The notes beneath the pieces were generated by a model, which worked only from the letters and a program-made list of their open reading frames with translations, was not told the origin of the DNA and searched no databases. From an uncultured Gemmatimonadales bacterium (lineage in GTDB: Bacteria; Gemmatimonadota; Gemmatimonadetes; Gemmatimonadales; GWC2-71-9), in assembly GCA_963850655.1 (NCBI GenBank), contig CAWKMI010000004.1:10026-74025 (forward strand): DNA of 64,000 nt, written 5' to 3'. Positions 1 through 64,000 of the stretch are shown here, one piece after another. Position numbers and translations under genes: made by a program. The stretch's first letter is position 1; each line of letters begins with the position of its first letter.

Positions 1-1045
1 GCGTCCCAGAAATGGTCGGCGCCGGCGCCGTTGATCTGGTGTCCGCGCCGCAGTTGCGCGAGATCATGTTGTGGTCGCTGCCGGATGGCCCCGCCGCCAC
101 CAAACGCCCTGGGCCAGCGCCGGCCGGTGGCGTATGCCAGGACGGAGTCGCTGGTATTGGCCGGCTTTCCAGACGCGCATGAAGCCCTCGTCCCACTCGA
201 TGACGCCATCACCGTTGACATCGATGGTAACGAACTCGATCCGCGTGGCCGGAATCCGCGAGCCGATGGTGCCGGCGGTGATGTCATAGTCGCCATCGGC
301 GGCATCGGCATCCTGGGCGTACCTGCGCATCAGGTTGATCCGCGCCGGCGTCGGCCACGGCACCGGGGTGGTGCCGGTCTTGTACCCCTGCCTGAAGTTG
401 CCGGAGGACACGTTGCTGATGGACCCGACGACGTCGACGGTGCCGCGAAGAGCGACTTTGGGGCTGGAACAGCCGCCCTGATCTTGAGCGAGTTGTTCGA
501 GAAGAACGGCCCGTTGACCGATTCGCCGCAGCCATAACAGCGCGCTCCGCTCCAGTCATTGATCGCGACCGCGAACTTGGCCCACGATTCCTGGGTCAGT
601 AGCAGCCGCCGTGCGGCGACCGCGCCGCGCTGGTCGCGGATGATCGAAATCGCGCTGGCGAAATTACTGCCGTACTGGCCGGCCGTGGCCTGGCCACCCG
701 TCCGTCCGCCGGTGCGGCCGACATAGAGCGATCGGGTGATCCCGGGCAGCGCGGTGCCGTAGGCGTCGTCGACGGTCGCGCTGGACTGCCAGGGTGGTGT
801 AAGCCGTCGAGCGGCAGCAGCGAGTCGAAATCGCCGCGGTTGAGCGAGTCGCGGATGATTTCGAGTCCGCCATTGGCGGCCGCCTGCAGCGAGGCTTCCC
901 GGGCACTGAACCGCGTCGAGAGCTGGGCGCCCGATGGCAGTCCGATGGCCCCCATGGCCATCGCAGTGACCGCGAGGCTGACCAGCAGAAGCATCAGGAT
1001 GAGCGAGCCACCTCGGCGCCCGTGAAGCGTGGCTGCGATGGGCAT
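1..1045 (-). CDS. PilX-like type IV minor pilin/assembly protein (frameshifted, 3' end outside window)
   Basis: N-terminus MPIAATLHGRRGGSLILMLLLVSLAVTAMAMG..AREASLQAAANGGLE resembles the PilX N-terminal domain. Continues in ORFs 330..1343 and 64..411. Lies downstream of two prepilins. Confidence 0.7.
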
Positions 1046-1065
1046 GCTGACTCTCCCTCGGACGA

Positions 1066-2271
1066 TTATGGTGCAGTGCTTGACGTGACATTGAGCGTCC
1101 GGATAGTCGATTGTGATGGCGTGCAGTCCTGGGCGGCGATCCCGAAGGTGTAGGCTGTGCCCGGAAGGTTGTCCCCGATTTCCACCATGTAGCTGGTCTT
1201 GCCTGCCTCGGCGCGGACCACCACCAGCGGATCCACCCACGCGGTTGCACCCGCCAGCCGGCGGTAGAGGATGTACTGCAGCACATCGTCCTCCCCAGCG
1301 TCCTGGTCGGCGGAGTCGGTCCAGGTGAACCAGAGTCGACCACTCCCGGCCACCGTGTCGACCACGGTCAGGGCGCCGGGCTGAAGCGGGGCCCGGCCGC
1401 AGACCGTCGGGAGAGGGATGCCATTGTTCGGGAACCTCGATGGTCGAGGTCACATCGCGGAAGCGCTCGTGCTGCCCCCGTGTGCCCGTTCGTCAGGCGG
1501 AAGTTCATCCGCACGGCGCGGACCGAGTCGGGGCGGACGTAATCGGCACTGTCCGAGCGAACTGATGCCCGGCGATCAGCGGCCGCCGGATCAGCGGGAT
1601 GACGGCGTTCGGTGCCGTGAGGAGCGTGTCGCCGCTCACCAGCGTCCGCTGGATCAGGTATTCGAAGAACGGCTTGCCGCTCGGGTGGGCCAGGATGTTC
1701 CGTGCCACGATATCCGGGGGGCCGTTGTTGACCCGCTGGTACAGGATGTAGTCATCGGTCCTCGAGGTCGAGGCGTCGCCGGCGAAGTAGAACATGTAGG
1801 TCTCCGCAGGCGACACGGTGCCGTTCCCGAGGTGGTAGGTGCTGTCGGGATAGGTGTACGTGCTATTGGGGATGACCGTCTGCGTCGGCCTCGGTCCCAG
1901 GCCTCGCTCTCACCGACCGGTGTATCCGGATTGAAGTACGTGGCCCACCGGGTGTCGACCGTGTCTGCTCGATGTAGTCGGTGTTGAAGGCGAGCACGTC
2001 GTTGGCGCCATACACCAGCATCGGCTGGTTGTTCGGCGTGCCGGCGCCCATGGTCCGGATGACGCGTTCGGACTCTTCCATGGCGCTGCGGGCATTCTGG
2101 ATCGTGTCGAACCGGTCGACGTTGTCGCTGAACCCCCGCGACTGCGAGCGGAACAGCGAATAGGCGGCACCGGCGATGCCGACCGCCATGGTCATGGCGA
2201 TCAGCAGTTCGATGAGGCTGAAGCCGGCAGTGAGCGCGGCCGCAGCGAACAGGCGGGGAAGTGGTCATCAT
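1066..2271 (-). CDS. PilW-like prepilin with C-terminal fibronectin-III/Ig-like domain (frameshifted)
   Basis: Prepilin motif AGFSLIELLIAMTMAVG at ~2185-2230. Fragments are 1863..2195, 1505..1816 and 1066..1365 (FTWTDS..YILYRR..YTFGIAAQD, FN3-like). Confidence 0.7.
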
Positions 2272-2660
2272 GGGCTCGCAATGACGGCGGTGAGGGCGAC
2301 AGTGTCCTTCAGGCCTGGATCGAAGACCCGGACCGTCACCGTGGTGAGGTCACGGGCCGGGGATCCGGTCTGGTCCCGGACGACCTTGGTGGTGCGGCGC
2401 ATACAGGGATAGCCAGGAAACCCGGTGGTGTCGGAGACGCACCAGAGCTGTAGCGCGTGACCAGGCTGGTGTAGCTCGGGTCGGCGCGCACCAGCTCCAG
2501 TCGGTCGGAGGCGACACCGGCTTGCCACGACCCGGATCGAAGAGTTGGTCATGGCCTTGGAGAAGACGGCCGAGAAGCGAGCCACCGAACTGGCAATGAT
2601 CACCAGAATGACCATGGCGATCATCACCTCAATGAGCGTGAAGCCGGCTTGCTTGCGCAT
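2268..2660 (-). CDS. PilV-like prepilin-type N-terminal cleavage/methylation protein
   Basis: MRKQAGFTLIEVMIAMVILVII class III signal with G|F and E5. Overlaps the start of the next gene. Confidence 0.8.
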   Translation of the reverse strand: MRKQAGFTLIEVMIAMVILVIIASSVARFSAVFSKAMTNSSIRVVASRCRLRPTGAGARRPELHQPGHALQLWCVSDTTGFPGYPCMRRTTKVVRDQTGSPARDLTTVTVRVFDPGLKDTVALTAVIASP

Positions 2661-2826
2661 CTGTGCTCTCGATTTCAGGTCCTGGTGGCTCAAGCCGCCC
2701 TCCGCGTGATAATGCCGATCAGGACGATTGCGATTACCAGCCCAAAGCTGGGCCGCTCCGCGACGGCCATCAACCCCCGGGGGGGAGGCGGCACAAGATG
2801 GAGCTTGCAGCATAACCACAGTTCAC

Positions 2827-2842
2827 GCAAGAACCCTGCCCC
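2827..2842 (-). promoter_or_regulatory. Candidate sigma-54 -24/-12 promoter for the pilin operon
   Basis: Minus strand GGGGCAGGGTTCTTGC is GG-N10-GC ending in TTGC, ~170 bp upstream of the PilV-like start. Confidence 0.4.
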
Positions 2843-2879
2843 CGCTGGCGAGGGCACCAACTATCGGCATGACATGAAC

Positions 2880-2900
2880 TTATCCACATTCTGTGAAATC
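2880..2900. promoter_or_regulatory. Perfect DnaA box plus an adjacent degenerate inverted box
   Basis: TTATCCACA at 2880-2888, then a 3-bp spacer and TGTGAAATC. Confidence 0.5.
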
Positions 2901-3024
2901 ACCAGACACCCCCGTGACGGCGGAACGCAACACCCGCCAGCGATGGAGTCAAATTCCTTGACGGGTTACGTTTCCGCTCCTCGCGGCGCTGCCGCCGTTC
3001 CAATACCCCAGCCAGTATCGACCA

Positions 3025-4357
3025 ATGGCCGAAGTTTCCGTAATGGACAAGCTGGTTTCCCTCGCCAAACGGCGTGGATTCGTCTTCCAGTCCTCCGAGG
3101 TCTATGGCGGGCTCGGTTCCGTCTGGGACTATGGGCCGCTGGGGGTGGAGCTCAAGCGCAACATCAAGGACCGCTGGTGGCAGGCCCTGGTCCATGGCCG
3201 GGAGGACATCGAGGGGCTCGACGCCGGGATCCTGATGCACCCGAAGGTCTGGGAGGCTTCCGGTCACGTGAGTGGCTTTTCCGACCCGCTGATCGACTGC
3301 CGCACCTGCAAGGCACGCTTCCGGGCCGACAAGCTCGCCGATGCCCGCTGTCCCCAGAAGCCGAGCAAGTTGCCCGGGGAGCATTCGGCCTGCGACCTGA
3401 CTGAGCCGCGACAGTTCAACCTGATGTTCAAGACGTTCATGGGGCCGGTCGAGGAGAGCGCGGCGGCAATCTACCTCCGGCCGGAGACCGCGCAGGGAAG
3501 CTACGTCAACTTCCTCAACGTCCTCAATTCCTCACGGCAGAAGATCCCCTTCGGCATCGCCCAGATCGGCAAGGCGTTCCGGAACGAGATCACTCCCGGG
3601 AACTTCATCTTCCGGACCCGGGAATTCGAGCAGATGGAGATGCAGTTCTTCGTCAAGCCCGGGACTGATGAGGAGTGGTTCGAGCAGTGGCGCGAGATCC
3701 GGATGGCCTGGCACGTCGGCCTCGGTCTCAATCCCGCGAAGTTGCGCTGGCACCAGCACGGCCCTGGCGAACTCGCCCATTACGCCAAGGCAGCCTACGA
3801 CATCGAGTACGAGTTCTCGTTCGGATGGCAGGAGGTCGAAGGGGTCCACAACCGGACTGATTTCGACCTGCGGCGGCACCAGGAGTTCTCCGGCAAGAAG
3901 CTGGAGTATTTCGAGCAGGCGACCAACGAGCACTACCTCCCCTATCGTCATCGAAACAGCGATCGGCGCGGACCGGGTCACCCTGACGGTGATGGCAGAC
4001 GCCTACCGGGAGGAGACGGTGGATGGCGAAACTCGAGTCGTAATGGGATTCCGGCCTTCCATCGCCCCCATCAAGGCAGCGATACTTCCACTGGTCAAGA
4101 AGGACGGCATGCCGGAACTCGCTCGCGAACTGTATCACGACGTGCGAAGTCGGGTTCCGGCGTTCTACGACGATGCCGGTGCGATCGGCCGGCGCTACCG
4201 GCGGCAGGATGAGGTTGGCACCCCCTGGTGTATCACCATTGACGGAGACACGCTCACCGAGCGGAGTGTCACGATTCGCCACCGCGACAGCATGGCGCAG
4301 GATCGCGTGGGGCTCGATCAGGTGACGGCGTGGCTGAGTGAGCGTGTCGGCGAATAG
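3025..4357 (+). CDS. glyQS: Glycine--tRNA ligase (GlyQS, homodimeric type), one frameshift near 3945
   Basis: [23 protein letters not shown] and [11 protein letters not shown] motifs. The anticodon domain [14 protein letters not shown] lies in ORF 3668..4357. Confidence 0.95.
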
Positions 4358-4367
4358 AGGAACGTAT

Positions 4368-5729
4368 ATGAGCCACGATTCCAAGATGACCCGGATTGGC
4401 AATCACGCCCTTCGTCCCGAGAGCCTGATGATGGGGTTCGGGTACGATCCGTCGTTGTCCGAAGGGGCCCTGAAGTGCCCGGTCTTCCAGACGTCGACCT
4501 TTGTCTTCGAATCCGCCGAAGAGGGAAAGGCCTTCTTCGAGGTCGCCTACGGTCTCCGTGAAGCCGGGGCAGGCGAGGTGCCGGGACTGATCTACTCCCG
4601 CCTCAACAACCCCGACCTCGAGGTTCTCGAGGATCGGCTCTGCCTCTGGGATGAGGCGGAGGGTGCCCTGGTGTTCGCCAGCGGAATGGCGGCGGTCACC
4701 ACATCGTTGCTGGCCTTCGTGCGACCGGGTGATGTGGTGCTCCACTCCACTCCGCTCTACGGTGGTTCCGATCACTTCCTCCGCCACGTGCTGCCGACCT
4801 GGAACATCGAGGCCATCGGTCTCCCCGCCGGTGAGGCCCCCGACTCCCACGAGGCCGCACTGCGAAAGCAGATCGGCGACCGTCCCATCGGCGCGGTCTT
4901 CCTCGAGACGCCAGCGAACCCCACGAATGCGCTGGTGGATATCGCGGCCGTGGCAGCCTTGGCCCAGCGTCTCGCCGTTCCCGGTCGCCGGCCGGTGGTG
5001 ATGGTCGACAACACCTTTCTCGGCCCCCTCTGGCAGCAGCCGCTCAAGCACGGTGCGGATGTCGTGATCTACTCCGCGACCAAGTTCATCGGGGGCCACA
5101 GCGATACCATCGCCGGGGCCGCGCTCGGCAGTGCCGAGGTGATGGCACCCATTCGCACCCTGCGCACCTTTCTCGGTACCATGGCCAGTCCCTGGACCGG
5201 CTGGCTGCTGATGCGCTCGCTTGAGACGCTCAAGATGCGGATGACCGCGGCGATGAAGAATGCCGGCTACGTCGCGCAGTTCCTCAACGACCATCCGAAG
5301 GTCGAGCGTGTCCACTATCTCGGCAACCTGTCGGCGGAACACCCGATGTTCGAGGTCTACCAGCGACAGTGCCTTGGCCCGGGGTCGCTCATCGCCTTCG
5401 AAGTGCCCGGGGGCGAGGCGGCGGCCTTCCGAGTGCTCAATGCCCTTCGCCTGATCCATCTGGCGGTGTCACTCGGCGGCACGGAGTCGCTGGCGCAGCA
5501 CCCGGCCACGATGACACACGCCGATATCCCATACGATCAGCGGCAGCAATTCGGCATCACTGACGGGATGATTCGACTGTCGGTGGGAGTGGAGCATTAC
5601 GAAGACCTGATCGCCGACCTGGCCCAGGCGCTCGAGGCCGTTTCAGTGCCGACTGCCTCGGGTAAGCACGCTGAGCGTTTCCGCCCGTCGGGCGAGCCAG
5701 TGGTTTCCGCGACTTCCGGAGTGACCTGA
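4368..5729 (+). CDS. Cys/Met metabolism PLP enzyme (cystathionine gamma-synthase/methionine gamma-lyase family)
   Basis: YSRLNNP, FASGMAA, ETPANP, DNTF, YSATKFIGGHSD (PLP lysine), AVSLGGTESL, IRLSVGVE. Confidence 0.92.
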   Translation: MSHDSKMTRIGNHALRPESLMMGFGYDPSLSEGALKCPVFQTSTFVFESAEEGKAFFEVAYGLREAGAGEVPGLIYSRLNNPDLEVLEDRLCLWDEAEGALVFASGMAAVTTSLLAFVRPGDVVLHSTPLYGGSDHFLRHVLPTWNIEAIGLPAGEAPDSHEAALRKQIGDRPIGAVFLETPANPTNALVDIAAVAALAQRLAVPGRRPVVMVDNTFLGPLWQQPLKHGADVVIYSATKFIGGHSDTIAGAALGSAEVMAPIRTLRTFLGTMASPWTGWLLMRSLETLKMRMTAAMKNAGYVAQFLNDHPKVERVHYLGNLSAEHPMFEVYQRQCLGPGSLIAFEVPGGEAAAFRVLNALRLIHLAVSLGGTESLAQHPATMTHADIPYDQRQQFGITDGMIRLSVGVEHYEDLIADLAQALEAVSVPTASGKHAERFRPSGEPVVSATSGVT

Positions 5730-5731
5730 CG

Positions 5732-6004
5732 ATGGTTTTCGAGACAACGACAACACTCTCGGCCGATGAAGTCTTCGTGCGCGCGAAGCGGTTCTTTGCC
5801 GAGCGTGTTCCCGCCACCTCCGCCTTTCCCGAGCAGGAAGGACCGGGCTTCCTGGTGCTCCGCGGGCAGGGCGGAGAGAAGGTGGCCCTTGCCGCATTTG
5901 CCGATGCCGGGGGGACCAGGATCAGGGGGTCGACGCTGCTGTTTGACCAGGCCGTCGACCGCTTTCTCTCCGGCCTGCCCACGCCGGACGGGGAACCAGC
6001 ATGA
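5732..6004 (+). CDS. Hypothetical protein (90 aa)
   Basis: Tightly packed in the operon, overlaps the next start (ATGA), typical codon usage. Confidence 0.75.
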   Translation: MVFETTTTLSADEVFVRAKRFFAERVPATSAFPEQEGPGFLVLRGQGGEKVALAAFADAGGTRIRGSTLLFDQAVDRFLSGLPTPDGEPA

Positions 6005-6261
6005 GCAATTCGCTCCGGCTCCGCGTCACCGTGCTCGACAAGTGGGATGAAGTCGTCCTGGACCTGCCGGAATCGACCACGATCGCGGCGGTCAAGAGCG
6101 CGGCCCTCCTCGCCGCCAAGGTCACCGACTCCCCATCGGAGTTTGTCCTCAAGTTTCGGGGTGCCACGCTGCGCGACGAGACCTGCTCGCTCGCGGACGC
6201 AGGAGTTCCCGCCGACGCCGGGCTGATCGCCCTGCGCGAACGGCGACTCGCCGTGCGCTGA
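6001..6261 (+). CDS. Ubiquitin-like beta-grasp protein (YukD/EsaB-like)
   Basis: ..PESTTIAAVK..FVLKFRGATLRDETCSLADAGV.. parallels ubiquitin PSDTIENVK/LIFAGKQLEDGRTLSDYNI. No C-terminal GG. Confidence 0.65.
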   Translation: MSNSLRLRVTVLDKWDEVVLDLPESTTIAAVKSAALLAAKVTDSPSEFVLKFRGATLRDETCSLADAGVPADAGLIALRERRLAVR

Positions 6262-6265
6262 GGCG

Positions 6266-7159
6266 ATGCAGGTCTTCACTGCTCCGGGCTGTGCGGAGCA
6301 CGAGCCGGGTGTCGGGCATCCTGAAGCCCCCATCCGGCTCGCGGCGGTTCTGGCCGTGCTCCGCGGCGATCCGGCGGTTGCGGTCACCTTGTCACCGCCC
6401 GCGGCGCTCACTTCACTGCTCGCCCGCCACGATGCGAAGTACCTCGCCACCGTCGCGAAACGGTGTGCCGCAGGGGGTGGGGCCTTCGATGAGGACACGT
6501 CGGCCTCGCCGGCAACCTGGGGAGCCGTCCTTGGCGCCTCCGGAGCCGCCCTGGCGGCACTCGACTGCGCCCTCCGTGGGCGTGGCCATGCCTTCGCAGC
6601 GATCCGGCCGCCCGGGCATCACGCGCTCCGGGATCGCACCATGGGATTCTGCTTCGTCAATCACGTGGCCGTTCTTGCCGCCGAGGCACGGCGACGCGGT
6701 CACGACCGTGTGCTGATCGTCGACTGGGATGTCCACCACGGCAATGGGACGCAGGCAATGGTGGCGTCGGAGCCGGCAACGCGATTCGTCTCCATGCACC
6801 AATGGCCCTGGTGGCCCGGCACCGGGGCGGCCAGCGAGCGCGGAGTGGGGAACGTCTTCAACCTCCCGGAACCTGCCGGACTTGCGCCGACAGTCTATCT
6901 CGAGGCACTCTGGCACGGGATCAAGTCGGCGACCGACGACTGGACGCCTGACGTGGTCCTCGTGTCGGCCGGCTATGACGGCATGCGCGGCGATCCGCTC
7001 GGCGGCTTCACGCTTGAGCCGGAACACTACGCCACATGGACTCGACGCCTGCGGGAGCGATTTCCGGCGGCTCCCATCGCGATGGTGATGGAAGGCGGGT
7101 ACGCCCCCGAACGGCTCGCCGCGGGAGTGCTGGCGACGGTCCGGGCGCTCGGGGATTAG
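6266..7159 (+). CDS. Histone deacetylase family (Zn-dependent amidohydrolase)
   Basis: GHPE, RPPGHHA, GFCFVN, DWDVHHGNGTQ, SAGYD..DPLG, MEGGY. Confidence 0.95.
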   Translation: MQVFTAPGCAEHEPGVGHPEAPIRLAAVLAVLRGDPAVAVTLSPPAALTSLLARHDAKYLATVAKRCAAGGGAFDEDTSASPATWGAVLGASGAALAALDCALRGRGHAFAAIRPPGHHALRDRTMGFCFVNHVAVLAAEARRRGHDRVLIVDWDVHHGNGTQAMVASEPATRFVSMHQWPWWPGTGAASERGVGNVFNLPEPAGLAPTVYLEALWHGIKSATDDWTPDVVLVSAGYDGMRGDPLGGFTLEPEHYATWTRRLRERFPAAPIAMVMEGGYAPERLAAGVLATVRALGD

Positions 7160-7218
7160 CTTTGCCCGAGAGGCGCGTCTCTCGTCTCCCCTACGACACC
7201 CGATCACCGGTCGACGCC

Positions 7219-8239
7219 ATGACTCTCCGCCTCACCACCGAACTCCTCTCGCTCCACACGACCCACCCGTTCATCATTTCACGCGGAGGTCGCAGCGAGT
7301 TTCGCACCGTCATGGTGAAGGTGACCGATGCCGATGGCGTCGAGGGATGGGGCGAGGCCGCGGCAACCGCGTTCTACGGCGAGACCCTGGAGACCGTGCA
7401 GGCGGCGCTGCACACCTACGCGCCGCTGCTCGGCGACGATCCCTTTGCCCTCGACGCGATCGAGCGGCGGCTGGAGTCGACACTGGCCGGCAATGCCGCG
7501 GCGCGCGTGGCGATCTCCACGGCCTTGCATGATCTCGTGGGCAAGCGGCTCGGCATTCCGCTGTGGCAATACTGGGGCCTCGATCGGACCAAGGCGCCGC
7601 GCTCGACATTCACGATCGGCATGGACACGCCCGAGAAGATCAGGCAGAAAGTGGCCGAGGCTGCCGGCTATCCAATCCTGAAGGTCAAGCTCGGTTCGCC
7701 CAACGACCGTGAGATTCTCGCGACCATCCGGGGGGCGACCGACAAGGAGCTTCGTGTTGATGCCAATTGCGGGTGGACGCCGGCACACGCGGTGCAGATG
7801 CTGCCGATGCTCACCGAGTTCGGCGTGACCGTCCTGGAGCAACCGGTGATGCCGGGCGACATCGCCGGGCTGGCCCATGTCCGTCGCCAGTCGCCGATCC
7901 CGATCATTGCAGATGAGAGCTGCGTCACGTCGGCCCACATCCCCGGGCTGGCCGGCGCCGTCGACGGCATCAACATCAAGCTCGCCAAGTGTGGCTCCCT
8001 GCGGGAGGCGCTGCGGATGATCGCCATCGCGCGCGCCCATGGCATGATGGTGATGGTCGGGTTGCATGATCGAATCCTCGATCGGGATCACCGCCGCGGC
8101 GCACCTCACGCCGCTGGTCGACATCGTGGATCTCGATGGCGCCGCGCTGCTGCGCGATGACCCGTTTGTGGGCGCGACGATTCCCGCAGGGCAGGTGACG
8201 CTGCCCGACGGTCCGGGACTCGGCGTGGCCCCGCGATGA
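7219..8239 (+). CDS. L-Ala-D/L-Glu dipeptide epimerase (enolase superfamily), frameshift near 8060
   Basis: GWGEA, LKVKLG, VDAN, EQP, ADES, INIKLAKCG. DLDG follows the shift. Stop overlaps the priA ATG. Confidence 0.88.
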
Positions 8240-10654
8240 CCGAACGGTACGCGCACGTCGCGCTGCCGCTCCCGCTCGCCGACCCCTACACCTACCGGAT
8301 TCCGGCAACGCTCGCCGATCGCGCGCTCCCCGGGGCGCGCGTTGTCGTTCCCGTCCGGACCCGTGAACTGGTCGGCATCATCACCGCCGTCGATGTCCCG
8401 GCGCCGGCGATGGCATCGCGCGACCTGCTTGCCACTCCCGATGGGTCCCCGGCGATGCCGGCCATGCTGCTCGCCCTCGCCGAGCGACTGTCACACTACT
8501 ATGGAGCGCCACTCGGACTGGTCCTGCGCGCGATGCTGCCGGCGGCACTCTGGGGGCATTCGAGTGTCGACCTGGTGCTTGCTTGGCGGACGAGCCCGGG
8601 TGGGTGGTACGGCGGAGGAGCTGGTGCGCTGGCTCAGCGATCGCGGTGGGCGTGCCCCGATGCGCACCGCCGCGCGCGCGATGAAGCGCCCCCTCTGGGA
8701 CGTCGTGGACCGGCTCCAGCGGGTCGGCATCGTCGCCCTGGACGTGCTGCGGCCAGACACGTCCGGCGGGATTGCCACGGTCCGGGTCGCGGCGCTCAGC
8801 GGCGATCCCCTCTCGTTGATCGAGCGCGCCAGTCGTTTCCGCCGGGCGCCGAAGCAGCGGTTGCTCTACGAATTGCTCGAAGTGCGCGGTGGACGCGCGG
8901 TCGTCGCCGATCTGCTGGCGGCAGCAGGGGTCACGGAGGCTCCACTGAAAGCCCTCGCGACGGGCGGACTGGTGCAGCTCGGGCTTGCCGAGACAACTCG
9001 TGATCCGTTCGCCAACCTGCCACATTCGCCGCCGCCGCCGCACATGACGACCGATCAACGCGACGCGCTCACCTGGCTCGAGGCCGTGCCGCCGGGAGAG
9101 TCGGCGCTGCTGTTCGGTGTCACCGGGTCGGGAAAGACGCTGGTCTATCTCGAGCGCATCCGCGAACTGATCGCGGCGGGTCGTGGCGCGATCATCCTGG
9201 TGCCAGAGATCGCGCTGACTCCGCAGACGGTCAGCCGAGTCCGTGCCGTGTTCGGCGACGACGTAGCCGTACTCCACAGCGCCCTCTCCGACGGCGAACG
9301 CGCCGATGCGTGGCGCGCGCTGCGTCGCGGGGAGCGCCGGGTGGCCGTGGGGGCGCGCTCCGCCGTGTTCGCGCCGGTGCAGAACCTCGGAGTGATCGTC
9401 CTCGACGAGGAGCACGAGACGAGCTACAAGAACGGCGAAACGCCGCGGTATCACGCGCGCACCGTTGCCGCGATGCGAGCCCGCCTTGAAGGCGCAACCC
9501 TGATCCTCGGCAGCGCCACGCCATCGCTGGAATCATGGGCGGGCCTGGCCCATCGCGGCCGAATCGTCCGCCTGCCGGAACGAATCGCCGCCCGACCGAT
9601 GCCACCGGTCGACGTGATCGATCTCCGGGTGGCCCCGCAGGTGCGCGGCGTCTCGGGGTTGCCATGGAGCCAGCAGCTCGATGACGGGATCACCGCCGCG
9701 CTGGCGCGCCACGAGCAGGTGCTCCTTCTGCTCAACCGGCGCGGCTGGGCAGCGTTCGTGCAATGCCGCGACTGCGGCGAGGTGGTGAACTGTCCGCGCT
9801 GCAGCATTTCCCTGACGGTGCACCGCCAGCCCGCGGAGTTGCGCTGTCACTACTGTGATCATCGCCAGGCGATCCCAGCCCGATGTCCCGTATGCGGCGG
9901 TGAGGCCGCCAGGCCGTTGGGCGCCGGCACGCAGCAGCTGGAAGAACTCGCGGCGGCCCGCTTTCCCGAGGCGCGGCTGGCCCGGATGGATCTGGACACG
10001 ACGAGCGGAAAGTGGGCCCATCATCGAATCCTCGATCGCGTCGAGCGTGGCGACGTGGACATCCTCCTCGGGACGCAGATGATCGCCAAGGGGATCGACT
10101 TTCCGAATGTCACCCTCGTCGGCGTGGTCGACGCCGACACCGCGCTGCACCTGCCCGACTTCCGCGCGTCGGAACGGACCTTTCAGCTGATCGCGCAGGT
10201 CGCCGGTCGCACGGGTCGGGGGCCGAAAGGTGGCCGGGTTCTGGTCCAGACCCGGCAGCCGACCCACCCCGCGCTCGAGTTCGCCGCCCGCCACGACGCC
10301 GAGGGGTTCCTGGAAGCCGAGCTGATTGCCCGGCAGTCACCGCCCTATCCGCCGCACGTGGCGATCGCCAACATCATCATCTCTGGTCCCGACCGCGCCA
10401 CCGTCAGCCGTCGCGCTCTCGAGGTGGCCGAGTGGTGTGGGCGGGTGGTCGCCCATAATGCGCTGCCGCTCAGCGTCCTCGGCCCCGCACCTTGTCCGAT
10501 TGCGCGGATCAAGGACCGCTGGCGGGACCACCTCATCCTCAAGGGGCCACCCCAGGAGCTCGGACGCTGGGTGCGCGCGGCGGCCCCGCAACTGGCTGCT
10601 GGACGTGGCGACGTGCGGGTGGCGGTCGACCGGGACCCGGTGAGCCTGCTCTAG
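8236..10654 (+). CDS. priA: Primosomal protein N' helicase, frameshift near 8580
   Basis: GVTGSGKT, LVPEIALTPQ, DEEHE, GSATPS, LLNRRG, Cys-cluster zinc motifs, GTQMIAKGIDFP. Confidence 0.95.
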
Positions 10655-10710
10655 CCGGGCGTTCCCCACTATCCTTGGCCAATGCTCATTCTCCAGCTAT
10701 CCCGCGAACG

Positions 10711-11124
10711 ATGCGCCCAGGAGTGACTCCCGGCGGTCCGGGCGAGGGTCCCCCGTGGCAACGCCTGGCGGCCTGGCTTCGTGACGCCCTGCCGGTGGAG
10801 GAGGTCGACGGGGTATGGGTCTTCCGGATCCTGCGACGCGATCAGCGCGAGTTCGGCACCGCCGTCCTGAGCCGGATTGACGGCGATCGCCGGCGCATCT
10901 ACACCGCTCGCTATGTCGCCACGATCAAGGGCAAGCAGCGCGGCGGCTTCGAGGCGCACATGGAAGAGGTCGGCAGCGGTCCGATCGAGGCATTGCATGA
11001 GCTGCTGCAGCTGGTGCCGGTGCGGGCAGACGACGGGGAGCCGCCTCTGCCGGTCGACGTGCTGAGATGGTTCCCGGTCATGGCAGCGGTCACCGAGGAT
11101 GAGCATCCCGATGTCCCAGGATGA
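10711..11124 (+). CDS. Hypothetical protein
   Basis: Coding-like ORF that overlaps the Fur start. Start codon uncertain. Confidence 0.7.
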   Translation: MRPGVTPGGPGEGPPWQRLAAWLRDALPVEEVDGVWVFRILRRDQREFGTAVLSRIDGDRRRIYTARYVATIKGKQRGGFEAHMEEVGSGPIEALHELLQLVPVRADDGEPPLPVDVLRWFPVMAAVTEDEHPDVPG

Positions 11125-11602
11125 CAACGCCTCAGGGCACGAACTGCTGGAGCGGTTCCGCGGCTGGTTGCAGGAGCGCCAACTCCCGGCCACCCGACAG
11201 CGGGACGTGATCGCCGCCATCGTTTTGACCAGTCGTGAACACCTCTCGGTGGATGACATGCAACGGCGGTTGCGGGACGACGGGGTCCGCGTCGGCTTGG
11301 CGACCATCTACCGCGCGCTCGACACGCTGGTGGAGAGCGGGCTGGTGCGGGTCAACGATTTTGGTGAAGGGTTTCGCCGCTTCGAACCGATGCATGCCGG
11401 CGCGCGGCATGGTCACCTCGTCTGCTCGCGCTGCGGTGAAGTGACCGAGTTCGCCACCGAACGGTTCGAGCGAATCCTCCCTCTCGTCTCCGACGAACAC
11501 GGTTTTCAGCACCATTGGCACCGGGTCGAGATTCACGGACTCTGTCAGGCATGTCGGTCCCCGAACCTCAGCGCGCCTTCACCCGCCGGACGGTCAGGAT
11601 GA
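11111..11602 (+). CDS. Fur-family transcriptional regulator (Fur/Zur/PerR)
   Basis: TRQR, HLSVDD, LATIYRALDTL, HGHLVCSRCG, HGLCQAC. Confidence 0.92.
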   Translation: MSQDDNASGHELLERFRGWLQERQLPATRQRDVIAAIVLTSREHLSVDDMQRRLRDDGVRVGLATIYRALDTLVESGLVRVNDFGEGFRRFEPMHAGARHGHLVCSRCGEVTEFATERFERILPLVSDEHGFQHHWHRVEIHGLCQACRSPNLSAPSPAGRSG

Positions 11603-12327
11603 ACGGCGAAGCGGCCATCGGGCCGGCAGTGGCGTTCCTTGGTGGGCTGTTGAGCTTCCTTTCGCCGTGCGTGCTGCCGCTGGTGCCGAGTTATATCGGC
11701 TTCTTGACGGGGATGACGATGGAGGAGCTGGGCGATCGTCGGCACTGGGCGGTGCTGCACGCTCTCCTCTTTATCGCCGGCTTCTCGCTCGTCTTCATCG
11801 CCCTCGGCGCCGGCGCCACCCAACTGGGTACCGCGCTGCGCTACAACAAGATCTGGCTTGCCCGCGCGGGGGGCGTGCTGGTGATCATCTTCGGGCTCTA
11901 CTCGCTCGGGGTGATCCGGATCGCCGCGTTCGACCAGGACCGTCGCCTGCATCTCGAACGCAAGCCGCTCGGCTTCCTCGGGTCGGTGCTGGTGGGGATG
12001 ACCTTTGCCGCCGGATGGACGCCGTGCATTGGCCCGGTGCTCGGCGGCATCCTGCTCATGGCGGGGACCAGCAACGACCTGCATCGCGGCATCCTCCTTC
12101 TGGCAGCCTATTCAGCCGGGCTGGCGGTGCCGTTTCTGGTGGTGGCAGTGGCGCTGGACGCGTTTCGCGACTGGTTCCAGCGCTTCCGGCGGTGGCTGCC
12201 CTGGGTGCAGCGTATCAGCGGCGTGATCCTGATCGCCATCGGCCTCTTGCTGGTGACGGGCGAGTTTGCCCGGCTCGTGACGCTGCTTCAGGCCGTCACG
12301 CCGGACTTCCTTCGCCAGCGACTCTGA
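11599..12327 (+). CDS. ccdA: Cytochrome c biogenesis protein CcdA
   Basis: SFLSPCVLPLVP and GWTPCIGPVL catalytic Cys motifs, about six TM helices. Confidence 0.92.
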   Translation: MNGEAAIGPAVAFLGGLLSFLSPCVLPLVPSYIGFLTGMTMEELGDRRHWAVLHALLFIAGFSLVFIALGAGATQLGTALRYNKIWLARAGGVLVIIFGLYSLGVIRIAAFDQDRRLHLERKPLGFLGSVLVGMTFAAGWTPCIGPVLGGILLMAGTSNDLHRGILLLAAYSAGLAVPFLVVAVALDAFRDWFQRFRRWLPWVQRISGVILIAIGLLLVTGEFARLVTLLQAVTPDFLRQRL

Positions 12328-12475
12328 GGACCTCGCGCGGCATCGCCAGCTCCGGACACCTTCGGTCATCTCACCTCGGGTGTGATCGAATCGGGGGCTC
12401 AGACGTCGTACTGGTTGCCGTCGGGCGGTGAGGTGCCGGCGTGCGATCCTACATACAGCAGGAGGAGTATTGAAC

Positions 12476-13300
12476 ATGCGATGGACCACCGATTCCCTGA
12501 TCGCCCTGGCCACGGTCGGCCTGCTGGCTTGCGGCGGAGAGAAGCCGCCTCCCCAGATGGCGCTGGACAGTTCCCGTCTGAGCGACAGCATCATCCCCAT
12601 CGTCGATGCCCCGTTGCCGGACACCTCCGCGCTGGTTCCGCCGCCACCTGAGCCGGTCGCCACGCCGCGCCCGCAGCCGACGCCGAAACCGGCGCCCCCC
12701 AAGGCGGTGGTGGCTGCGCCCCCGTCGGCCGCCCAACCAGCGCCACCGCCCGCCGCCGAGGTGCTCCCGACGCCGGTACCGACACTGGCGGCGGGAGTCG
12801 TGATCGCCACGACCACCCTGGACTCGATTCACTCACACCTCAACAAGGTGGGTGATTCGATCCGGGTACGGGTCGCCGCGGATGTTCCTGATGCGAGCGG
12901 CAAGGTGGTGATCCCTGCCGGCGCCATCGTGACGCTGCACATCGTGCAGATCGCTGAGGCATCGAATCGCGGGGAGAAGGGAACGCTCGTGCTGTCGGCG
13001 ACCGACGTGGAGATCGACGGCGTCAGCTACCCGGTCGTCGCCCGGGCTTCGGACTATGCCTATGAGATGAAGGCGCGTCCGATCGGGGCAGGGGAGGTGG
13101 CCAAGACCGGGATCGGCGCGGCGGCCGGAGCCATCATCGGCCACGCCATCGGCGGCAAGACTGGTACGGTCGTGGGAGCGGTGGGTGGTGGGGCTGCCGG
13201 GGCCGCCGTCGCCGCCAAGAGCGCCAATCGCGACATTATCGTCCATGCCGGCAACTCGGTGACCTTGACCCTTCGCGACGCGTTCGTCCGCAAGCCCTGA
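12476..13300 (+). CDS. Lipoprotein with Pro-rich linker, TrbI/VirB10-like beta domain and glycine zipper
   Basis: Lipobox LLAC. VIPAGAIV and GAAAGAIIGHAIGG..GAVGGGAAG. Strong RBS AGGAGG. Confidence 0.75.
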   Translation: MRWTTDSLIALATVGLLACGGEKPPPQMALDSSRLSDSIIPIVDAPLPDTSALVPPPPEPVATPRPQPTPKPAPPKAVVAAPPSAAQPAPPPAAEVLPTPVPTLAAGVVIATTTLDSIHSHLNKVGDSIRVRVAADVPDASGKVVIPAGAIVTLHIVQIAEASNRGEKGTLVLSATDVEIDGVSYPVVARASDYAYEMKARPIGAGEVAKTGIGAAAGAIIGHAIGGKTGTVVGAVGGGAAGAAVAAKSANRDIIVHAGNSVTLTLRDAFVRKP

Positions 13301-13325
13301 ACCGGCGGCGGTGTGCCGTCGGGCC

Positions 13326-15061
13326 TCAGTATCCCGACGGCATGCCTCCTCCTCGCGGGTCGCTCACGCCCTGCCAGCCGGTGGCCGTACGGATGATCGC
13401 CTGCACGTCCCCGCCCCCGCCGAACTTGATGGCGTGTCCCATCGCCCGCAGCGAATCCATGACCGCATCGAGGAACCCGCCGCGCTCGAGCTGGATCGAA
13501 TCGGGGAGCGCCTGGTGGTGCAGCCGCGGGGCGGCCACGGCGTCGGCCAGCGACATGCCATGGTCGATCACGTTGCTGATCACGTGATAGACCTGGGTGA
13601 TGATCGTCGGGCCGCCCGGCGTGCCGACCACCATCTTCAGGTGGCCGGCCGGTCCACCACGATGCTCGGCGTCATGGCCGAGAGCATCCGCTTGCCCGGC
13701 TGGATGGCGTTGATCTCGCCCTGGACCAGGCCGTACATGTTGGGCTTCCCCGGCGCGGTGGCGAAGTCGTCCATCTCGTCGTTGAGCAGGAAGCCGGCCC
13801 CGGTCACCGTCACGGCGGTGCCGTAGCTGTTGTTGAGCGTGGTCGTGGTGCAGACGGCGTTGCCGTCCGCGTCGACCACCGAGTAGTGCGTGGTGGTCGA
13901 GCCCGTCCTTGATCGCCGGGATCGAACGGCGGTGTCGGCGTGGCCTGCGTCGAGGTCGATGGTGGCGCGGACGCTCTTGGCGTACGGCTTCGACAGCATG
14001 CTCGGCAGCATCGGCAGGCTGTCGAAGTCGGGATCGCCCAGGAAGCGGTTGCGGTCCATGAAGGCCCGGCGCATCGCCTCGGCCTCGCGGTGCAGCAGGG
14101 CGGTCGACCCGAACGGCGGCAGCGGGCCGAATCCCTCCATGATGTTGAGGATCATGGCGAGCGTGGCGCCGCCTGAGGACGCCGGCGGCATCGAGTAGAT
14201 CGGTGTAGCCGCGGTAGGCGATCTTGATCGGCGTCGCGCCACTTGGCCTGGTAGCCGGCCAGGTCGGCGTGGTGATGATCCCGCCGCCCCGCTGCATCTC
14301 GTCGGCGATCGAGTTCGCGACCCAGCCCTGGTAGAAGCCGTCGCGGCCATGGTCGCGGATCGCCTCGAGCGTGCGCGCCAGGTCGGGCTGCTTGAGGACC
14401 GTGCCCGGCGGCCGGGGCGCTGCCGTCGTTGAGGTACTGCGCCACCGCGGCCGGCGAAGACTGCTGGAACGGCGGACATGTCGCCGGCGATCGAGCGCGA
14501 CGCGGTAGTGTCGACCACGAAGCCGTCGCGGGCCAGCCGGATGGCCGGGTCGATCACCTGCGGCGAACGGCAGGCGCCCGAAGCGCCGGTGCGCCTCCAG
14601 CAGGCCGGCGACCGAGCCGGGCACCCCGGCCGCGAGCGCGCCGTAGATGCTCGTGTTGGTCGGGCTTGCCCCTCGGCGTCGAGGTACATGTCGCGCGTGG
14701 CCGCGGCCGGGGCCGTCTCGCGGTAGTCGAGCGCGTAGGTCTTGCCGTCGCGCGTGCGGATGATCATGAATCCGCCGCCGCCGATGTTGCCGGCCTCGGG
14801 ATGGACCACCGTCCAGCGCGAAGCCCACCGCCACGGCCGCGTCGACGGCGTTGCCGCCGGCCTGCATGATGTCGCGCCCGACCTCGCTGGCAATCGCGCT
14901 GCCCGAGACGACCATGGCGTGCTCGGCGTCGGCGACTCGCGGCCTTCCCGGCCAGGTGCCAGGTGCGAGGGATTCCGGTCCGCTGCGCCGGATCGGGCGC
15001 CAGCGGCAGGCAAGCGCCAGGACGAAAGGGCACGGACCAGCGAAGGCGGCGGAGCGAGCAC
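13326..15061 (-). CDS. ggt: Gamma-glutamyltransferase (multiple frameshifts)
   Basis: GGNAVDAAVA, HPEAGNIGGGGF, DYRETAP, TTHYSVVD (nucleophile Thr), LLNDEMDDF, PGKRMLSAM, GTPGG, SDPR. Confidence 0.92.
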
Positions 15062-15124
15062 GTTGACCTCGGGGGCGCAGAAGTGAGTTGGGACCGTTTT
15101 CGACTGCCCGTAAGTTAAGCTCCC

Positions 15125-17175
<2,051 letters not shown>

Positions 17176-17222
17176 ACACCCGATCGGTCATGACGTTGCG
17201 GTGGTGGGCGAGGAGGGACGGT

Positions 17223-18253
17223 TCAGCGGGTCAGCAAGAGCAGCGTTGCGACGATCGCCATCGCAACGGTCAGCAGGCCGAGCACCAGGCCGGTGGGTGA
17301 GCGGCGCGTCGGTGGCGCACGGACTGCCGCTGGCTTGGCCGCCGGGAAGGCGGCGGTCGGCTGCAAGGCGGGTCGCTCGTCCGTGGTGATGAGCTCGTGA
17401 TAGCCGGGCTCGTCCCCCCCGGTTTCCGGAAGATCGTCGCCGTCGAAGCGCGCCGCGATCACGGTGATGTTGTCCGGGCCGCCACGCTCGTTGGCCATCG
17501 TCACGAGGCGCTCGCAGATCGTGGCCGTGTCGGCTTGATTCCTGGACGACGGTCGCCATGTCGCCGCGCCGGACCACGGTGGAAAGACCGTCGCTGCAGA
17601 TGATCAGGACGTCCTTGCGCTGGAGCGTCTGCCAGCTCAAGTCGACCTTCACCCGGGCGTCCGGACCCAGCGCCTGCAGGATGATGTTCCGGCGCTCGCT
17701 GGTCTCCGCCTGTTCCTCGGTGAGCTCGCCCACCTCCACCAGGCGCTGGGTCAGCGATTGGTCGCGGGTGAGCTGGCGCGCCTCGCCGTTGCGGACCAGG
17801 TAGCCGCGCGAGTCCCCGATCTGGGCCAGGATAGAGCCGGTCGCCACAGACACCCGCCACGGTGGCAGTGGTCCCCATCCCGCGCACGTCGGGATGCTCC
17901 CTGGCATAGCTGTGGATATGGAGGTTGGCGAGCTCGACAGCTTCGCGCAGGCGGTGGGCGAAACGGTCCTCGGATACGTCACGGTCGCTGCCCCAGGTGT
18001 CGATCATGTACTGGTAGATCTGCGTGGCCGCCATCTCGCTGGCAATCTCTCCGGCAGCCGCGCCCCCCATGCCATCGGCGACCAGATAGAGCAGCCCGCG
18101 TTCACCGATCTCGTAATCCTCGCTGCGCGAGGTGCGCAGCGGGACCCGGCCCGCGAGATTCGCGACGAGAAAGGTGTCCTCGTTGTGCTCGCGCGTCCGG
18201 CCGCGATCGGTGATGGCGTGTACGGAAACGCGGATTCGAGCCGTGGCGACCAC
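17223..18253 (-). CDS. PP2C-family Ser/Thr phosphatase with C-terminal TM anchor (frameshifted)
   Basis: TDRGRTREHNED, VADGMGG, MGTT, IGDSR, CSDGL, GGPDNITV. Hydrophobic tail GLVLGLLTVAMAIVATLLLL. Confidence 0.9.
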
Positions 18254-18394
18254 TCCGGGTGAATGTCTACCCTTGAAACACGACCCTGCAAAGATAGGAT
18301 CGGCAGCCACCCCCGGGACAGGGGGGTGTCTACCTCCCCGCGTTTCAGGCGTCTCCCGGGTATCTCCTGCTCGATGGGCATAGATTCTACTGTG

Positions 18395-20764
18395 ATGAGT
18401 TCGCACTTCTTCCGCTGGCCAGCCTGCTTCGGCCTCGCAGCGCTTCTGGGCGCCGCGCCACCCTTGGTGTCGCAGTCCCCGGCCCAGCGCCGCGAACTGG
18501 TGGCCTTTCGCGATTCGCTGGCCGGCATGAACGACTCGACTCCGCTGCTCGGTCTCGAGAGGCAGCACATCCTGCAGGCCCGTCAGCCCGAACTCTATTC
18601 GCCACGGACCGCGTCGGACACGGCCCGGGCTGCGATCCTCCACCTGCGTCTCGGATTCGTTTCGCTGCGACTGGGGGAGCTGGGGGAGCGGGCAAACTAC
18701 GACTCGGCGGCGTCGGAATTCAGTTGGGCAACGGAGCTGGTCCCGCGGTGGCCATACGGCTGGTTCGGGCTCGGCCTTGCCGAGCTGGGTGTTGGTGACG
18801 CCGGTAACTCGTTCGTGCGCGGCATGCAGACCATGCTTGGCAAGGACGCGCTCACTCGAGCCGCCAACGACTTTGCCCACAGTGCCGAGGTGGACTCGTC
18901 CTTCGTGGAGGGATTGGTCGAGCTGAGCACCACCGCGCTGCGGCAGCGCATCAATGCCCGGATGGATGTTGCGCTCGCTGCCCTCCGCCGGGCCGCCCGC
19001 AGTCCGGTGGCGCGCAATCCGGAAATCCTGCTTGCGCGCGGCCGGGTTGAGCGCGAAGTGGGCGACCCCGACTCCTCCCTCGTCGCGCTCAGCACCCTGC
19101 TCGACGCCGAACCGGACAATGCCGTGGCGATGCTCGAGCTGGCGCGCACCCGGTTTGCCGTGGGCCGGCTCGATGGGGCCGATCCCTGGTATCGCGGCCT
19201 CGCCTTGGCCGACAAGGACGCCTTGGCATTGTATCGGCTCGACCTCTCGTTCATCATGACCGACTCGATGCTCCGCCGCTTCGACGCCGCGACGCCTGAT
19301 GGCCGGGTGGCCGAGGTGCGGAAGTTCTGGGACGTCCGCGACCGTGACGAACTCCACCGGCCAGGCGAGCGCTTGCGGGAACACTATCGCCGGCTCGATT
19401 ACGCGGCGCGGAACTTCCGGCTCGTCTCGCCCAACCGGCAGTACAACATCGAGGAGCGGTTCCGCTCCAATCAGGTCGAGTACGACGACCGAGGAGTGAT
19501 CTGGATCCGTCAGGGCCCGCCAAACGATCGCCGTCCTTACAACTTGCCCGGCCTGGAGCCCAACGAGACCTGGGTCTACCATCGCGAGAGCGGGGACCTG
19601 ATCCTGCATTTTGTCGCGCGACAGGATGTCCAGGACTACCGGCTCGTCCCGAGCCTCTTTGATGTGATCGGCTTTTCGGCTTCGGTGCAGCTCGAAGGAC
19701 GGGTCCTCAGTCCGGGAGCGTCGGACGGCAGGCTGATCAACTCCCTTCTCACTGGTGGCCGGTCGCCCCTGAACACCGATTCCGCCCTCCAGGCCATGAG
19801 CGACTCCCGGCTCTCGGCCATGACCGATGCCATCCTCCGCTCGCGTGAAGGGATCAATCCCATCTATGGGCGCCTGCTCACTGCCGGTCGCGGGGGGCGT
19901 TCCGCGCTGGTCGCCGCCGAGCGCGACCTCGGCCAGAAGAGCATTGCGGTGGGTACCCAGACCGATGCCTGGCCGTTGCGCTTCAACTCCCTCCTCAAGG
20001 CGAAGCTCAACGTGCTTGCCGTTGGGGCCGATTCCGCCGGACCACAGCTCCAGGTGGTCTTCGGGATCCCGGGGAGTGGGATCAGCCCGATCAGGGTCGC
20101 GGCAGGGATCGGGTACCCCATTCGCCTGCGTGTCTCGGTTCTCGCGCTGGATGGAACCGTGGTGGCCACCGTCGACACTTCGCCCACCCTGGTCGTTGCC
20201 GCGCCCGTGCCGGCGCGGGAGTACCTCCTCAAGCGAATTGCGGTCCGGGTGCCGCCAGGGGTCTTCACCGTGCGCGTCTCGCTGGAGACGGAGGAGGACG
20301 CCGGCCTGGTCTCGAGCCGGGACACCGTCAGGGTGGCCTCACCGCTCGGACCGGCCCTCGGGCTCTCGGACCTGGCCCTTGGCAGCCGAAGTGTGCACCT
20401 CGTCTGGCCCACCGCGAAGGGCGATACCGCCTGGTTCAACCCGTTGGGGTCGTTCCACGCCAATGAGCCACTGCAGCTCTTCTTCGAAGTCGCCGGACTG
20501 CCGCCCCGCTCACCCTACCATGTCGACCTCGAGATTCGTCGGCCGGCAGGGGGGTCCCTGTTCAGTCGGTTGCCGCTGTTCGGACGCCGGCGGACCTTCT
20601 TCCGCCTTTCCTTCAACGCCGCCACCAGCAGCAGCCTCGACCAGGTGCATCAGGAGATCCGGCTCGATCAGCTCCCGACTGGCTCCTACACGCTCCTGGT
20701 CACGGTCTCCAGCGAAGCCGGTGGCAAGGTCTCGCGCCAACGGGAGGTGACCGTTATCAGGTGA
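18395..20764 (+). CDS. Secreted TPR + GWxTD-domain protein
   Basis: Signal peptide, TPR-like helices, FW..RD..P..EHYRR..YA..NF..DDRGVIWIRQGPP..ETWVY, beta-rich C-terminus. Confidence 0.75.
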   Translation: MSSHFFRWPACFGLAALLGAAPPLVSQSPAQRRELVAFRDSLAGMNDSTPLLGLERQHILQARQPELYSPRTASDTARAAILHLRLGFVSLRLGELGERANYDSAASEFSWATELVPRWPYGWFGLGLAELGVGDAGNSFVRGMQTMLGKDALTRAANDFAHSAEVDSSFVEGLVELSTTALRQRINARMDVALAALRRAARSPVARNPEILLARGRVEREVGDPDSSLVALSTLLDAEPDNAVAMLELARTRFAVGRLDGADPWYRGLALADKDALALYRLDLSFIMTDSMLRRFDAATPDGRVAEVRKFWDVRDRDELHRPGERLREHYRRLDYAARNFRLVSPNRQYNIEERFRSNQVEYDDRGVIWIRQGPPNDRRPYNLPGLEPNETWVYHRESGDLILHFVARQDVQDYRLVPSLFDVIGFSASVQLEGRVLSPGASDGRLINSLLTGGRSPLNTDSALQAMSDSRLSAMTDAILRSREGINPIYGRLLTAGRGGRSALVAAERDLGQKSIAVGTQTDAWPLRFNSLLKAKLNVLAVGADSAGPQLQVVFGIPGSGISPIRVAAGIGYPIRLRVSVLALDGTVVATVDTSPTLVVAAPVPAREYLLKRIAVRVPPGVFTVRVSLETEEDAGLVSSRDTVRVASPLGPALGLSDLALGSRSVHLVWPTAKGDTAWFNPLGSFHANEPLQLFFEVAGLPPRSPYHVDLEIRRPAGGSLFSRLPLFGRRRTFFRLSFNAATSSSLDQVHQEIRLDQLPTGSYTLLVTVSSEAGGKVSRQREVTVIR

Positions 20765-20805
20765 GTCGCAACCCCCTCATGGAGTGATTTGGGTCCGCCC
20801 CTGAT

Positions 20806-20847
20806 TGTGGATAAGTTTCCATAGTGGTTGATTTGTGATGTGGATTC
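20806..20847. promoter_or_regulatory. DnaA boxes upstream of nrdJ
   Basis: Perfect TGTGGATAA at 20806-20814, GTTTCCATA directly after it, TGTGGATTC at 20839-20847. Confidence 0.55.
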
Positions 20848-20882
20848 TGCTTCGTGCCGCTGGTGCTGCTAATTCCGGTGCA

Positions 20883-20911
20883 TTGCTCCCCCGCTCGGCA
20901 TTCTCTAGCTT
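20883..20911 (+). promoter_or_regulatory. Sigma-70-like promoter of nrdJ
   Basis: TTGCTC-N17-TAGCTT. Confidence 0.5.
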
Positions 20912-21027
20912 GGTGGTCCGCGACACCGCTCGCGGATGGTCCACTGGCGTGGTCCTGACAACGGTGTCGCCAGAGCAGGTGCACAGGTCGGTCAGGTGAT
21001 GGGCACCCCCGAGACACACCCTCAGCA

Positions 21028-23568
21028 GTGAGTGAACAAGACCCCATGGAATCGTCTCCGACGCGAGGCGCAGTTGAGCTGTCGCCCAATGCGATCACGG
21101 TGCTCGAGAAGCGCTACCTGCTCAAGGACGAGACAGGGGCGCCAGTCGAGAAACCTGCCGATCTCTATTGGCGCGTCGCCACCACCGTCGCGGCACCCGA
21201 TGCCCGGTACGGTGCGTCGCGCGGCGCGGTGGATGCGCTGGCCGAGGCGTTCTATGAGGTGATGGCGAAACGGTTGTTCATGCCGAACTCGCCGACGCTG
21301 ATGAACGCCGGCCGGCCGCTGGGCCAGCTCTCTGCCTGCTTCGTCCTCCCGGTCGATGACACGCTCTCCAATGGCCACAGCGGCATCTATGACACGCTGC
21401 GGGCCATGGCCCTGGTGCATCAGTCGGGCGGAGGCACGGGCTTCTCGTTCTCCCGCCTCCGGGCACGCAACGACATTGTCCGTTCGACGATGGGCGTCGC
21501 CTCGGGGCCGGTGTCGTTCATGTCGCTCTATGACTCCTCGACCGACGTGGTCAAGCAGGGTGGCACTCGACGCGGCGCCAACATGGGCATCCTCCGGGTC
21601 GACCACCCGGACATCCTCGATTTCATCGATTGCAAGAGCGATCTCACCAAGATCACCAACTTCAACATCTCGGTCGCCATCACCGATGCCTTCATGGCCG
21701 CGCTCGCGGCCGATGGCGAATACGATCTGGTTGACCCGCGCACCAAACTGGTGACCGGCCAGATGAAGGCCTCGGTGCTGTGGAAGAAGATCGTCCACGG
21801 GGCCTGGAAGACCGGCGAGCCTGGTGTCTTCTTCATCGACCGGGCCAATCACTTCAATCCGGTGCCAACGCTGGGCTCCTACGAGGCCACCAACCCCTGT
21901 GGCGAGCAGCCGCTGTTGCCATACGACGTCTGCAACCTCGGCTCGATCAACCTAGGCGCCTTCCTGACCGGAACAGACGAGATCGACTGGGATCACCTCC
22001 GGGAAGTCGTCCACCTCACGACCCATTTCCTCGAGAACGTGATCGATGCCAACCACTACCCGCTGCAGGAGATCAGTGATCTCGCGCAACGGATCCGCCG
22101 GATTGGCCTCGGCGTGATGGGGCTGGCCGACCTCTTTGTCCGGCTCGGGATTCCCTACGATTCGGACGAAGCAGTCGAATTGGGCCGCGAGCTGCAGCAG
22201 TTCGTCGATGACGAGGCCAAGAACGAGTCGGAGCGGCTGGCCACCCTGCGCGGGGTCTTCCCGGAGTGGGAGCGCAGTATTTGGGGTCCTGACGCCACTT
22301 GCGCCCGCGATGCGAAGGGCAATCGGATCCGGCCGATGCGGAAGCTGCGCCATTGCAACATGACTACGGTGGCGCCGACCGGGACCATCTCGATCATCAC
22401 CGGGTGCTCGTCAGGCATCGAACCGCTCTTCGCCGTGGCCTTCATGCGCAACCAGGCCGGCGTCCTGATGCCGGATGTCAACGAGGATTTCGTTGCCATC
22501 GCCAGGCGCGAAGGGTGGTACAGCGAAGCGCTGATCCGCCAGATCGCCGAGCGGGGCAGCATCCGGCTTTCGGAAGTGCCGGAGAAGTGGCAGCGTGTGT
22601 TCACCACCGCCAACGACATCGCGCCCGAATGGCACATCCGGATGCAGGCGGCGTTTCAGGAGCACAACGACTCGGCGATCTCCAAGACATGCAACTTCGC
22701 CAATGCTGCCAGCGAGGAGTACGTCGAGCAGATCTATCGCATGGCCTATGACCTCGGCTGCAAGGGCGTCACCGTTTACCGCGACGGCTCGCGCGACTTG
22801 CAGGTTCTCTCGACTGGTCTTCAGGCCAAGAAGGTGGCCGATCAGGCCGTCTCGACCGGATCGTCGGAGGCACGCGCCGATCTCGGCTATCAGTCGCCAG
22901 ACGCCGACCCGGATGAACGGCTGGCGATGGCGGACCTTGCATCAGAACTGGCCGAGGCGCACGCCGAGATCGAGCGCCTGCGGCAGTCGGTGCACGAGCT
23001 CGAGAGCGAAAATCTCCAGCGGCGCCAGAAGCGGTCACGGCCCGAATCGTTGCCGGGCACCGTGCGCCGCCTCTCCACGCCGCTCGGCGATCTCTACGTC
23101 ACCATCACCGAGGACGACAAAGGACAGCCGTTCGAGGTGTTCATGTCTCTCGGCAAGGCTGGTGGTGCGCTGATGGCCGATGTCGAGGCGATCGCGCGGC
23201 TGATCTCCCTTGCGCTGCGTTCTGGAATTCCTGCCAAGGCGGTGTATCGCCAGTTGCGAGGCATCTCGTCTGACCGGGCCATCGGGCTGGGACCGAACAA
23301 GGTGCTGTCGGTGCCTGATGCAGTGGGGATCGCGCTCGAGAAGTACATGTTCGAGAAGCAGGGGATTCAGCAGGAATTGCTCAACACCACAGCCGAGCAT
23401 CCTGCGGTACCGGCGCCTGCCGTGCTGGTGACCATGGAAAACGAACAAATGGCGCTCGGGGGAATGGCACACACCCTCACCGGGGCCTGTCCCGACTGCG
23501 GTTCGCAGCTCGAGTACGCCGAGGGCTGCATGAAGTGTCATGTGTGCGGCTTCTCGGAGTGCGGCTGA
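21028..23568 (+). CDS. nrdJ: Class II adenosylcobalamin-dependent ribonucleotide reductase with C-terminal TSCPD-like/zinc-ribbon domain
   Basis: PNSPTLMNAG, SACFV, QGGTRRGANM, TNPCGEQPL, VAPTGTIS, KGVTVYRDGSR, terminal CPDCG..EGCMKCHVCGFSECG. Confidence 0.95.
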   Translation: MSEQDPMESSPTRGAVELSPNAITVLEKRYLLKDETGAPVEKPADLYWRVATTVAAPDARYGASRGAVDALAEAFYEVMAKRLFMPNSPTLMNAGRPLGQLSACFVLPVDDTLSNGHSGIYDTLRAMALVHQSGGGTGFSFSRLRARNDIVRSTMGVASGPVSFMSLYDSSTDVVKQGGTRRGANMGILRVDHPDILDFIDCKSDLTKITNFNISVAITDAFMAALAADGEYDLVDPRTKLVTGQMKASVLWKKIVHGAWKTGEPGVFFIDRANHFNPVPTLGSYEATNPCGEQPLLPYDVCNLGSINLGAFLTGTDEIDWDHLREVVHLTTHFLENVIDANHYPLQEISDLAQRIRRIGLGVMGLADLFVRLGIPYDSDEAVELGRELQQFVDDEAKNESERLATLRGVFPEWERSIWGPDATCARDAKGNRIRPMRKLRHCNMTTVAPTGTISIITGCSSGIEPLFAVAFMRNQAGVLMPDVNEDFVAIARREGWYSEALIRQIAERGSIRLSEVPEKWQRVFTTANDIAPEWHIRMQAAFQEHNDSAISKTCNFANAASEEYVEQIYRMAYDLGCKGVTVYRDGSRDLQVLSTGLQAKKVADQAVSTGSSEARADLGYQSPDADPDERLAMADLASELAEAHAEIERLRQSVHELESENLQRRQKRSRPESLPGTVRRLSTPLGDLYVTITEDDKGQPFEVFMSLGKAGGALMADVEAIARLISLALRSGIPAKAVYRQLRGISSDRAIGLGPNKVLSVPDAVGIALEKYMFEKQGIQQELLNTTAEHPAVPAPAVLVTMENEQMALGGMAHTLTGACPDCGSQLEYAEGCMKCHVCGFSECG

Positions 23569-23597
23569 ACTAGGTTTTGCCCATCAGGGTCGTGCGG

Positions 23598-23625
23598 GCG
23601 GGGGCGACGCATGCGTCACCCCCGC
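23598..23625. repeat. REP-like palindrome
   Basis: GCGGGGGCGACGCATGCGTCACCCCCGC, related to the copy at 60543. Confidence 0.65.
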
Positions 23626-23718
23626 AGGTGCAGTCACCGGGGCTCCCGTCCCGGGCACGAAGGGGGATCTGGCCTCGCGGACGGACCCCCTTCGTTGCGC
23701 TGGTGAACGACCTTCCGC

Positions 23719-23747
23719 TTGACCTCGGCGTCCAATTGTGACAAAAT
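23719..23747 (+). promoter_or_regulatory. Sigma-70-like promoter giving a near-leaderless mRNA
   Basis: TTGACC-N17-CAAAAT, with ATG 9 bp downstream and no SD. Confidence 0.5.
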
Positions 23748-23756
23748 GGCTCCCAT

Positions 23757-24185
23757 ATGTTCCGGACTCATGTTTGGCTGCATCGAGCGCTGGCGATGCT
23801 GGCAGTGTTGGGCTTGTCGATCGCGCCCCTCGCGGCTGCCCTTCATGCCCAGGGGGGCGATGGCCCCGTCATGCCGATGGCGATGCCGATGCCAATGGCG
23901 ATGCCAATGGCGATGCCGATGGCGATGGACGCCCCCGGTCAGGGCGGCCACCATTCTTCCGGCCCGGACACCCACCACCCCTGTCCGGCGTCATGCTGCG
24001 ATCTCTGCTTCGGTGGTTGCAGCTGTGCTACGGTGCCGGTTGCGCCTGTGGTCTCGATCGCTGGCCTGAAGCCGGTTGACAACACCTCCATCGACACCGC
24101 GCCTGAGCCACACCTCCTCCCGAGCCGAATTGCACCTCACGCCGCACCCTTCGCCCTCCCGCCGCCGGGCCCCGCCTCCGCCTGA
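23757..24185 (+). CDS. Met/His/Cys-rich leader protein (DUF2946/CutF/CruR-like)
   Basis: Signal/TM N-terminus, Met-X repeat with 10 Met, HH..HHPCPASCCDLCFGGCSC, C-terminal PFALPPP. Directly upstream of a TonB-dependent receptor. Confidence 0.75.
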   Translation: MFRTHVWLHRALAMLAVLGLSIAPLAAALHAQGGDGPVMPMAMPMPMAMPMAMPMAMDAPGQGGHHSSGPDTHHPCPASCCDLCFGGCSCATVPVAPVVSIAGLKPVDNTSIDTAPEPHLLPSRIAPHAAPFALPPPGPASA

Positions 24186-24253
24186 TCTCGCTGCGACCAT
24201 GTGTCGTGGCGATTCCTTGCCCGGCCCACGGTCCTGCGTTCACGGAGGCGGTT

Positions 24254-26266
24254 GTGTGCTCACGTCACTGGTTAGTTGTGGTCTTTCTGGCCCCCGTTGC
24301 ACTGGTGGCCCAGCAAACGACGCCGTCCCGACTCGATGCGCGACCCAGGGTGACACTCTGACGCATCGTGCCCCTCTCAAGCTCGAGGCGATCACGGTGC
24401 AGGCATCGCCGACCCCGGTCGACGTTCCTGTGAGTGTCATCCGGATCACGCCGCGAGTGATCAGCACCACTCCCGCCAACGGCCCCTGGGACCTGCTGCG
24501 GCTGACCGCCGGGGTGGAGATTCATGACCAGGGACAGGGACCGGGGTTCGCTTCCGATGCTTCGATCCGCGGCTTTTCGTCGGATCACTCGACCGACCTG
24601 GCACTCTGGATCGATGGGGTTCCCGTCAACGAGCCGGTGAACGGCCATGCCGAGGGGTACAACGACTGGAGCCTGCTGATGCCGTCGGTGATCAGCGACA
24701 TGGAAGTGATCGAGGGTCCGACCAGCGCGCTGTACGGCAACTTTGCCATGGCCGGGGTCGTCACGGTCCGGACGCGCGAGCGGATGACGGGTTCGCAGTT
24801 CTCACTGGACGGCGGCACCAATGGGCGGGTCGACGGCACGCTTTCTTACCGGTCTCGATCGCGAAGGGCTCGGCCTGGTGGTCGGAATCCGCGGCATGCG
24901 CGACGGCGGCTGGCGTCCGAACAGCGAACAGCACCTGGGCCAGTTCTACGGCCGCTTGGTCCGACAACTCTCCGGTAGCGCCACCCTCGACATTGGCACA
25001 CAACTCTACAGCGCCGGCTGGGACTCTCCCGGCTTCATCACCAGCGCTGCGTTTGCTGCCGGAGAGTTTGACCATGTCTCCGATGTGACCGATGGTGGCT
25101 TCAAGCGGCATGCGCTGGAGCGAGCCTCGCTCCGGGTGGTGGCGGTGGCTCGACCCTCTGGCGCACTACGCTGTACGCCACGCAAGGCAACTGGAACTTC
25201 TTCCTGACGATCCCGCCCGAGCCGGGTGAGGGAGAGGGAAGCGGCAGCCAGACACAGGAGATCGATCACCGCTCCGGTTGGGGGGCCACCAGCGCGCTGT
25301 CGTGGGCCAGCACCCGCACCGAACTTACCGTCGGCGGCCAGGGACGTCTCGACAACAGCGACTTCTCCCGCTGGTACACGACGACCCGCACGCAAGACTC
25401 CTCCGACGCCCTGCTGCAAGCCCGCCAGGCATCGGGAGCGATCTTCCTGCAGTCGAGCGCCGACGTCGGTCATCACGTCCGCTTCACGCTCGGGGGGCGC
25501 TATGATCTCCTCGACACGCGTTCGAGTCCTGATGGCGAAGCCATCCACGTCAGCCGCGAACGGGATCTTCTCGCCCAAGGCGGGCGTGCTGCTGCATCTC
25601 CGGCGCGTCGGCGCGCTCTATGCCAACGTGTCGCGGGGTTTCCGAAGCACCGATGGTGTCATCGACAATCCGACGCTGCCGTTCATCACCGAGTGGGCCT
25701 ACGAATCCGGGCTGCAGGTGGGGGTGCGGCGGCTGAATGGCACGGTTGCGCTCTTCCGGACCGATGTCAGCAACGAACAGAGCTTCGATCCGATTCACCT
25801 CACCAGCACCACTGCCGGCCGCTCGCGGCGCCAGGGAGTGCAATTCTCGCTGGTTGGCCGGGTAAGCGACGCGGCTCGCCTGAGCGGCAGCTGGACATTC
25901 ACGGACGCCAAGTATCTGGAAGCCACCACCCCGGATGGCGACACTCTCGATGGGACTTCGGTGCCCAATACTGCCAGGTATGTTGGCTCGGCGTCGCTCG
26001 AGCTCGGTCCTTCCACGGCGCCCTGGTTCGTCCGCATCAGCACGAATGTCGTCGGGCCATACACCCCGTTCGATGAGCCTGGAGTCGAGTTGCCGGCCTA
26101 CGGACTGTTGCACCTGTCGGGACGGTACCAGATGAACTCGACCACCGCAGTGCGCCTCGGCGTTCGCAACCTCCTCGATCACTCCTATCCGGAACTCCGG
26201 GCCGGCGGCTTCGTGTCACCGGGTCAGGGGCGGGCGATCTATGCCGGATTGAGCTACCAGCGCTAG
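24254..26266 (+). CDS. TonB-dependent outer membrane receptor (frameshifted)
   Basis: RBS GGAGG then GTG and a signal peptide. TonB box LEAITVQA, plug IRGF..IDGVPVN..IEGPTSALYGNFAMAGVV, C-terminal LGVRNLLD..Y..GRAIYAGLSY. Confidence 0.9.
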
Positions 26267-26422
26267 GCGGCGCCCGACCGGTGCCGGCGCAGGGCCGTCC
26301 CGAGTGTCCGACTGGAAACTCGCCGCCGGGCGACCCGGCCGAGCCGTGTTCGAGCGGAACGCTGCCGGCGGCTATATTACGAGCAGCCCGAGGTACCCGA
26401 ATCACCCTGTGAGGAGCCCGAC

Positions 26423-26683
26423 ATGGCTGATGCCCCGCTCGCCCCGATTCCGCCCGCTCGCGCCGCCCAGGAACTGACCAAGCTGTCCGCCATGCGGAAG
26501 AGCGGTGAACTGGCCCAGGACGAGTACGAGCACAAGTTTTCGCGCATGGTCAGCGAGCTGCGCGATCGCCGCATCGGCGGCACCCGTGCGGAGATCATGG
26601 CAGCGCTCGAGCCGCTGCGTCTCAATGGCGTGATCACCGCTGCGGAATGGGATCGTTTCATCTCCCAGCTCGGACTCGGCTGA
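26423..26683 (+). CDS. Small helical protein with two SHOCT-like motifs
   Basis: LTKLSAMRKSGELAQDEYE and LEPLRLNGVITAAEWD. RBS GAGGAG, TATATT upstream. Confidence 0.7.
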   Translation: MADAPLAPIPPARAAQELTKLSAMRKSGELAQDEYEHKFSRMVSELRDRRIGGTRAEIMAALEPLRLNGVITAAEWDRFISQLGLG

Positions 26684-26696
26684 CCAAGAGCTTCCG

Positions 26697-27930
26697 ATGG
26701 CCGCCGTGACTCGGCGTTCCACCCCCACCGTCCGGATTGGTGGCGTGGCGGTGGGGTCGGCACATCCGGTGGTGGTCCAGTCGATGACCAACACCGACAC
26801 CGCCGACGTCACCGCCACCGTGCGCCAGGTGGCGGAGCTGGCGCGCGCCGGCAGCGAGCTGGTGCGCGTCACCGTCAACAACGACGCGGCCGCGGCCGCT
26901 GTCCCCGAGATCGTTGCCGGACTCGATCGGATCGGCATCACGGTGCCGATCATCGGTGATTTCCACTACAACGGCCACCGCTCTGCTCACGCGCTTCCCC
27001 GAGTGCGCCCGGGCGCTTGCCAAGTACCGCATCAATCCCGGCAACGTCGGCGGCAAGCGGCACGACGAGCACTTCCGCGCCATCGTCGAGGTCGCGATCG
27101 CCAACGACAAGCCGGTGCGCATCGGCGTCAACTGGGGCTCGCTCGACCAGGCGCTGCTCACCGAGATGATGGACGGCCAACGCCGCAGCTGGCCGTCCCG
27201 CGTGCGGCGCGGGACGTGATGCTTGATGCGATGATCGCCTCGGCGCTGCGCTCAGCAGCCGCGGCCGAATCGATCGGACTGGCGCACGACCGCATCGTGC
27301 TCAGCGCCAAGGTCTCCAATGTGCAGGACCTCGTCGACGTCTACCGGCTGCTCGCCGCGCGGTGCGACTTCCCCCTGCACGTCGGGCTCACCGAGGCCGG
27401 GATGGCGATGAAGGGCATGGTGGCCAGTGCTGCCGGGCTCGCGATCCTCCTGCAGGAGCGGCATCGGCGACACCATCCGGGTGTCGCTCACCCCGGAGCC
27501 GGATGGGGATCGCACCGAGGAAGTCCGCGTCGCCCAGCAGGTCCTCCAATCGCTCGGCCTGCGGCATTTCACCCCCCAGGTCACCTCCTGCCCGGGTTGC
27601 GGCCGGACCACCAGCACCTTCTTCCAGTCGATGGCGGAGGAGATCGAGGGCTATCTCCGCCGTCAGATGCCGGTCTGGGCTGGGAGGTACCCGGGGGTCG
27701 CGGAGCTGAAGGTGGCCGTCATGGGCTGCGTGGTGAACGGGCCGGGGGAATCGAAGCACGCCAATATCGGGATTTCGCTCCCGGGAACCTTCGAGGAGCC
27801 GGTCGCCCCGGTCTTCATCGATGGTTGTCTGGCCACTACACTCCGCGGCGATAATATTGTGGCGGAATTCCTCCACCTCCTGGAGGCCTATGTCGAAGGC
27901 CGTTATGGGGTTGGTCCGGACCCGGCATAG
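26697..27930 (+). CDS. ispG: (E)-4-hydroxy-3-methylbut-2-enyl diphosphate synthase (frameshifted)
   Basis: [66 protein letters not shown]. Confidence 0.95.
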
Positions 27931-28021
27931 CCGGGGGCTCTTGCGCGGCTGGCGTTGTGAGCAGAGATTTCGCCTCTAGGACCACCCCACACCATCGTGC
28001 CTCCCCTCAGGAGCTATTGCA

Positions 28022-28981
28022 ATGCGCTTTACCCGACTGATTTCCGCGATCACGCTAGTCGCGGCGGTGACCGTCCTGGGCTCATGCGGAGGGTCGAGCG
28101 CGCCGACATCGGCGGGCACCGATCCGAGCGCGAACCTCGGCCCACGCGAATTCGCCCTCATGCCGAGTCAGATCAATTGGGACAGGGGCTTGGTGGGTGA
28201 TCCCATTCCGACCGACACCAAGACGGTGTTGATCGCCGGCATCATCCCGCTGGCCTCGTATCCTTCCTTCGGGGCGCCGGTCTATTCCGGTGGGGCTGAC
28301 AACTGGCTCGACATGGATCTGTCCCCAAACTTCTCTCGCAGCCCGCTGGGCTGGATCGCGAGCTTCAAGCTCAAGCAAGCGGCTCAAGACCTGCCGGAAG
28401 GGTCCTACACTGCCACGATCCTGGTGACGGTTCCGGCCGCCCTCAACAATCCGCAGATGATCACGATCTCCTTCGGCTGTCACCAACTCGAAGTCGATGG
28501 TCCTTACAAAGAGGGCAATCTGACTTCCGATACACCGAGGTGGGATCGTGATACCTACGAGTACAACAACGACGCCGCCGGCGGGTATGCGTACCAGGAC
28601 TGGTGCGTCTTCGTCCCGCCCCTCACCAGGGTCTGGGTGTGGCAGCAGGGGGGATACGACGGTTGCCCAGGTCATGACGTTCTTGGCTACACGCTGTACG
28701 ATTCGTACCTCTACACCTTTACCCAGCCGGATCATGAGTACGTCGAGAGTGACGACGACGGAGCCTGTGGGTACGATTCCCTTCTCGACTTCTACAATTC
28801 CTCAACGTCACCGAAAGAGTATCTGATCCGCTCCACGAGCTACGATACCTATGATGAAGAAGGGGTCGGCACCTACCGAATCCAGGTCAACACCTACGAT
28901 CCTTACTACGGTGACGGCGAAGATCTGCATGCACCAGGCCGCGCAACGAAGCCGGTAAAGCCGCCGCGCCGAGCTCACTGA
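28022..28981 (+). CDS. Lipoprotein with Ig/BACON-like and PPC-like domains
   Basis: Lipobox LGSC. LPEGSYTATILVT and SDDDGACGYDSLL..YLIRSTSY..GTYRIQV. Confidence 0.7.
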   Translation: MRFTRLISAITLVAAVTVLGSCGGSSAPTSAGTDPSANLGPREFALMPSQINWDRGLVGDPIPTDTKTVLIAGIIPLASYPSFGAPVYSGGADNWLDMDLSPNFSRSPLGWIASFKLKQAAQDLPEGSYTATILVTVPAALNNPQMITISFGCHQLEVDGPYKEGNLTSDTPRWDRDTYEYNNDAAGGYAYQDWCVFVPPLTRVWVWQQGGYDGCPGHDVLGYTLYDSYLYTFTQPDHEYVESDDDGACGYDSLLDFYNSSTSPKEYLIRSTSYDTYDEEGVGTYRIQVNTYDPYYGDGEDLHAPGRATKPVKPPRRAH

Positions 28982-28996
28982 GCTGCTGCGCTGATT

Positions 28997-29039
28997 GCCG
29001 CGCCCCGGTGCCTTCACGGCACCGGGGCGCGGTGCGTTT
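28997..29039 (+). terminator. Intrinsic terminator-like hairpin
   Basis: 15-bp stem CCGCGCCCCGGTGCC/GGCACCGGGGCGCGG with a short T tail. Confidence 0.7.
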
Positions 29040-29071
29040 GGGACCGAGCCTGGCCACGGTACATTCCTGCT

Positions 29072-29776
29072 GTGTTCACTCCCCCTGTTCTCGACCTCCT
29101 GAGTGGATCCCGGCTGCTTTCCCTTGGTGAGCTCTTTCTCGCCGGGGTGGCGACCTCGTTGACGCCCTGCATCTACCCGATGATCCCGATTACCGCCGGC
29201 GTGCTCGGCGGCGCCGGGGCAGGGCGGCGCTCACGACGACGGACGGCGCTGGTGACGGTGGTTTATGTCCTGGGGCTGGCCCTGGTTTATGCCTCGCTCG
29301 GGCTCATCGCCGGGCTCACGGGATCGCTTTTCGGGACCATCTCCTCGAACCCGTGGGCGTATTTTGTCTTCGGCAATCTGCTGCTGCTCGCGGCGCTTGC
29401 CATGCTCGATGTCTTTCCCGTCGCCGCACCGTCGCGGCTGGTGTCATGGGCCGCGCGGCTCGGCGGTGACTCACTCGGTGGGGCCTTCCTCATGGGGGCC
29501 ACATCGGGACTGGTGGCGGCACCGTGCGGCGCCCCGGGGTTCGCGGCGGTGCTGACCTGGGTCGCGAGCAGCCAGAGCGCAGTGTGGGGGTTCGCCTACT
29601 TGTTCGTCTTCTCCATCGGGATGACTGCGCTCCTGGTGGTGGTGGGCCTGGTGGCCGGGACCGCCGCGGCCCTGCCCCGTGCGGGAAGCTGGCTGCTCTG
29701 GGTCAAGCGGCTCAGCGGGCTCCTGCTCCTCGCCATGGCCGAGTACTACTTCGTCAAGATGGGACAGGTGCTATGA
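29072..29776 (+). CDS. CcdA/DsbD transmembrane electron transporter
   Basis: TSLTPCIYPMIP and VAAPCGAP Cys motifs, multiple TM helices. Confidence 0.9.
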   Translation: MFTPPVLDLLSGSRLLSLGELFLAGVATSLTPCIYPMIPITAGVLGGAGAGRRSRRRTALVTVVYVLGLALVYASLGLIAGLTGSLFGTISSNPWAYFVFGNLLLLAALAMLDVFPVAAPSRLVSWAARLGGDSLGGAFLMGATSGLVAAPCGAPGFAAVLTWVASSQSAVWGFAYLFVFSIGMTALLVVVGLVAGTAAALPRAGSWLLWVKRLSGLLLLAMAEYYFVKMGQVL

Positions 29777-30265
29777 AGGCTGGATTCTTCCTGCTTGCCG
29801 TCACCGTGTGTGCGGCGCCCTGCCGCGGCTCAGACGCGGGCCCCCGGGGTCGGGGATCTCGCGCCGGTCGTGCTGGTCAACGACCTCGATGGCCATCCGG
29901 TGCGGGTGGGCGTGGCACCGGGCAAACGAGGTGTGCTGATCGAGTTCTGGGCCACCTGGTGCGAGATCTGCAAGGCATTGATGCCGAATGTCGCGGCGGC
30001 GCACGCCAGGTATGGCGACCGCGTAGACTTCATCGGGGTCAACGTCACCGTCAACGAGAACCAGAGTCGCGTGCGCCGCTATCTCGACCAGCACAAGCCA
30101 CCATTCCGTACCGTCTACGACACCGCTGGTGCCTCGCAGCGTGCCTTCGGGGCACCCGCCACCTCCTACGTCGTGATCGTCGATGCGAACGGCCGCATTC
30201 GCTACACCGGCAGCGGGGCCAGGCAGGATCTGGTGGCCGAACTGGCGAAGGTGGTCGGCCAATGA
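29773..30265 (+). CDS. TlpA/ResA thioredoxin-like disulfide reductase (N-terminal frameshift)
   Basis: FWATWCEICKALMP, signal peptide. Confidence 0.88.
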
Positions 30266-30845
30266 AGCGGCCCTTCCTGCTCGCGGTGGCGACGCTCTGT
30301 CTGGCCGCCAGCGTGGTCGCCCAGTCCGATACCGCCGGACGATCCGGCTTCGCATCGGCCTGGAGGAGGGCGTCAAGGTCGGGCGCCAGGCGCCGCAGCT
30401 GAAGCTTCCCTACGCCACGAAGGATGGACTGGGGCCAGCCGATCAACCGTTCGACCTTGCCAAGGAACTTGGCCGGGTGGTGGTGCTGGCGTTCTACCCG
30501 GGGGACTTCACCCCCGGCTGCGTGGCCGAATGGCAGGCGTTCCGGGATCGAGCTGCGACAATGTTCGGCCCCGACGTCGTCGTCGCCGGAATCTCGGCCG
30601 ACTCGCTGGCATCGCATGTCCGCTTCGCGGCCGAATATGACCTGCCGTTCAAGTTCCTCAGCGACCCCGACCTGACCGTGTTGCGCCGATATGCTTTCGT
30701 TGACGGAACGCGGAGCCGCCGGGCCGTGGTGGTGGTGGGTCGTGACGGCCGGGTACGCTACGTCGATGCGGGGTTCGCCGCGCTGGACCCGCAGAGTTAC
30801 GTTCACCTTGGCGCCGCCATCCAGGCAGCCAAGGAGCAATCATGA
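30262..30845 (+). CDS. Exported peroxiredoxin (BCP/AhpC-TSA type), frameshifted
   Basis: FYPGDFTPGCVAE, GISADS..SH..F, FLSD, RAVVVVGRDG. Confidence 0.85.
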
Positions 30846-31716
30846 GCCAAACCGCTGGCAGACCGTGGGCCCGCGCCATTGTCCTGCTCGGTCTGCTGGC
30901 CACGGCTTCAGCGGCGGTGCATCGGCGTCTGGCGCCCAGAGCGTCACCGGGAGTCCGCTGGTCAACCTGCAGGACGCGCGGGGTGGGTTCTGCATCTGGT
31001 ACCTGGTCGACCCCGCCATGGCTCCCGACGCTGGCCGAGAAGGGGACCGTGCTGGCCCCGGCTGGTACTGGCACCTCCCTGCCGGTTCGCTGGCCCAGAC
31101 CATTCAGGGACGAGCCGCGGTTCACCGCGTGGATCCCGGCAGCCATCTGCGTCGGGTTCTACGGCCAGCATGACCATCGACGACCAGGAGCCCATCCTGG
31201 CGGCCGCCGACCACCCATTGACGCTGGTGACCCACCTGGTCGCCGCCCAGTCGACCCGAGGGGCCGGGGGAGGGGCAGAGGTACCTGCTGATCAAGCTCG
31301 CCAGCGACAGCCGGACGGTCCGAAAGCTGGAGGAATGATCGCGGGATTTCGGTCGACGGGAGTGACGATCGTCCCGGGAAAGGACCGTGGCACCACCGAG
31401 GACCGGGTGGAATTCCGGCTTGGAAGCGCCAAGATCCCTGGATTGGCCATCCATCCGGCGAGCCGAGTGTCGGAATGACACACTCGATGTCGTTCGGATA
31501 CGCGGGGAGCCCATGGCACCAACTGGCGGGGTACCCTCGAAGCGCGCACGGGCGGAGACCCACGCTATGATCGGCGACCCTCCGGGTCGAGGGGAAGGGA
31601 ACCCTCGGAAGGCGCTCAAATCCTCACCAATACGGGCTGTCGGCCCGATCGAGACCGGTGGCTCCGCGAGTCTCAGCTTCCAGATCGTGCCCGGCGGTGC
31701 CTGCGGCGGCAACTGA
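30842..31716 (+). CDS. Exported hypothetical protein (multiple frameshifts)
   Basis: ATGA overlap with the upstream gene, signal-like N-terminus, coding-like fragments up to TGA at 31716. Confidence 0.5.
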
Positions 31717-32099
31717 GCAGGCCCTTGCTCATTGGGAGGCCGGCGGGGTGCGTCCGGTCTCCCATCGGTAGGTTCGACCCATCCGGTGAGCATGCCCCGA
31801 CCCGCTCGAGGCCCAAGTCAATGCGGAGCACAATAGACTTGACCAGGGTGCTTCTCGCCAAAAGTTGCAATGCTGGCCTCGCTTTCGGCCCAGTCGCGCT
31901 TGGCGTGACGGGACCAGGCGGGTGTCGGATTGACGCGGTTTCGGGGGTTCGTTTCAAGAACGACCCTGACGATCCCGGCCTTGCCACTGCGACCTGGTCG
32001 CCGCGGCGCCAGCAGTTCAGGATCTCAGGCAGTTGTTAGCACCAGTGGTTCACTTGCAGGACGGTCCTCACTTCGGGCCCACACACTTCAGGGGGATAA

Positions 32100-35000
32100 A
32101 TGCTGAAGATTTACCGTAACGTTGTGACGGCTGGCTTGTCGGTCTCGGCCTTGCGGCCTGCGGCGACAAGGTCACCGTCACGCAGCCAGTGACGCCGATG
32201 CCGGGGGTTACCTCGGTTTCCGTTGCGCCTGCGAACCTGACGATCCCATTGACCAGCAGGTCCAGTACGCCGCCTCGGTCATCGCCGACGCCGGTGTCGC
32301 GACCTCGGTAACTTGGGCGTACGGGCAACCCGGCGATTGCGAGTGTTGACGCGAGTGGTATTGGTGAAGGGCGTCACGGCCGGCACCACGACGATCGTCG
32401 CGACCTCAACCGCCGATCCTGGCAAGCAGGGCATTGCCTCCGTCACGGTCTCGTCCACGCCGCCGAGCATCGTGTCGTTCACGATCACCCCGGTCGTTGC
32501 GACGTTGGCTCCGGGCAATTTCGTCCAGATCTCGCCGACGTTCGTCATGGCAGCGGGCGTTACGGCGCCGACACCGACCTATTCGGTGACCACCGGGACG
32601 GGCATCGTCACCGTTGACGCCTCGGGCAAGGTGGTCGCCGTGGCTCCCGGCACCGCAGTCGTCACCGCGACCGCCATCAGCGGAACCTCGACCCTGACTG
32701 CCACGCTTGGCGTGACGGTGCGGGACCTGGTTCCTGCGACGGTTTCGATCTCCAGCATCACGACGGGCATCCTCACCCTTCCGGTCGGTGCTGACCAACG
32801 TGGCCGGCCAGATCGAGGTGAACCTGAACTTCGATCCGGGCGAGCAGGTGATCGACTCGCTCGCCGTCTACATCGGGGCGATGCGTGCCGGCAAGTTCAC
32901 GTACATCACGAACCCGGCTGCTGGTATCATCACCGTGTCCATCAACACTGCCAATTTTGTCAAGGATCCGGCGTTGGGCACGGCAACGGTTGATTTCCTC
33001 AACGGCAACTCGACGGTCAGCGCCGCGATCTACCCGCGCGGTGTCGCGACGGCGACGGCCACTCAGACCACGCCGATCGTGCTCAACAACGTCGATGGCT
33101 GGGCGGCTGACATCACCAAGCCGTCAGTCAACGCCAACAGCCCGGCTGGCCTGACCTACTGGGGCGGCCCGACCGCGCGACGTCACGGCCGAGATCTACC
33201 CGGTCATCTACACTCCGGGCCGTTCGATCGCGACCACGACGTGGACCCTTGGCCCCGCCGGCGCCCCGGGCTGCGCGCTCATTACGCAGACTGTGATGCC
33301 GTTTACGGCGACCTTCGGGTACACCGCGGCGGCGGGTGGCACGGCCACTGTCGGTTGCACCGGGTATGAGAACACCACCGGTCTCCTTGGCGTGCGCGAC
33401 AACATCGTGATCACTGCCGCGCTTGATAACGCCAACAACACCTTCCCACTCGTGCTCGGGGCTGCTGGCCTGATCCCGAACATCGTGGTGCTCGGTGCAA
33501 CGCCGGACTCGCTGCGTCTTGATTACGTGGCCCCGACGGTCAGCACGCCCTCGATCACCCGTTCGCTTCCGGCCGTCACCGGCTGGGTCAACGCGACGTT
33601 CTCCTTCCTCAACTTCGGGTCCACCGATGCGGGCGTTGGTCTCCGCACCGTGCGCGATCGTACCACGACCTACACTTCGGTCAACTGCCTTGCTGACGCC
33701 TCGGTGGGTGCAGCGATGGCGACCGGGGTTGGCGCTGACATTTCCGCCGGCGTTGCGTGTCCCGACAACAGCATCGGTGGAACGCCTGGCCTTGTTGGCA
33801 CGGCTCCCTGGACGGTCAGTGGCCAAGAATCCGACCGCCTCGGCAACGTCGGCACCTCGGTCCCGACTGCGACGTTCGGCACCGATTTCACGGCTCCGTC
33901 GATTCGTTGGGGCCTGGCCGATGCGGGTATCCCGTTGCTCGCTGCCGTGAACCAGGCAGCGGCCGACACCATCTTCACCCTGTCGAAGCCGACGACCCAG
34001 ACGTTCCGGGCCGAAGCTCTTGATGAGCGGTCTGGCTTCGATATCGGGACCGCCGAAACGCAGATGCTGTCGATGGCGAATCATGCCAACCCGGCGGGTT
34101 TCTGCATCATCGGTGGAGTTCCGGGCCCGGGTGCAACGTTTGTCACCTCGGCAACCTGCGGCTTGGCCACTGCCGCTTCCATTGCGACCGTCCGTCTTGA
34201 TGGCTGGCGCGCCGGTGCCGATGTTCTGGTGCCGACCATGGAAGCGTACTACGGTTACCGTGCGATGTTCACCGACGCCGCGGGCAACGCTTCGGCGACG
34301 GTCTTCCGTCGCCTGCTTGTGAATGCCAATGCGCCGTTCAGCACTGGCTTGGGCGTTCCGGCAGTCCTGACGAGCACGGCGTTCAACTTCCTCGCCACCT
34401 TCTCCGACTCGGTTGAGATCATCAACCAGTCCCTGCAGGTGGTCTACCCGCTGGTTCCTGGCGCCACGGACTCGCTCCGTTACACCCAGGCCCCAATCGG
34501 CGTCAAGTTCGACGACTTCATCACGTCGCCGTTCGCCGGCAACATCGCTCCCCCGATCGGCGCACCGTACGTGCGCGGCATCGAGGTTGTCGATGGTACG
34601 CTCTTCCCCGGCGCGAACGTCGCTGCCTATCCTGGCACGCCGGTCAAGCCGACCAAGGTGCAGGCCTGGTCGTGGAATCCGAGCAACTTCTTCGGCGCTT
34701 CGCCGGAGATCGCGATTCCGACGCTGAACGTCGAAGATGGCAGTGGTATCGCGGCGTTCAACATTGCCGATCCGACGATGGCTGTCGTGCACTGGCGTGT
34801 GATTACGACCGTCGCCTCGACCAACCAGTTCGGCTCGATCACCCCGCTTCGTGCGCAGGTGGTTGCACCGACCAACTCGCCGAACGCTCCGTTCACGCGG
34901 GTTGACTTCTACCGGCTGGATGCCGGCGGCACGTGGTACAACTATCTCGGCAGCGTGGCGGGTGGTGCTGCCATCCCCACGGACCAGGGCACGTATCGCT

Positions 35001-35152
35001 CCTGGGTCTACGCCCTGCCGACCGCCAGCTACGTGCGGACATGGAATGGCACCGCGGCTGGAGGAGTTGCCGCGGGTAACGTGATCATCGCGGTGGGTGT
35101 CATTGGCAACGGCGACGCTATTTCCACCGTTGCAAGCACGATGATACCGTAA
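32100..35152 (+). CDS. Large Ig-like (Big_2) surface lipoprotein, S-layer candidate (~1000 aa, frameshifted)
   Basis: MLKIYRNVVTAG..AACGDKVTV lipoprotein signal. IVTVDASGKVVAVAPGTAVVTAT repeats. A/T/G/V-rich. Fragments 32313..32993, 32788..33369, 33293..35152. Confidence 0.8.
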
Positions 35153-35184
35153 GTTTCGGTAGCGACACAACAGTGCAGGTGTAG

Positions 35185-35220
35185 GACCGGCGGCCCCGCG
35201 AAAGCGGGGTCGTTCGGTTT
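35185..35220 (+). terminator. Intrinsic terminator
   Basis: GACCGGCGGCCCCGC-GAAA-GCGGGGTCGTTCGGTTT. Confidence 0.75.
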
Positions 35221-35252
35221 CCCCCCCGAAGAGAGAGGCGAACACGCGGGAG

Positions 35253-35275
35253 TGGTGATGGGTGACCGGTGACTG
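35253..35275. repeat. Degenerate heptamer array (TGGTGAC-type x3)
   Basis: TGGTGAT GGGTGAC CGGTGAC TG, the reverse complement of the 35710 array. Confidence 0.65.
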
Positions 35276-35349
35276 AAAAGTGCGTTTGAAGGTGCGAGTG
35301 AGCGAAGAGGAGATCCGCCTCATCCTGGAGTCCGCTGTTTCATTTCGGC

Positions 35350-35691
35350 ATGGCTTCACATAATGACCTGATCGCCTGGCAATGCGCCCATGCCTCTGCG
35401 CTCGCGATCCACCGCTTCGCCGATGCCCACTGGAATCCACCAAGGGCGGCGGTCTTCGACCAGATTCGTCGAGCTTCCTTGTCTGTCCCATTGAACATCG
35501 CGGAGGGGTATGCCAGCGGTAGTGGGCCGCGATGTCGACTCCACTACCGGATAGCGTACGCCTCCGCAGTGGAGACCACCGAGTTGCTTGAGTTTCTCGA
35601 GGAGCCTGGCGCGAACGTCTGTGAGATGACGATTGCTTCCCGTCGGGTTCAGCGCCTGCTGTTTGGCTTGTGGAAGCACGCCAGGGGCTGA
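35350..35691 (+). CDS. Four-helix-bundle protein (23S rRNA IVS protein/bAvd-like family)
   Basis: DLIAWQ, DQIRRASLSVPLNIAEG, IAYASAVET. Confidence 0.9.
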   Translation: MASHNDLIAWQCAHASALAIHRFADAHWNPPRAAVFDQIRRASLSVPLNIAEGYASGSGPRCRLHYRIAYASAVETTELLEFLEEPGANVCEMTIASRRVQRLLFGLWKHARG

Positions 35692-35709
35692 CCTGGGGGC
35701 TGCCTCTAT

Positions 35710-35765
35710 GTCACCAGTCACCAGTCACCAGTCACCAGTCACCAGTCACCAGTCACCAGTCACCC
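35710..35765. repeat. Tandem heptamer repeat (GTCACCA)x7 + GTCACCC
   Basis: Read directly from the sequence. Abuts the pgi stop codon. Confidence 0.97.
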
Positions 35766-37111
35766 TAGTACCCGGTCCGCCCCATCGCTTTGAACGTCAG
35801 CACCTTCCCCAGCTCCACCCCCGGCTGGTCAAACGGATTCACGTCGTACCAGACGCCGGCGTAGCCGGCGGCGAGCTGGAAGAACATCATCAGGCGGCCG
35901 AGGTGGCGTGCATCGATCGTGTCGACTTCGAGGGTCATGCTCATCCGCCCCTGGGAGCGGAGGGCTTCCCGGGTGGCCTTGAACTCGGCGTCGAGCAGCT
36001 CGCCCATGGTCTTGCCCTGGAGGTAGCTCAGCTCGGGGCCGGCTCCGGGACGCGTGGGGATGCGCAGCATCTCGACGGTGTCGAGTACCCGGATGAAGGT
36101 GATCGTCTTGTCGAACGGTCCCTCGATGAAGAGCTGCACTTGCGAGTGCTGGTCGGTGGCGCCGACCGTGACGACCGGCGTCGGACCCCGGAAGGCCTCG
36201 CGGCCGCTCCGATCGACGCGCTTGCCCAGGCTCTCAGCCCACAGCTGGCGGTACCACTCGGCAAACTCCCGCAGGCGGTCGGAGTAGGGCATCAGGACGT
36301 GTACATTGGCGGCGCGGCTCACCTGGGCCTGCCACTGGAGCGCTGCCCAGCGGGCGGCGGGGTTGGCCGGCAGGGTATTGCTCTCCGCCTCGTCCACCGC
36401 TTCCTGGGCCCCGGCGAGCAGCTCGCCAAGGTCCATGCCGAGAAGCGCCGCCGGGACCAGCCCAACGGCCGTGAGGACCGAGAAACGACCACCGACATCG
36501 GGCGGCACCTCGAAGGCCACCAGCCCCTCCTCCCGCGCCAGGGCCCGCAGCGCCCCCTTGACGGGATCGGTCGTCAGCACGAAGTGTTCGCGGGCCGCCT
36601 CGGCCCCGACCGTGCGCTCGATCCAGTCGCGGACCACGAGATACTGGGCCAGCGTCTCGGCGGTGCCGCCCGACTTCGAGATCACATTCACCAGGGTCCG
36701 GCGCGGGTCGAACCGGTCGAGGGCCTCCTGCACGGTGACCGGGTCAACATTCTCGAGGACGGTGAGGGTGGGCCATCCGTCGCGCCGCTCCGCTGGCCAC
36801 TCGTTCCACGCCGGCGGCCGCAGCGCGCCGAGCAGCGCCTTGGCGCCCAGGGCCGACCCGCCGATGCCAAGGACCACCAGGTGATCAAAGCGGCGGCGCT
36901 GGGCCAGGGCCCACGCCTCGATCGTGCTGACGACCGCCGACTGGTGCCCGAGCTTCAGAAAGCCGTACTCGCCACCCTCGCGGCGGTGCCGGACCTCGGC
37001 CTGGACGTCCGTGAAGCGGTCGGCCAGTTCGACCGTTGCGGCGGGGTTGATCCCGTGGAGGCCATCGAGCTTGTCGCGAAACATCAGTGCGTCATCGAGT
37101 CGCAGCGTCAT
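35765..37111 (-). CDS. pgi: Glucose-6-phosphate isomerase
   Basis: GIGGSALG, ISKSGGTAET, VGGRFSV, QLWAESLGK, DQHSQVQ, NPFDQPGVELGK. Confidence 0.96.
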   Translation of the reverse strand: MTLRLDDALMFRDKLDGLHGINPAATVELADRFTDVQAEVRHRREGGEYGFLKLGHQSAVVSTIEAWALAQRRRFDHLVVLGIGGSALGAKALLGALRPPAWNEWPAERRDGWPTLTVLENVDPVTVQEALDRFDPRRTLVNVISKSGGTAETLAQYLVVRDWIERTVGAEAAREHFVLTTDPVKGALRALAREEGLVAFEVPPDVGGRFSVLTAVGLVPAALLGMDLGELLAGAQEAVDEAESNTLPANPAARWAALQWQAQVSRAANVHVLMPYSDRLREFAEWYRQLWAESLGKRVDRSGREAFRGPTPVVTVGATDQHSQVQLFIEGPFDKTITFIRVLDTVEMLRIPTRPGAGPELSYLQGKTMGELLDAEFKATREALRSQGRMSMTLEVDTIDARHLGRLMMFFQLAAGYAGVWYDVNPFDQPGVELGKVLTFKAMGRTGY

Positions 37112-37887
37112 TCCGGGATCTCCACGGTGAGACCGTCATAGCCGGGTTCGATTCCCGGAGGCAGCGCAGCCAGCAGGTCGTGATGGCTGGTCTCGTGGGT
37201 GAGGTGGGTCAGGTACGTCCGCTCGGCCCCGATCGCCTGGGCCGTCTCGATCGCTTCGCCGATGGAGAGGTGCGTCGGGTGTTCCCGCCACCAGAGCGCG
37301 TTCAACACCAGCACGCGGACACCGGCAAGCTGCTGACGAATGTCAGGCGGAATGCGCTTGACATCGGTGATGTAGGCGACCGGCCCGACGCGGTAGCCGA
37401 ACACGGTGGCATCGCCGTGATCGAAGCCAAGCGGCAGCACCTCGACTCCGGCGATGACGACCGGCACCCCGGCCACGATCGGGTGCAGCTGCAGGGAGGG
37501 CTTCGATGTTCCGGCCACCGGAACGACCGCGCTATCAAAGATGTAGTTGAACGAGTGACGGAGGTGAGCCAGTGTCTCGGCCGGACCGTAGAGCGGCAGC
37601 GGCGCATGCCGCGTGAGCGTGAACGAGCGAAGGTCGTCGATCCCGTGGACATGATCGGCGTGCAGGTGAGTGTACAGCACGGCATCGACCTGGGTGATGT
37701 CGGCGGCAAGCAGCTGCAACCGGAGTTCCGGCGGGGTATCAATCAGCAAGTGCGTCGATCCAGCCTCGATGACCGCGCTCGTCCGCGAGCGCCTGTCCCG
37801 CGGATCGTCCGAGTGGCAGACCGCGCACCCGCACCCGATCTGGGGAACTCCCATCGAGGTCCCCGTGCCCAGGAGCGTGAGCCGCAT
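37108..37887 (-). CDS. MBL-fold metallo-hydrolase (PhnP-like)
   Basis: LGTGTSMGVPQIGCGCAVC, THLHADHVHGIDD. Confidence 0.92.
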   Translation of the reverse strand: MRLTLLGTGTSMGVPQIGCGCAVCHSDDPRDRRSRTSAVIEAGSTHLLIDTPPELRLQLLAADITQVDAVLYTHLHADHVHGIDDLRSFTLTRHAPLPLYGPAETLAHLRHSFNYIFDSAVVPVAGTSKPSLQLHPIVAGVPVVIAGVEVLPLGFDHGDATVFGYRVGPVAYITDVKRIPPDIRQQLAGVRVLVLNALWWREHPTHLSIGEAIETAQAIGAERTYLTHLTHETSHHDLLAALPPGIEPGYDGLTVEIPE

Positions 37888-37889
37888 GC

Positions 37890-39338
37890 TCAGAGGGTCT
37901 CGACCTTGAGGAGATTGGTGGTGCCAGGGATGTCGAACGGGACACCGCAGGTGACCACCACGCGCGATCCCTCGCGAGCCATCCGCCGCGCGAGAATCTC
38001 CGTCCGGGCGATTGCCCACATCGGGTCGTAGTACTGGAAGTGGGGGATCAGGATCGGTACCACTCCCCAGGAGAGGGAGAGCTGGTGAAAGGTCTCCGGC
38101 TCCGGTGTCAGGGCCAGGATGGGCACCTTGGGACGGTATGACGATACGGTGCGGGCGGTGAATCCGCTCGACGTAAAGCAGACTACGACCTCCGCGCCGA
38201 GGAGATCCGCCGCCGCCGAAACCGCCACGGCGATGGCATCCTCGCTGGGCGTGTGCCCCTCCTTGGTTCTCGCGAAGTGCGGGGCGGGAATCTGCCAGCG
38301 ACGTCGCTCTCCATCCGTGGGGCCGAGGCGGTGCGCCTCGACCTCGCGGGCGATCCGGTCCATCGCCAGCACCGCCTCGATCGAATAGTTGCCCACCGCC
38401 GTCTCGGCCGACAGCATCACGGCATCGGTGCCGTCGAGGATGGCGTTCGCCACGTCCGAGGCTTCTGCCCGGGTCGGGCGCGGATTCAGGATCATCGATT
38501 CGAGCATCTGCGTCGCCGTGATGACCGGTTTGCCATGACGGTTGGCGAGCTTGATCAGGCGCTTCTGCACCAGCGGGACCTGCTCGAACGGCAGCTCCAC
38601 GCCGAGATCGCCGCGCGCGACCATCAGCGCGTCCGATGCCTCCAGAATGCCGTCGATGTTGGCCAGGGCGGTGTCCTTCTCGATCTTGGCGATCAACCGG
38701 ACGCTGGAGGGGATCAGGCGCCGCAGGTCCTGGATGTCCTCCGGTCGGCGGACGAACGACACCCCGATGTACTCCACGCCGAGTGCCACGACCCGGGCGA
38801 CCTCCTCGCGGTCGAGGTCGGTCACCGCTGGGGCGCTCACGTTGGCCCCGGGGAGGTTCATCCCCTTGTTGGACTTGAGCAGTCCGCCGTAGCGCACGCG
38901 GCCCTCGACGCGGTCTCCCCGCACGGCGGTGACGTCGACGGCGAGCAGGCCGTCGTCGAGGAGGATCCGTGATCCGGGAACCACATCACTGGCGAGCTCG
39001 TCATAGGTGGTCGGGATGTCGTCGCCGGTGTTTGTCGCCTCCGGGACGAAATGGACGACCTGCCCAGGGGCGAGCGGGACCGGTTCGGCCAGCTTGCCCA
39101 CCCGGATTCGCGGCCCATTCAGGTCCACCAGGATTGCGGTGGCCGACCGTCTCTGCTCACGGACCTTCTGGATCCGGCGGATCCACGTCTCCCGGATCTC
39201 GGGGCTGCCGTGGGAGGCATTGACCCGAATCAGGTCGACCCCGGCGTCGAGGAGGGCGTGCATCCGCTCCTCGCTCTCCCAGGCCGGCCCCAGTGTTGCG
39301 ACGATTTTGGTTCGGCGAATCGGTTCACCGTTTGTCAT
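37890..39338 (-). CDS. pyk: Pyruvate kinase
   Basis: RRTKIVATLGP, IAKIEK, MVARGDLGVE, ATQMLESM, PTRAEASD. Confidence 0.96.
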   Translation of the reverse strand: MTNGEPIRRTKIVATLGPAWESEERMHALLDAGVDLIRVNASHGSPEIRETWIRRIQKVREQRRSATAILVDLNGPRIRVGKLAEPVPLAPGQVVHFVPEATNTGDDIPTTYDELASDVVPGSRILLDDGLLAVDVTAVRGDRVEGRVRYGGLLKSNKGMNLPGANVSAPAVTDLDREEVARVVALGVEYIGVSFVRRPEDIQDLRRLIPSSVRLIAKIEKDTALANIDGILEASDALMVARGDLGVELPFEQVPLVQKRLIKLANRHGKPVITATQMLESMILNPRPTRAEASDVANAILDGTDAVMLSAETAVGNYSIEAVLAMDRIAREVEAHRLGPTDGERRRWQIPAPHFARTKEGHTPSEDAIAVAVSAAADLLGAEVVVCFTSSGFTARTVSSYRPKVPILALTPEPETFHQLSLSWGVVPILIPHFQYYDPMWAIARTEILARRMAREGSRVVVTCGVPFDIPGTTNLLKVETL

Positions 39339-39390
39339 TGGGACAAGATAGCGGTGGGCCCGATGGTCCGACACCGCCGGGGGCAGCAGG

Positions 39391-39753
39391 TGATCAACAT
39401 TTCAGGGCGTCTGTGGGCAACTTTCCTCCACATGCCCTGGCCATGCAACTTCTTGTCAGGCAAGGGACTGGGAGCCGGATCCTCGGGACTCCCACACTCC
39501 CTCCACAATCGTTTCAACCTCGAGATGGGGGAGCGAAATGATCTGCAAACATCTGTGGACGGGAAAACTTTCCCACACGACGTGGTGGGGAGAACTGCCG
39601 CTCTTCGCGCGCAAGCGCTTGTCCTGACCCTGAATCAAAGCCATCGCTGATTTCCACCTTCGGCCTATTTCCGGGCGGAAGAGTCCACATTTGATGCACA
39701 CGCCGGAGCGATGTTGACAATTTGCCGATTCTGGGAGCCCGTGATGTGGATCA
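39391..39753. promoter_or_regulatory. Cluster of about 12 DnaA-box-like 9-mers (candidate oriC or DnaA-binding locus)
   Basis: Includes TGTGGGCAA 39412, TCCTCCACA 39424, CCCTCCACA 39499, TGTGGACGG 39554, TTTCCCACA 39569, TGGGGAGAA 39586, GAGTCCACA 39681, TGATGCACA 39692, TGTTGACAA 39712, TGTGGATCA 39745. Confidence 0.6.
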
Positions 39754-39844
39754 CTGCCTCCAATCGTGCGACGCCGGTTTGGCGGTGAGTCTCTTCGTCA
39801 GATAGATTGCCGAGATCAGATTCCCCTCGACACATGGAGACGCG

Positions 39845-41260
39845 ATGCAGTCCGTTCTGGGACAGGAAGCCGCGAGACTCAATGGAGCGGTTCGGGTCAC
39901 CGCGCACGGGATCGATGTCGTGAATGCCGACACGCTGCAGTCCGAGGCGATGGACGATCTGGTCCGCGACGCGGTCTTCGGTGACGAGGCCATCCGAGGC
40001 GGTGCGCGGGCGCTGCTGTGGGAACTCGGGGCTGCGGTCGGCGTGCGTCCTGCCTCGATTCACGACTTGTACCTGGCGCGCGGGCGAGGGGAATGCGGCG
40101 GCTTCACCGTCCCGGCGATCAACGTCCGCATGATGGCGTACGACACGGCACGGGCCGTCTTCCGCGCGGCCCTCAAGTGCGAAGGCGCGGCCATCATCCT
40201 GGAGATCGCCCGCTCCGAGATCGCCTACACCGACCAGCGGCCGTCCGAATACGTCGCTGTGATGATCGGCGCGGCCCTGCGAGAAGGTTACCACTTCCCG
40301 CTCTTCATTCAGGGCGATCACTGCCAGGTCAACGCCAAGAAGTACCAGGCCAATCCCGACACTGAAGTGGCCGAGGTGAAGAAGCTCATCGCCGAGGAGA
40401 TCGCGTCGGGCTTCTTCAATATCGATGTCGACACCTCGACCCTGGTCGACCTCTCGTTTCCGGCCCTCGCTGAGCAGCAGCGGGCCAACTACGAGCGCGC
40501 CGCGGAAATCACCCGCTACATCCGCAAGCACGAGCCCGAAGGAGTGACCGTCTCGGTGGGGGCGGAGATCGGCGAGGTAGGGACCAAGAACTCGACGGTC
40601 GAGGAACTCGATGCCTTCATGGGCGGATTCAACCGCACCCTCGAAGGCATGGGCCACTTCCCGGGCATCTCGAAAATCTCGGTGCAGACGGGCACCTCCC
40701 ACGGGGGTGTGGTGTTGCCGGATGGCTCGATCGCCGAGGTCAAGCTCGACATCGCCGCACTCGAGGCCCTCTCCACGCGAGCCCGAGATGGCTACGGCCT
40801 GGCCGGGGCGGTGCAGCACGGCGCGTCGACGCTGCCTGCCAACGCCTTCGGCAACTTCGCCCGGGTCGAAGCCTGCGAGATCCACCTCGCCACCAACTTC
40901 CAGAACATCATCTACGATCATCCCGCGTTTCCCGCCGACCTGCGTGGCCGGATGTACGCCTGGCTCGATGAACACGCCCAGTCGGAACGGAAGCCGTCGG
41001 ACTCGGTCGAGCAGTTCTACTACAAGGCGCGCAAGAAGGCGATCGGTCCGTTCAAGCAGGACGTCTGGTCGTTGCCGGCGGCAGTGCGTCAGGAGATCAG
41101 TGGCGACCTCGAAGAGACCTTCACCTTCCTGTTCGAGCAGCTGCGGATCGGCAAGACGGCAGAGCTGGTGCGCCGTCTGACCAAGGTTTCCCCGCTGCAT
41201 TATGGGATGATTGCCCCTGCGGGCGTCCTCGCCGAGGATGATCCCGATGCTGGTGAGTAG
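39845..41260 (+). CDS. fba: Class II fructose-bisphosphate aldolase (long form)
   Basis: FTVPAIN, IQGDH, GAEIGEVG, GTSHGG, AVQHGAS. Confidence 0.9.
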   Translation: MQSVLGQEAARLNGAVRVTAHGIDVVNADTLQSEAMDDLVRDAVFGDEAIRGGARALLWELGAAVGVRPASIHDLYLARGRGECGGFTVPAINVRMMAYDTARAVFRAALKCEGAAIILEIARSEIAYTDQRPSEYVAVMIGAALREGYHFPLFIQGDHCQVNAKKYQANPDTEVAEVKKLIAEEIASGFFNIDVDTSTLVDLSFPALAEQQRANYERAAEITRYIRKHEPEGVTVSVGAEIGEVGTKNSTVEELDAFMGGFNRTLEGMGHFPGISKISVQTGTSHGGVVLPDGSIAEVKLDIAALEALSTRARDGYGLAGAVQHGASTLPANAFGNFARVEACEIHLATNFQNIIYDHPAFPADLRGRMYAWLDEHAQSERKPSDSVEQFYYKARKKAIGPFKQDVWSLPAAVRQEISGDLEETFTFLFEQLRIGKTAELVRRLTKVSPLHYGMIAPAGVLAEDDPDAGE

Positions 41261-41278
41261 CTCAGGAAAGGAATAGAC

Positions 41279-41758
41279 ATGTCTGACGATCGCGAAGTGA
41301 CGATCATCGAAGCCGAGGGTGCTTCCGGCTTCAAGTGGTTTCTCGTCGGGGCGGCCTTCGGGGCCGGCCTGGCGCTCCTGCTGGCACCCCAGTCGGGGGA
41401 GCGGACCCGTCGCGACCTCTCCCGGAACGCGCGCCGGCTGAAGCGACAGGCCGGGGCGAAGCTCGAAGAATTTGCCGACGAGATCGAGGATCGCGGCCGG
41501 CAGATCAAGGAGTCGGCCGCTGAGTTCATCGAGGAGGTCGAGGATCGCGGGCGCAGTGCCAGGGCCTCGGCCGAGGACTTTGTCGAGGAAGTCGCGGACG
41601 GTGTGCGCGACACCCACCGGCGGATCGAGCGGAAGGCCTCGAACGCCCGCGACGAGCTTGATCGTCGGCTGGCCGAGGCCCGGGCCCGCCGGCGCGCGGC
41701 GCTTTCCCCGGACGAAGACGCGACGGACGAGGAATCAGAACCTGACGAGAAGGAGTGA
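41279..41758 (+). CDS. YtxH-domain protein
   Basis: FLVGAAFGAGLALLLAPQSGERTR followed by a charged coiled coil. Confidence 0.88.
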   Translation: MSDDREVTIIEAEGASGFKWFLVGAAFGAGLALLLAPQSGERTRRDLSRNARRLKRQAGAKLEEFADEIEDRGRQIKESAAEFIEEVEDRGRSARASAEDFVEEVADGVRDTHRRIERKASNARDELDRRLAEARARRRAALSPDEDATDEESEPDEKE

Positions 41759-42723
41759 GCGAGCCGTCGGATGGTCCAGGGGAAAGCCCGCCACCAGGCG
41801 GGCTTTCCCCGTTGGCGCATCTCCCCCTACCGATCCAGCGACTGCTGGAGACGCTCGACCGCGCCAACCTGCCGATGCTGGCTTCGGCACTCACCTTCGA
41901 TGCCATGCTGGCCATCATCCCGCTGGCGATCCTCACCGTCGCGGGGCTCGGGTTCCTGCTGGCACGAATGACATACTTCGACGCGGCCGATCCAAGCGCG
42001 ATGTTCGTGGGCTTCCTGCCGAATCACGTCCACGGCGGCAACGGGGTGGATCCCTTCCTCGTGGTCGAGAGCGTCCTGGCCAAGATCCGCGGCTATCGCA
42101 GCCAGCTGACGCTCTTTGCTGTGCCGACGTTCATCTGGTTCAGCACCAGGCTGTTCGGCTCCATCCGCGTTTGCCTCACCCGGATCTTTCATGTGCGGCA
42201 ACGCACGGTGCGCGGCCACTTTGTGGTGTCCTACATTCTCGGATACCTGCTCGCCAAGCTGCGCGACCTGGTGATGGTGCTCGTCGTGCTCCTCCTCGCG
42301 CTCGTCAACACGGTGCTTTCCGCCGGACTGGCGATCTTCACGACGCGAGGGGTGACCCTCTCGGCCCCGTGGAGCTTCTTCGTGAGCCTGGGGGGGAGGT
42401 TGCTCGGAACTGCGGTCGCCCTGTTCTTCGGACTGGCGCTGTTCGTGACCATGTATCGGTACGCGTCGCCCAAGCGACTCGCCTGGTCTGGAGCCCTCCT
42501 CGCCGGTGGAGTGGCCACGGCCGGCTTCGAGATCGCCAAGCGGTTGTTCGGACTCTACCTGGCGCGGGCAGTGCAGGGCGGCCAATTCACGCTGGACGTG
42601 AACATCGGTGCGGTGCTGTTGCTGATCCTGTGGCTCTGGTACATGTCACTGGTGTTCCTGATCGGGGCGGCGGCGGCAGATGCCTGGGACCACAGTCGCA
42701 CAGCCCGGATGGCAGTGCACTAG
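41755..42723 (+). CDS. YihY/BrkB family membrane protein
   Basis: ASALTFDAMLAIIP, multiple TM helices, FEIAKRLFGLY..GAVLLLILWLWY..FLIGA. Confidence 0.88.
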   Translation: MSEPSDGPGESPPPGGLSPLAHLPLPIQRLLETLDRANLPMLASALTFDAMLAIIPLAILTVAGLGFLLARMTYFDAADPSAMFVGFLPNHVHGGNGVDPFLVVESVLAKIRGYRSQLTLFAVPTFIWFSTRLFGSIRVCLTRIFHVRQRTVRGHFVVSYILGYLLAKLRDLVMVLVVLLLALVNTVLSAGLAIFTTRGVTLSAPWSFFVSLGGRLLGTAVALFFGLALFVTMYRYASPKRLAWSGALLAGGVATAGFEIAKRLFGLYLARAVQGGQFTLDVNIGAVLLLILWLWYMSLVFLIGAAAADAWDHSRTARMAVH

Positions 42724-42841
42724 GAGAGATGTGAGACGAGAGTAGGGAGAAGGGGGACCGGCATCCGGAGTGTGCCCAGGGCCCCCACCCGGGATCTGAT
42801 CGACCTTGCCAGGCCATCGTTCTCGTCTCTCGTCTCTCGTC
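42724..42841. repeat. ORF-less element bounded by inverted heptamer arrays
   Basis: GAGAGAT GTGAGAC GAGAG.. at 42724-42758 and (TCTCGTC)x3 at 42821-42841. Confidence 0.6.
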
Positions 42842-42856
42842 GGGCTATATTCTCGT

Positions 42857-42954
42857 TGCCCCAGGTCCGAAGGATGCTGGCGTGCGAACCGCGTCAGGAC
42901 CTAACGGTAGCAGCGCTAAGCAATGTCCAGTGTCGCTTCGGGGTGCCTGGGGCA
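42857..42954 (+). ncRNA. ffs: Small bacterial SRP RNA (4.5S) with UAAC tetraloop
   Basis: Terminal stem TGCCCCAGG/CCTGGGGCA then a T tract. Core GAACCGCGTCAGGACC-TAAC-GGTAGCAGCGCTAAG. TATATT just upstream, canonical position before dnaX. Confidence 0.9.
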
Positions 42955-42982
42955 TTTTTTTCTCTCCGTGCCGGACCTGCCC

Positions 42983-44675
42983 ATGACCATCGCGCTCGCC
43001 CGCCGCTATCGCCCCCGTCGATTCGCCGACCTCCTCGTCCAGGACCATGTCGCGGCGGCCCTGCGCGGGGCCGTGGCCAGGAATCGCGTCGGGCACGGCT
43101 ACCTGCTGACCGGGCCGCGCGGGGTCGGCAAGACACCGCCGCCCGGATCCTGGCCATGGCACTCAATTGCGAGAACCGCGCACCGGCGATGGCGAACCGT
43201 GCGGTGAGTGCGCCACCTGCCTGCGAATCTGGAACGGCTCGGCGACCCTGGACGTGGTGGAGATCGATGCGGCCAGCAACCGCGGCGTCGATGACGCCCG
43301 CGACCTGCGTGAGCGGGCGATGTACGCTGCGTCGCAGGAAGGGCATCACAAGGTCTACATCATCGACGAAGCGCACATGCTCACGCGTGAGGCGTGGAAT
43401 GCGCTGCTGAAGATTCTCGAGGAGCCGCCGCCGGGAGTGGTCTTCGTCTTCGCGACGACCGAACCGCAGAAGATCGCCAACACCGCGGCCCCGGTCATGT
43501 CGCGCCTCCAGCGCTTCGATTTCCGCCGCATCGGTCCCGCGGCGATCGAGTCGCGCCTCCGCGCGGTGCTCCTGGCCGAAGGGCTCGAGGCCGAGCCGAT
43601 GCGCTGCTGCTGATCGCCCGGCACGCCGACGGCGGGATGCGCGACGCCCTCTCGGTGCTCGACCAGTGCCTCTCCTTCGGCGAGGGCTCCCTCGATGCCG
43701 CAGCGGGTGCGCGAGGTGCTCGGGCTGGTCGGCGACGATTCGTACGCGGCACTCCTGACCCTGGTCGCCAACCGGACGCCGGGCGGGGTGTTCGCCGTGA
43801 TGGATGCCGCTGGTCGACGCCGGCGCCGACCTCGCCGAGTTCGCCTCGGGTCTTGCCGAGGTGCTTCGCGCGCTGGTGATGCACCATTACGGCATCGCCG
43901 CCGAGGCGATCCCGGAGTCGACCCAGGCGGTCATCACGACGGCGGCGACCGGGATCGGTCCCGAGGACGCGGTCCGGATGCTGAAGCTCCTCGGCGAGGC
44001 CGAGCCGGCAATCCGCCGCAGCGCCAATCCCCGGATCGTCCTGGAGACGCTGCTGCTCCGCTGGGCGATGATGGACCGGGCGGTCGACCTTCGGGCCATC
44101 CTTGAAGGGCTCCCGACGCCGGCCGTGCCGCCGGCTCGCGCCTCAGTCGTCCCCGCCCGGCGCCGATACCAGAGAAGTCGGCGCCCCCGGCGAGGGCGCC
44201 CCGCAAGGCACCGGAAACGGCTCCTGCCGCAAACCCGTCGGCGGAACCGGTGCCGATGCCCGGCGCGATCCGTCGAATGCACCACGGAGGCGATTACGGC
44301 GGCTTGGAGCGGCATCCTGGCCGCGGCGGCCCGGCCAGAGCCGCCTCGTCAGTCAGGCGCTTGAGCACGCCAGACCTACGGTCCCCGAACCGGGGGTGGT
44401 GGAGCTGGCCTTCGGGCCGGACAGCGCGGTGTTCCGCGAGGGCGTCGCCAGGCAGCTGGCCACCGTCGAGGCGATCCTCGGGTCGAGCGTGGGGGCCACG
44501 GTGGTGGTGCGGATCGTCGAACGGACCGCGGCCGCCGGGACCGCGCCGATGAAGCCTGAGCGGATCTCCCGAGAAGGAATCCGGGACGAAGCGCCTGCAG
44601 CAGCTCCGTGCCCGGGATCCGGCGCTCGATGCCGCGGCTGACGCGTTAGATTTGGAGCTCGTCGACGAGGGATAG
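42983..44675 (+). CDS. dnaX: DNA polymerase III gamma/tau (frameshifted)
   Basis: [55 protein letters not shown]. Confidence 0.95.
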
Positions 44676-44710
44676 GTTCCCCCGTCCTTTCCGCGGAAGG
44701 CAGGGGGACG

Positions 44711-45015
44711 TTGGCTGATCAACCGAGCAATTCACCGCTGCAGAAGCGGGTCGTCAATGAACTGGTGCGGCTCGACGCCGAGCTGGCCGCCGGAGCGCCG
44801 AGGCAACTGCCGGGGGCGGCTTGGTGCGTGTCCGGGTGGACGGCCACCAGATGCTTCGCGAACTGGTCATCGATCCCGACGTGTTCGAGGGTCGTGATCC
44901 CGACCTGCTGGCGGACCTGATCATGTCGGCGATCGCCGAGGCGCAACGACGGGTGGCTGCGAGCGCCGACGAATTGCCGGCCAGCGTGCGCAATCTGGAC
45001 GCAGCGGACGGGTGA
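44711..45015 (+). CDS. ybaB: YbaB/EbfC nucleoid-associated protein (frameshifted)
   Basis: GGGLVRVRVDG..IDP..DLLADLIMSAI, located between dnaX and recR. Confidence 0.8.
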
Positions 45016-45019
45016 AGGT

Positions 45020-45611
45020 GTGAGCGCCCTGGAGACGCTCATCAGCGAGTTGGCACGGTTGCCCGGCGTGGGGCGGAAGACTGCCCAGCGTCTGGCGTAT
45101 CATCTGCTTCAGCAACCGCGTGAACGGATGTCGGCCCTGGCCGAAGCGCTGGTCGCGGTCGGCGAACGGGTGCATCCCTGTGCCGAGTGCGGCCAGCCGA
45201 CCGAGGAGACCGTCTGCGATATCTGCCGCGACCCGCGGCGCGACGCGTCGCTGCTCTGTGTGGTGGAGGAGCCGTCGGGGATGGCGGTGCTGGAACGATC
45301 CGGCGCGTTTCGCGGACGATATGTCGTTCTCGGCGGCCGGCTTTCCCCGCTCGACGGGATCGGCCCGGAAGCGCTGCGGATCGGGCTGCTGGAGCGCCGG
45401 CTTGATCAGGGTGGGGTGCGCGAGGTGATCCTGGCGACCAACTCCTCGCTTGAAGGCGAGGCGACCGCGACCTACCTGCAGCACTTGCTGGCCGGGCGTG
45501 GCCGGAGTGAAGGTTTCGCGCCTGGCCCGCGGCTTGCCGGTAGGTGGGGAGCTGGAATACGTAGATGGGGTGACCGTGACCCATGCACTGACCGCGCGCG
45601 AGGAACTGTGA
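45020..45611 (+). CDS. recR: Recombination mediator RecR (frameshift near 45505)
   Basis: [14 protein letters not shown]4 zinc finger, [30 protein letters not shown]. Confidence 0.95.
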
Positions 45612-45891
45612 GTACTCGTCGCTCGTCGACCACCACGCTGTTCGTCGGGGCCGCTACCTTGGGCGTCGTCGGGGGCTGGCTGCTGGCCAGGCGATGGGAC
45701 GCGTCGCATCGGCGCGAGCTCTTCTCGCCCAGGCCGCACCGGCGCCTCGCGGCGCTGGGGTGGCTCGAGGGTCGGAATGCGACCCGGCCACCCTCCCGCT
45801 GGTGCAGGACTACCTCGCCTGGGAGCCGAAGCCGGCGTTGCGCTCCCGCGGCCGTCGCCTCGCGAGCGCGCTCGAGGCCGCTACCTCGTGA
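45608..45891 (+). CDS. Small membrane-anchored hypothetical protein (frameshifted)
   Basis: GTGA overlaps at both ends. N-terminal TM, then [18 protein letters not shown]. Confidence 0.65.
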
Positions 45892-46388
45892 CCGCGCCGC
45901 GGGCGGCGTCATGGGCCTTTCACGAGGAGGACTCGGACCGGATTCACGGGGTCCTGCTGCGAGTTCCTCCGCGAATCGTCATCGCGGACGGCGCTGCTGG
46001 TCGATCGGGCCGGCCAGATGCTGGTTACCGTCGGCGAGCCGCCGACGTTCGATCCGACGGCGTTCGCGTCGCTGACGGCGGCGGATTTTTCAGCGCCAAC
46101 GACCAGCTCGCCCGTCTGCTCGGCGAGTCGGAGTTCGGAACGCTGTTCCATCAAGGGGAACGGGAGTCGCTCTATCTCGCGGATATTGCGCGGCGGGTGA
46201 TCCTCGTGGTGCTCTTCGACAACCGGACCACGCTCGGTCTCGTCAAGCTGCGGCTCCGTGCCACGGTCGGCGACCTCAGCTCGATCTTCACGGCGATGTT
46301 CGCGCGCGACACCGGCACCAGCGGCCACGTCGATGCGGAGTTCGTGGGCGAGGCGGAAGACGAGATGGACAAACTGTTCGGCAGCTAG
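45888..46388 (+). CDS. mglB: MglB roadblock/LC7 GTPase-activating protein (frameshifted)
   Basis: LLVDRAGQ, FASLTAADF, LARLLGESEFGTLFHQGE, FDNRTTLGLVKLR. Confidence 0.9.
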   Translation: MTAPRAASWAFHEEDSDRIHGVLLRVPPRIVIADGAAGRSGRPDAGYRRRAADVRSDGVRVADGGGFFSANDQLARLLGESEFGTLFHQGERESLYLADIARRVILVVLFDNRTTLGLVKLRLRATVGDLSSIFTAMFARDTGTSGHVDAEFVGEAEDEMDKLFGS

Positions 46389-46400
46389 CGAGGACGGCGG

Positions 46401-47076
46401 ATGTCCCTGATCAACTACGCATCACGCGAAATCAACTGCAAGCTGGTCTACTACGGCCCGGGCCTGGGCGGCAAGACCACGAACCTCGAGTACGTCTACG
46501 AGAAGGTGGCGCCTTCCTCGAAGGGCAAGATGATCTCGCTCGCCACCGAGACGGAGCGCACGCTCTTCTTCGACTTCCTCCCGGTCGACCTCGGGACCAT
46601 CCGCGGCTTTCGCACCCGGTTCCATCTCTACACGGTGCCGGGGCAGGTGTACTACAACGCCTCGCGGAAGTTGATCCTGAAGGGCGTCGACGGCGTGGTG
46701 TTCGTCGCGGATCAGCAGATCGAGCGGATGGAAGCCAACCTCGAGGCGATGCAGAACCTGTACGACAACATGACCCAGCACGGCTACGACCTGACGCAGC
46801 TCCCCTTCGTCATCCAGTACAACAAGCGCGACCTCCCGAACGCCGCGCCGATGGCCGAACTCCATGCCGCCCTCAACCCGGGCTGGCCGATCGACGATCC
46901 GGACAAGAAGAAGCTCACCCCCGATCCCTACCGGCCGGGCGAGTACCTCGTCAAGGAGATCGATGGCATCTGGGTCGAGCGCGTGCCGAACTTCGAGGCG
47001 GTGGCGCGTGCGCGGCGAGGGGGTGTTCGACACCCTCAAGGCCGTGAGCAAGATGGTGCTCAAGACGCTCGGATGA
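46401..47076 (+). CDS. mglA: MglA small GTPase with ~33-aa insertion (frameshift near 47005)
   Basis: [52 protein letters not shown]. Confidence 0.95.
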
Positions 47077-47729
47077 AGCCGCCGACGGTCTGGACCCTGC
47101 CCAACATCCTGACGGTCGCCCGGATCGCCATCACGCCCGTCATCGCCCTGCTGCCGTTCATCGAGGGCTACTGGCCCAAGCTCGCCTGCTTTTGTCATTT
47201 TCGTTGCGGCGGCCGTGACCGACGTGTTCGACGGGCACCTGGCCCGGCGCACCAACCAGGTCACCGACCTCGGCAAGCTGCTCGATCCCATCGCCGACAA
47301 GCTCCTGCTCCTCGCGACCCTGGTCCCGATCTACTGGATCTCGCAGCAACGGCACGATCTCTACGACATCCCGATCTGGGGCAGCATTCCCCTCTGGTTC
47401 TGCCTGCTCCTGCTCGGGCGCGAACTCGCCATGACGGTGCTGCCGCTGGTGGGCGCAGCAGCGCGGCGTGGTCATCCCGGCGGGCCAGTGCCGGGAAGCT
47501 CAAGACGGTGCTGCAGAACGTCTTCATCGGCGGGGTGCTGACCTGGTTCGCCTTCCGCGACGCGGTGCACCCGCTCGGCTGGGAGCACTCGCGCTTCGCC
47601 AGCTACTGGCACCAGTTTCACGGCGGTTTCGTGGCCGCCACGCTCGGTCATCGCCATGACGCTCACGGTCTACTCCTTCGTGGTCTACCTGGTGCAGTAC
47701 CGCCGACTCTTCCGGTAGCCGGCGCGTGA
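47073..47729 (+). CDS. pgsA: CDP-alcohol phosphatidyltransferase (PgsA-like), frameshifted
   Basis: [35 protein letters not shown]. Confidence 0.85.
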
Positions 47730-49008
47730 CATCTTCGCCGCGCGCCACGACGGATCTCGAACTGGTCACCATCGGGACCGAACTGCTGCTCGGCTTCACC
47801 GTCGATACCAACTCCGCCTACATCGGCCGATTTCTCGCCGACCGCGGCATCCGCATCACCCGCCGGACGTCGGTGAGCGATGACCCTGCGGCAATCCGCG
47901 ATGCGGTCAGCGCGGCCCTCGCCCGGACCGGTGCGTGCTCACGACCGGCGGGCTCGGCCCGACCCGGGACGATATCTCGCGAGAAGGTCGTGGCCGAGTT
48001 GCTCCAGATGCCGCTTGGGTTCGACGAGTCGGTCTGGGCTGGCGCTCGTGGATCGTTTTGCGCGACTCGGCCGCGTCCCGGTCGAGTCCAACCGCAGCCA
48101 GGCGATGGTGCCGCAGGGCGGGACGGTCCTGCCCAACCGATGGGGCACGCGCCCCGGGCCTCTGGCTTGCGGCTCGCCGCGAGGATTGGTCATCATGCTC
48201 CCCGGGGTGCCGGTCGAGATGCGCAAGCTGCTCGAGCACGAGGTGGCGCCTCGGCTGGCTGATCGTGCCGACCGGTCGCGTGATCCGTTCGCGCGACGTT
48301 ACGAACCACCGGCGTGCCGGAGTCGACGCTCGCCGAACGGATCGGGGCGGTCGAAGACGAGCTGGCACCGCTCGGGCTGGCCTATCTCCCCGGGCTGTCG
48401 ACGGCGTCGACCTCCGCCTGACGGCGTGGCGGCTTCTGCCCGACGAGGCCGACGCTCGGCTCCGTGGCGGGCTCGACCGGCTCCGCACGGCGTCGCGGGG
48501 CCAGCCGTCTACGGCGAGGGCGAGGCCGATCTCGCCGCCGTGGTGCTCGACGCTGCTGCGCGGCCGGGGACTTCATGCTCGCGCTGGCCGAGTCGTGCAC
48601 CGGAGGCCTGGTGGCGGGGCGCCTGACCGCGATCCCCGGCATCCTCTGAGGTGTTCCTTGGGGGCATCGTGGCCTACGCCGATCAGGCCAAGATCGACCT
48701 GCTGGGCGTGCCGCCGAACGTGGTTGCCAGGCCACGGGGCGGTCTCCGCGGAGACCGGCCGAGGCGATGGCCCGGGGCGCCAAGGAGCGCTTCGGCGCCG
48801 ACCTGGCCGTCGCGGTCACCGGGATCGCCGGACCGGGCGGCGGCACCCCGGAAAAGCCGGTCGGGACGGTCTGGTTTGGGTTCGCGGATCGGGGGATGGC
48901 GGTGGACTCCCTGAAGCGGGCTGTTCACGGGCAGTCGGAGCGAAATCAGGGCGCCGAGCGGCGCAGGCCGCGCTGATGGGGGCGTATCCGGACGGATTTC
49001 GGTGTAAC
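47726..49008 (+). CDS. cinA: CinA competence/damage-inducible protein (MocF + PncC domains), frameshifted
   Basis: [56 protein letters not shown]. Confidence 0.9.
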
Positions 49009-49092
49009 CTGCCATCGTCGGCTGGCATTGCGCGGGGGCACATGCCTTGCGTTCCTTTCATGCTTCCTTGGCTTCCGGAGCACGATGCGCCA

Positions 49093-49700
49093 ATGACGAA
49101 GTCGCACAAGTCGACCACAACCACCCGGACGCCAAGCCAGTCGAGCTGGATCGAGGTGCCGCGGAGCAGGAGCGGAGATCTACCGATCGGCGAGCCGGAG
49201 GCGGCCTCGGACGAGTGGCACCCAGCGAAGCCGTTCCGAATTGCTGAGGTCGCGGGCAGCCATCGCGGCCCTGCGAAGACCGCTACCTGAGGCTGGCCGC
49301 GGAGTACGAGAACTTTCGCAAGCGGACTCATCGGGAGAAGCTGGAGTCGTTCGATCGCGGCGCGACATCGCTGGTGCTCACGTCTGCTCGACGTGCTCGA
49401 CGATCTCGATCGTCTCGCCGCCAGCGACGCCGCCACATCCCCCGGGACATTTCGTGCTGCATTCGAACTGACGCAGAAGAAGCTCCGCAAGGAACTCGAA
49501 GTCGGCCGGCCTGGAGCGGCTCGACCCGGTGGGTGAAGTGTTCGATCCCGAGGAGCAGGAGGCCGTGGCGGTTGCGGCCGCTCGAGTCGCCCGAACAGGA
49601 CCACACCGTGAAGGCGACGTTCCAGACCGGGTACCGATTCAAGGGAATCGTGGTGCGGCCGGCCCGGGTGCAGGTCTACACCGATCCGGATCGCGCCTGA
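49093..49700 (+). CDS. grpE: Nucleotide exchange factor GrpE (frameshifted)
   Basis: RLAAEYENFRKR, LDDLDR, GEVFDPEEQEAV, FQTGY..VVRPARV. Confidence 0.85.
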
Positions 49701-50809
49701 GTGGCGAACCAGGATTTCTACCCGGTGCTCGGCGTGCCGGATTCCGCGACGCCCGCTGAGATCAAGAAGGCGTACCGAAAGCTTGCCAAGCAGTACCATC
49801 CGGACGCCAATCCCAACAATCCGCAGGCCTCGGAGAAGTTCAAGCAGATCTCCGAGGCCCACTCGGTCCTGTCCGACCCGGCGAAGAAGGAGAAGTACGA
49901 CCAGATGCGACGCCTGGGGGCGTTCACTGGGAGCCGCGGCAGCTCGCCGCGCGGGGGCCCGGGGCGTGGCGCTGCGGGTTCGTCACCGATGGACGAAGGG
50001 CTCGACCTCGGCGACCTGAGCTCGTTCGGTCTCGGCGACATCTTCTCGTCGATCTTCGGGCGCGGTCGCCAGAGCGGGCAGGCCCCGCCACCCGAGCATG
50101 TCGAAGTCACCGTCAGCGTGCCGTTTCGGTCGGCCGCGATTGGCGGCAAGGTCCCCGTCGGTTTCGCGATGACCGACGCGTGCGCGACCTGCGGCGGCAG
50201 CGGCGCCGCGCCCGGCGCCACGCATGTCGACCTGTGCGCGAGTGCGGTGGCCGGGGCACGATCTCTTTCGGTCAGGGCGGGTTTGCCGTCAATCGTCCCT
50301 GCCCGGCGTGTCGGGGCCGTGGCAAGGTGCCCTCAGAACGCTGCCCGACCTGCCATGGCAGCGGCGAACAGCGCACCGAGAAGCAATTGCTCGTGACGGT
50401 GCCGCCCGCCACCGAGACGGGGACTCGCGTTCGCCTCAAGGGTCAGGGACCGCGCACCAAGGCGGGCGGTCCGGCGAGCGACATCCTGGTGACCTTCCAG
50501 GTGGAAACGGATCGCTTCTTCGCCCGAGAAGGGCTCGACATCCGCTGTGAGATTCCGATCGACCTCTCCCAGGCGATGCTCGGCGCCACCATCCAGGTCA
50601 ATACCATCGGCGGCGCCAAGGTGCGCTTGAGAATTCCGGCCGGCACGCAGCCGGGGCGCGCGTTCCGCATCAAGGCGCAGGGGCTGGAGAAGGGTGGCCA
50701 GCATGGCGACCAGGTTGTCACCGTGAACGTGCGGATTCCCGAAAAGCTCACGCCCGAACAGACCGAGGCGTTCAAGGAGTTCGCGGCAAAGGCCGGGTTG
50801 CGGCGGTAA
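49701..50809 (+). CDS. dnaJ: Chaperone DnaJ (frameshift near 50225)
   Basis: J domain with HPD, G/F-rich region, four CxxCxGxG motifs, C-terminal IPAGTQPG. Confidence 0.92.
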
Positions 50810-52927
50810 CCGGCCTACCCGGCAGCCCGTGCTCGGTCAGCACGCGTTGTGTTCCGCGCTCCGGCTCGCCAGGGGCGGGCTGCCGCTGGATGTAGCTGCC
50901 GTCGCTCTGCATGTCCCACGCCTGGCGGTTGTCATGAGCATCACATCCATCACCTGGCGGATCTCGGCGCGATGCCGCGGATTCTCGATCGGGATCGCCG
51001 CCTCGATCCGGCGATCCAGGTTGCGTGGCATCCAGTCGGCCGACGAGATGAAGACCTGCTCGTCGCCATCGTTGTGAAAGAGGAAGGCGCGCGAGTGCTC
51101 CAGGAAGCGGCCAAGCACCGAGATCACGCGGATGTTCTCGCTCACGCCGGGGAGGCCCGGGCGCAGGCAGCAGATGCCGCGCACGATCAGGTCGATCTGG
51201 ACGCCGGCCTGCGAGGCCTGGTACAGCGCCCGGATGACCTCGGGATCGACCAGCGCGTTCATCTTGGCGAGGATGCGGGCCGGCCGCCCCTCGCGGGCAT
51301 GGGCGGCTTCGCGTTCGATCAGCGCGAGGAGGTGGGGCTTCATCCATTGCGGCGCGACGAGCAGCTTCCGGTAGCCCGTCGGGTGACCCGAAGCCGGTGA
51401 GCACGTTGAACAGGTCGGTCAGGTCGGCGCCGAGGTCGGGGTCGGCGCTGATCAGGCCGAAGTCGGTGTAGTAGCGGGCCGTGCGCGCATTGTAGTTGCC
51501 GGTGCCGATGTGCACATAGCGGCGAATGGTGTCGCCCTCGCGGCGGACCACCAGCATCACCTTGGCGTGGGTCTTGAGCCCCGCCACGCCGTAGCTGACG
51601 TGCACGCCGGCATCCTCGAACCGCTTCGCCCAGATGATGTTGTTCTCCTCGTCGAAGCGCGCCTGCAGCTCGATCAGCACCGCCACCTGCTTGCCGCGCT
51701 CGGCGGCGTTCGCCAGCAGCCGGGCGATGTCGCCGCCGGTGCGGTAGAGGGTGATCTTGATGGCCAGCACGTCGGGATCCTCGGCGGCGACCGCAATCAA
51801 TCGCTCGACCGAGGTCTGGAACGAGTCGTAGGGATGATGCAGGAGGATGTCGTCCTCGCGGATGAGTCGAAAGAGGTTGCGCTCCTCGGCGAGCCGCTTC
51901 GGGTACCGGAGAAGGGCGGGTCGCGCAGGGCCGGGAGGTCGAGCGAGGCGAGCGACCAGGTCGGCGGCGTCGAGCAGGCCGGGCACCTCGTAGATGTCGT
52001 CCTCCAGCAGGGGCAGCCCTCGCCCGCGTCGGCCTCGTTGAACTCCTCGAGCAGCAGCTGGCGCAGCCACTTCGGCATGGACGTGTGGACCTCGAGCCGG
52101 ACCACTTCGCCGAACTTGCGGTTGCGGACTTCTTCCTGGATCAGCTCCAGCAGGTCGTCCGCCTCATCGTTCGGCCCGCGGCCGATCGAGATTGAGGTCG
52201 GTGTTGCGGGTGATCCGGAAGGGGTGCCAGCCGCAGGATCTCGATGCCGGGGAAGAGCGCCTCGAGCTGCGCGCCGATCAGGTACTCGAGCGGGAGGAAG
52301 TCGTTGGGCCGGAGGAGCGGAACCCAGCGCGGCAGCAGCTTGGGGACCTTCACCCGGGCGAACGCGTTCTCCCTGCCGCGTCCGGAGCGAAACAGCCAGC
52401 GAGAGGCAGAGGTTGGAGATGTAGGGAAAGGGATGCCCCGGATCGACCGCCAGCGGCGTCAGCACCGGGAAGACATTGGACTGGAAGTACCGCTCGAGAT
52501 GGGCGCGTTCGGCTCGTCGGGCAGATCGTCGAAGCGCTCGTGAATCACGATCCCTGCTCCGCCAGCGCGGGCAGGACATCGTCCACCAGGCAGCGCGAGT
52601 GCTGCTGCGACCAGCTCGCGGACCACTTCCGGAGTGGCCGGGAAGCTGCTGCGGCGGGGATGATCCGGTCGGCGGAGTGCTCCAGCGAGGCGGGCGGCCA
52701 CCTGTTCGCGAGGCCGGCGACGCGGACCTGGAAGAACTCATCGAGATTGCTCGCGAAGATGGCCAGAAACTTGACCCGCTCGAGCAGCGGCGTCCGCGGA
52801 TCGAGCGCCTCGTGCAGCACGCGGCGATTGAACTCGAGCCAGGCCAGTTCGCGATTGAGGTAGAGCGACGGGTCGCGCAGGTCGCGGTCGTGGCCTCGGT
52901 GTCGGTGACGGTGGGGGCGGCACTCAA
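50772..52927 (-). CDS. ppk1: Polyphosphate kinase 1 (multiple frameshifts, 3' end approximate)
   Basis: [70 protein letters not shown]. Confidence 0.93.
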
Positions 52928-53289
52928 TGACGTTGTGCGCCGGTCTTGTTGTCGAAAAGAGCGTGAGCATCAAGCTGCAGATACCGATCACCAGCCCGCC
53001 CCAGAAGGCGGCCACAGGCCGTCGACGCGAAGTGCAGCCCCAGCGACTCCGAAAGCCAGCCGTGACAAGGAGCATGATGCCGTTGATCACCAGGGTGAAG
53101 ACGCCAAGGGTCAGGATGATCAGCGGGCACGTCAGGAGGTGAGGATGGGCTTGAGGAAGGCGTTCACCGACCGTGAAGACCAGCGCCACGCCGAACATCG
53201 CGACGACGCCGCCGGTGAAGTGGATGCCGTCAGGAAGCCGGGTCGCCGCATAGATCGCGGCGGCGGTGATCGCCAGTCGCACCACGCAT
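52924..53289 (-). CDS. YvlD-like 4-TM membrane protein ('phage holin family'), frameshifted
   Basis: LTCPLIILTLGVFTLVING, AAFWGGLVI. Confidence 0.8.
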
Positions 53290-53294
53290 GCGGT

Positions 53295-54366
53295 TCACGC
53301 CGCATCCCGGATCACGCCGCCACCGAGCACCTGCTCGTCGGCCGTAGAGCACGCCCGACTGCCCCGGCGCGACCGCCCGCGCCGGTGTCGGGCAGGTCGA
53401 GATGGATCATCTCGATGATGCCGCGCCGACCCGCGCCGGGAGCGCCGCGGCGCGGTAGCGGAGCTGGATCGGCAGTGGTCGCCCACCGCCAGCGGCTCGG
53501 TCAGCCAGTTGCACTCCTCGAGCACACCGATGGCCGCATCAGGTCCTCGGCGTCGCCGACGACGACCTCGCGGCTCTCGGGGCGAATGCCGACCACAAAG
53601 AGCGGCAATGCCCGTCCGCCCGGGAGTCCCTTCCGCTGGCCGATGGTGTAGCGGGCGAACCCTCGTGCTGACCGATCACCTCGCCGCTGGTCGTGACCAT
53701 CGGACCCGGGCGTGAGCGGCGGGGCGTCGGCCGGCAGGTGCTGCTCGAGCACGCCGACGTAGTCGTCGTCGGGCACGAAGCAGATCTCGACGATCTCGGG
53801 CTTGTCGGCCGTGGCGAGGCCGAGCGCGCGGGCGCGCTCGCGGGTCTCGCTCTTGGTGAGATCGCCCACGGGCGTCAGCATCCGCGCCACCACCGCGCGG
53901 TCGATGCCCCAGAGGAAGTAGCTCTGGTCCTTGCTGCGGTCATCGCCGCGGTAGAGCCCGCCATTGCGCGCCACGGCGTAGTGGCCGGTGGCGATGGCGT
54001 CGCAGTCGAGCGCATCGGCGTGCGCCAGCAGGTCGCGGAACTTGGTGAACGAGTTGCAGCGGACGCAGGGAATCGGGGTGCGGCCCTGCGAGTACTCCGA
54101 CACGAAGTTCTCGATCACGCGCTCGCTGAAGCGGTCCTCGAGATTCAGGACGTAGTGCGGGATGCCGAGGCGGTGGGCGACGGCGCGCGCGTCGTTGATC
54201 GAGTCGAGCGAGCAGCAGGGGCGGTCGGGGACATCGTCGCCGTAGCAGAAGAGCTTCATCGTGGCGCCGACCACGTCATAGCCCTGCTCGACCAGCAGGG
54301 CCGCGGCGAGCGAGCTGTCGACGCCGCCGCACATCGCGACGAGCACCTTGCTCCCGCTTACGCACG
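53295..54366 (-). CDS. mnmA: tRNA 2-thiouridylase MnmA (frameshifted)
   Basis: [47 protein letters not shown]. Confidence 0.93.
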
Positions 54367-54380
54367 CCCAAGGGAACTGC

Positions 54381-55530
54381 TCAGCTCTCTGGCACCGCTC
54401 GACGATGCCGGGAAAGACCTCGACGACCTGATCGATGTCGGCGTCGGTCGTCTCGTGGCCGAGGCGAGAAGCGGACGGTGCCGAGGGCCAGCGCGCGGTC
54501 GATGCCCATGGCGACCAGGACGTGCGACGGCTCGACGGCGCCGGTGGAGCAGGCCGACCCGCCGGAGCAGGCCACCTCGGCCAGATCGAGGTGCATCAGC
54601 AGCGACTCCGCCTCGGCGCCGGGACCGAGATGGAGAGCACGTGTGGCGCGCGCGCGGTGTCGGCCGCGTTGATCACGATGTCGGGGACGGCGGCGGTGAG
54701 CCGCGCGGCGAGCGAGTCGCGCAGCGCAGCGATGCTGCGCGATGTGCGCATCGAGTTCCTGACGCGCCAGCGACGCCGCGCGACCGAACGCCACCGCGCC
54801 GGCGACGTTCTCGGTGCCGGGGCGGATGCCGAACTGCTGTCCGCCGCCGTGGATGATCGCCTCGATGATGTGACGGTCGCGCACGATCAGCGCGCCGATC
54901 CCCTTGGGCGCGCCGATCTTGTGGCCGCTGATGGTGAGCAGGGTGCAGCCGACGGCGTCGAGGTCGATCGCGATCTTGCCGAACGCCTGCACGCCGTCGG
55001 AATGTGAAGCGGCACTCCGGCGGCCTGACAGCGGCGACCGATCTCGGCCATCGGCTGGACCACGCCGATTTCGTTGTTGACCCACATGACCGAGACCAGG
55101 CCGGCTCGTCGGCGAGGGCGGCGTCGAGCGCGTCGAGGTCGACCAGGCCGTTCTGGTCGACCGGGAGGATGGTCTCCTCGCCACCGAGCGCCACCACGGC
55201 GTGCGCCGCCGCGAGCACGGCCTTGTGCTCGATGGCCGTGGCACCGATGTGCATCGGCTCGCCGCGGGCCCGGGCGGCCAGGGCGGCGCCGATGACGGCC
55301 AGGTTATCGGCCTCGGTGCCGCCGGAGGTGAAGATCACCTGGCTCGGGGCTGACGCCGAGGGCCTGGGCGACCTCGCGCTTGGCCTGCTCGAACCCGGCC
55401 CGGGCGGCGCGGCCGAACCGGTGGGCGTGGACGGGTTTCCCCAGGCGGTGCTCAGGAACGGGAGCATCGCCTCGAGGACCTCGGGGCGCACCGGGGTGGT
55501 CGCGGCGTGGTCGAGATAGACGGGTGGCAT
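54381..55530 (-). CDS. iscS: Cysteine desulfurase (IscS/NifS type), frameshifted
   Basis: [46 protein letters not shown]. Adjacent to mnmA. Confidence 0.9.
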
Positions 55531-55605
55531 GGTCGTAAATCTAGCCGTCGGGCCGACGGTTGCGGCGCGGAAGCGGGGCGCTCGTCCCGACCAGAATGGC
55601 GCGGC

Positions 55606-56125
55606 ATGCAAACCGAAAGGCGGAGGGGCGAAGAGCTCCAGGACCTCTACCTCCGCTACCAGGGGCTCCTCCGCCCCGTCCTCCGGGTCGGCCCGATCTT
55701 CGGGGGGATCGCCCTGATCTTCTGGCGGGTCCGGGAGACCCGGGTGCCGGTCACGCACCAAGGTCGATCCTCATCCCGCCGCTGGCGATGAGCACCGGCT
55801 TCTTCATGTTCTTCTCGCCGCTCACCCGGGTGCCCTGGAGCTGGGCGATCGTGTCGTTCCTGCTTCGGGGTACTGGTGCTCTCCTGGCCGATCTCCAGAC
55901 CTCGCGGCTCGAGTCGCGCGACGGCGTGGTCTACATGCAGCGCTCGCGGTGGTTCCTTGCGATCCTGCTCATGCTGCTGGCCATCCGACTCTGCTGCACG
56001 ACTACATCGGTCACCTGATCTCGCCGCTGCAGACGGCGGCGGTGTTCTACCTGCTGGCGTTCGGGATGATCGTCCGCTGGCGAGTGGGGATGTACCTGGA
56101 GTACCGGCGGATTACCGGTGCTGGG
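55606..56125 (+). CDS. CcdC/DUF1453 membrane protein (frameshifted, end approximate)
   Basis: WRVRET..PV, ILIPPLAMSTGFFMF, YMQRS, FYLLAFGMIVRWR. Confidence 0.75.
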
Positions 56126-56135
56126 AGGCGCATTT

Positions 56136-57260
56136 GTGCCCCGCGTTCGGCTCGATCTTCTTGCACTTTGGGGGCTGGCCTGCGTCACGGCATGCGATCA
56201 TTCCGTACCATTCACTACGGGAGGATACGGTGCCGAGGGTCCCTTCGCGGGTCCGCCGGAAATGTCCCAGCTCACGGTGGCTGGGGCCAGCGGCCCAGCC
56301 TGGACTCCTCGATGGCAAGGGGATCTTCTACGTCCAACCGGAACAGCTCACGATCCTTCCGGCAGCAGGTGGAAGCGCCGTATGGGAAGGCCTGGAACTC
56401 CGCGCAGCGGTCCGATCCGATTCTATTCCGCTCTTCGAGGCGGCCGCAGTCGACAGGAACGGCCGCGTCCTCGTGGCCGAGGCGGTGGCCCCAAAACCTC
56501 GCTTCGGAGTTCCGTTGCCATTTCCGCTCCACTACAAGGCCACCCTGTGGTTGTCCGATACAGCGTCTCATCTGAGCGATCCCCGCCGGGGATTATCGGT
56601 ATACCGCTCCATTCAGACTCCTCCGGCATTCCCGTGGTTCCTTCGAGTCGGATGAGCTCCTTGGCTGCACACAGCTCGAAATGGACGGTGGGCGACAGTC
56701 GTCATGGCGGTCGCGGAAGACCTGAAGCCAAGCGGCGAGTTGGCCTGCAAGCGGCATGTTTGCGGTCAGTGATTACCGCAGGGGCAACGCATTTCACGCA
56801 GCTCGCAGGGACCAGGTTCGCCACGATTCGGAATTACGGGAAGGTTCGGGGTGCATCAGCCATTTATTCGGGCAGGATGTCACATTTCGAGTAACGGTCT
56901 GGGACAGGAGGGGGATACGCCTCACGTCATGGTCGATCCTCCCGTTGGAGCGCATTCCGGGAAGAATGGATAGCTCCGAACTTTCGGGCGGGCAACGATC
57001 TCCGCATGTCATGCCTCACACTTGAGGGGCAGTCGAAAGGTCGGGATTTCCCTTCGCGATTGCACCAACTAGAAACATGGTCCTGGGTGAGACGGCACTG
57101 TGGGGTTGCGACGCCGGAGCTACCGGCAATGCAACATCCTTCCAACATGGGGCCGAGTCGGGGACGTTCAGTGTTCCGAGCGGCGTGTTCTTCTCTCTGG
57201 TGTCCCGGTAGACCCGTGGGGTTCTGACCGATGACGAGGCGCCCTGGCATCTCGTAGGGG
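56136..57260 (+). CDS. Lower-GC lipoprotein with TolB/PD40-like repeat (heavily frameshifted or pseudogene)
   Basis: RBS GGGAGG, lipobox VTAC, SGPAWTP|DGKGIFY. The downstream frame cannot be reconstructed. Confidence 0.45.
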
Positions 57261-57292
57261 TTTCTCCAAGAACTTTGAGGGGAGCAACAGGC

Positions 57293-58012
57293 CTACAGCG
57301 TCGCCACTCCAATCCCCACCACATCGGTCACCCGCATCGTCTCTGCCGTCCAGAATGGCTCGCCATACGCGCAGCGGATCTGTGACCCGGTGGCGGCGTC
57401 CTGTGTGCGAATCAGGTCGATGAGCGGCTGGCCCGTGGGGTAGAGCTCGCCGGCCTGTTTGGTGGTGCCATCCCACTGCGATGCGAAACACGCCATCGCC
57501 TTGAGTTTCCGCTCGAAGCCATCGGTCGTATCGACGATGAACGTCGGCTTGACCACATCTTCGCGATAGGAGAGCACGAAGGCCACCTTCTCGGGCCGGA
57601 ACCGGTCGCCGTCGGCAGGGTAGTTCATTAATCCCGACAGGAAGCAGGCGTCGCGAACCAGTTCACTGGCCGCCCGGTGATCGGGGTGCCGCCCAACGAG
57701 ATAATGGGTCAGCACCACGCGCGGCCGATGACGACGGATCGCCTCGATCACCGCGCGACGAGTTGTCTCGTCATTCGTCAGGCGACTGTCAGGCAGGTCG
57801 AGGCACTCCCGCGAGGACACCCCCAGCACCTCGGCAGCTCGCTTCGCTTCCTCGGCCCTGATCTCGGGCGTCCCCTTGCTGCCGAGCTCGCCGCGGGTGA
57901 GGTCCACGATGCCGACGGAGTGCCCCAGGTCGACGCTGACGGCGATGGTGCCGCCGCAGAGCAGTTCGGCATCGTCGGGATGGGCGAACACGGCCAGGAG
58001 ATCAGTGGTCAT
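57293..58012 (-). CDS. bshB1: Bacillithiol biosynthesis deacetylase BshB1 (PIG-L family)
   Basis: AHPDDAEL, LTRGELGSKG, RHPDH, ACFLSGL, PTFIVD, FASQ, YGEPF. Confidence 0.85.
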   Translation of the reverse strand: MTTDLLAVFAHPDDAELLCGGTIAVSVDLGHSVGIVDLTRGELGSKGTPEIRAEEAKRAAEVLGVSSRECLDLPDSRLTNDETTRRAVIEAIRRHRPRVVLTHYLVGRHPDHRAASELVRDACFLSGLMNYPADGDRFRPEKVAFVLSYREDVVKPTFIVDTTDGFERKLKAMACFASQWDGTTKQAGELYPTGQPLIDLIRTQDAATGSQIRCAYGEPFWTAETMRVTDVVGIGVATL

Positions 58013-59256
58013 TCGTACCTCAGGGCTTCGACCGGATCCATCTTCGCCGCCCGGTTGGCCGGGATGACACCGAAGACCAGCCCGATCGCCACTGATGCCC
58101 CTGTTGCCACCACGGCGCTCCAGAGCGGCGGGCCGGCCTTGATGTCGAGCACCGACTTGAGCACCTCGCCGCCGAGGATGCCGACGATGATGCCGAGCAC
58201 GCCGCCGAACGCGGTGAGCGTGGCTGCCTCCACCAGGAACTGCCAGAGAATCTCGTTGTGCGTGGCGCCGAGTGCCTTGCGGACGCCGATCTCGCGGGTG
58301 CGGTCGGTCACCGACACCATCATGATCGCCATCACCCCGATGCCACCGACGAGGAGGGCCACGCTCGACAGGGCGATCATCACCAGGAAGAACGCCGAGG
58401 TGAGCTTGTCGATGGTCTCGAGAATCTGGTCCTGCGTCAGGATGTCAAAGGAATTTGGCGCCGCCGGTCGCAGTCCGCGGGACCGGCGGAGCGCCGAGGT
58501 GGCCGCGTCCTTGGCCACGTCAACCGACACCCCGCGTGCGGCGGAGACGGCGATGAAGAGCGAATTGGTCTCGTCGTATTCGAAGCTCTGCTGGGCGGCC
58601 AGAAACGGGACCACGCCGCCATCCGACGCCCCGGGTGGCTGGAAGACATTGTCCGGCTTGGCAAAGATGCCGATGACCGTGAACGCCTTGCCGCCGATGC
58701 GAACCACCCGGCCGATTGGTTCCTCGCGCCCGAAGAGATGGGTCGCGACCTCGCTTTCAATCACCACGACCGGCCGTCCGCTCGCCATCTCGGCGTTGGA
58801 GAACCAGCGACCGGACAGCAGGGTGCCGCCCTGGACGTCGAGGTAGGAATTGTCGGCGCCGTAAATCATCAGGCCCTGGGAGCGCATGGCCTGGTACTCC
58901 ATCCGCTGGCTGACCTGGACCCAGAGCCCGGCATGCCGGATGGCCTCCACCCGCCGAAGCGCATCGACGTCGACCTGGCTCAGCACCGGCCGGATGCGCA
59001 CCTCCGCGGGGAGGTTGTGCGGGTTGACGCCGGTCGAGGAGAAGAACCGCATCACGTAGAACGTCTGCGGCGAGGAGTTCTGGATCGAGGCAAAGATCTG
59101 TCCGCGGATCCCCTCGACCAGCGACGCCATCAGCATCACGGTCGTCACGCCGATGACGACGCCCAGGACCGTCAGGCCGGACCGGAGCTTGTTGCTGCGC
59201 ATCGAATCGAGCGCGAGGAGCATCCCCTCGCCGACACTCCGGATCCGGATCGCCAC
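58009..59256 (-). CDS. MacB/FtsX-type ABC permease 4
   Basis: LRSGLTVLGVVIGV, GGIGVMAIMMVSVTDRTREIGVRKALGA, DPVEALRYE. Confidence 0.93.
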   Translation of the reverse strand: MAIRIRSVGEGMLLALDSMRSNKLRSGLTVLGVVIGVTTVMLMASLVEGIRGQIFASIQNSSPQTFYVMRFFSSTGVNPHNLPAEVRIRPVLSQVDVDALRRVEAIRHAGLWVQVSQRMEYQAMRSQGLMIYGADNSYLDVQGGTLLSGRWFSNAEMASGRPVVVIESEVATHLFGREEPIGRVVRIGGKAFTVIGIFAKPDNVFQPPGASDGGVVPFLAAQQSFEYDETNSLFIAVSAARGVSVDVAKDAATSALRRSRGLRPAAPNSFDILTQDQILETIDKLTSAFFLVMIALSSVALLVGGIGVMAIMMVSVTDRTREIGVRKALGATHNEILWQFLVEAATLTAFGGVLGIIVGILGGEVLKSVLDIKAGPPLWSAVVATGASVAIGLVFGVIPANRAAKMDPVEALRYE

Positions 59257-59259
59257 CCG

Positions 59260-60505
59260 CTACTCCTTGTGCAACGCAGTGATCGGGTCGAGCCGGGCAG
59301 CGCGCGTGGCCGGATAGACGCCGAAGATGATGCCGGTGCCGGCGCCCAGCGCGAGCGCCACGCCGACCGACCAGAGCGTGACCGTGGCCGGCAGCGGTGT
59401 CCAGGCGCGCACCGCCTGAGCCAGCAGCCAGCCAGCCGCCACGCCGATCACGCCGCCGAGCGCGCTGAGGATCACGGTCTCGACGAGGAACTGGCGCTGG
59501 ATGTCACGATGGTTGGCACCGACCGCCTTGCGGATGCCGATTTCGCGGGTGCGTTCGCTCACGGACATCAGCATGATGTTCATGATCACGATACCGCCCA
59601 CGACGATCCCGATGCCGACCACCGCGGGAATCACGGCGAAGAGCAGTGAGGTGAGCGACTTCCAGAAGGCAACCAGGGCATCGGCCTTGTCGACGGTGAA
59701 GTCGTCCTCCTGCCTTGGCCGCAGCTGGTGCGCCACGCGCATCGCCTCCTCGGCCCTGGCCATCGCACCCTCGACGGCGTCGGCGTCGCGCATCTTGACC
59801 GAAACCACCGTGGTGCTGCGCCGGCCGTAGATCGACTCGAACGCCGGCAGCGGCAGCAACACAAAGGCATCGAACGACTGCCCGAGTTGCTTCCCCTTGG
59901 CAGCGATCACTCCCTTGATGGTGAATTCCGTCCCGCCGATCCGGATGGTCGAGCCGATGGCGGTTTCGGGCGAGGCGAAGAATTTGTCGGCGATGTCGTA
60001 CCCCACCACCGTCACGAACCGCTTCCCCCGGAGGTCCGGTTCGGCCAGCGGTTGTCCGGCGACGAAGCTGTAGTCCTGCACCGACTGGTAGGGCGGGGTC
60101 ACGCCGAAGACGATGACACCGACCAGCTCCTTGCCGCGGTAGGACACCCGCTCGACCGGAGGCGGCCAGCCTGACTGGATCGCTACCGCCTCGGCCTCGG
60201 GAATCGCCCGGGCCACCGCCTCGCCGTCCTCGCGGGTGATGCGGGGGCGCATTGCCACCCGCCTCATGGTCGAATCCTCGAGCAGGCCGATCGACGATCG
60301 GAGTGCGCCGGACCTGGAAGGCATTGGTGCCGATCATCGCCCCGGTGAGGTTGTCCTTGACGTAGAAGTTCATCCCCTGGATCACGGCCACCACCGTCAC
60401 CAGGAAGCCGACGGAGACGATGATGCCGAGCAGGGTAAAGAAGGCGCGGAGTTTGGCTCCGCGAATGGTGGCGATGGCGAGGCGGAGGGCTTCGCTGTAG
60501 GGCAT
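59260..60505 (-). CDS. MacB/FtsX-type ABC permease 3 (frameshift near 60295)
   Basis: LRAFFTLLGIIVSV, GGIVIMNIMLMSVSERTREIG, DPITAL. Confidence 0.92.
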
Positions 60506-60542
60506 GGGGGAATATATGGGGGTGGGGCAGGGGCGTCACATA

Positions 60543-60568
60543 CAGGGGCGACGCCGGCGTCGCCCCTG
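60543..60568. repeat. Perfect 26-bp REP-like palindrome
   Basis: CAGGGGCGACGCCGGCGTCGCCCCTG. Confidence 0.75.
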
Positions 60569-60576
60569 CAGCTGGA

Positions 60577-61851
60577 TCATTCGTATCGCAGCGCCTCCAC
60601 CGGGTCCAGCCTCGCCGCCTGGTTCGCCGGATAGATTCCGAAGAAGATCCCGGTGACGGCCGAGGCGAGGATGGCGGCCGCGATCGACCAGAGCGGGATG
60701 GCCGCAGGAATCGGCGTGAAGGCCCGGATGCCCCACGCGATCATCGCCCCCAGCGCCATGCCGCAAAGCCCGCCGATGACGGTCAGGGTGACGGCCTCGA
60801 CGAGGAACTGGAAGAGGATCTCGCCCCGGGTGGCACCAAGCGCCTTGCGGACGCCGATCTCGCGAGTGCGTTCCGTCACGGAGATCATCATGATTGCCAC
60901 CACGCCGATGCCGCCGACCATCAGGCCGACACTCGAGAGCACCAGCATGACCAGGAAGAAACCGGCGGTGATGCTGTCGAAGGTCTCGAGGAACTTGTCG
61001 CCGGTGACGATGTCGAAATTGTTCTCCTGGGCCGGCTTGAGGCCGCGCCGCGTCCGCAGTGCGATGGTCACCTGATCCATCGCCTCGGCCTGCGAGACGT
61101 CCGACCGCGGGAAGACGGCGATGTTGATCCAGCCGCGATCGAATTCTGCCACCTTGGTGAAGGTGGTGTGCGGCACGACAATCTTGGGCGAACCGCCACC
61201 GTCCTGGAACAGCCCGGCCGGGTCACGATAGAGGCCGACGATGGTGAAGGGAAGGCCGAAGATCCTGATCCGCTTCCCGATCGGATCCTCGCCGTGCCGG
61301 AACAGCGTCTCGGCCGCTTTGTCGTTGATGACCACGACATAGGCCCCGGCCACGGCCTCCATCGGCGAGAAGTTGCGTCCCTCGATCAGGTCGCCGCCCT
61401 CGACCCGCAACCAGGTGGCATCGACACCGTCGACGCCGACCGTACCCAGGTCGGTGTCCCGGTATGCCACACGCGACGAGCCGAATTCATGCACGTTCAC
61501 TTCCGAAATGGCCGGCAGCCGGCGAATCAGCTCGGCCTCGTCGCGGGTCATCCGCGGACGGCGCCGCCAGGGCGACATCTCATCCGAGCCGTCCGACACC
61601 TGGATCCCGGCGCGGAAATACCGCATCACGTAGAAGGTGTTCGGGCCGGATTGCATGATGATGTTGCTGACCGAATCCTTGATGCCGGTGATCATCGAGG
61701 CCATGGCGATGACGACCATCACGCCGATGGCCACGCCGAGGATCGTCAGGGCCGCCCGCATCTTGGCCGCGCGCATCGCGCCCAGGGCGAGCGCGATCCC
61801 TTCGTAGGCCCTGGCGAACAGATTGCCGCGCAGCAGGCGATCGTTGCTCAT
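60577..61851 (-). CDS. MacB/FtsX-type ABC permease 2
   Basis: RAALTILGVAIGV, GGIGVVAIMMISVTERTREIG, DPVEALRYE. Confidence 0.93.
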   Translation of the reverse strand: MSNDRLLRGNLFARAYEGIALALGAMRAAKMRAALTILGVAIGVMVVIAMASMITGIKDSVSNIIMQSGPNTFYVMRYFRAGIQVSDGSDEMSPWRRRPRMTRDEAELIRRLPAISEVNVHEFGSSRVAYRDTDLGTVGVDGVDATWLRVEGGDLIEGRNFSPMEAVAGAYVVVINDKAAETLFRHGEDPIGKRIRIFGLPFTIVGLYRDPAGLFQDGGGSPKIVVPHTTFTKVAEFDRGWINIAVFPRSDVSQAEAMDQVTIALRTRRGLKPAQENNFDIVTGDKFLETFDSITAGFFLVMLVLSSVGLMVGGIGVVAIMMISVTERTREIGVRKALGATRGEILFQFLVEAVTLTVIGGLCGMALGAMIAWGIRAFTPIPAAIPLWSIAAAILASAVTGIFFGIYPANQAARLDPVEALRYE

Positions 61852-63089
61852 TCATGCCCCAGGGCGACGACGGGATCCATCCGGGAGGCCTGCCGCGCGG
61901 GATAGACGCCCGCGACCATGCCGACGAGGACGCCGAGGCCGACCCCCACGCCGATCGACCAGGGTGCCACCGCGGCCGGCAACGGGGTGAATGCCCGGAC
62001 CGCGAAAGCGAGCATGAGGCCGGTGCCGATGCCGATGCCGGCGCCGGTAACCGACAGCGTCGCCGACTCGACCACGAACTGCGCCATGATGTCGCGACGC
62101 TTGGCGCCGAGCGCCTTGCGGATGCCGATCTCGCGGGTCCGCTCCGCCACCGCCATCAGCATGATGTTCATGATCACGATGCCGCCGACCACCAGCGAGA
62201 TCGCCACCAGACCCGGCAGCGCCATGAAGAGGATCTTGGAGATCTTCTCCCACTCCGACAGCGCCGCTTCCGCGCTCTCCAGGTGGAAGGTGTTCGGCTG
62301 GCTCGGCCGCAGCCCGCGCCGAGTCCTCATCAGCACGGTGACCTCCTCCATCGCGGCCTTCATCTGGTCGGGATCTTCCGCCTGGATGTGAAAGTCGTCG
62401 ATGACGTGCGGTCGGTTGACCAGGTTGCGCACCGGCGAGGTGAGCGTCGTGATGGCGAACTTGTCGAGCGAGATCCCGAACAGCGTGCCCTGGGGCGCCA
62501 CGACACCGATCACCCGGTGCGGCAGGCCGCCCAGCATGACGGTCTGGCCGAGCGGGTCACGACCCTCGAAGAGCTTTGCCGCCAGGTCATGCCCGAGCAC
62601 CACCACCTGCGATCCGGCATTGACCTCCTGTTGCGAGAACGCGCGCCCTTCCTCGATGTCGTAGTGCTTGATCGTGAAGTATTCGGCGTCCGTCGTCTGG
62701 ACCCCGATGTCCTTGGCGATCTTGCCGCGCCACTCGACACTGAGCTGGTCGTAGCCGACCCGGGCGAAGCGCGCCGGGGTCTTCATGTGCTCCTCGACGT
62801 AGGCCGCATCCTCGATCGTGATTCGCGGATTGCGATTCCACTGCCGCCACTGCTCCTCGGAGACGTTGCCCATCACGATGTTCGGGCGGGAGCGGAGCTG
62901 GAAGGTGTTCACGCCGATCAGGGCGCCCGCGAACTTGTCGGTCATGTAGACGTTCATTCCCTGGACGATCGAGACGACCGCAATCAGGAAAGTGACACCG
63001 ATCATCACGCCGACCGCCGAGAAGAAGCTCTTGAGCTTCTGGGCCCGGATCGAACCGAGGGCAAGGAGCACCGCCTCGAAGATTGGCAC
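61848..63089 (-). CDS. MacB/FtsX-type ABC permease 1
   Basis: LKSFFSAVGVMIGV, GGIVIMNIMLMAVAERTREIG, DPVVAL. Confidence 0.93.
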   Translation of the reverse strand: MPIFEAVLLALGSIRAQKLKSFFSAVGVMIGVTFLIAVVSIVQGMNVYMTDKFAGALIGVNTFQLRSRPNIVMGNVSEEQWRQWNRNPRITIEDAAYVEEHMKTPARFARVGYDQLSVEWRGKIAKDIGVQTTDAEYFTIKHYDIEEGRAFSQQEVNAGSQVVVLGHDLAAKLFEGRDPLGQTVMLGGLPHRVIGVVAPQGTLFGISLDKFAITTLTSPVRNLVNRPHVIDDFHIQAEDPDQMKAAMEEVTVLMRTRRGLRPSQPNTFHLESAEAALSEWEKISKILFMALPGLVAISLVVGGIVIMNIMLMAVAERTREIGIRKALGAKRRDIMAQFVVESATLSVTGAGIGIGTGLMLAFAVRAFTPLPAAVAPWSIGVGVGLGVLVGMVAGVYPARQASRMDPVVALGHE

Positions 63090-63090
63090 G

Positions 63091-63804
63091 TCAGGCCGCC
63101 TCGGTCCCCGCCGCAGGTGGCGTGAGGTGGTCGGTGTCGACCCGGCCATCGCGCAGCACCACGACCCGGTGCGCGTGACGGGCGATGTCGGCTTCATGCG
63201 TGACGATCACCACCGTCTGCCCCTGCGCATGCAACGAACCGAACACACGCATGATGTCCTCACTCGTCGCCGAGTCGAGATTGCCGGTCGGTTCGTCGGC
63301 CAGCAGGATCGAGGGGTTGTTGACGAGCGCGCGGGCGATCGCCACGCGCTGGCGCTGGCCGCCCGAGAGTTCGTTGGGCTTGTGGTGCATCCGATCGCCC
63401 AGGCCGACCCGGGCAAGCGCGGCCGAGGCCCGGCGGTGCCGTTCCTTGCCCCCGACACCGGAGTAGACCAGCGGCAGCTCGACGTTGGCGAGGGCCGAGG
63501 CGCGCGGCAACAGGTTGAACGTCTGGAAGACGAAGCCGATCTCGCGGTTCCGCACCTGCGCCAGGGCATCATCGGTCATCCGGGACACCTCATGGCCGTT
63601 GAGCCAGTAGTCCCCGGCGGTGGGGGTATCCAGGCAACCGAGCATGTTCATCATGGTCGACTTGCCGGAGCCCGACGGTCCCATGATCGCGACATACTCG
63701 TTGCGAGCGATCTCGAGGTCGACCCCGCGGAGTGCCAGCACGCGCTCGGTCCCCATCTGATACTCGCGGGTGAGGCCCTTCAGCCTGATGATTGCGTCGG
63801 TCAC
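63091..63804 (-). CDS. MacB/LolD-type ABC ATP-binding protein
   Basis: [38 protein letters not shown]. Confidence 0.95.
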
Positions 63805-64000
63805 GGCTTCTTCACTCCGGCCGTCATCTTCGGCGCTTCCTTGACCTTGGCGGAATCCTTCATGTCGCGGATCGCCTGGTAGCTGCCGGCGACGATGGTC
63901 TCGCCCTCCTTGAGTCCGGTGAGCACCTCGAAATATTCATCGCCCGCGATCCCGACCTTCACCGGCCGGAAGCTCGCCACGCCATTGTTCACGACGAACA
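63801..64000 (-). CDS. MacA-like periplasmic adaptor, C-terminal fragment
   Basis: [20 protein letters not shown]. Runs off the window end. Confidence 0.85.

Follow-up and report, generated by a model that had tools for sequence, protein, structure and literature searches.

A diverged DUF2946-like small ORF as a candidate regulatory leader of a TonB-dependent receptor gene in Gemmatimonadota

The window (the whole stretch of 64,000 nucleotides that was analysed) carries a small ORF, here called the leader, followed on the same strand by a gene for a TonB-dependent receptor. The features of this locus are:

23719..23747, + strand: promoter-like site TTGACC-17 nt-CAAAAT with TG before the second hexamer (hexamer match)
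23757..24185, + strand: leader ORF of 142 aa, a diverged DUF2946/CruR-CutF-like protein
23757..23849, + strand: signal-peptide-like N-terminus, residues 1-31 (inspection of the translation)
23871..23927, + strand: Met-rich repeat MPMAMPMPMAMPMAMPMAM, residues 39-57 (direct-repeat families D1-D5)
23973..24026, + strand: His/Cys cluster HHPCPASCCDLCFGGCSC, residues 73-90, with the core C80-C81-D82-x-C84
24033..24253, + strand: C-rich, G-poor stretch (C 0.42, G 0.27) that spans the final 150 nt of the leader and the spacer
24147..24167, + strand: C-terminal PFALPPP, residues 131-137 (conserved: P131, P136, P137)
24172..24185, + strand: 5' arm of a predicted helix, anti-SD CCGCCTCCG (24172-24180) plus TGA (24183-24185) (fold, inverted repeat)
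24190..24210, + strand: possible spacer hairpin GCUGCGAC-CAUGU-GUCGUGGC (by eye; 8 pairs, 2 of them G-U)
24240..24256, + strand: 3' arm of the helix, TCA (24240-24242) plus CGGAGGCGG (24243-24251), then GTG (fold, inverted repeat)
24254..26266, + strand: TonB-dependent receptor gene (Plug and beta-barrel domains; alternating frames in the assembly)

The leader ORF ends at TGA 24183-24185 and could be aligned end to end with its relatives despite the error-prone assembly. By inspection, its N-terminus has a basic n-region, a hydrophobic core of ~19 residues and ALHA before QGG. Residues H30, A31 and Q32 were invariant in a four-sequence alignment, and a hydrophobic stretch with the ..HA(Q) end was seen again by inspection in many aligned relatives. 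Translation and motif scoring revealed a mature part rich in metal ligands, with the CxxC (C81-D-L-C84) encoded at 23997-24008 and the PPP codons at 24159-24167. The first-pass annotation had described a 142-aa ORF with a secretion-like N-terminus, a Met repeat, a His/Cys cluster and PFALPPP, and all of these were found at precisely the positions it gave. It had also taken the Met array for a sign of a possible undescribed variant, which did not hold up: the repeat segment contains 10 Met in the window leader, 6-8 in a few relatives and 0-5 in most, so the repeat is not a feature of the clade.

The promoter-like site ends 9 nt upstream of the leader ATG and was the sole match within 1 kb (shuffle mean: 0.0). 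Comparable sites (score at least 7/12, with a spacer of 16-18 and an in-frame start 5-11 nt past their end) were present in 7 of 18 related loci, including all six of the genus, and in 0.9% of shuffles; in these seven loci the spacer was 17 nt and the gap to the ATG 7-9 nt. The distance of 9 nt implies a leaderless or near-leaderless mRNA, and the earlier description of the ORF as near-leaderless is therefore reasonable. A look-up of sequencing runs that contain 23600-24600 listed none, a result that speaks neither for nor against this transcript.

Sequence comparison places the ORF in a Gemmatimonadota clade at the edge of the Pfam family DUF2946 (PF11162), which is reached only through intermediates. 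The window protein itself scored 12 bits against the DUF2946 profile (E 0.36; profile positions 2-110 of 117), below the Pfam gathering score of 23.7 bits. A word-indexed protein search yielded one relative and profile searches the wider family; the clade profile, run against 1.84 billion representatives, retrieved 34 small proteins. Among the 35 aligned sequences (window protein included), 31 matched DUF2946 at E<=1 and five at E<=1e-4, the lowest E being 2e-8. A DUF2946 membership, proposed as a check by the first-pass annotation, thus fails for the window protein alone and is recovered through its clade. We also aligned the clade by hhalign with 17 Gemmatimonadota proteins with RAPP-type C-termini, chosen from 22 DUF2946 loci plus L029; the query left out L019, L021, L023, P0011 and P0030 (lacking a scorable CC..C or PP) and the duplicates L011 and L012. 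In global mode the two groups were colinear over 119 columns (P 9e-6, probability 64%), and the [AG]PP of the clade fell on the APP of RAPP. The local alignment spanned only 18 columns around CxxC, the colinearity being visible in global mode. Seven candidates enter none of the counts: L022 and L024-L026, with a match confined to the signal-peptide part and neither Cys nor PP motif; L027, whose match falls in an unrelated frame; and L003 and L005, as weak matches. A back-translated pattern scan of the genome contigs found only two loci, neither of them new. The genome of the window leader also encodes, ahead of an efflux gene, a protein with a canonical RSRAPP motif.

Within the clade, two motifs and their distance are conserved. 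Across the 35 sequences C80 is invariant, and C81, D82, C84, P131, P136 and P137 are each at least 90% conserved. All 47 scored sequences carry [A/G/P]PP 2-5 residues before the C-terminus, and in all 47 the spacing between CxxC and the PP motif is 46-50 residues (mode 47, in 22). The window leader, with 49, lies outside the 45 residues (within 1-2) that mark DUF2946 leaders; the distance varies little but is displaced from theirs. Of the 47 sequences, 46 lack the Arg of RAPP, and the window has Leu134 in its place (LPPP). At this position we counted L in 22, Q in nine, I in six, V in four, H in three, N in two and R in one, and at the A position A in 19, G in 19 and P in nine, with PP kept throughout. 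The remark in the first-pass annotation that the motif reads LPPP rather than RAPP is hence correct for the clade as a whole; its choice of PPP as the key element is not, since the first of the three prolines is found in only 9 of 47 sequences and what the clade keeps is [A/G/P]PP. If the CruR toeprint (PMC12992588) is taken as a guide, a ribosome at the candidate pause site would hold codon 136 (24162-24164) in its P-site.

The receptor gene starts with GTG 24254-24256, which opens the signal-peptide-like frame MCSRHWLVVVFLAPVALVAQQ and is preceded at a distance of 5 nt by the SD GGAGG (24244-24248). A tblastn search with the intact 667-aa orthologue of genome G002 recovered its residues 32-665 here in three pieces that overlap and alternate between two frames. 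The assembly is error-prone, with the receptor frame broken several times and rho in three pieces. An orthologous receptor lies downstream of the leader in 15 of 18 loci (tblastn), 43-188 nt past it in 13 loci. In L002 the contig stops soon after the apparent receptor start, and in G008 a CopC-domain gene (E 1.3e-17) is located between leader and receptor. The leader is thus the first gene ahead of metal-homeostasis genes (receptor, CopC), with the promoter-like site directly 5'. An NCBIfam scan of the receptor gave neither a specific subtype nor a copper-specific model; the best match was the generic TIGR01783, below its cut-off, and an OprC-type model was absent among the 25 families listed out of 28. 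With CxxC, PP at a fixed distance and a receptor downstream, recurring across Gemmatimonadota, the kinship to CruR and CutF leaders suggested at the outset is borne out.

Folding predicts that a strong helix with the leader end sequesters the receptor SD. CCGCCTCCG, situated within the leader ORF (codons P-A-S-A) four nt past the PPP codons, is the perfect 9-bp reverse complement of CGGAGGCGG, which contains the receptor SD, as the first-pass annotation had stated, and the leader stop TGA pairs in the same helix with TCA 24240-24242. RNAfold of 24140-24270 placed this helix in the MFE structure (-54.8 kcal/mol, z -2.61; 1/200 shuffles as good), as had been anticipated. The spacer between leader and receptor is 68 nt here and 43-71 nt in 12/14 loci, so that the arrangement of the CutF type, a leader-end anti-SD on the SD of the next gene with a spacer of <100 nt, is present in silico. 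Among the 512 candidate starts of the genome (GGAGG, a start and at least 100 codons), only two, the window locus included, had a perfect SD complement of at least 9 nt located 12-110 nt upstream. The predicted cost of opening the window SD, 13.7 kcal/mol, was the maximum of 200 candidates sampled from this set, which itself contains the window locus (mean 4.9, sd 2.45, 95th percentile 9.5 kcal/mol). With a ribosome at PP the predicted cost dropped to 8.9 kcal/mol, and with a ribosome at the stop codon to 4.0 kcal/mol; the means over 14 loci were 8.3 (free RNA), 4.85 (PP) and 4.6 kcal/mol (stop), and the PP ribosome gave a lower cost than free RNA in 13/14 loci. The idea that a ribosome paused at PPP masks the anti-SD is thus supported by the lowered cost but holds only in part, as a ribosome that holds the first conserved Pro codon in its P-site would reach only ~24177 and cover a portion of the 24172-24180 arm.

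We compared cognate with non-cognate duplexes of leader ends and SDs, and the cognate ones were predicted to be more stable (-18.5 against -15.5 kcal/mol; p 5e-5 by permutation, and p 0.17 after reversal of the 5' segment). Across genera the values were -18.8 and -14.5, the observed mean being reached in 0/20,000 permutations, and within a genus the two kinds were alike (-18.6 vs -18.0). In 11/14 loci the SD partners fell at +1 to +18 nt relative to the first conserved Pro codon. When the last 15 codons were recoded synonymously 500 times, the recodings paired with the SD equally well or better (real -21.3, mean -22.2, p 0.65), and selection on RNA pairing is therefore unproven at this locus; over the 14 loci the signal was weak (Fisher p 0.086; z<0 in 11/14). 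This test is conservative, because the variable tail after PP can evolve to fit the SD. The observation that the SD pairs with the last 48 nt of the leader in 13/14 loci was rejected as evidence of conservation: 88% of the controls with swapped and 78% of those with shuffled upstream segments did the same. Together with the recodings, these controls indicate that a Pro/Ala/Ser-rich tail at 66.5% G+C yields an anti-SD almost free. For the closest genomic relative, L002, the predicted partner of the SD is the spacer and not the leader end. Of the earlier expectation that the pairing is conserved and energetically favoured, the high opening cost and the cognate specificity stand.

CruR (Bp2923) of Bordetella pertussis is a DUF2946 upstream ORF that controls the TonB-dependent copper transporter BfrG/CrtA (PMC9426467; PMC12914433). 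It is the only studied pair of a leader and a TonB transporter. PMC9426467 describes a paused ribosome that acts against Rho termination and emphasises an unstructured stretch; the spacer is 162 nt in B. pertussis. Like CruR, the window leader is a small, putatively exported protein whose gene comes first in an operon with a TonB-dependent receptor, and the two share CxxC, an xAPP-type motif a few residues from the stop, a conserved motif spacing and a C-rich 3' end. Unlike CruR, the clade has the motif [L/Q/I/V][A/G/P]PP without Arg and a motif spacing of 46-50 (49 in the window, 45 in CruR), and at the window locus the spacer is 68 rather than 162 nt, the SD is predicted to be strongly sequestered and no PepSY_TM gene follows. 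CutF, the DUF2946 leader of cutFOG in Rhodobacter capsulatus (bioRxiv 10.1101/2022.11.11.516240; 10.1101/2025.02.05.636593), has a Sec signal peptide, which the N-terminus of the window leader resembles by inspection, and shares a Cys motif, a C-terminal PPP as in the window and a short spacer. It also shares a leader-end anti-SD stem-loop that shields the next SD, and a stalled ribosome has been proposed to melt the stem. This stem-loop, reaching into the last cutF codons, is described for cutF-cutO in the first of these preprints, so the element is not new. CutF differs in that its target is a detoxifying multicopper oxidase, copper induces stalling and the Cys motif is CxxxC. The RAPP/RGPP arrest peptides (ApdA, ApdP, SecM-like; PMC12992588, PMC10987492) likewise are small secreted proteins that are encoded ahead of a regulated gene and have an xxPP core near the C-terminus, and TonB-dependent receptors are listed among the genes downstream of them (PMC12992588). 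The same source describes the Arg as essential and the AAPP and AGPP variants as arrest-defective, used as arrest-dead controls; in the clade, Arg two residues before Pro-Pro occurs in 1/47 members, with Leu134 in the window.

On balance we favour the view that the 142-aa ORF is a regulatory leader of the CruR/CutF kind that controls the following TonB-dependent receptor. This reading builds on the homology, the conservation of motifs and spacing, the synteny and the prediction that the SD is sequestered and that a ribosome on the leader relieves this; from these we infer the pausing, the metal, the direction of control and the shares of translational and Rho-dependent control. The leader would probably be translated from a leaderless mRNA and its nascent chain exported via the signal peptide. 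The chain would carry a putative metal site, His-rich with CCDLC and here a Met-rich Cu(I)-type repeat, most likely for copper, at a fixed distance of ~50 residues ahead of the putative pause site [A/G/P]-Pro-Pro, which lies five codons before the stop. In free mRNA the receptor SD would be locked in the helix with the last leader codons and the stop. A ribosome lingering at Pro-Pro, and still more one at the stop, would open the helix for receptor translation and would also cover a C-rich stretch that could otherwise load Rho. Metal bound to the nascent chain would alter the length of the pause. As the gene under control is that of an uptake receptor, the most likely effect of metal is a shorter pause that turns uptake off; for the same reason we expect the control logic of CruR and a sign opposite to that of CutF. 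Several findings count against this explanation: the predicted cost of the window SD is still 8.9 kcal/mol with a PP ribosome, the DUF2946 score is below threshold, the Arg of RAPP is absent and synonymous recoding gave p 0.65. To these are added the SD-spacer pairing of L002, the similarity of duplexes within a genus, the receptor without a copper model and its broken frame.

The C-rich 3' end of the leader would, by analogy, also fit Rho-dependent control as in CruR, and control of this type alone has to be considered: a paused ribosome would protect a C-rich Rho site, its relief would lead to termination before the receptor, and the SD helix would be incidental. Over the final 150 nt and the spacer, C is more frequent than G in 14/14 loci (C 0.36-0.45, G 0.21-0.33; genome-wide C 0.331, G 0.334), Rho was found over the cut-off in 4/4 relatives searched and in pieces in the window genome, and CruR, as the one studied pair, is reported to work in this way (PMC9426467). 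However, the long unstructured region between leader and transporter that characterises CruR was not found here, as the 68 nt are few (43-71 nt in 12/14 loci) against 162 nt and are predicted to be strongly structured (z -2.61), and the SD is exceptionally sequestered. We consider it unlikely that Rho acts alone. Rho-dependent and SD-helix mechanisms are compatible with each other.

Another explanation dispenses with regulated arrest: the product would be a secreted Met/His/Cys-rich metal-binding protein acting with the receptor in the periplasm, and the genes would merely be translationally coupled, any ribosome that finishes the leader opening the SD. The ligand-rich mature part, the missing Arg needed for RAPP/RGPP arrest (according to PMC12992588) and the better predicted opening of the window SD by a stop-codon ribosome than by a PP ribosome (4.0 vs 8.9 kcal/mol) agree with this. 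We nevertheless regard it as quite improbable, given that the mature part is poorly conserved outside CCDxC and the LPF..[AG]PP end (21% mean column identity) and that the clade is homologous to leaders shown to work as nascent chains. That Pro/Ala/Ser codons at high G+C generate the anti-SD/SD complementarity as a side effect without any role, control, if any, residing elsewhere, e.g. in the promoter, agrees with the recoding result in the window and with the swapped and shuffled controls, but we give it very little credence in view of the cognate specificity across genera, the rarity in the genome (2/512; opening cost the maximum of 200 sampled) and a tail after PP that is free to fit the SD.

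Within the favoured leader explanation, we tentatively raise a more specific possibility. H-x-L-P-F-[S/A]-x-[A/G/P]-P-P, located 2-5 residues before the stop, may be an arginine-independent arrest module that pauses ribosomes depending on metal and, together with the leaderless start and the SD helix, sets the translation of a copper-uptake receptor; canonical RAPP leaders in the same genomes would serve efflux genes and other receptors. If so, a single organism would sense metal through nascent chains by two distinct mechanisms, one for each of the opposite arms of metal homeostasis.

Only two cases of metal sensing by DUF2946 nascent chains, both proteobacterial and different in sign and mechanism, have been worked out, and the name Gemmatimonadota occurs 0 times in the main texts of the three papers searched for it. 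Most likely, the Gemmatimonadota clade is a diverged, arginine-less form of the known control by ribosome pausing in response to copper. It keeps the putative export signal, the Cys motif, the fixed spacing, Pro-Pro near the stop and the receptor, and has lost the Arg held to be essential for RAPP/RGPP arrest. If its members pause ribosomes, the sequence rules for arrest peptides widen and a CutF-type RNA switch is found on an uptake gene; if they do not, the conserved spacing calls for another explanation. The clade also provides an annotation rule for unannotated small ORFs ahead of one Gemmatimonadota receptor family, and the association with leaders points to these receptors as copper importers.

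In an Rfam scan of 23500-24400 the sole match was to malK-III, below threshold (19.9 against 50 bits) and on the opposite strand, upstream of the ORF. No known RNA family accounts for the spacer. The possible spacer hairpin at 24190-24210 is an alternative to the inner pairing of the MFE fold, and a homologous hairpin is part of the MFE structure of the closest locus, L002.

The TonB-dependent receptor gene of the window (24254..26266, +) follows a 142-aa small ORF, the leader, and this leader-receptor arrangement is a real feature. It unites the target of the CruR system with the RNA device of CutF, and does so in a clade where the Arg of the canonical arrest motif RAPP has been lost. The first-pass annotation had described the ORF, its motifs, a PPP, a pair of complementary 9-mers and the receptor Shine-Dalgarno (SD) correctly, and had taken the ORF for a probable metal-sensing, ribosome-stalling leader with an anti-SD. 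The features are as follows:

23757-24185 (+), leader ORF, 142 aa (window translation)
Leader N-terminus, signal-peptide-like, MFRTHVWLHRALAMLAVLGLSIAPLAAALHA/QGG
Leader residues 39-57, Met repeat
Leader residues 73-90, His/Cys cluster, HHPCPASCCDLCFGGCSC
Leader C-terminus, PFALPPPGPASA
24159-24167 (+), PPP codons
24172-24180 (+), anti-SD CCGCCTCCG, within the last four sense codons
24183-24185 (+), stop codon TGA
24244-24248 (+), receptor SD GGAGG, 5 nt ahead of GTG 24254

The anti-SD and CGGAGGCGG (24243-24251) are reverse complements without a mismatch. A second signal-peptide-like frame begins at GTG 24254; after it come the Plug and beta-barrel domains that belong to the TonB-dependent receptor. 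A promoter-like site, TTGACC-17-CAAAAT, stops 9 nt short of the leader ATG; under a strict rule, such a site at leaderless distance was found in 7 of 18 loci, including all six of the genus (shuffles: 0.9%). Upstream of this site, and after the 846-aa gene that precedes it (stop 23568), ACGAAGGGGG and CCCCCTTCGT make up a perfect inverted repeat of 10 bp around a 19-nt loop (23657-23695). No T-run follows this repeat, a possible terminator or binding site for a protein.

A word-indexed protein search with the leader yielded one relative. Searching 1.84 billion proteins with a profile built from four sequences gave 34 representatives, and the profile also had matches in 22 of 401 Gemmatimonadota genomes. 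Our 18-locus set consisted of 15 accepted matches from those 22, two further loci (L004 and L002) and the window; five loci matching in the signal peptide alone or in an unrelated frame were left out. In an alignment of 35 sequences mean column identity was just 21%, but C80 was invariant and C81, D82, C84, P131, P136 and P137 were at least 90% conserved. Among 47 scorable sequences, CxxC and the residue before [A/G/P]PP were 46-50 residues apart (47 in 22, 46 in 11, 49 in 7, 48 in 5 and 50 in 2), and [A/G/P]PP lay 2-5 residues from the C-terminal end. The position of the canonical Arg held L (22), Q (9), I (6), V (4), H (3), N (2) or R (1), and the next residue was A (19), G (19) or P (9). 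PPP, where the first-pass annotation put the pause, is thus one of several forms only, and the Met array, which it named as an added trait of a possible variant, is confined to a few clade members.

The first-pass annotation had compared the ORF with DUF2946 leaders. The window protein matched nearly the whole DUF2946 model, but with 12 bits it missed the gathering cut-off of 23.7; 31 of the 35 aligned sequences matched at E≤1 and five at E≤1e-4. Aligned profile to profile with 17 RAPP-type Gemmatimonadota proteins, the clade was colinear over 119 columns (P 9e-6, probability 64%): the signal peptides coincide, as do the CxxC motifs, and [AG]PP falls on the last three residues, APP, of RAPP. 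From these similarities, we read the clade as a diverged sister group at the fringe of DUF2946.

In Bordetella pertussis, 45 residues separate CXXC from RAPP in the DUF2946 upstream ORF CruR; when copper is absent, stalling is described as blocking Rho, so that a TonB-dependent transporter is expressed, and copper as lifting the stall (PMC9426467). The target type is that of the present locus. Rhodobacter capsulatus CutF ends in a C-terminal PPP, and its copper-induced stalling is reported to melt a stem-loop in which an anti-SD at the cutF end shields the cutO SD (bioRxiv 10.1101/2022.11.11.516240; 10.1101/2025.02.05.636593), the kind of device predicted here. According to a 2025 survey, RAPP/RGPP small ORFs precede TonB-dependent receptors across Gram-negative phyla, AAPP/AGPP serve as arrest-defective controls, and a CruR toeprint places the third and fourth RAPP residues in the P- and A-sites (PMC12992588). 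Unlike these leaders, the present clade lacks the Arg. The main texts of PMC9426467, 10.1101/2022.11.11.516240 and PMC12992588 contain no occurrence of 'Gemmatimonad'; the clade may stand in their supplementary tables.

A receptor orthologue was detected by tblastn downstream of the leader in 15 of the 18 loci. The receptor lies 43-188 nt after the leader in 13 loci; in one more the contig ends right after the apparent receptor start, and in one the match is 1.3 kb away. Two of the 18 gave no receptor match by tblastn. At L011, in a genome of the same genus (G008), a CopC-domain gene (2011-2370, +; E 1.3e-17) separates the leader from the receptor orthologue, which is 80% identical to that of another same-genus genome (G002); this gene links the leader-receptor unit to copper. 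In a genome whose receptor copy is intact, the gene that follows it is convergent, which leaves the leader and the receptor as the unit. Searched against family models, the receptor matched generic ones only. An 86-aa small ORF after it (26423-26683, +) has a weak SHOCT match (21.5 bits; cut-off 27).

The window's receptor alternates between frames relative to an intact orthologue of 667 aa from another genome of the genus (tblastn). A true pseudogene is possible, but rho is likewise in three pieces in this genome (G000:C3:54385-55625) and whole in four relatives; assembly indel errors are the likeliest cause of both. The breaks point to such errors throughout the assembly, a Gemmatimonadota metagenome-assembled genome of 25 contigs and 66.5% G+C, and account for its 61% completeness (marker genes). 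To judge from our inspection of the ORF list, a further broken gene lies at 26697-27930. The leader ORF can be aligned with its relatives from first to last residue and is therefore intact.

As the first-pass annotation anticipated, the RNAfold prediction contains the 9-bp anti-SD/SD helix, plus UGA:UCA. Freeing the receptor SD would cost 13.7 kcal/mol, compared with a mean of 4.9 (sd 2.45, 95th percentile 9.5) for 200 sampled GGAGG-type candidates of the same genome; 13.7 equals the maximum of this sample, which was drawn from a set including the leader-receptor locus. Perfect complements of at least 9 nt occurred at 2 of 512 candidates, the window locus among them; at the other start, the complement of the SD region is perfect over 11 nt and lies at most 110 nt upstream. 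When the mRNA was blocked as far as +15 from the first conserved Pro codon, the predicted cost fell to 8.9, and a block mimicking a stop-codon ribosome brought it to 4.0 (14-locus means: free 8.3, Pro-codon block 4.85, stop block 4.6). In 11 of 14 loci, the nucleotides paired with the SD fall +1 to +18 nt from that Pro codon. Leader ends gave more stable predicted duplexes with the SD region of the same locus than with foreign ones (-18.5 versus -15.5 kcal/mol; permutation p 5e-5; p 0.17 with the leader end reversed), and between genera the values were -18.8 for cognate and -14.5 for non-cognate pairs.

Within the genus, no cognate advantage was found; in L002, the nearest genomic relative, the SD is predicted to be sequestered by the spacer, not the leader end. 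That the SD pairs with the leader's end in 13 of 14 loci was discarded as evidence, as leader ends that were swapped (88% of trials) or shuffled (78%) do likewise. Over all loci the real sequence was only weakly better than synonymous recodings (Fisher p 0.086), and in the window, recoding the last 15 codons synonymously gave pairing as strong as that of the actual sequence (p 0.65). Selection on the RNA is not demonstrated at the window locus, because a Pro/Ala-rich tail yields an anti-SD almost automatically. As modelled, the helix is real as thermodynamics, and it is plausibly in use.

In the spacers of the window (24190-24210), L002, L004, L008, L009, L010 and L011, a putative G+C-rich hairpin, recurring in the genus, begins 4-10 nt after the leader stop. 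Its sequence varies by locus (e.g. CCGGC..GCCGG; GCUGCGAC..GUCGUGGC in the window), and a CAUUC/CAAUC-like stretch follows in several. The hairpin sits within the larger SD-sequestering helix; candidate roles are pause hairpin and stabiliser.

The leader's last 150 nt plus spacer are C-rich and G-poor in 14/14 loci, and Rho is found in the genus, the same signature as was used for CruR. We favour a CutF-type switch as the main device because the spacer is short and structured; Rho control and the SD-helix switch can act together.

In the mechanism that we infer, the leader would be translated leaderless and its nascent chain exported. The ribosome would pause at [A/G/P]PP, five codons ahead of the stop, for a time set by metal occupancy of the His/Cys (in the window also Met) site ~50 residues back. 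At the leader end it would open the SD helix and shield the C-rich stretch, and the receptor would be made; copper would shorten the pause and turn the receptor off. Copper, and this sign of control, are suggested by the nature of the target, an uptake receptor, and by the CopC gene found within the unit of one relative. Homology, motif and spacing conservation, synteny and the predicted folding energies are results of the analysis, while the pause, the metal and the sign belong to the inferred part. The earlier interpretation is partly supported: kinship with the DUF2946 leaders and predicted SD sequestration hold, but PPP and the Met array vary within the clade.

DUF2946 exceeded its cut-off in 9 of 301 Gemmatimonadota genomes searched (loci L034-L054). 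The window's own genome carries a second small ORF (contig C17, L029, 1489-1902, -) of 137 aa, in which 44 residues separate CPAC from a canonical C-terminal RSRAPP; after 38 nt it is followed by a gene for an outer-membrane efflux protein (68-1450, -; OEP, E 1.8e-51). This ORF resembles a RAPP-type leader of an efflux system, alongside the Arg-less uptake-receptor leader in one genome. We read 17 proteins with CxxC and RAPP and scanned 11 downstream genes, that of L029 included, against Pfam: three encode OEP efflux proteins, six have a CarboxypepD_reg domain and two matched no family. Two of those six also show a Plug domain within the available stretch and are probably TonB-dependent receptors of another class.
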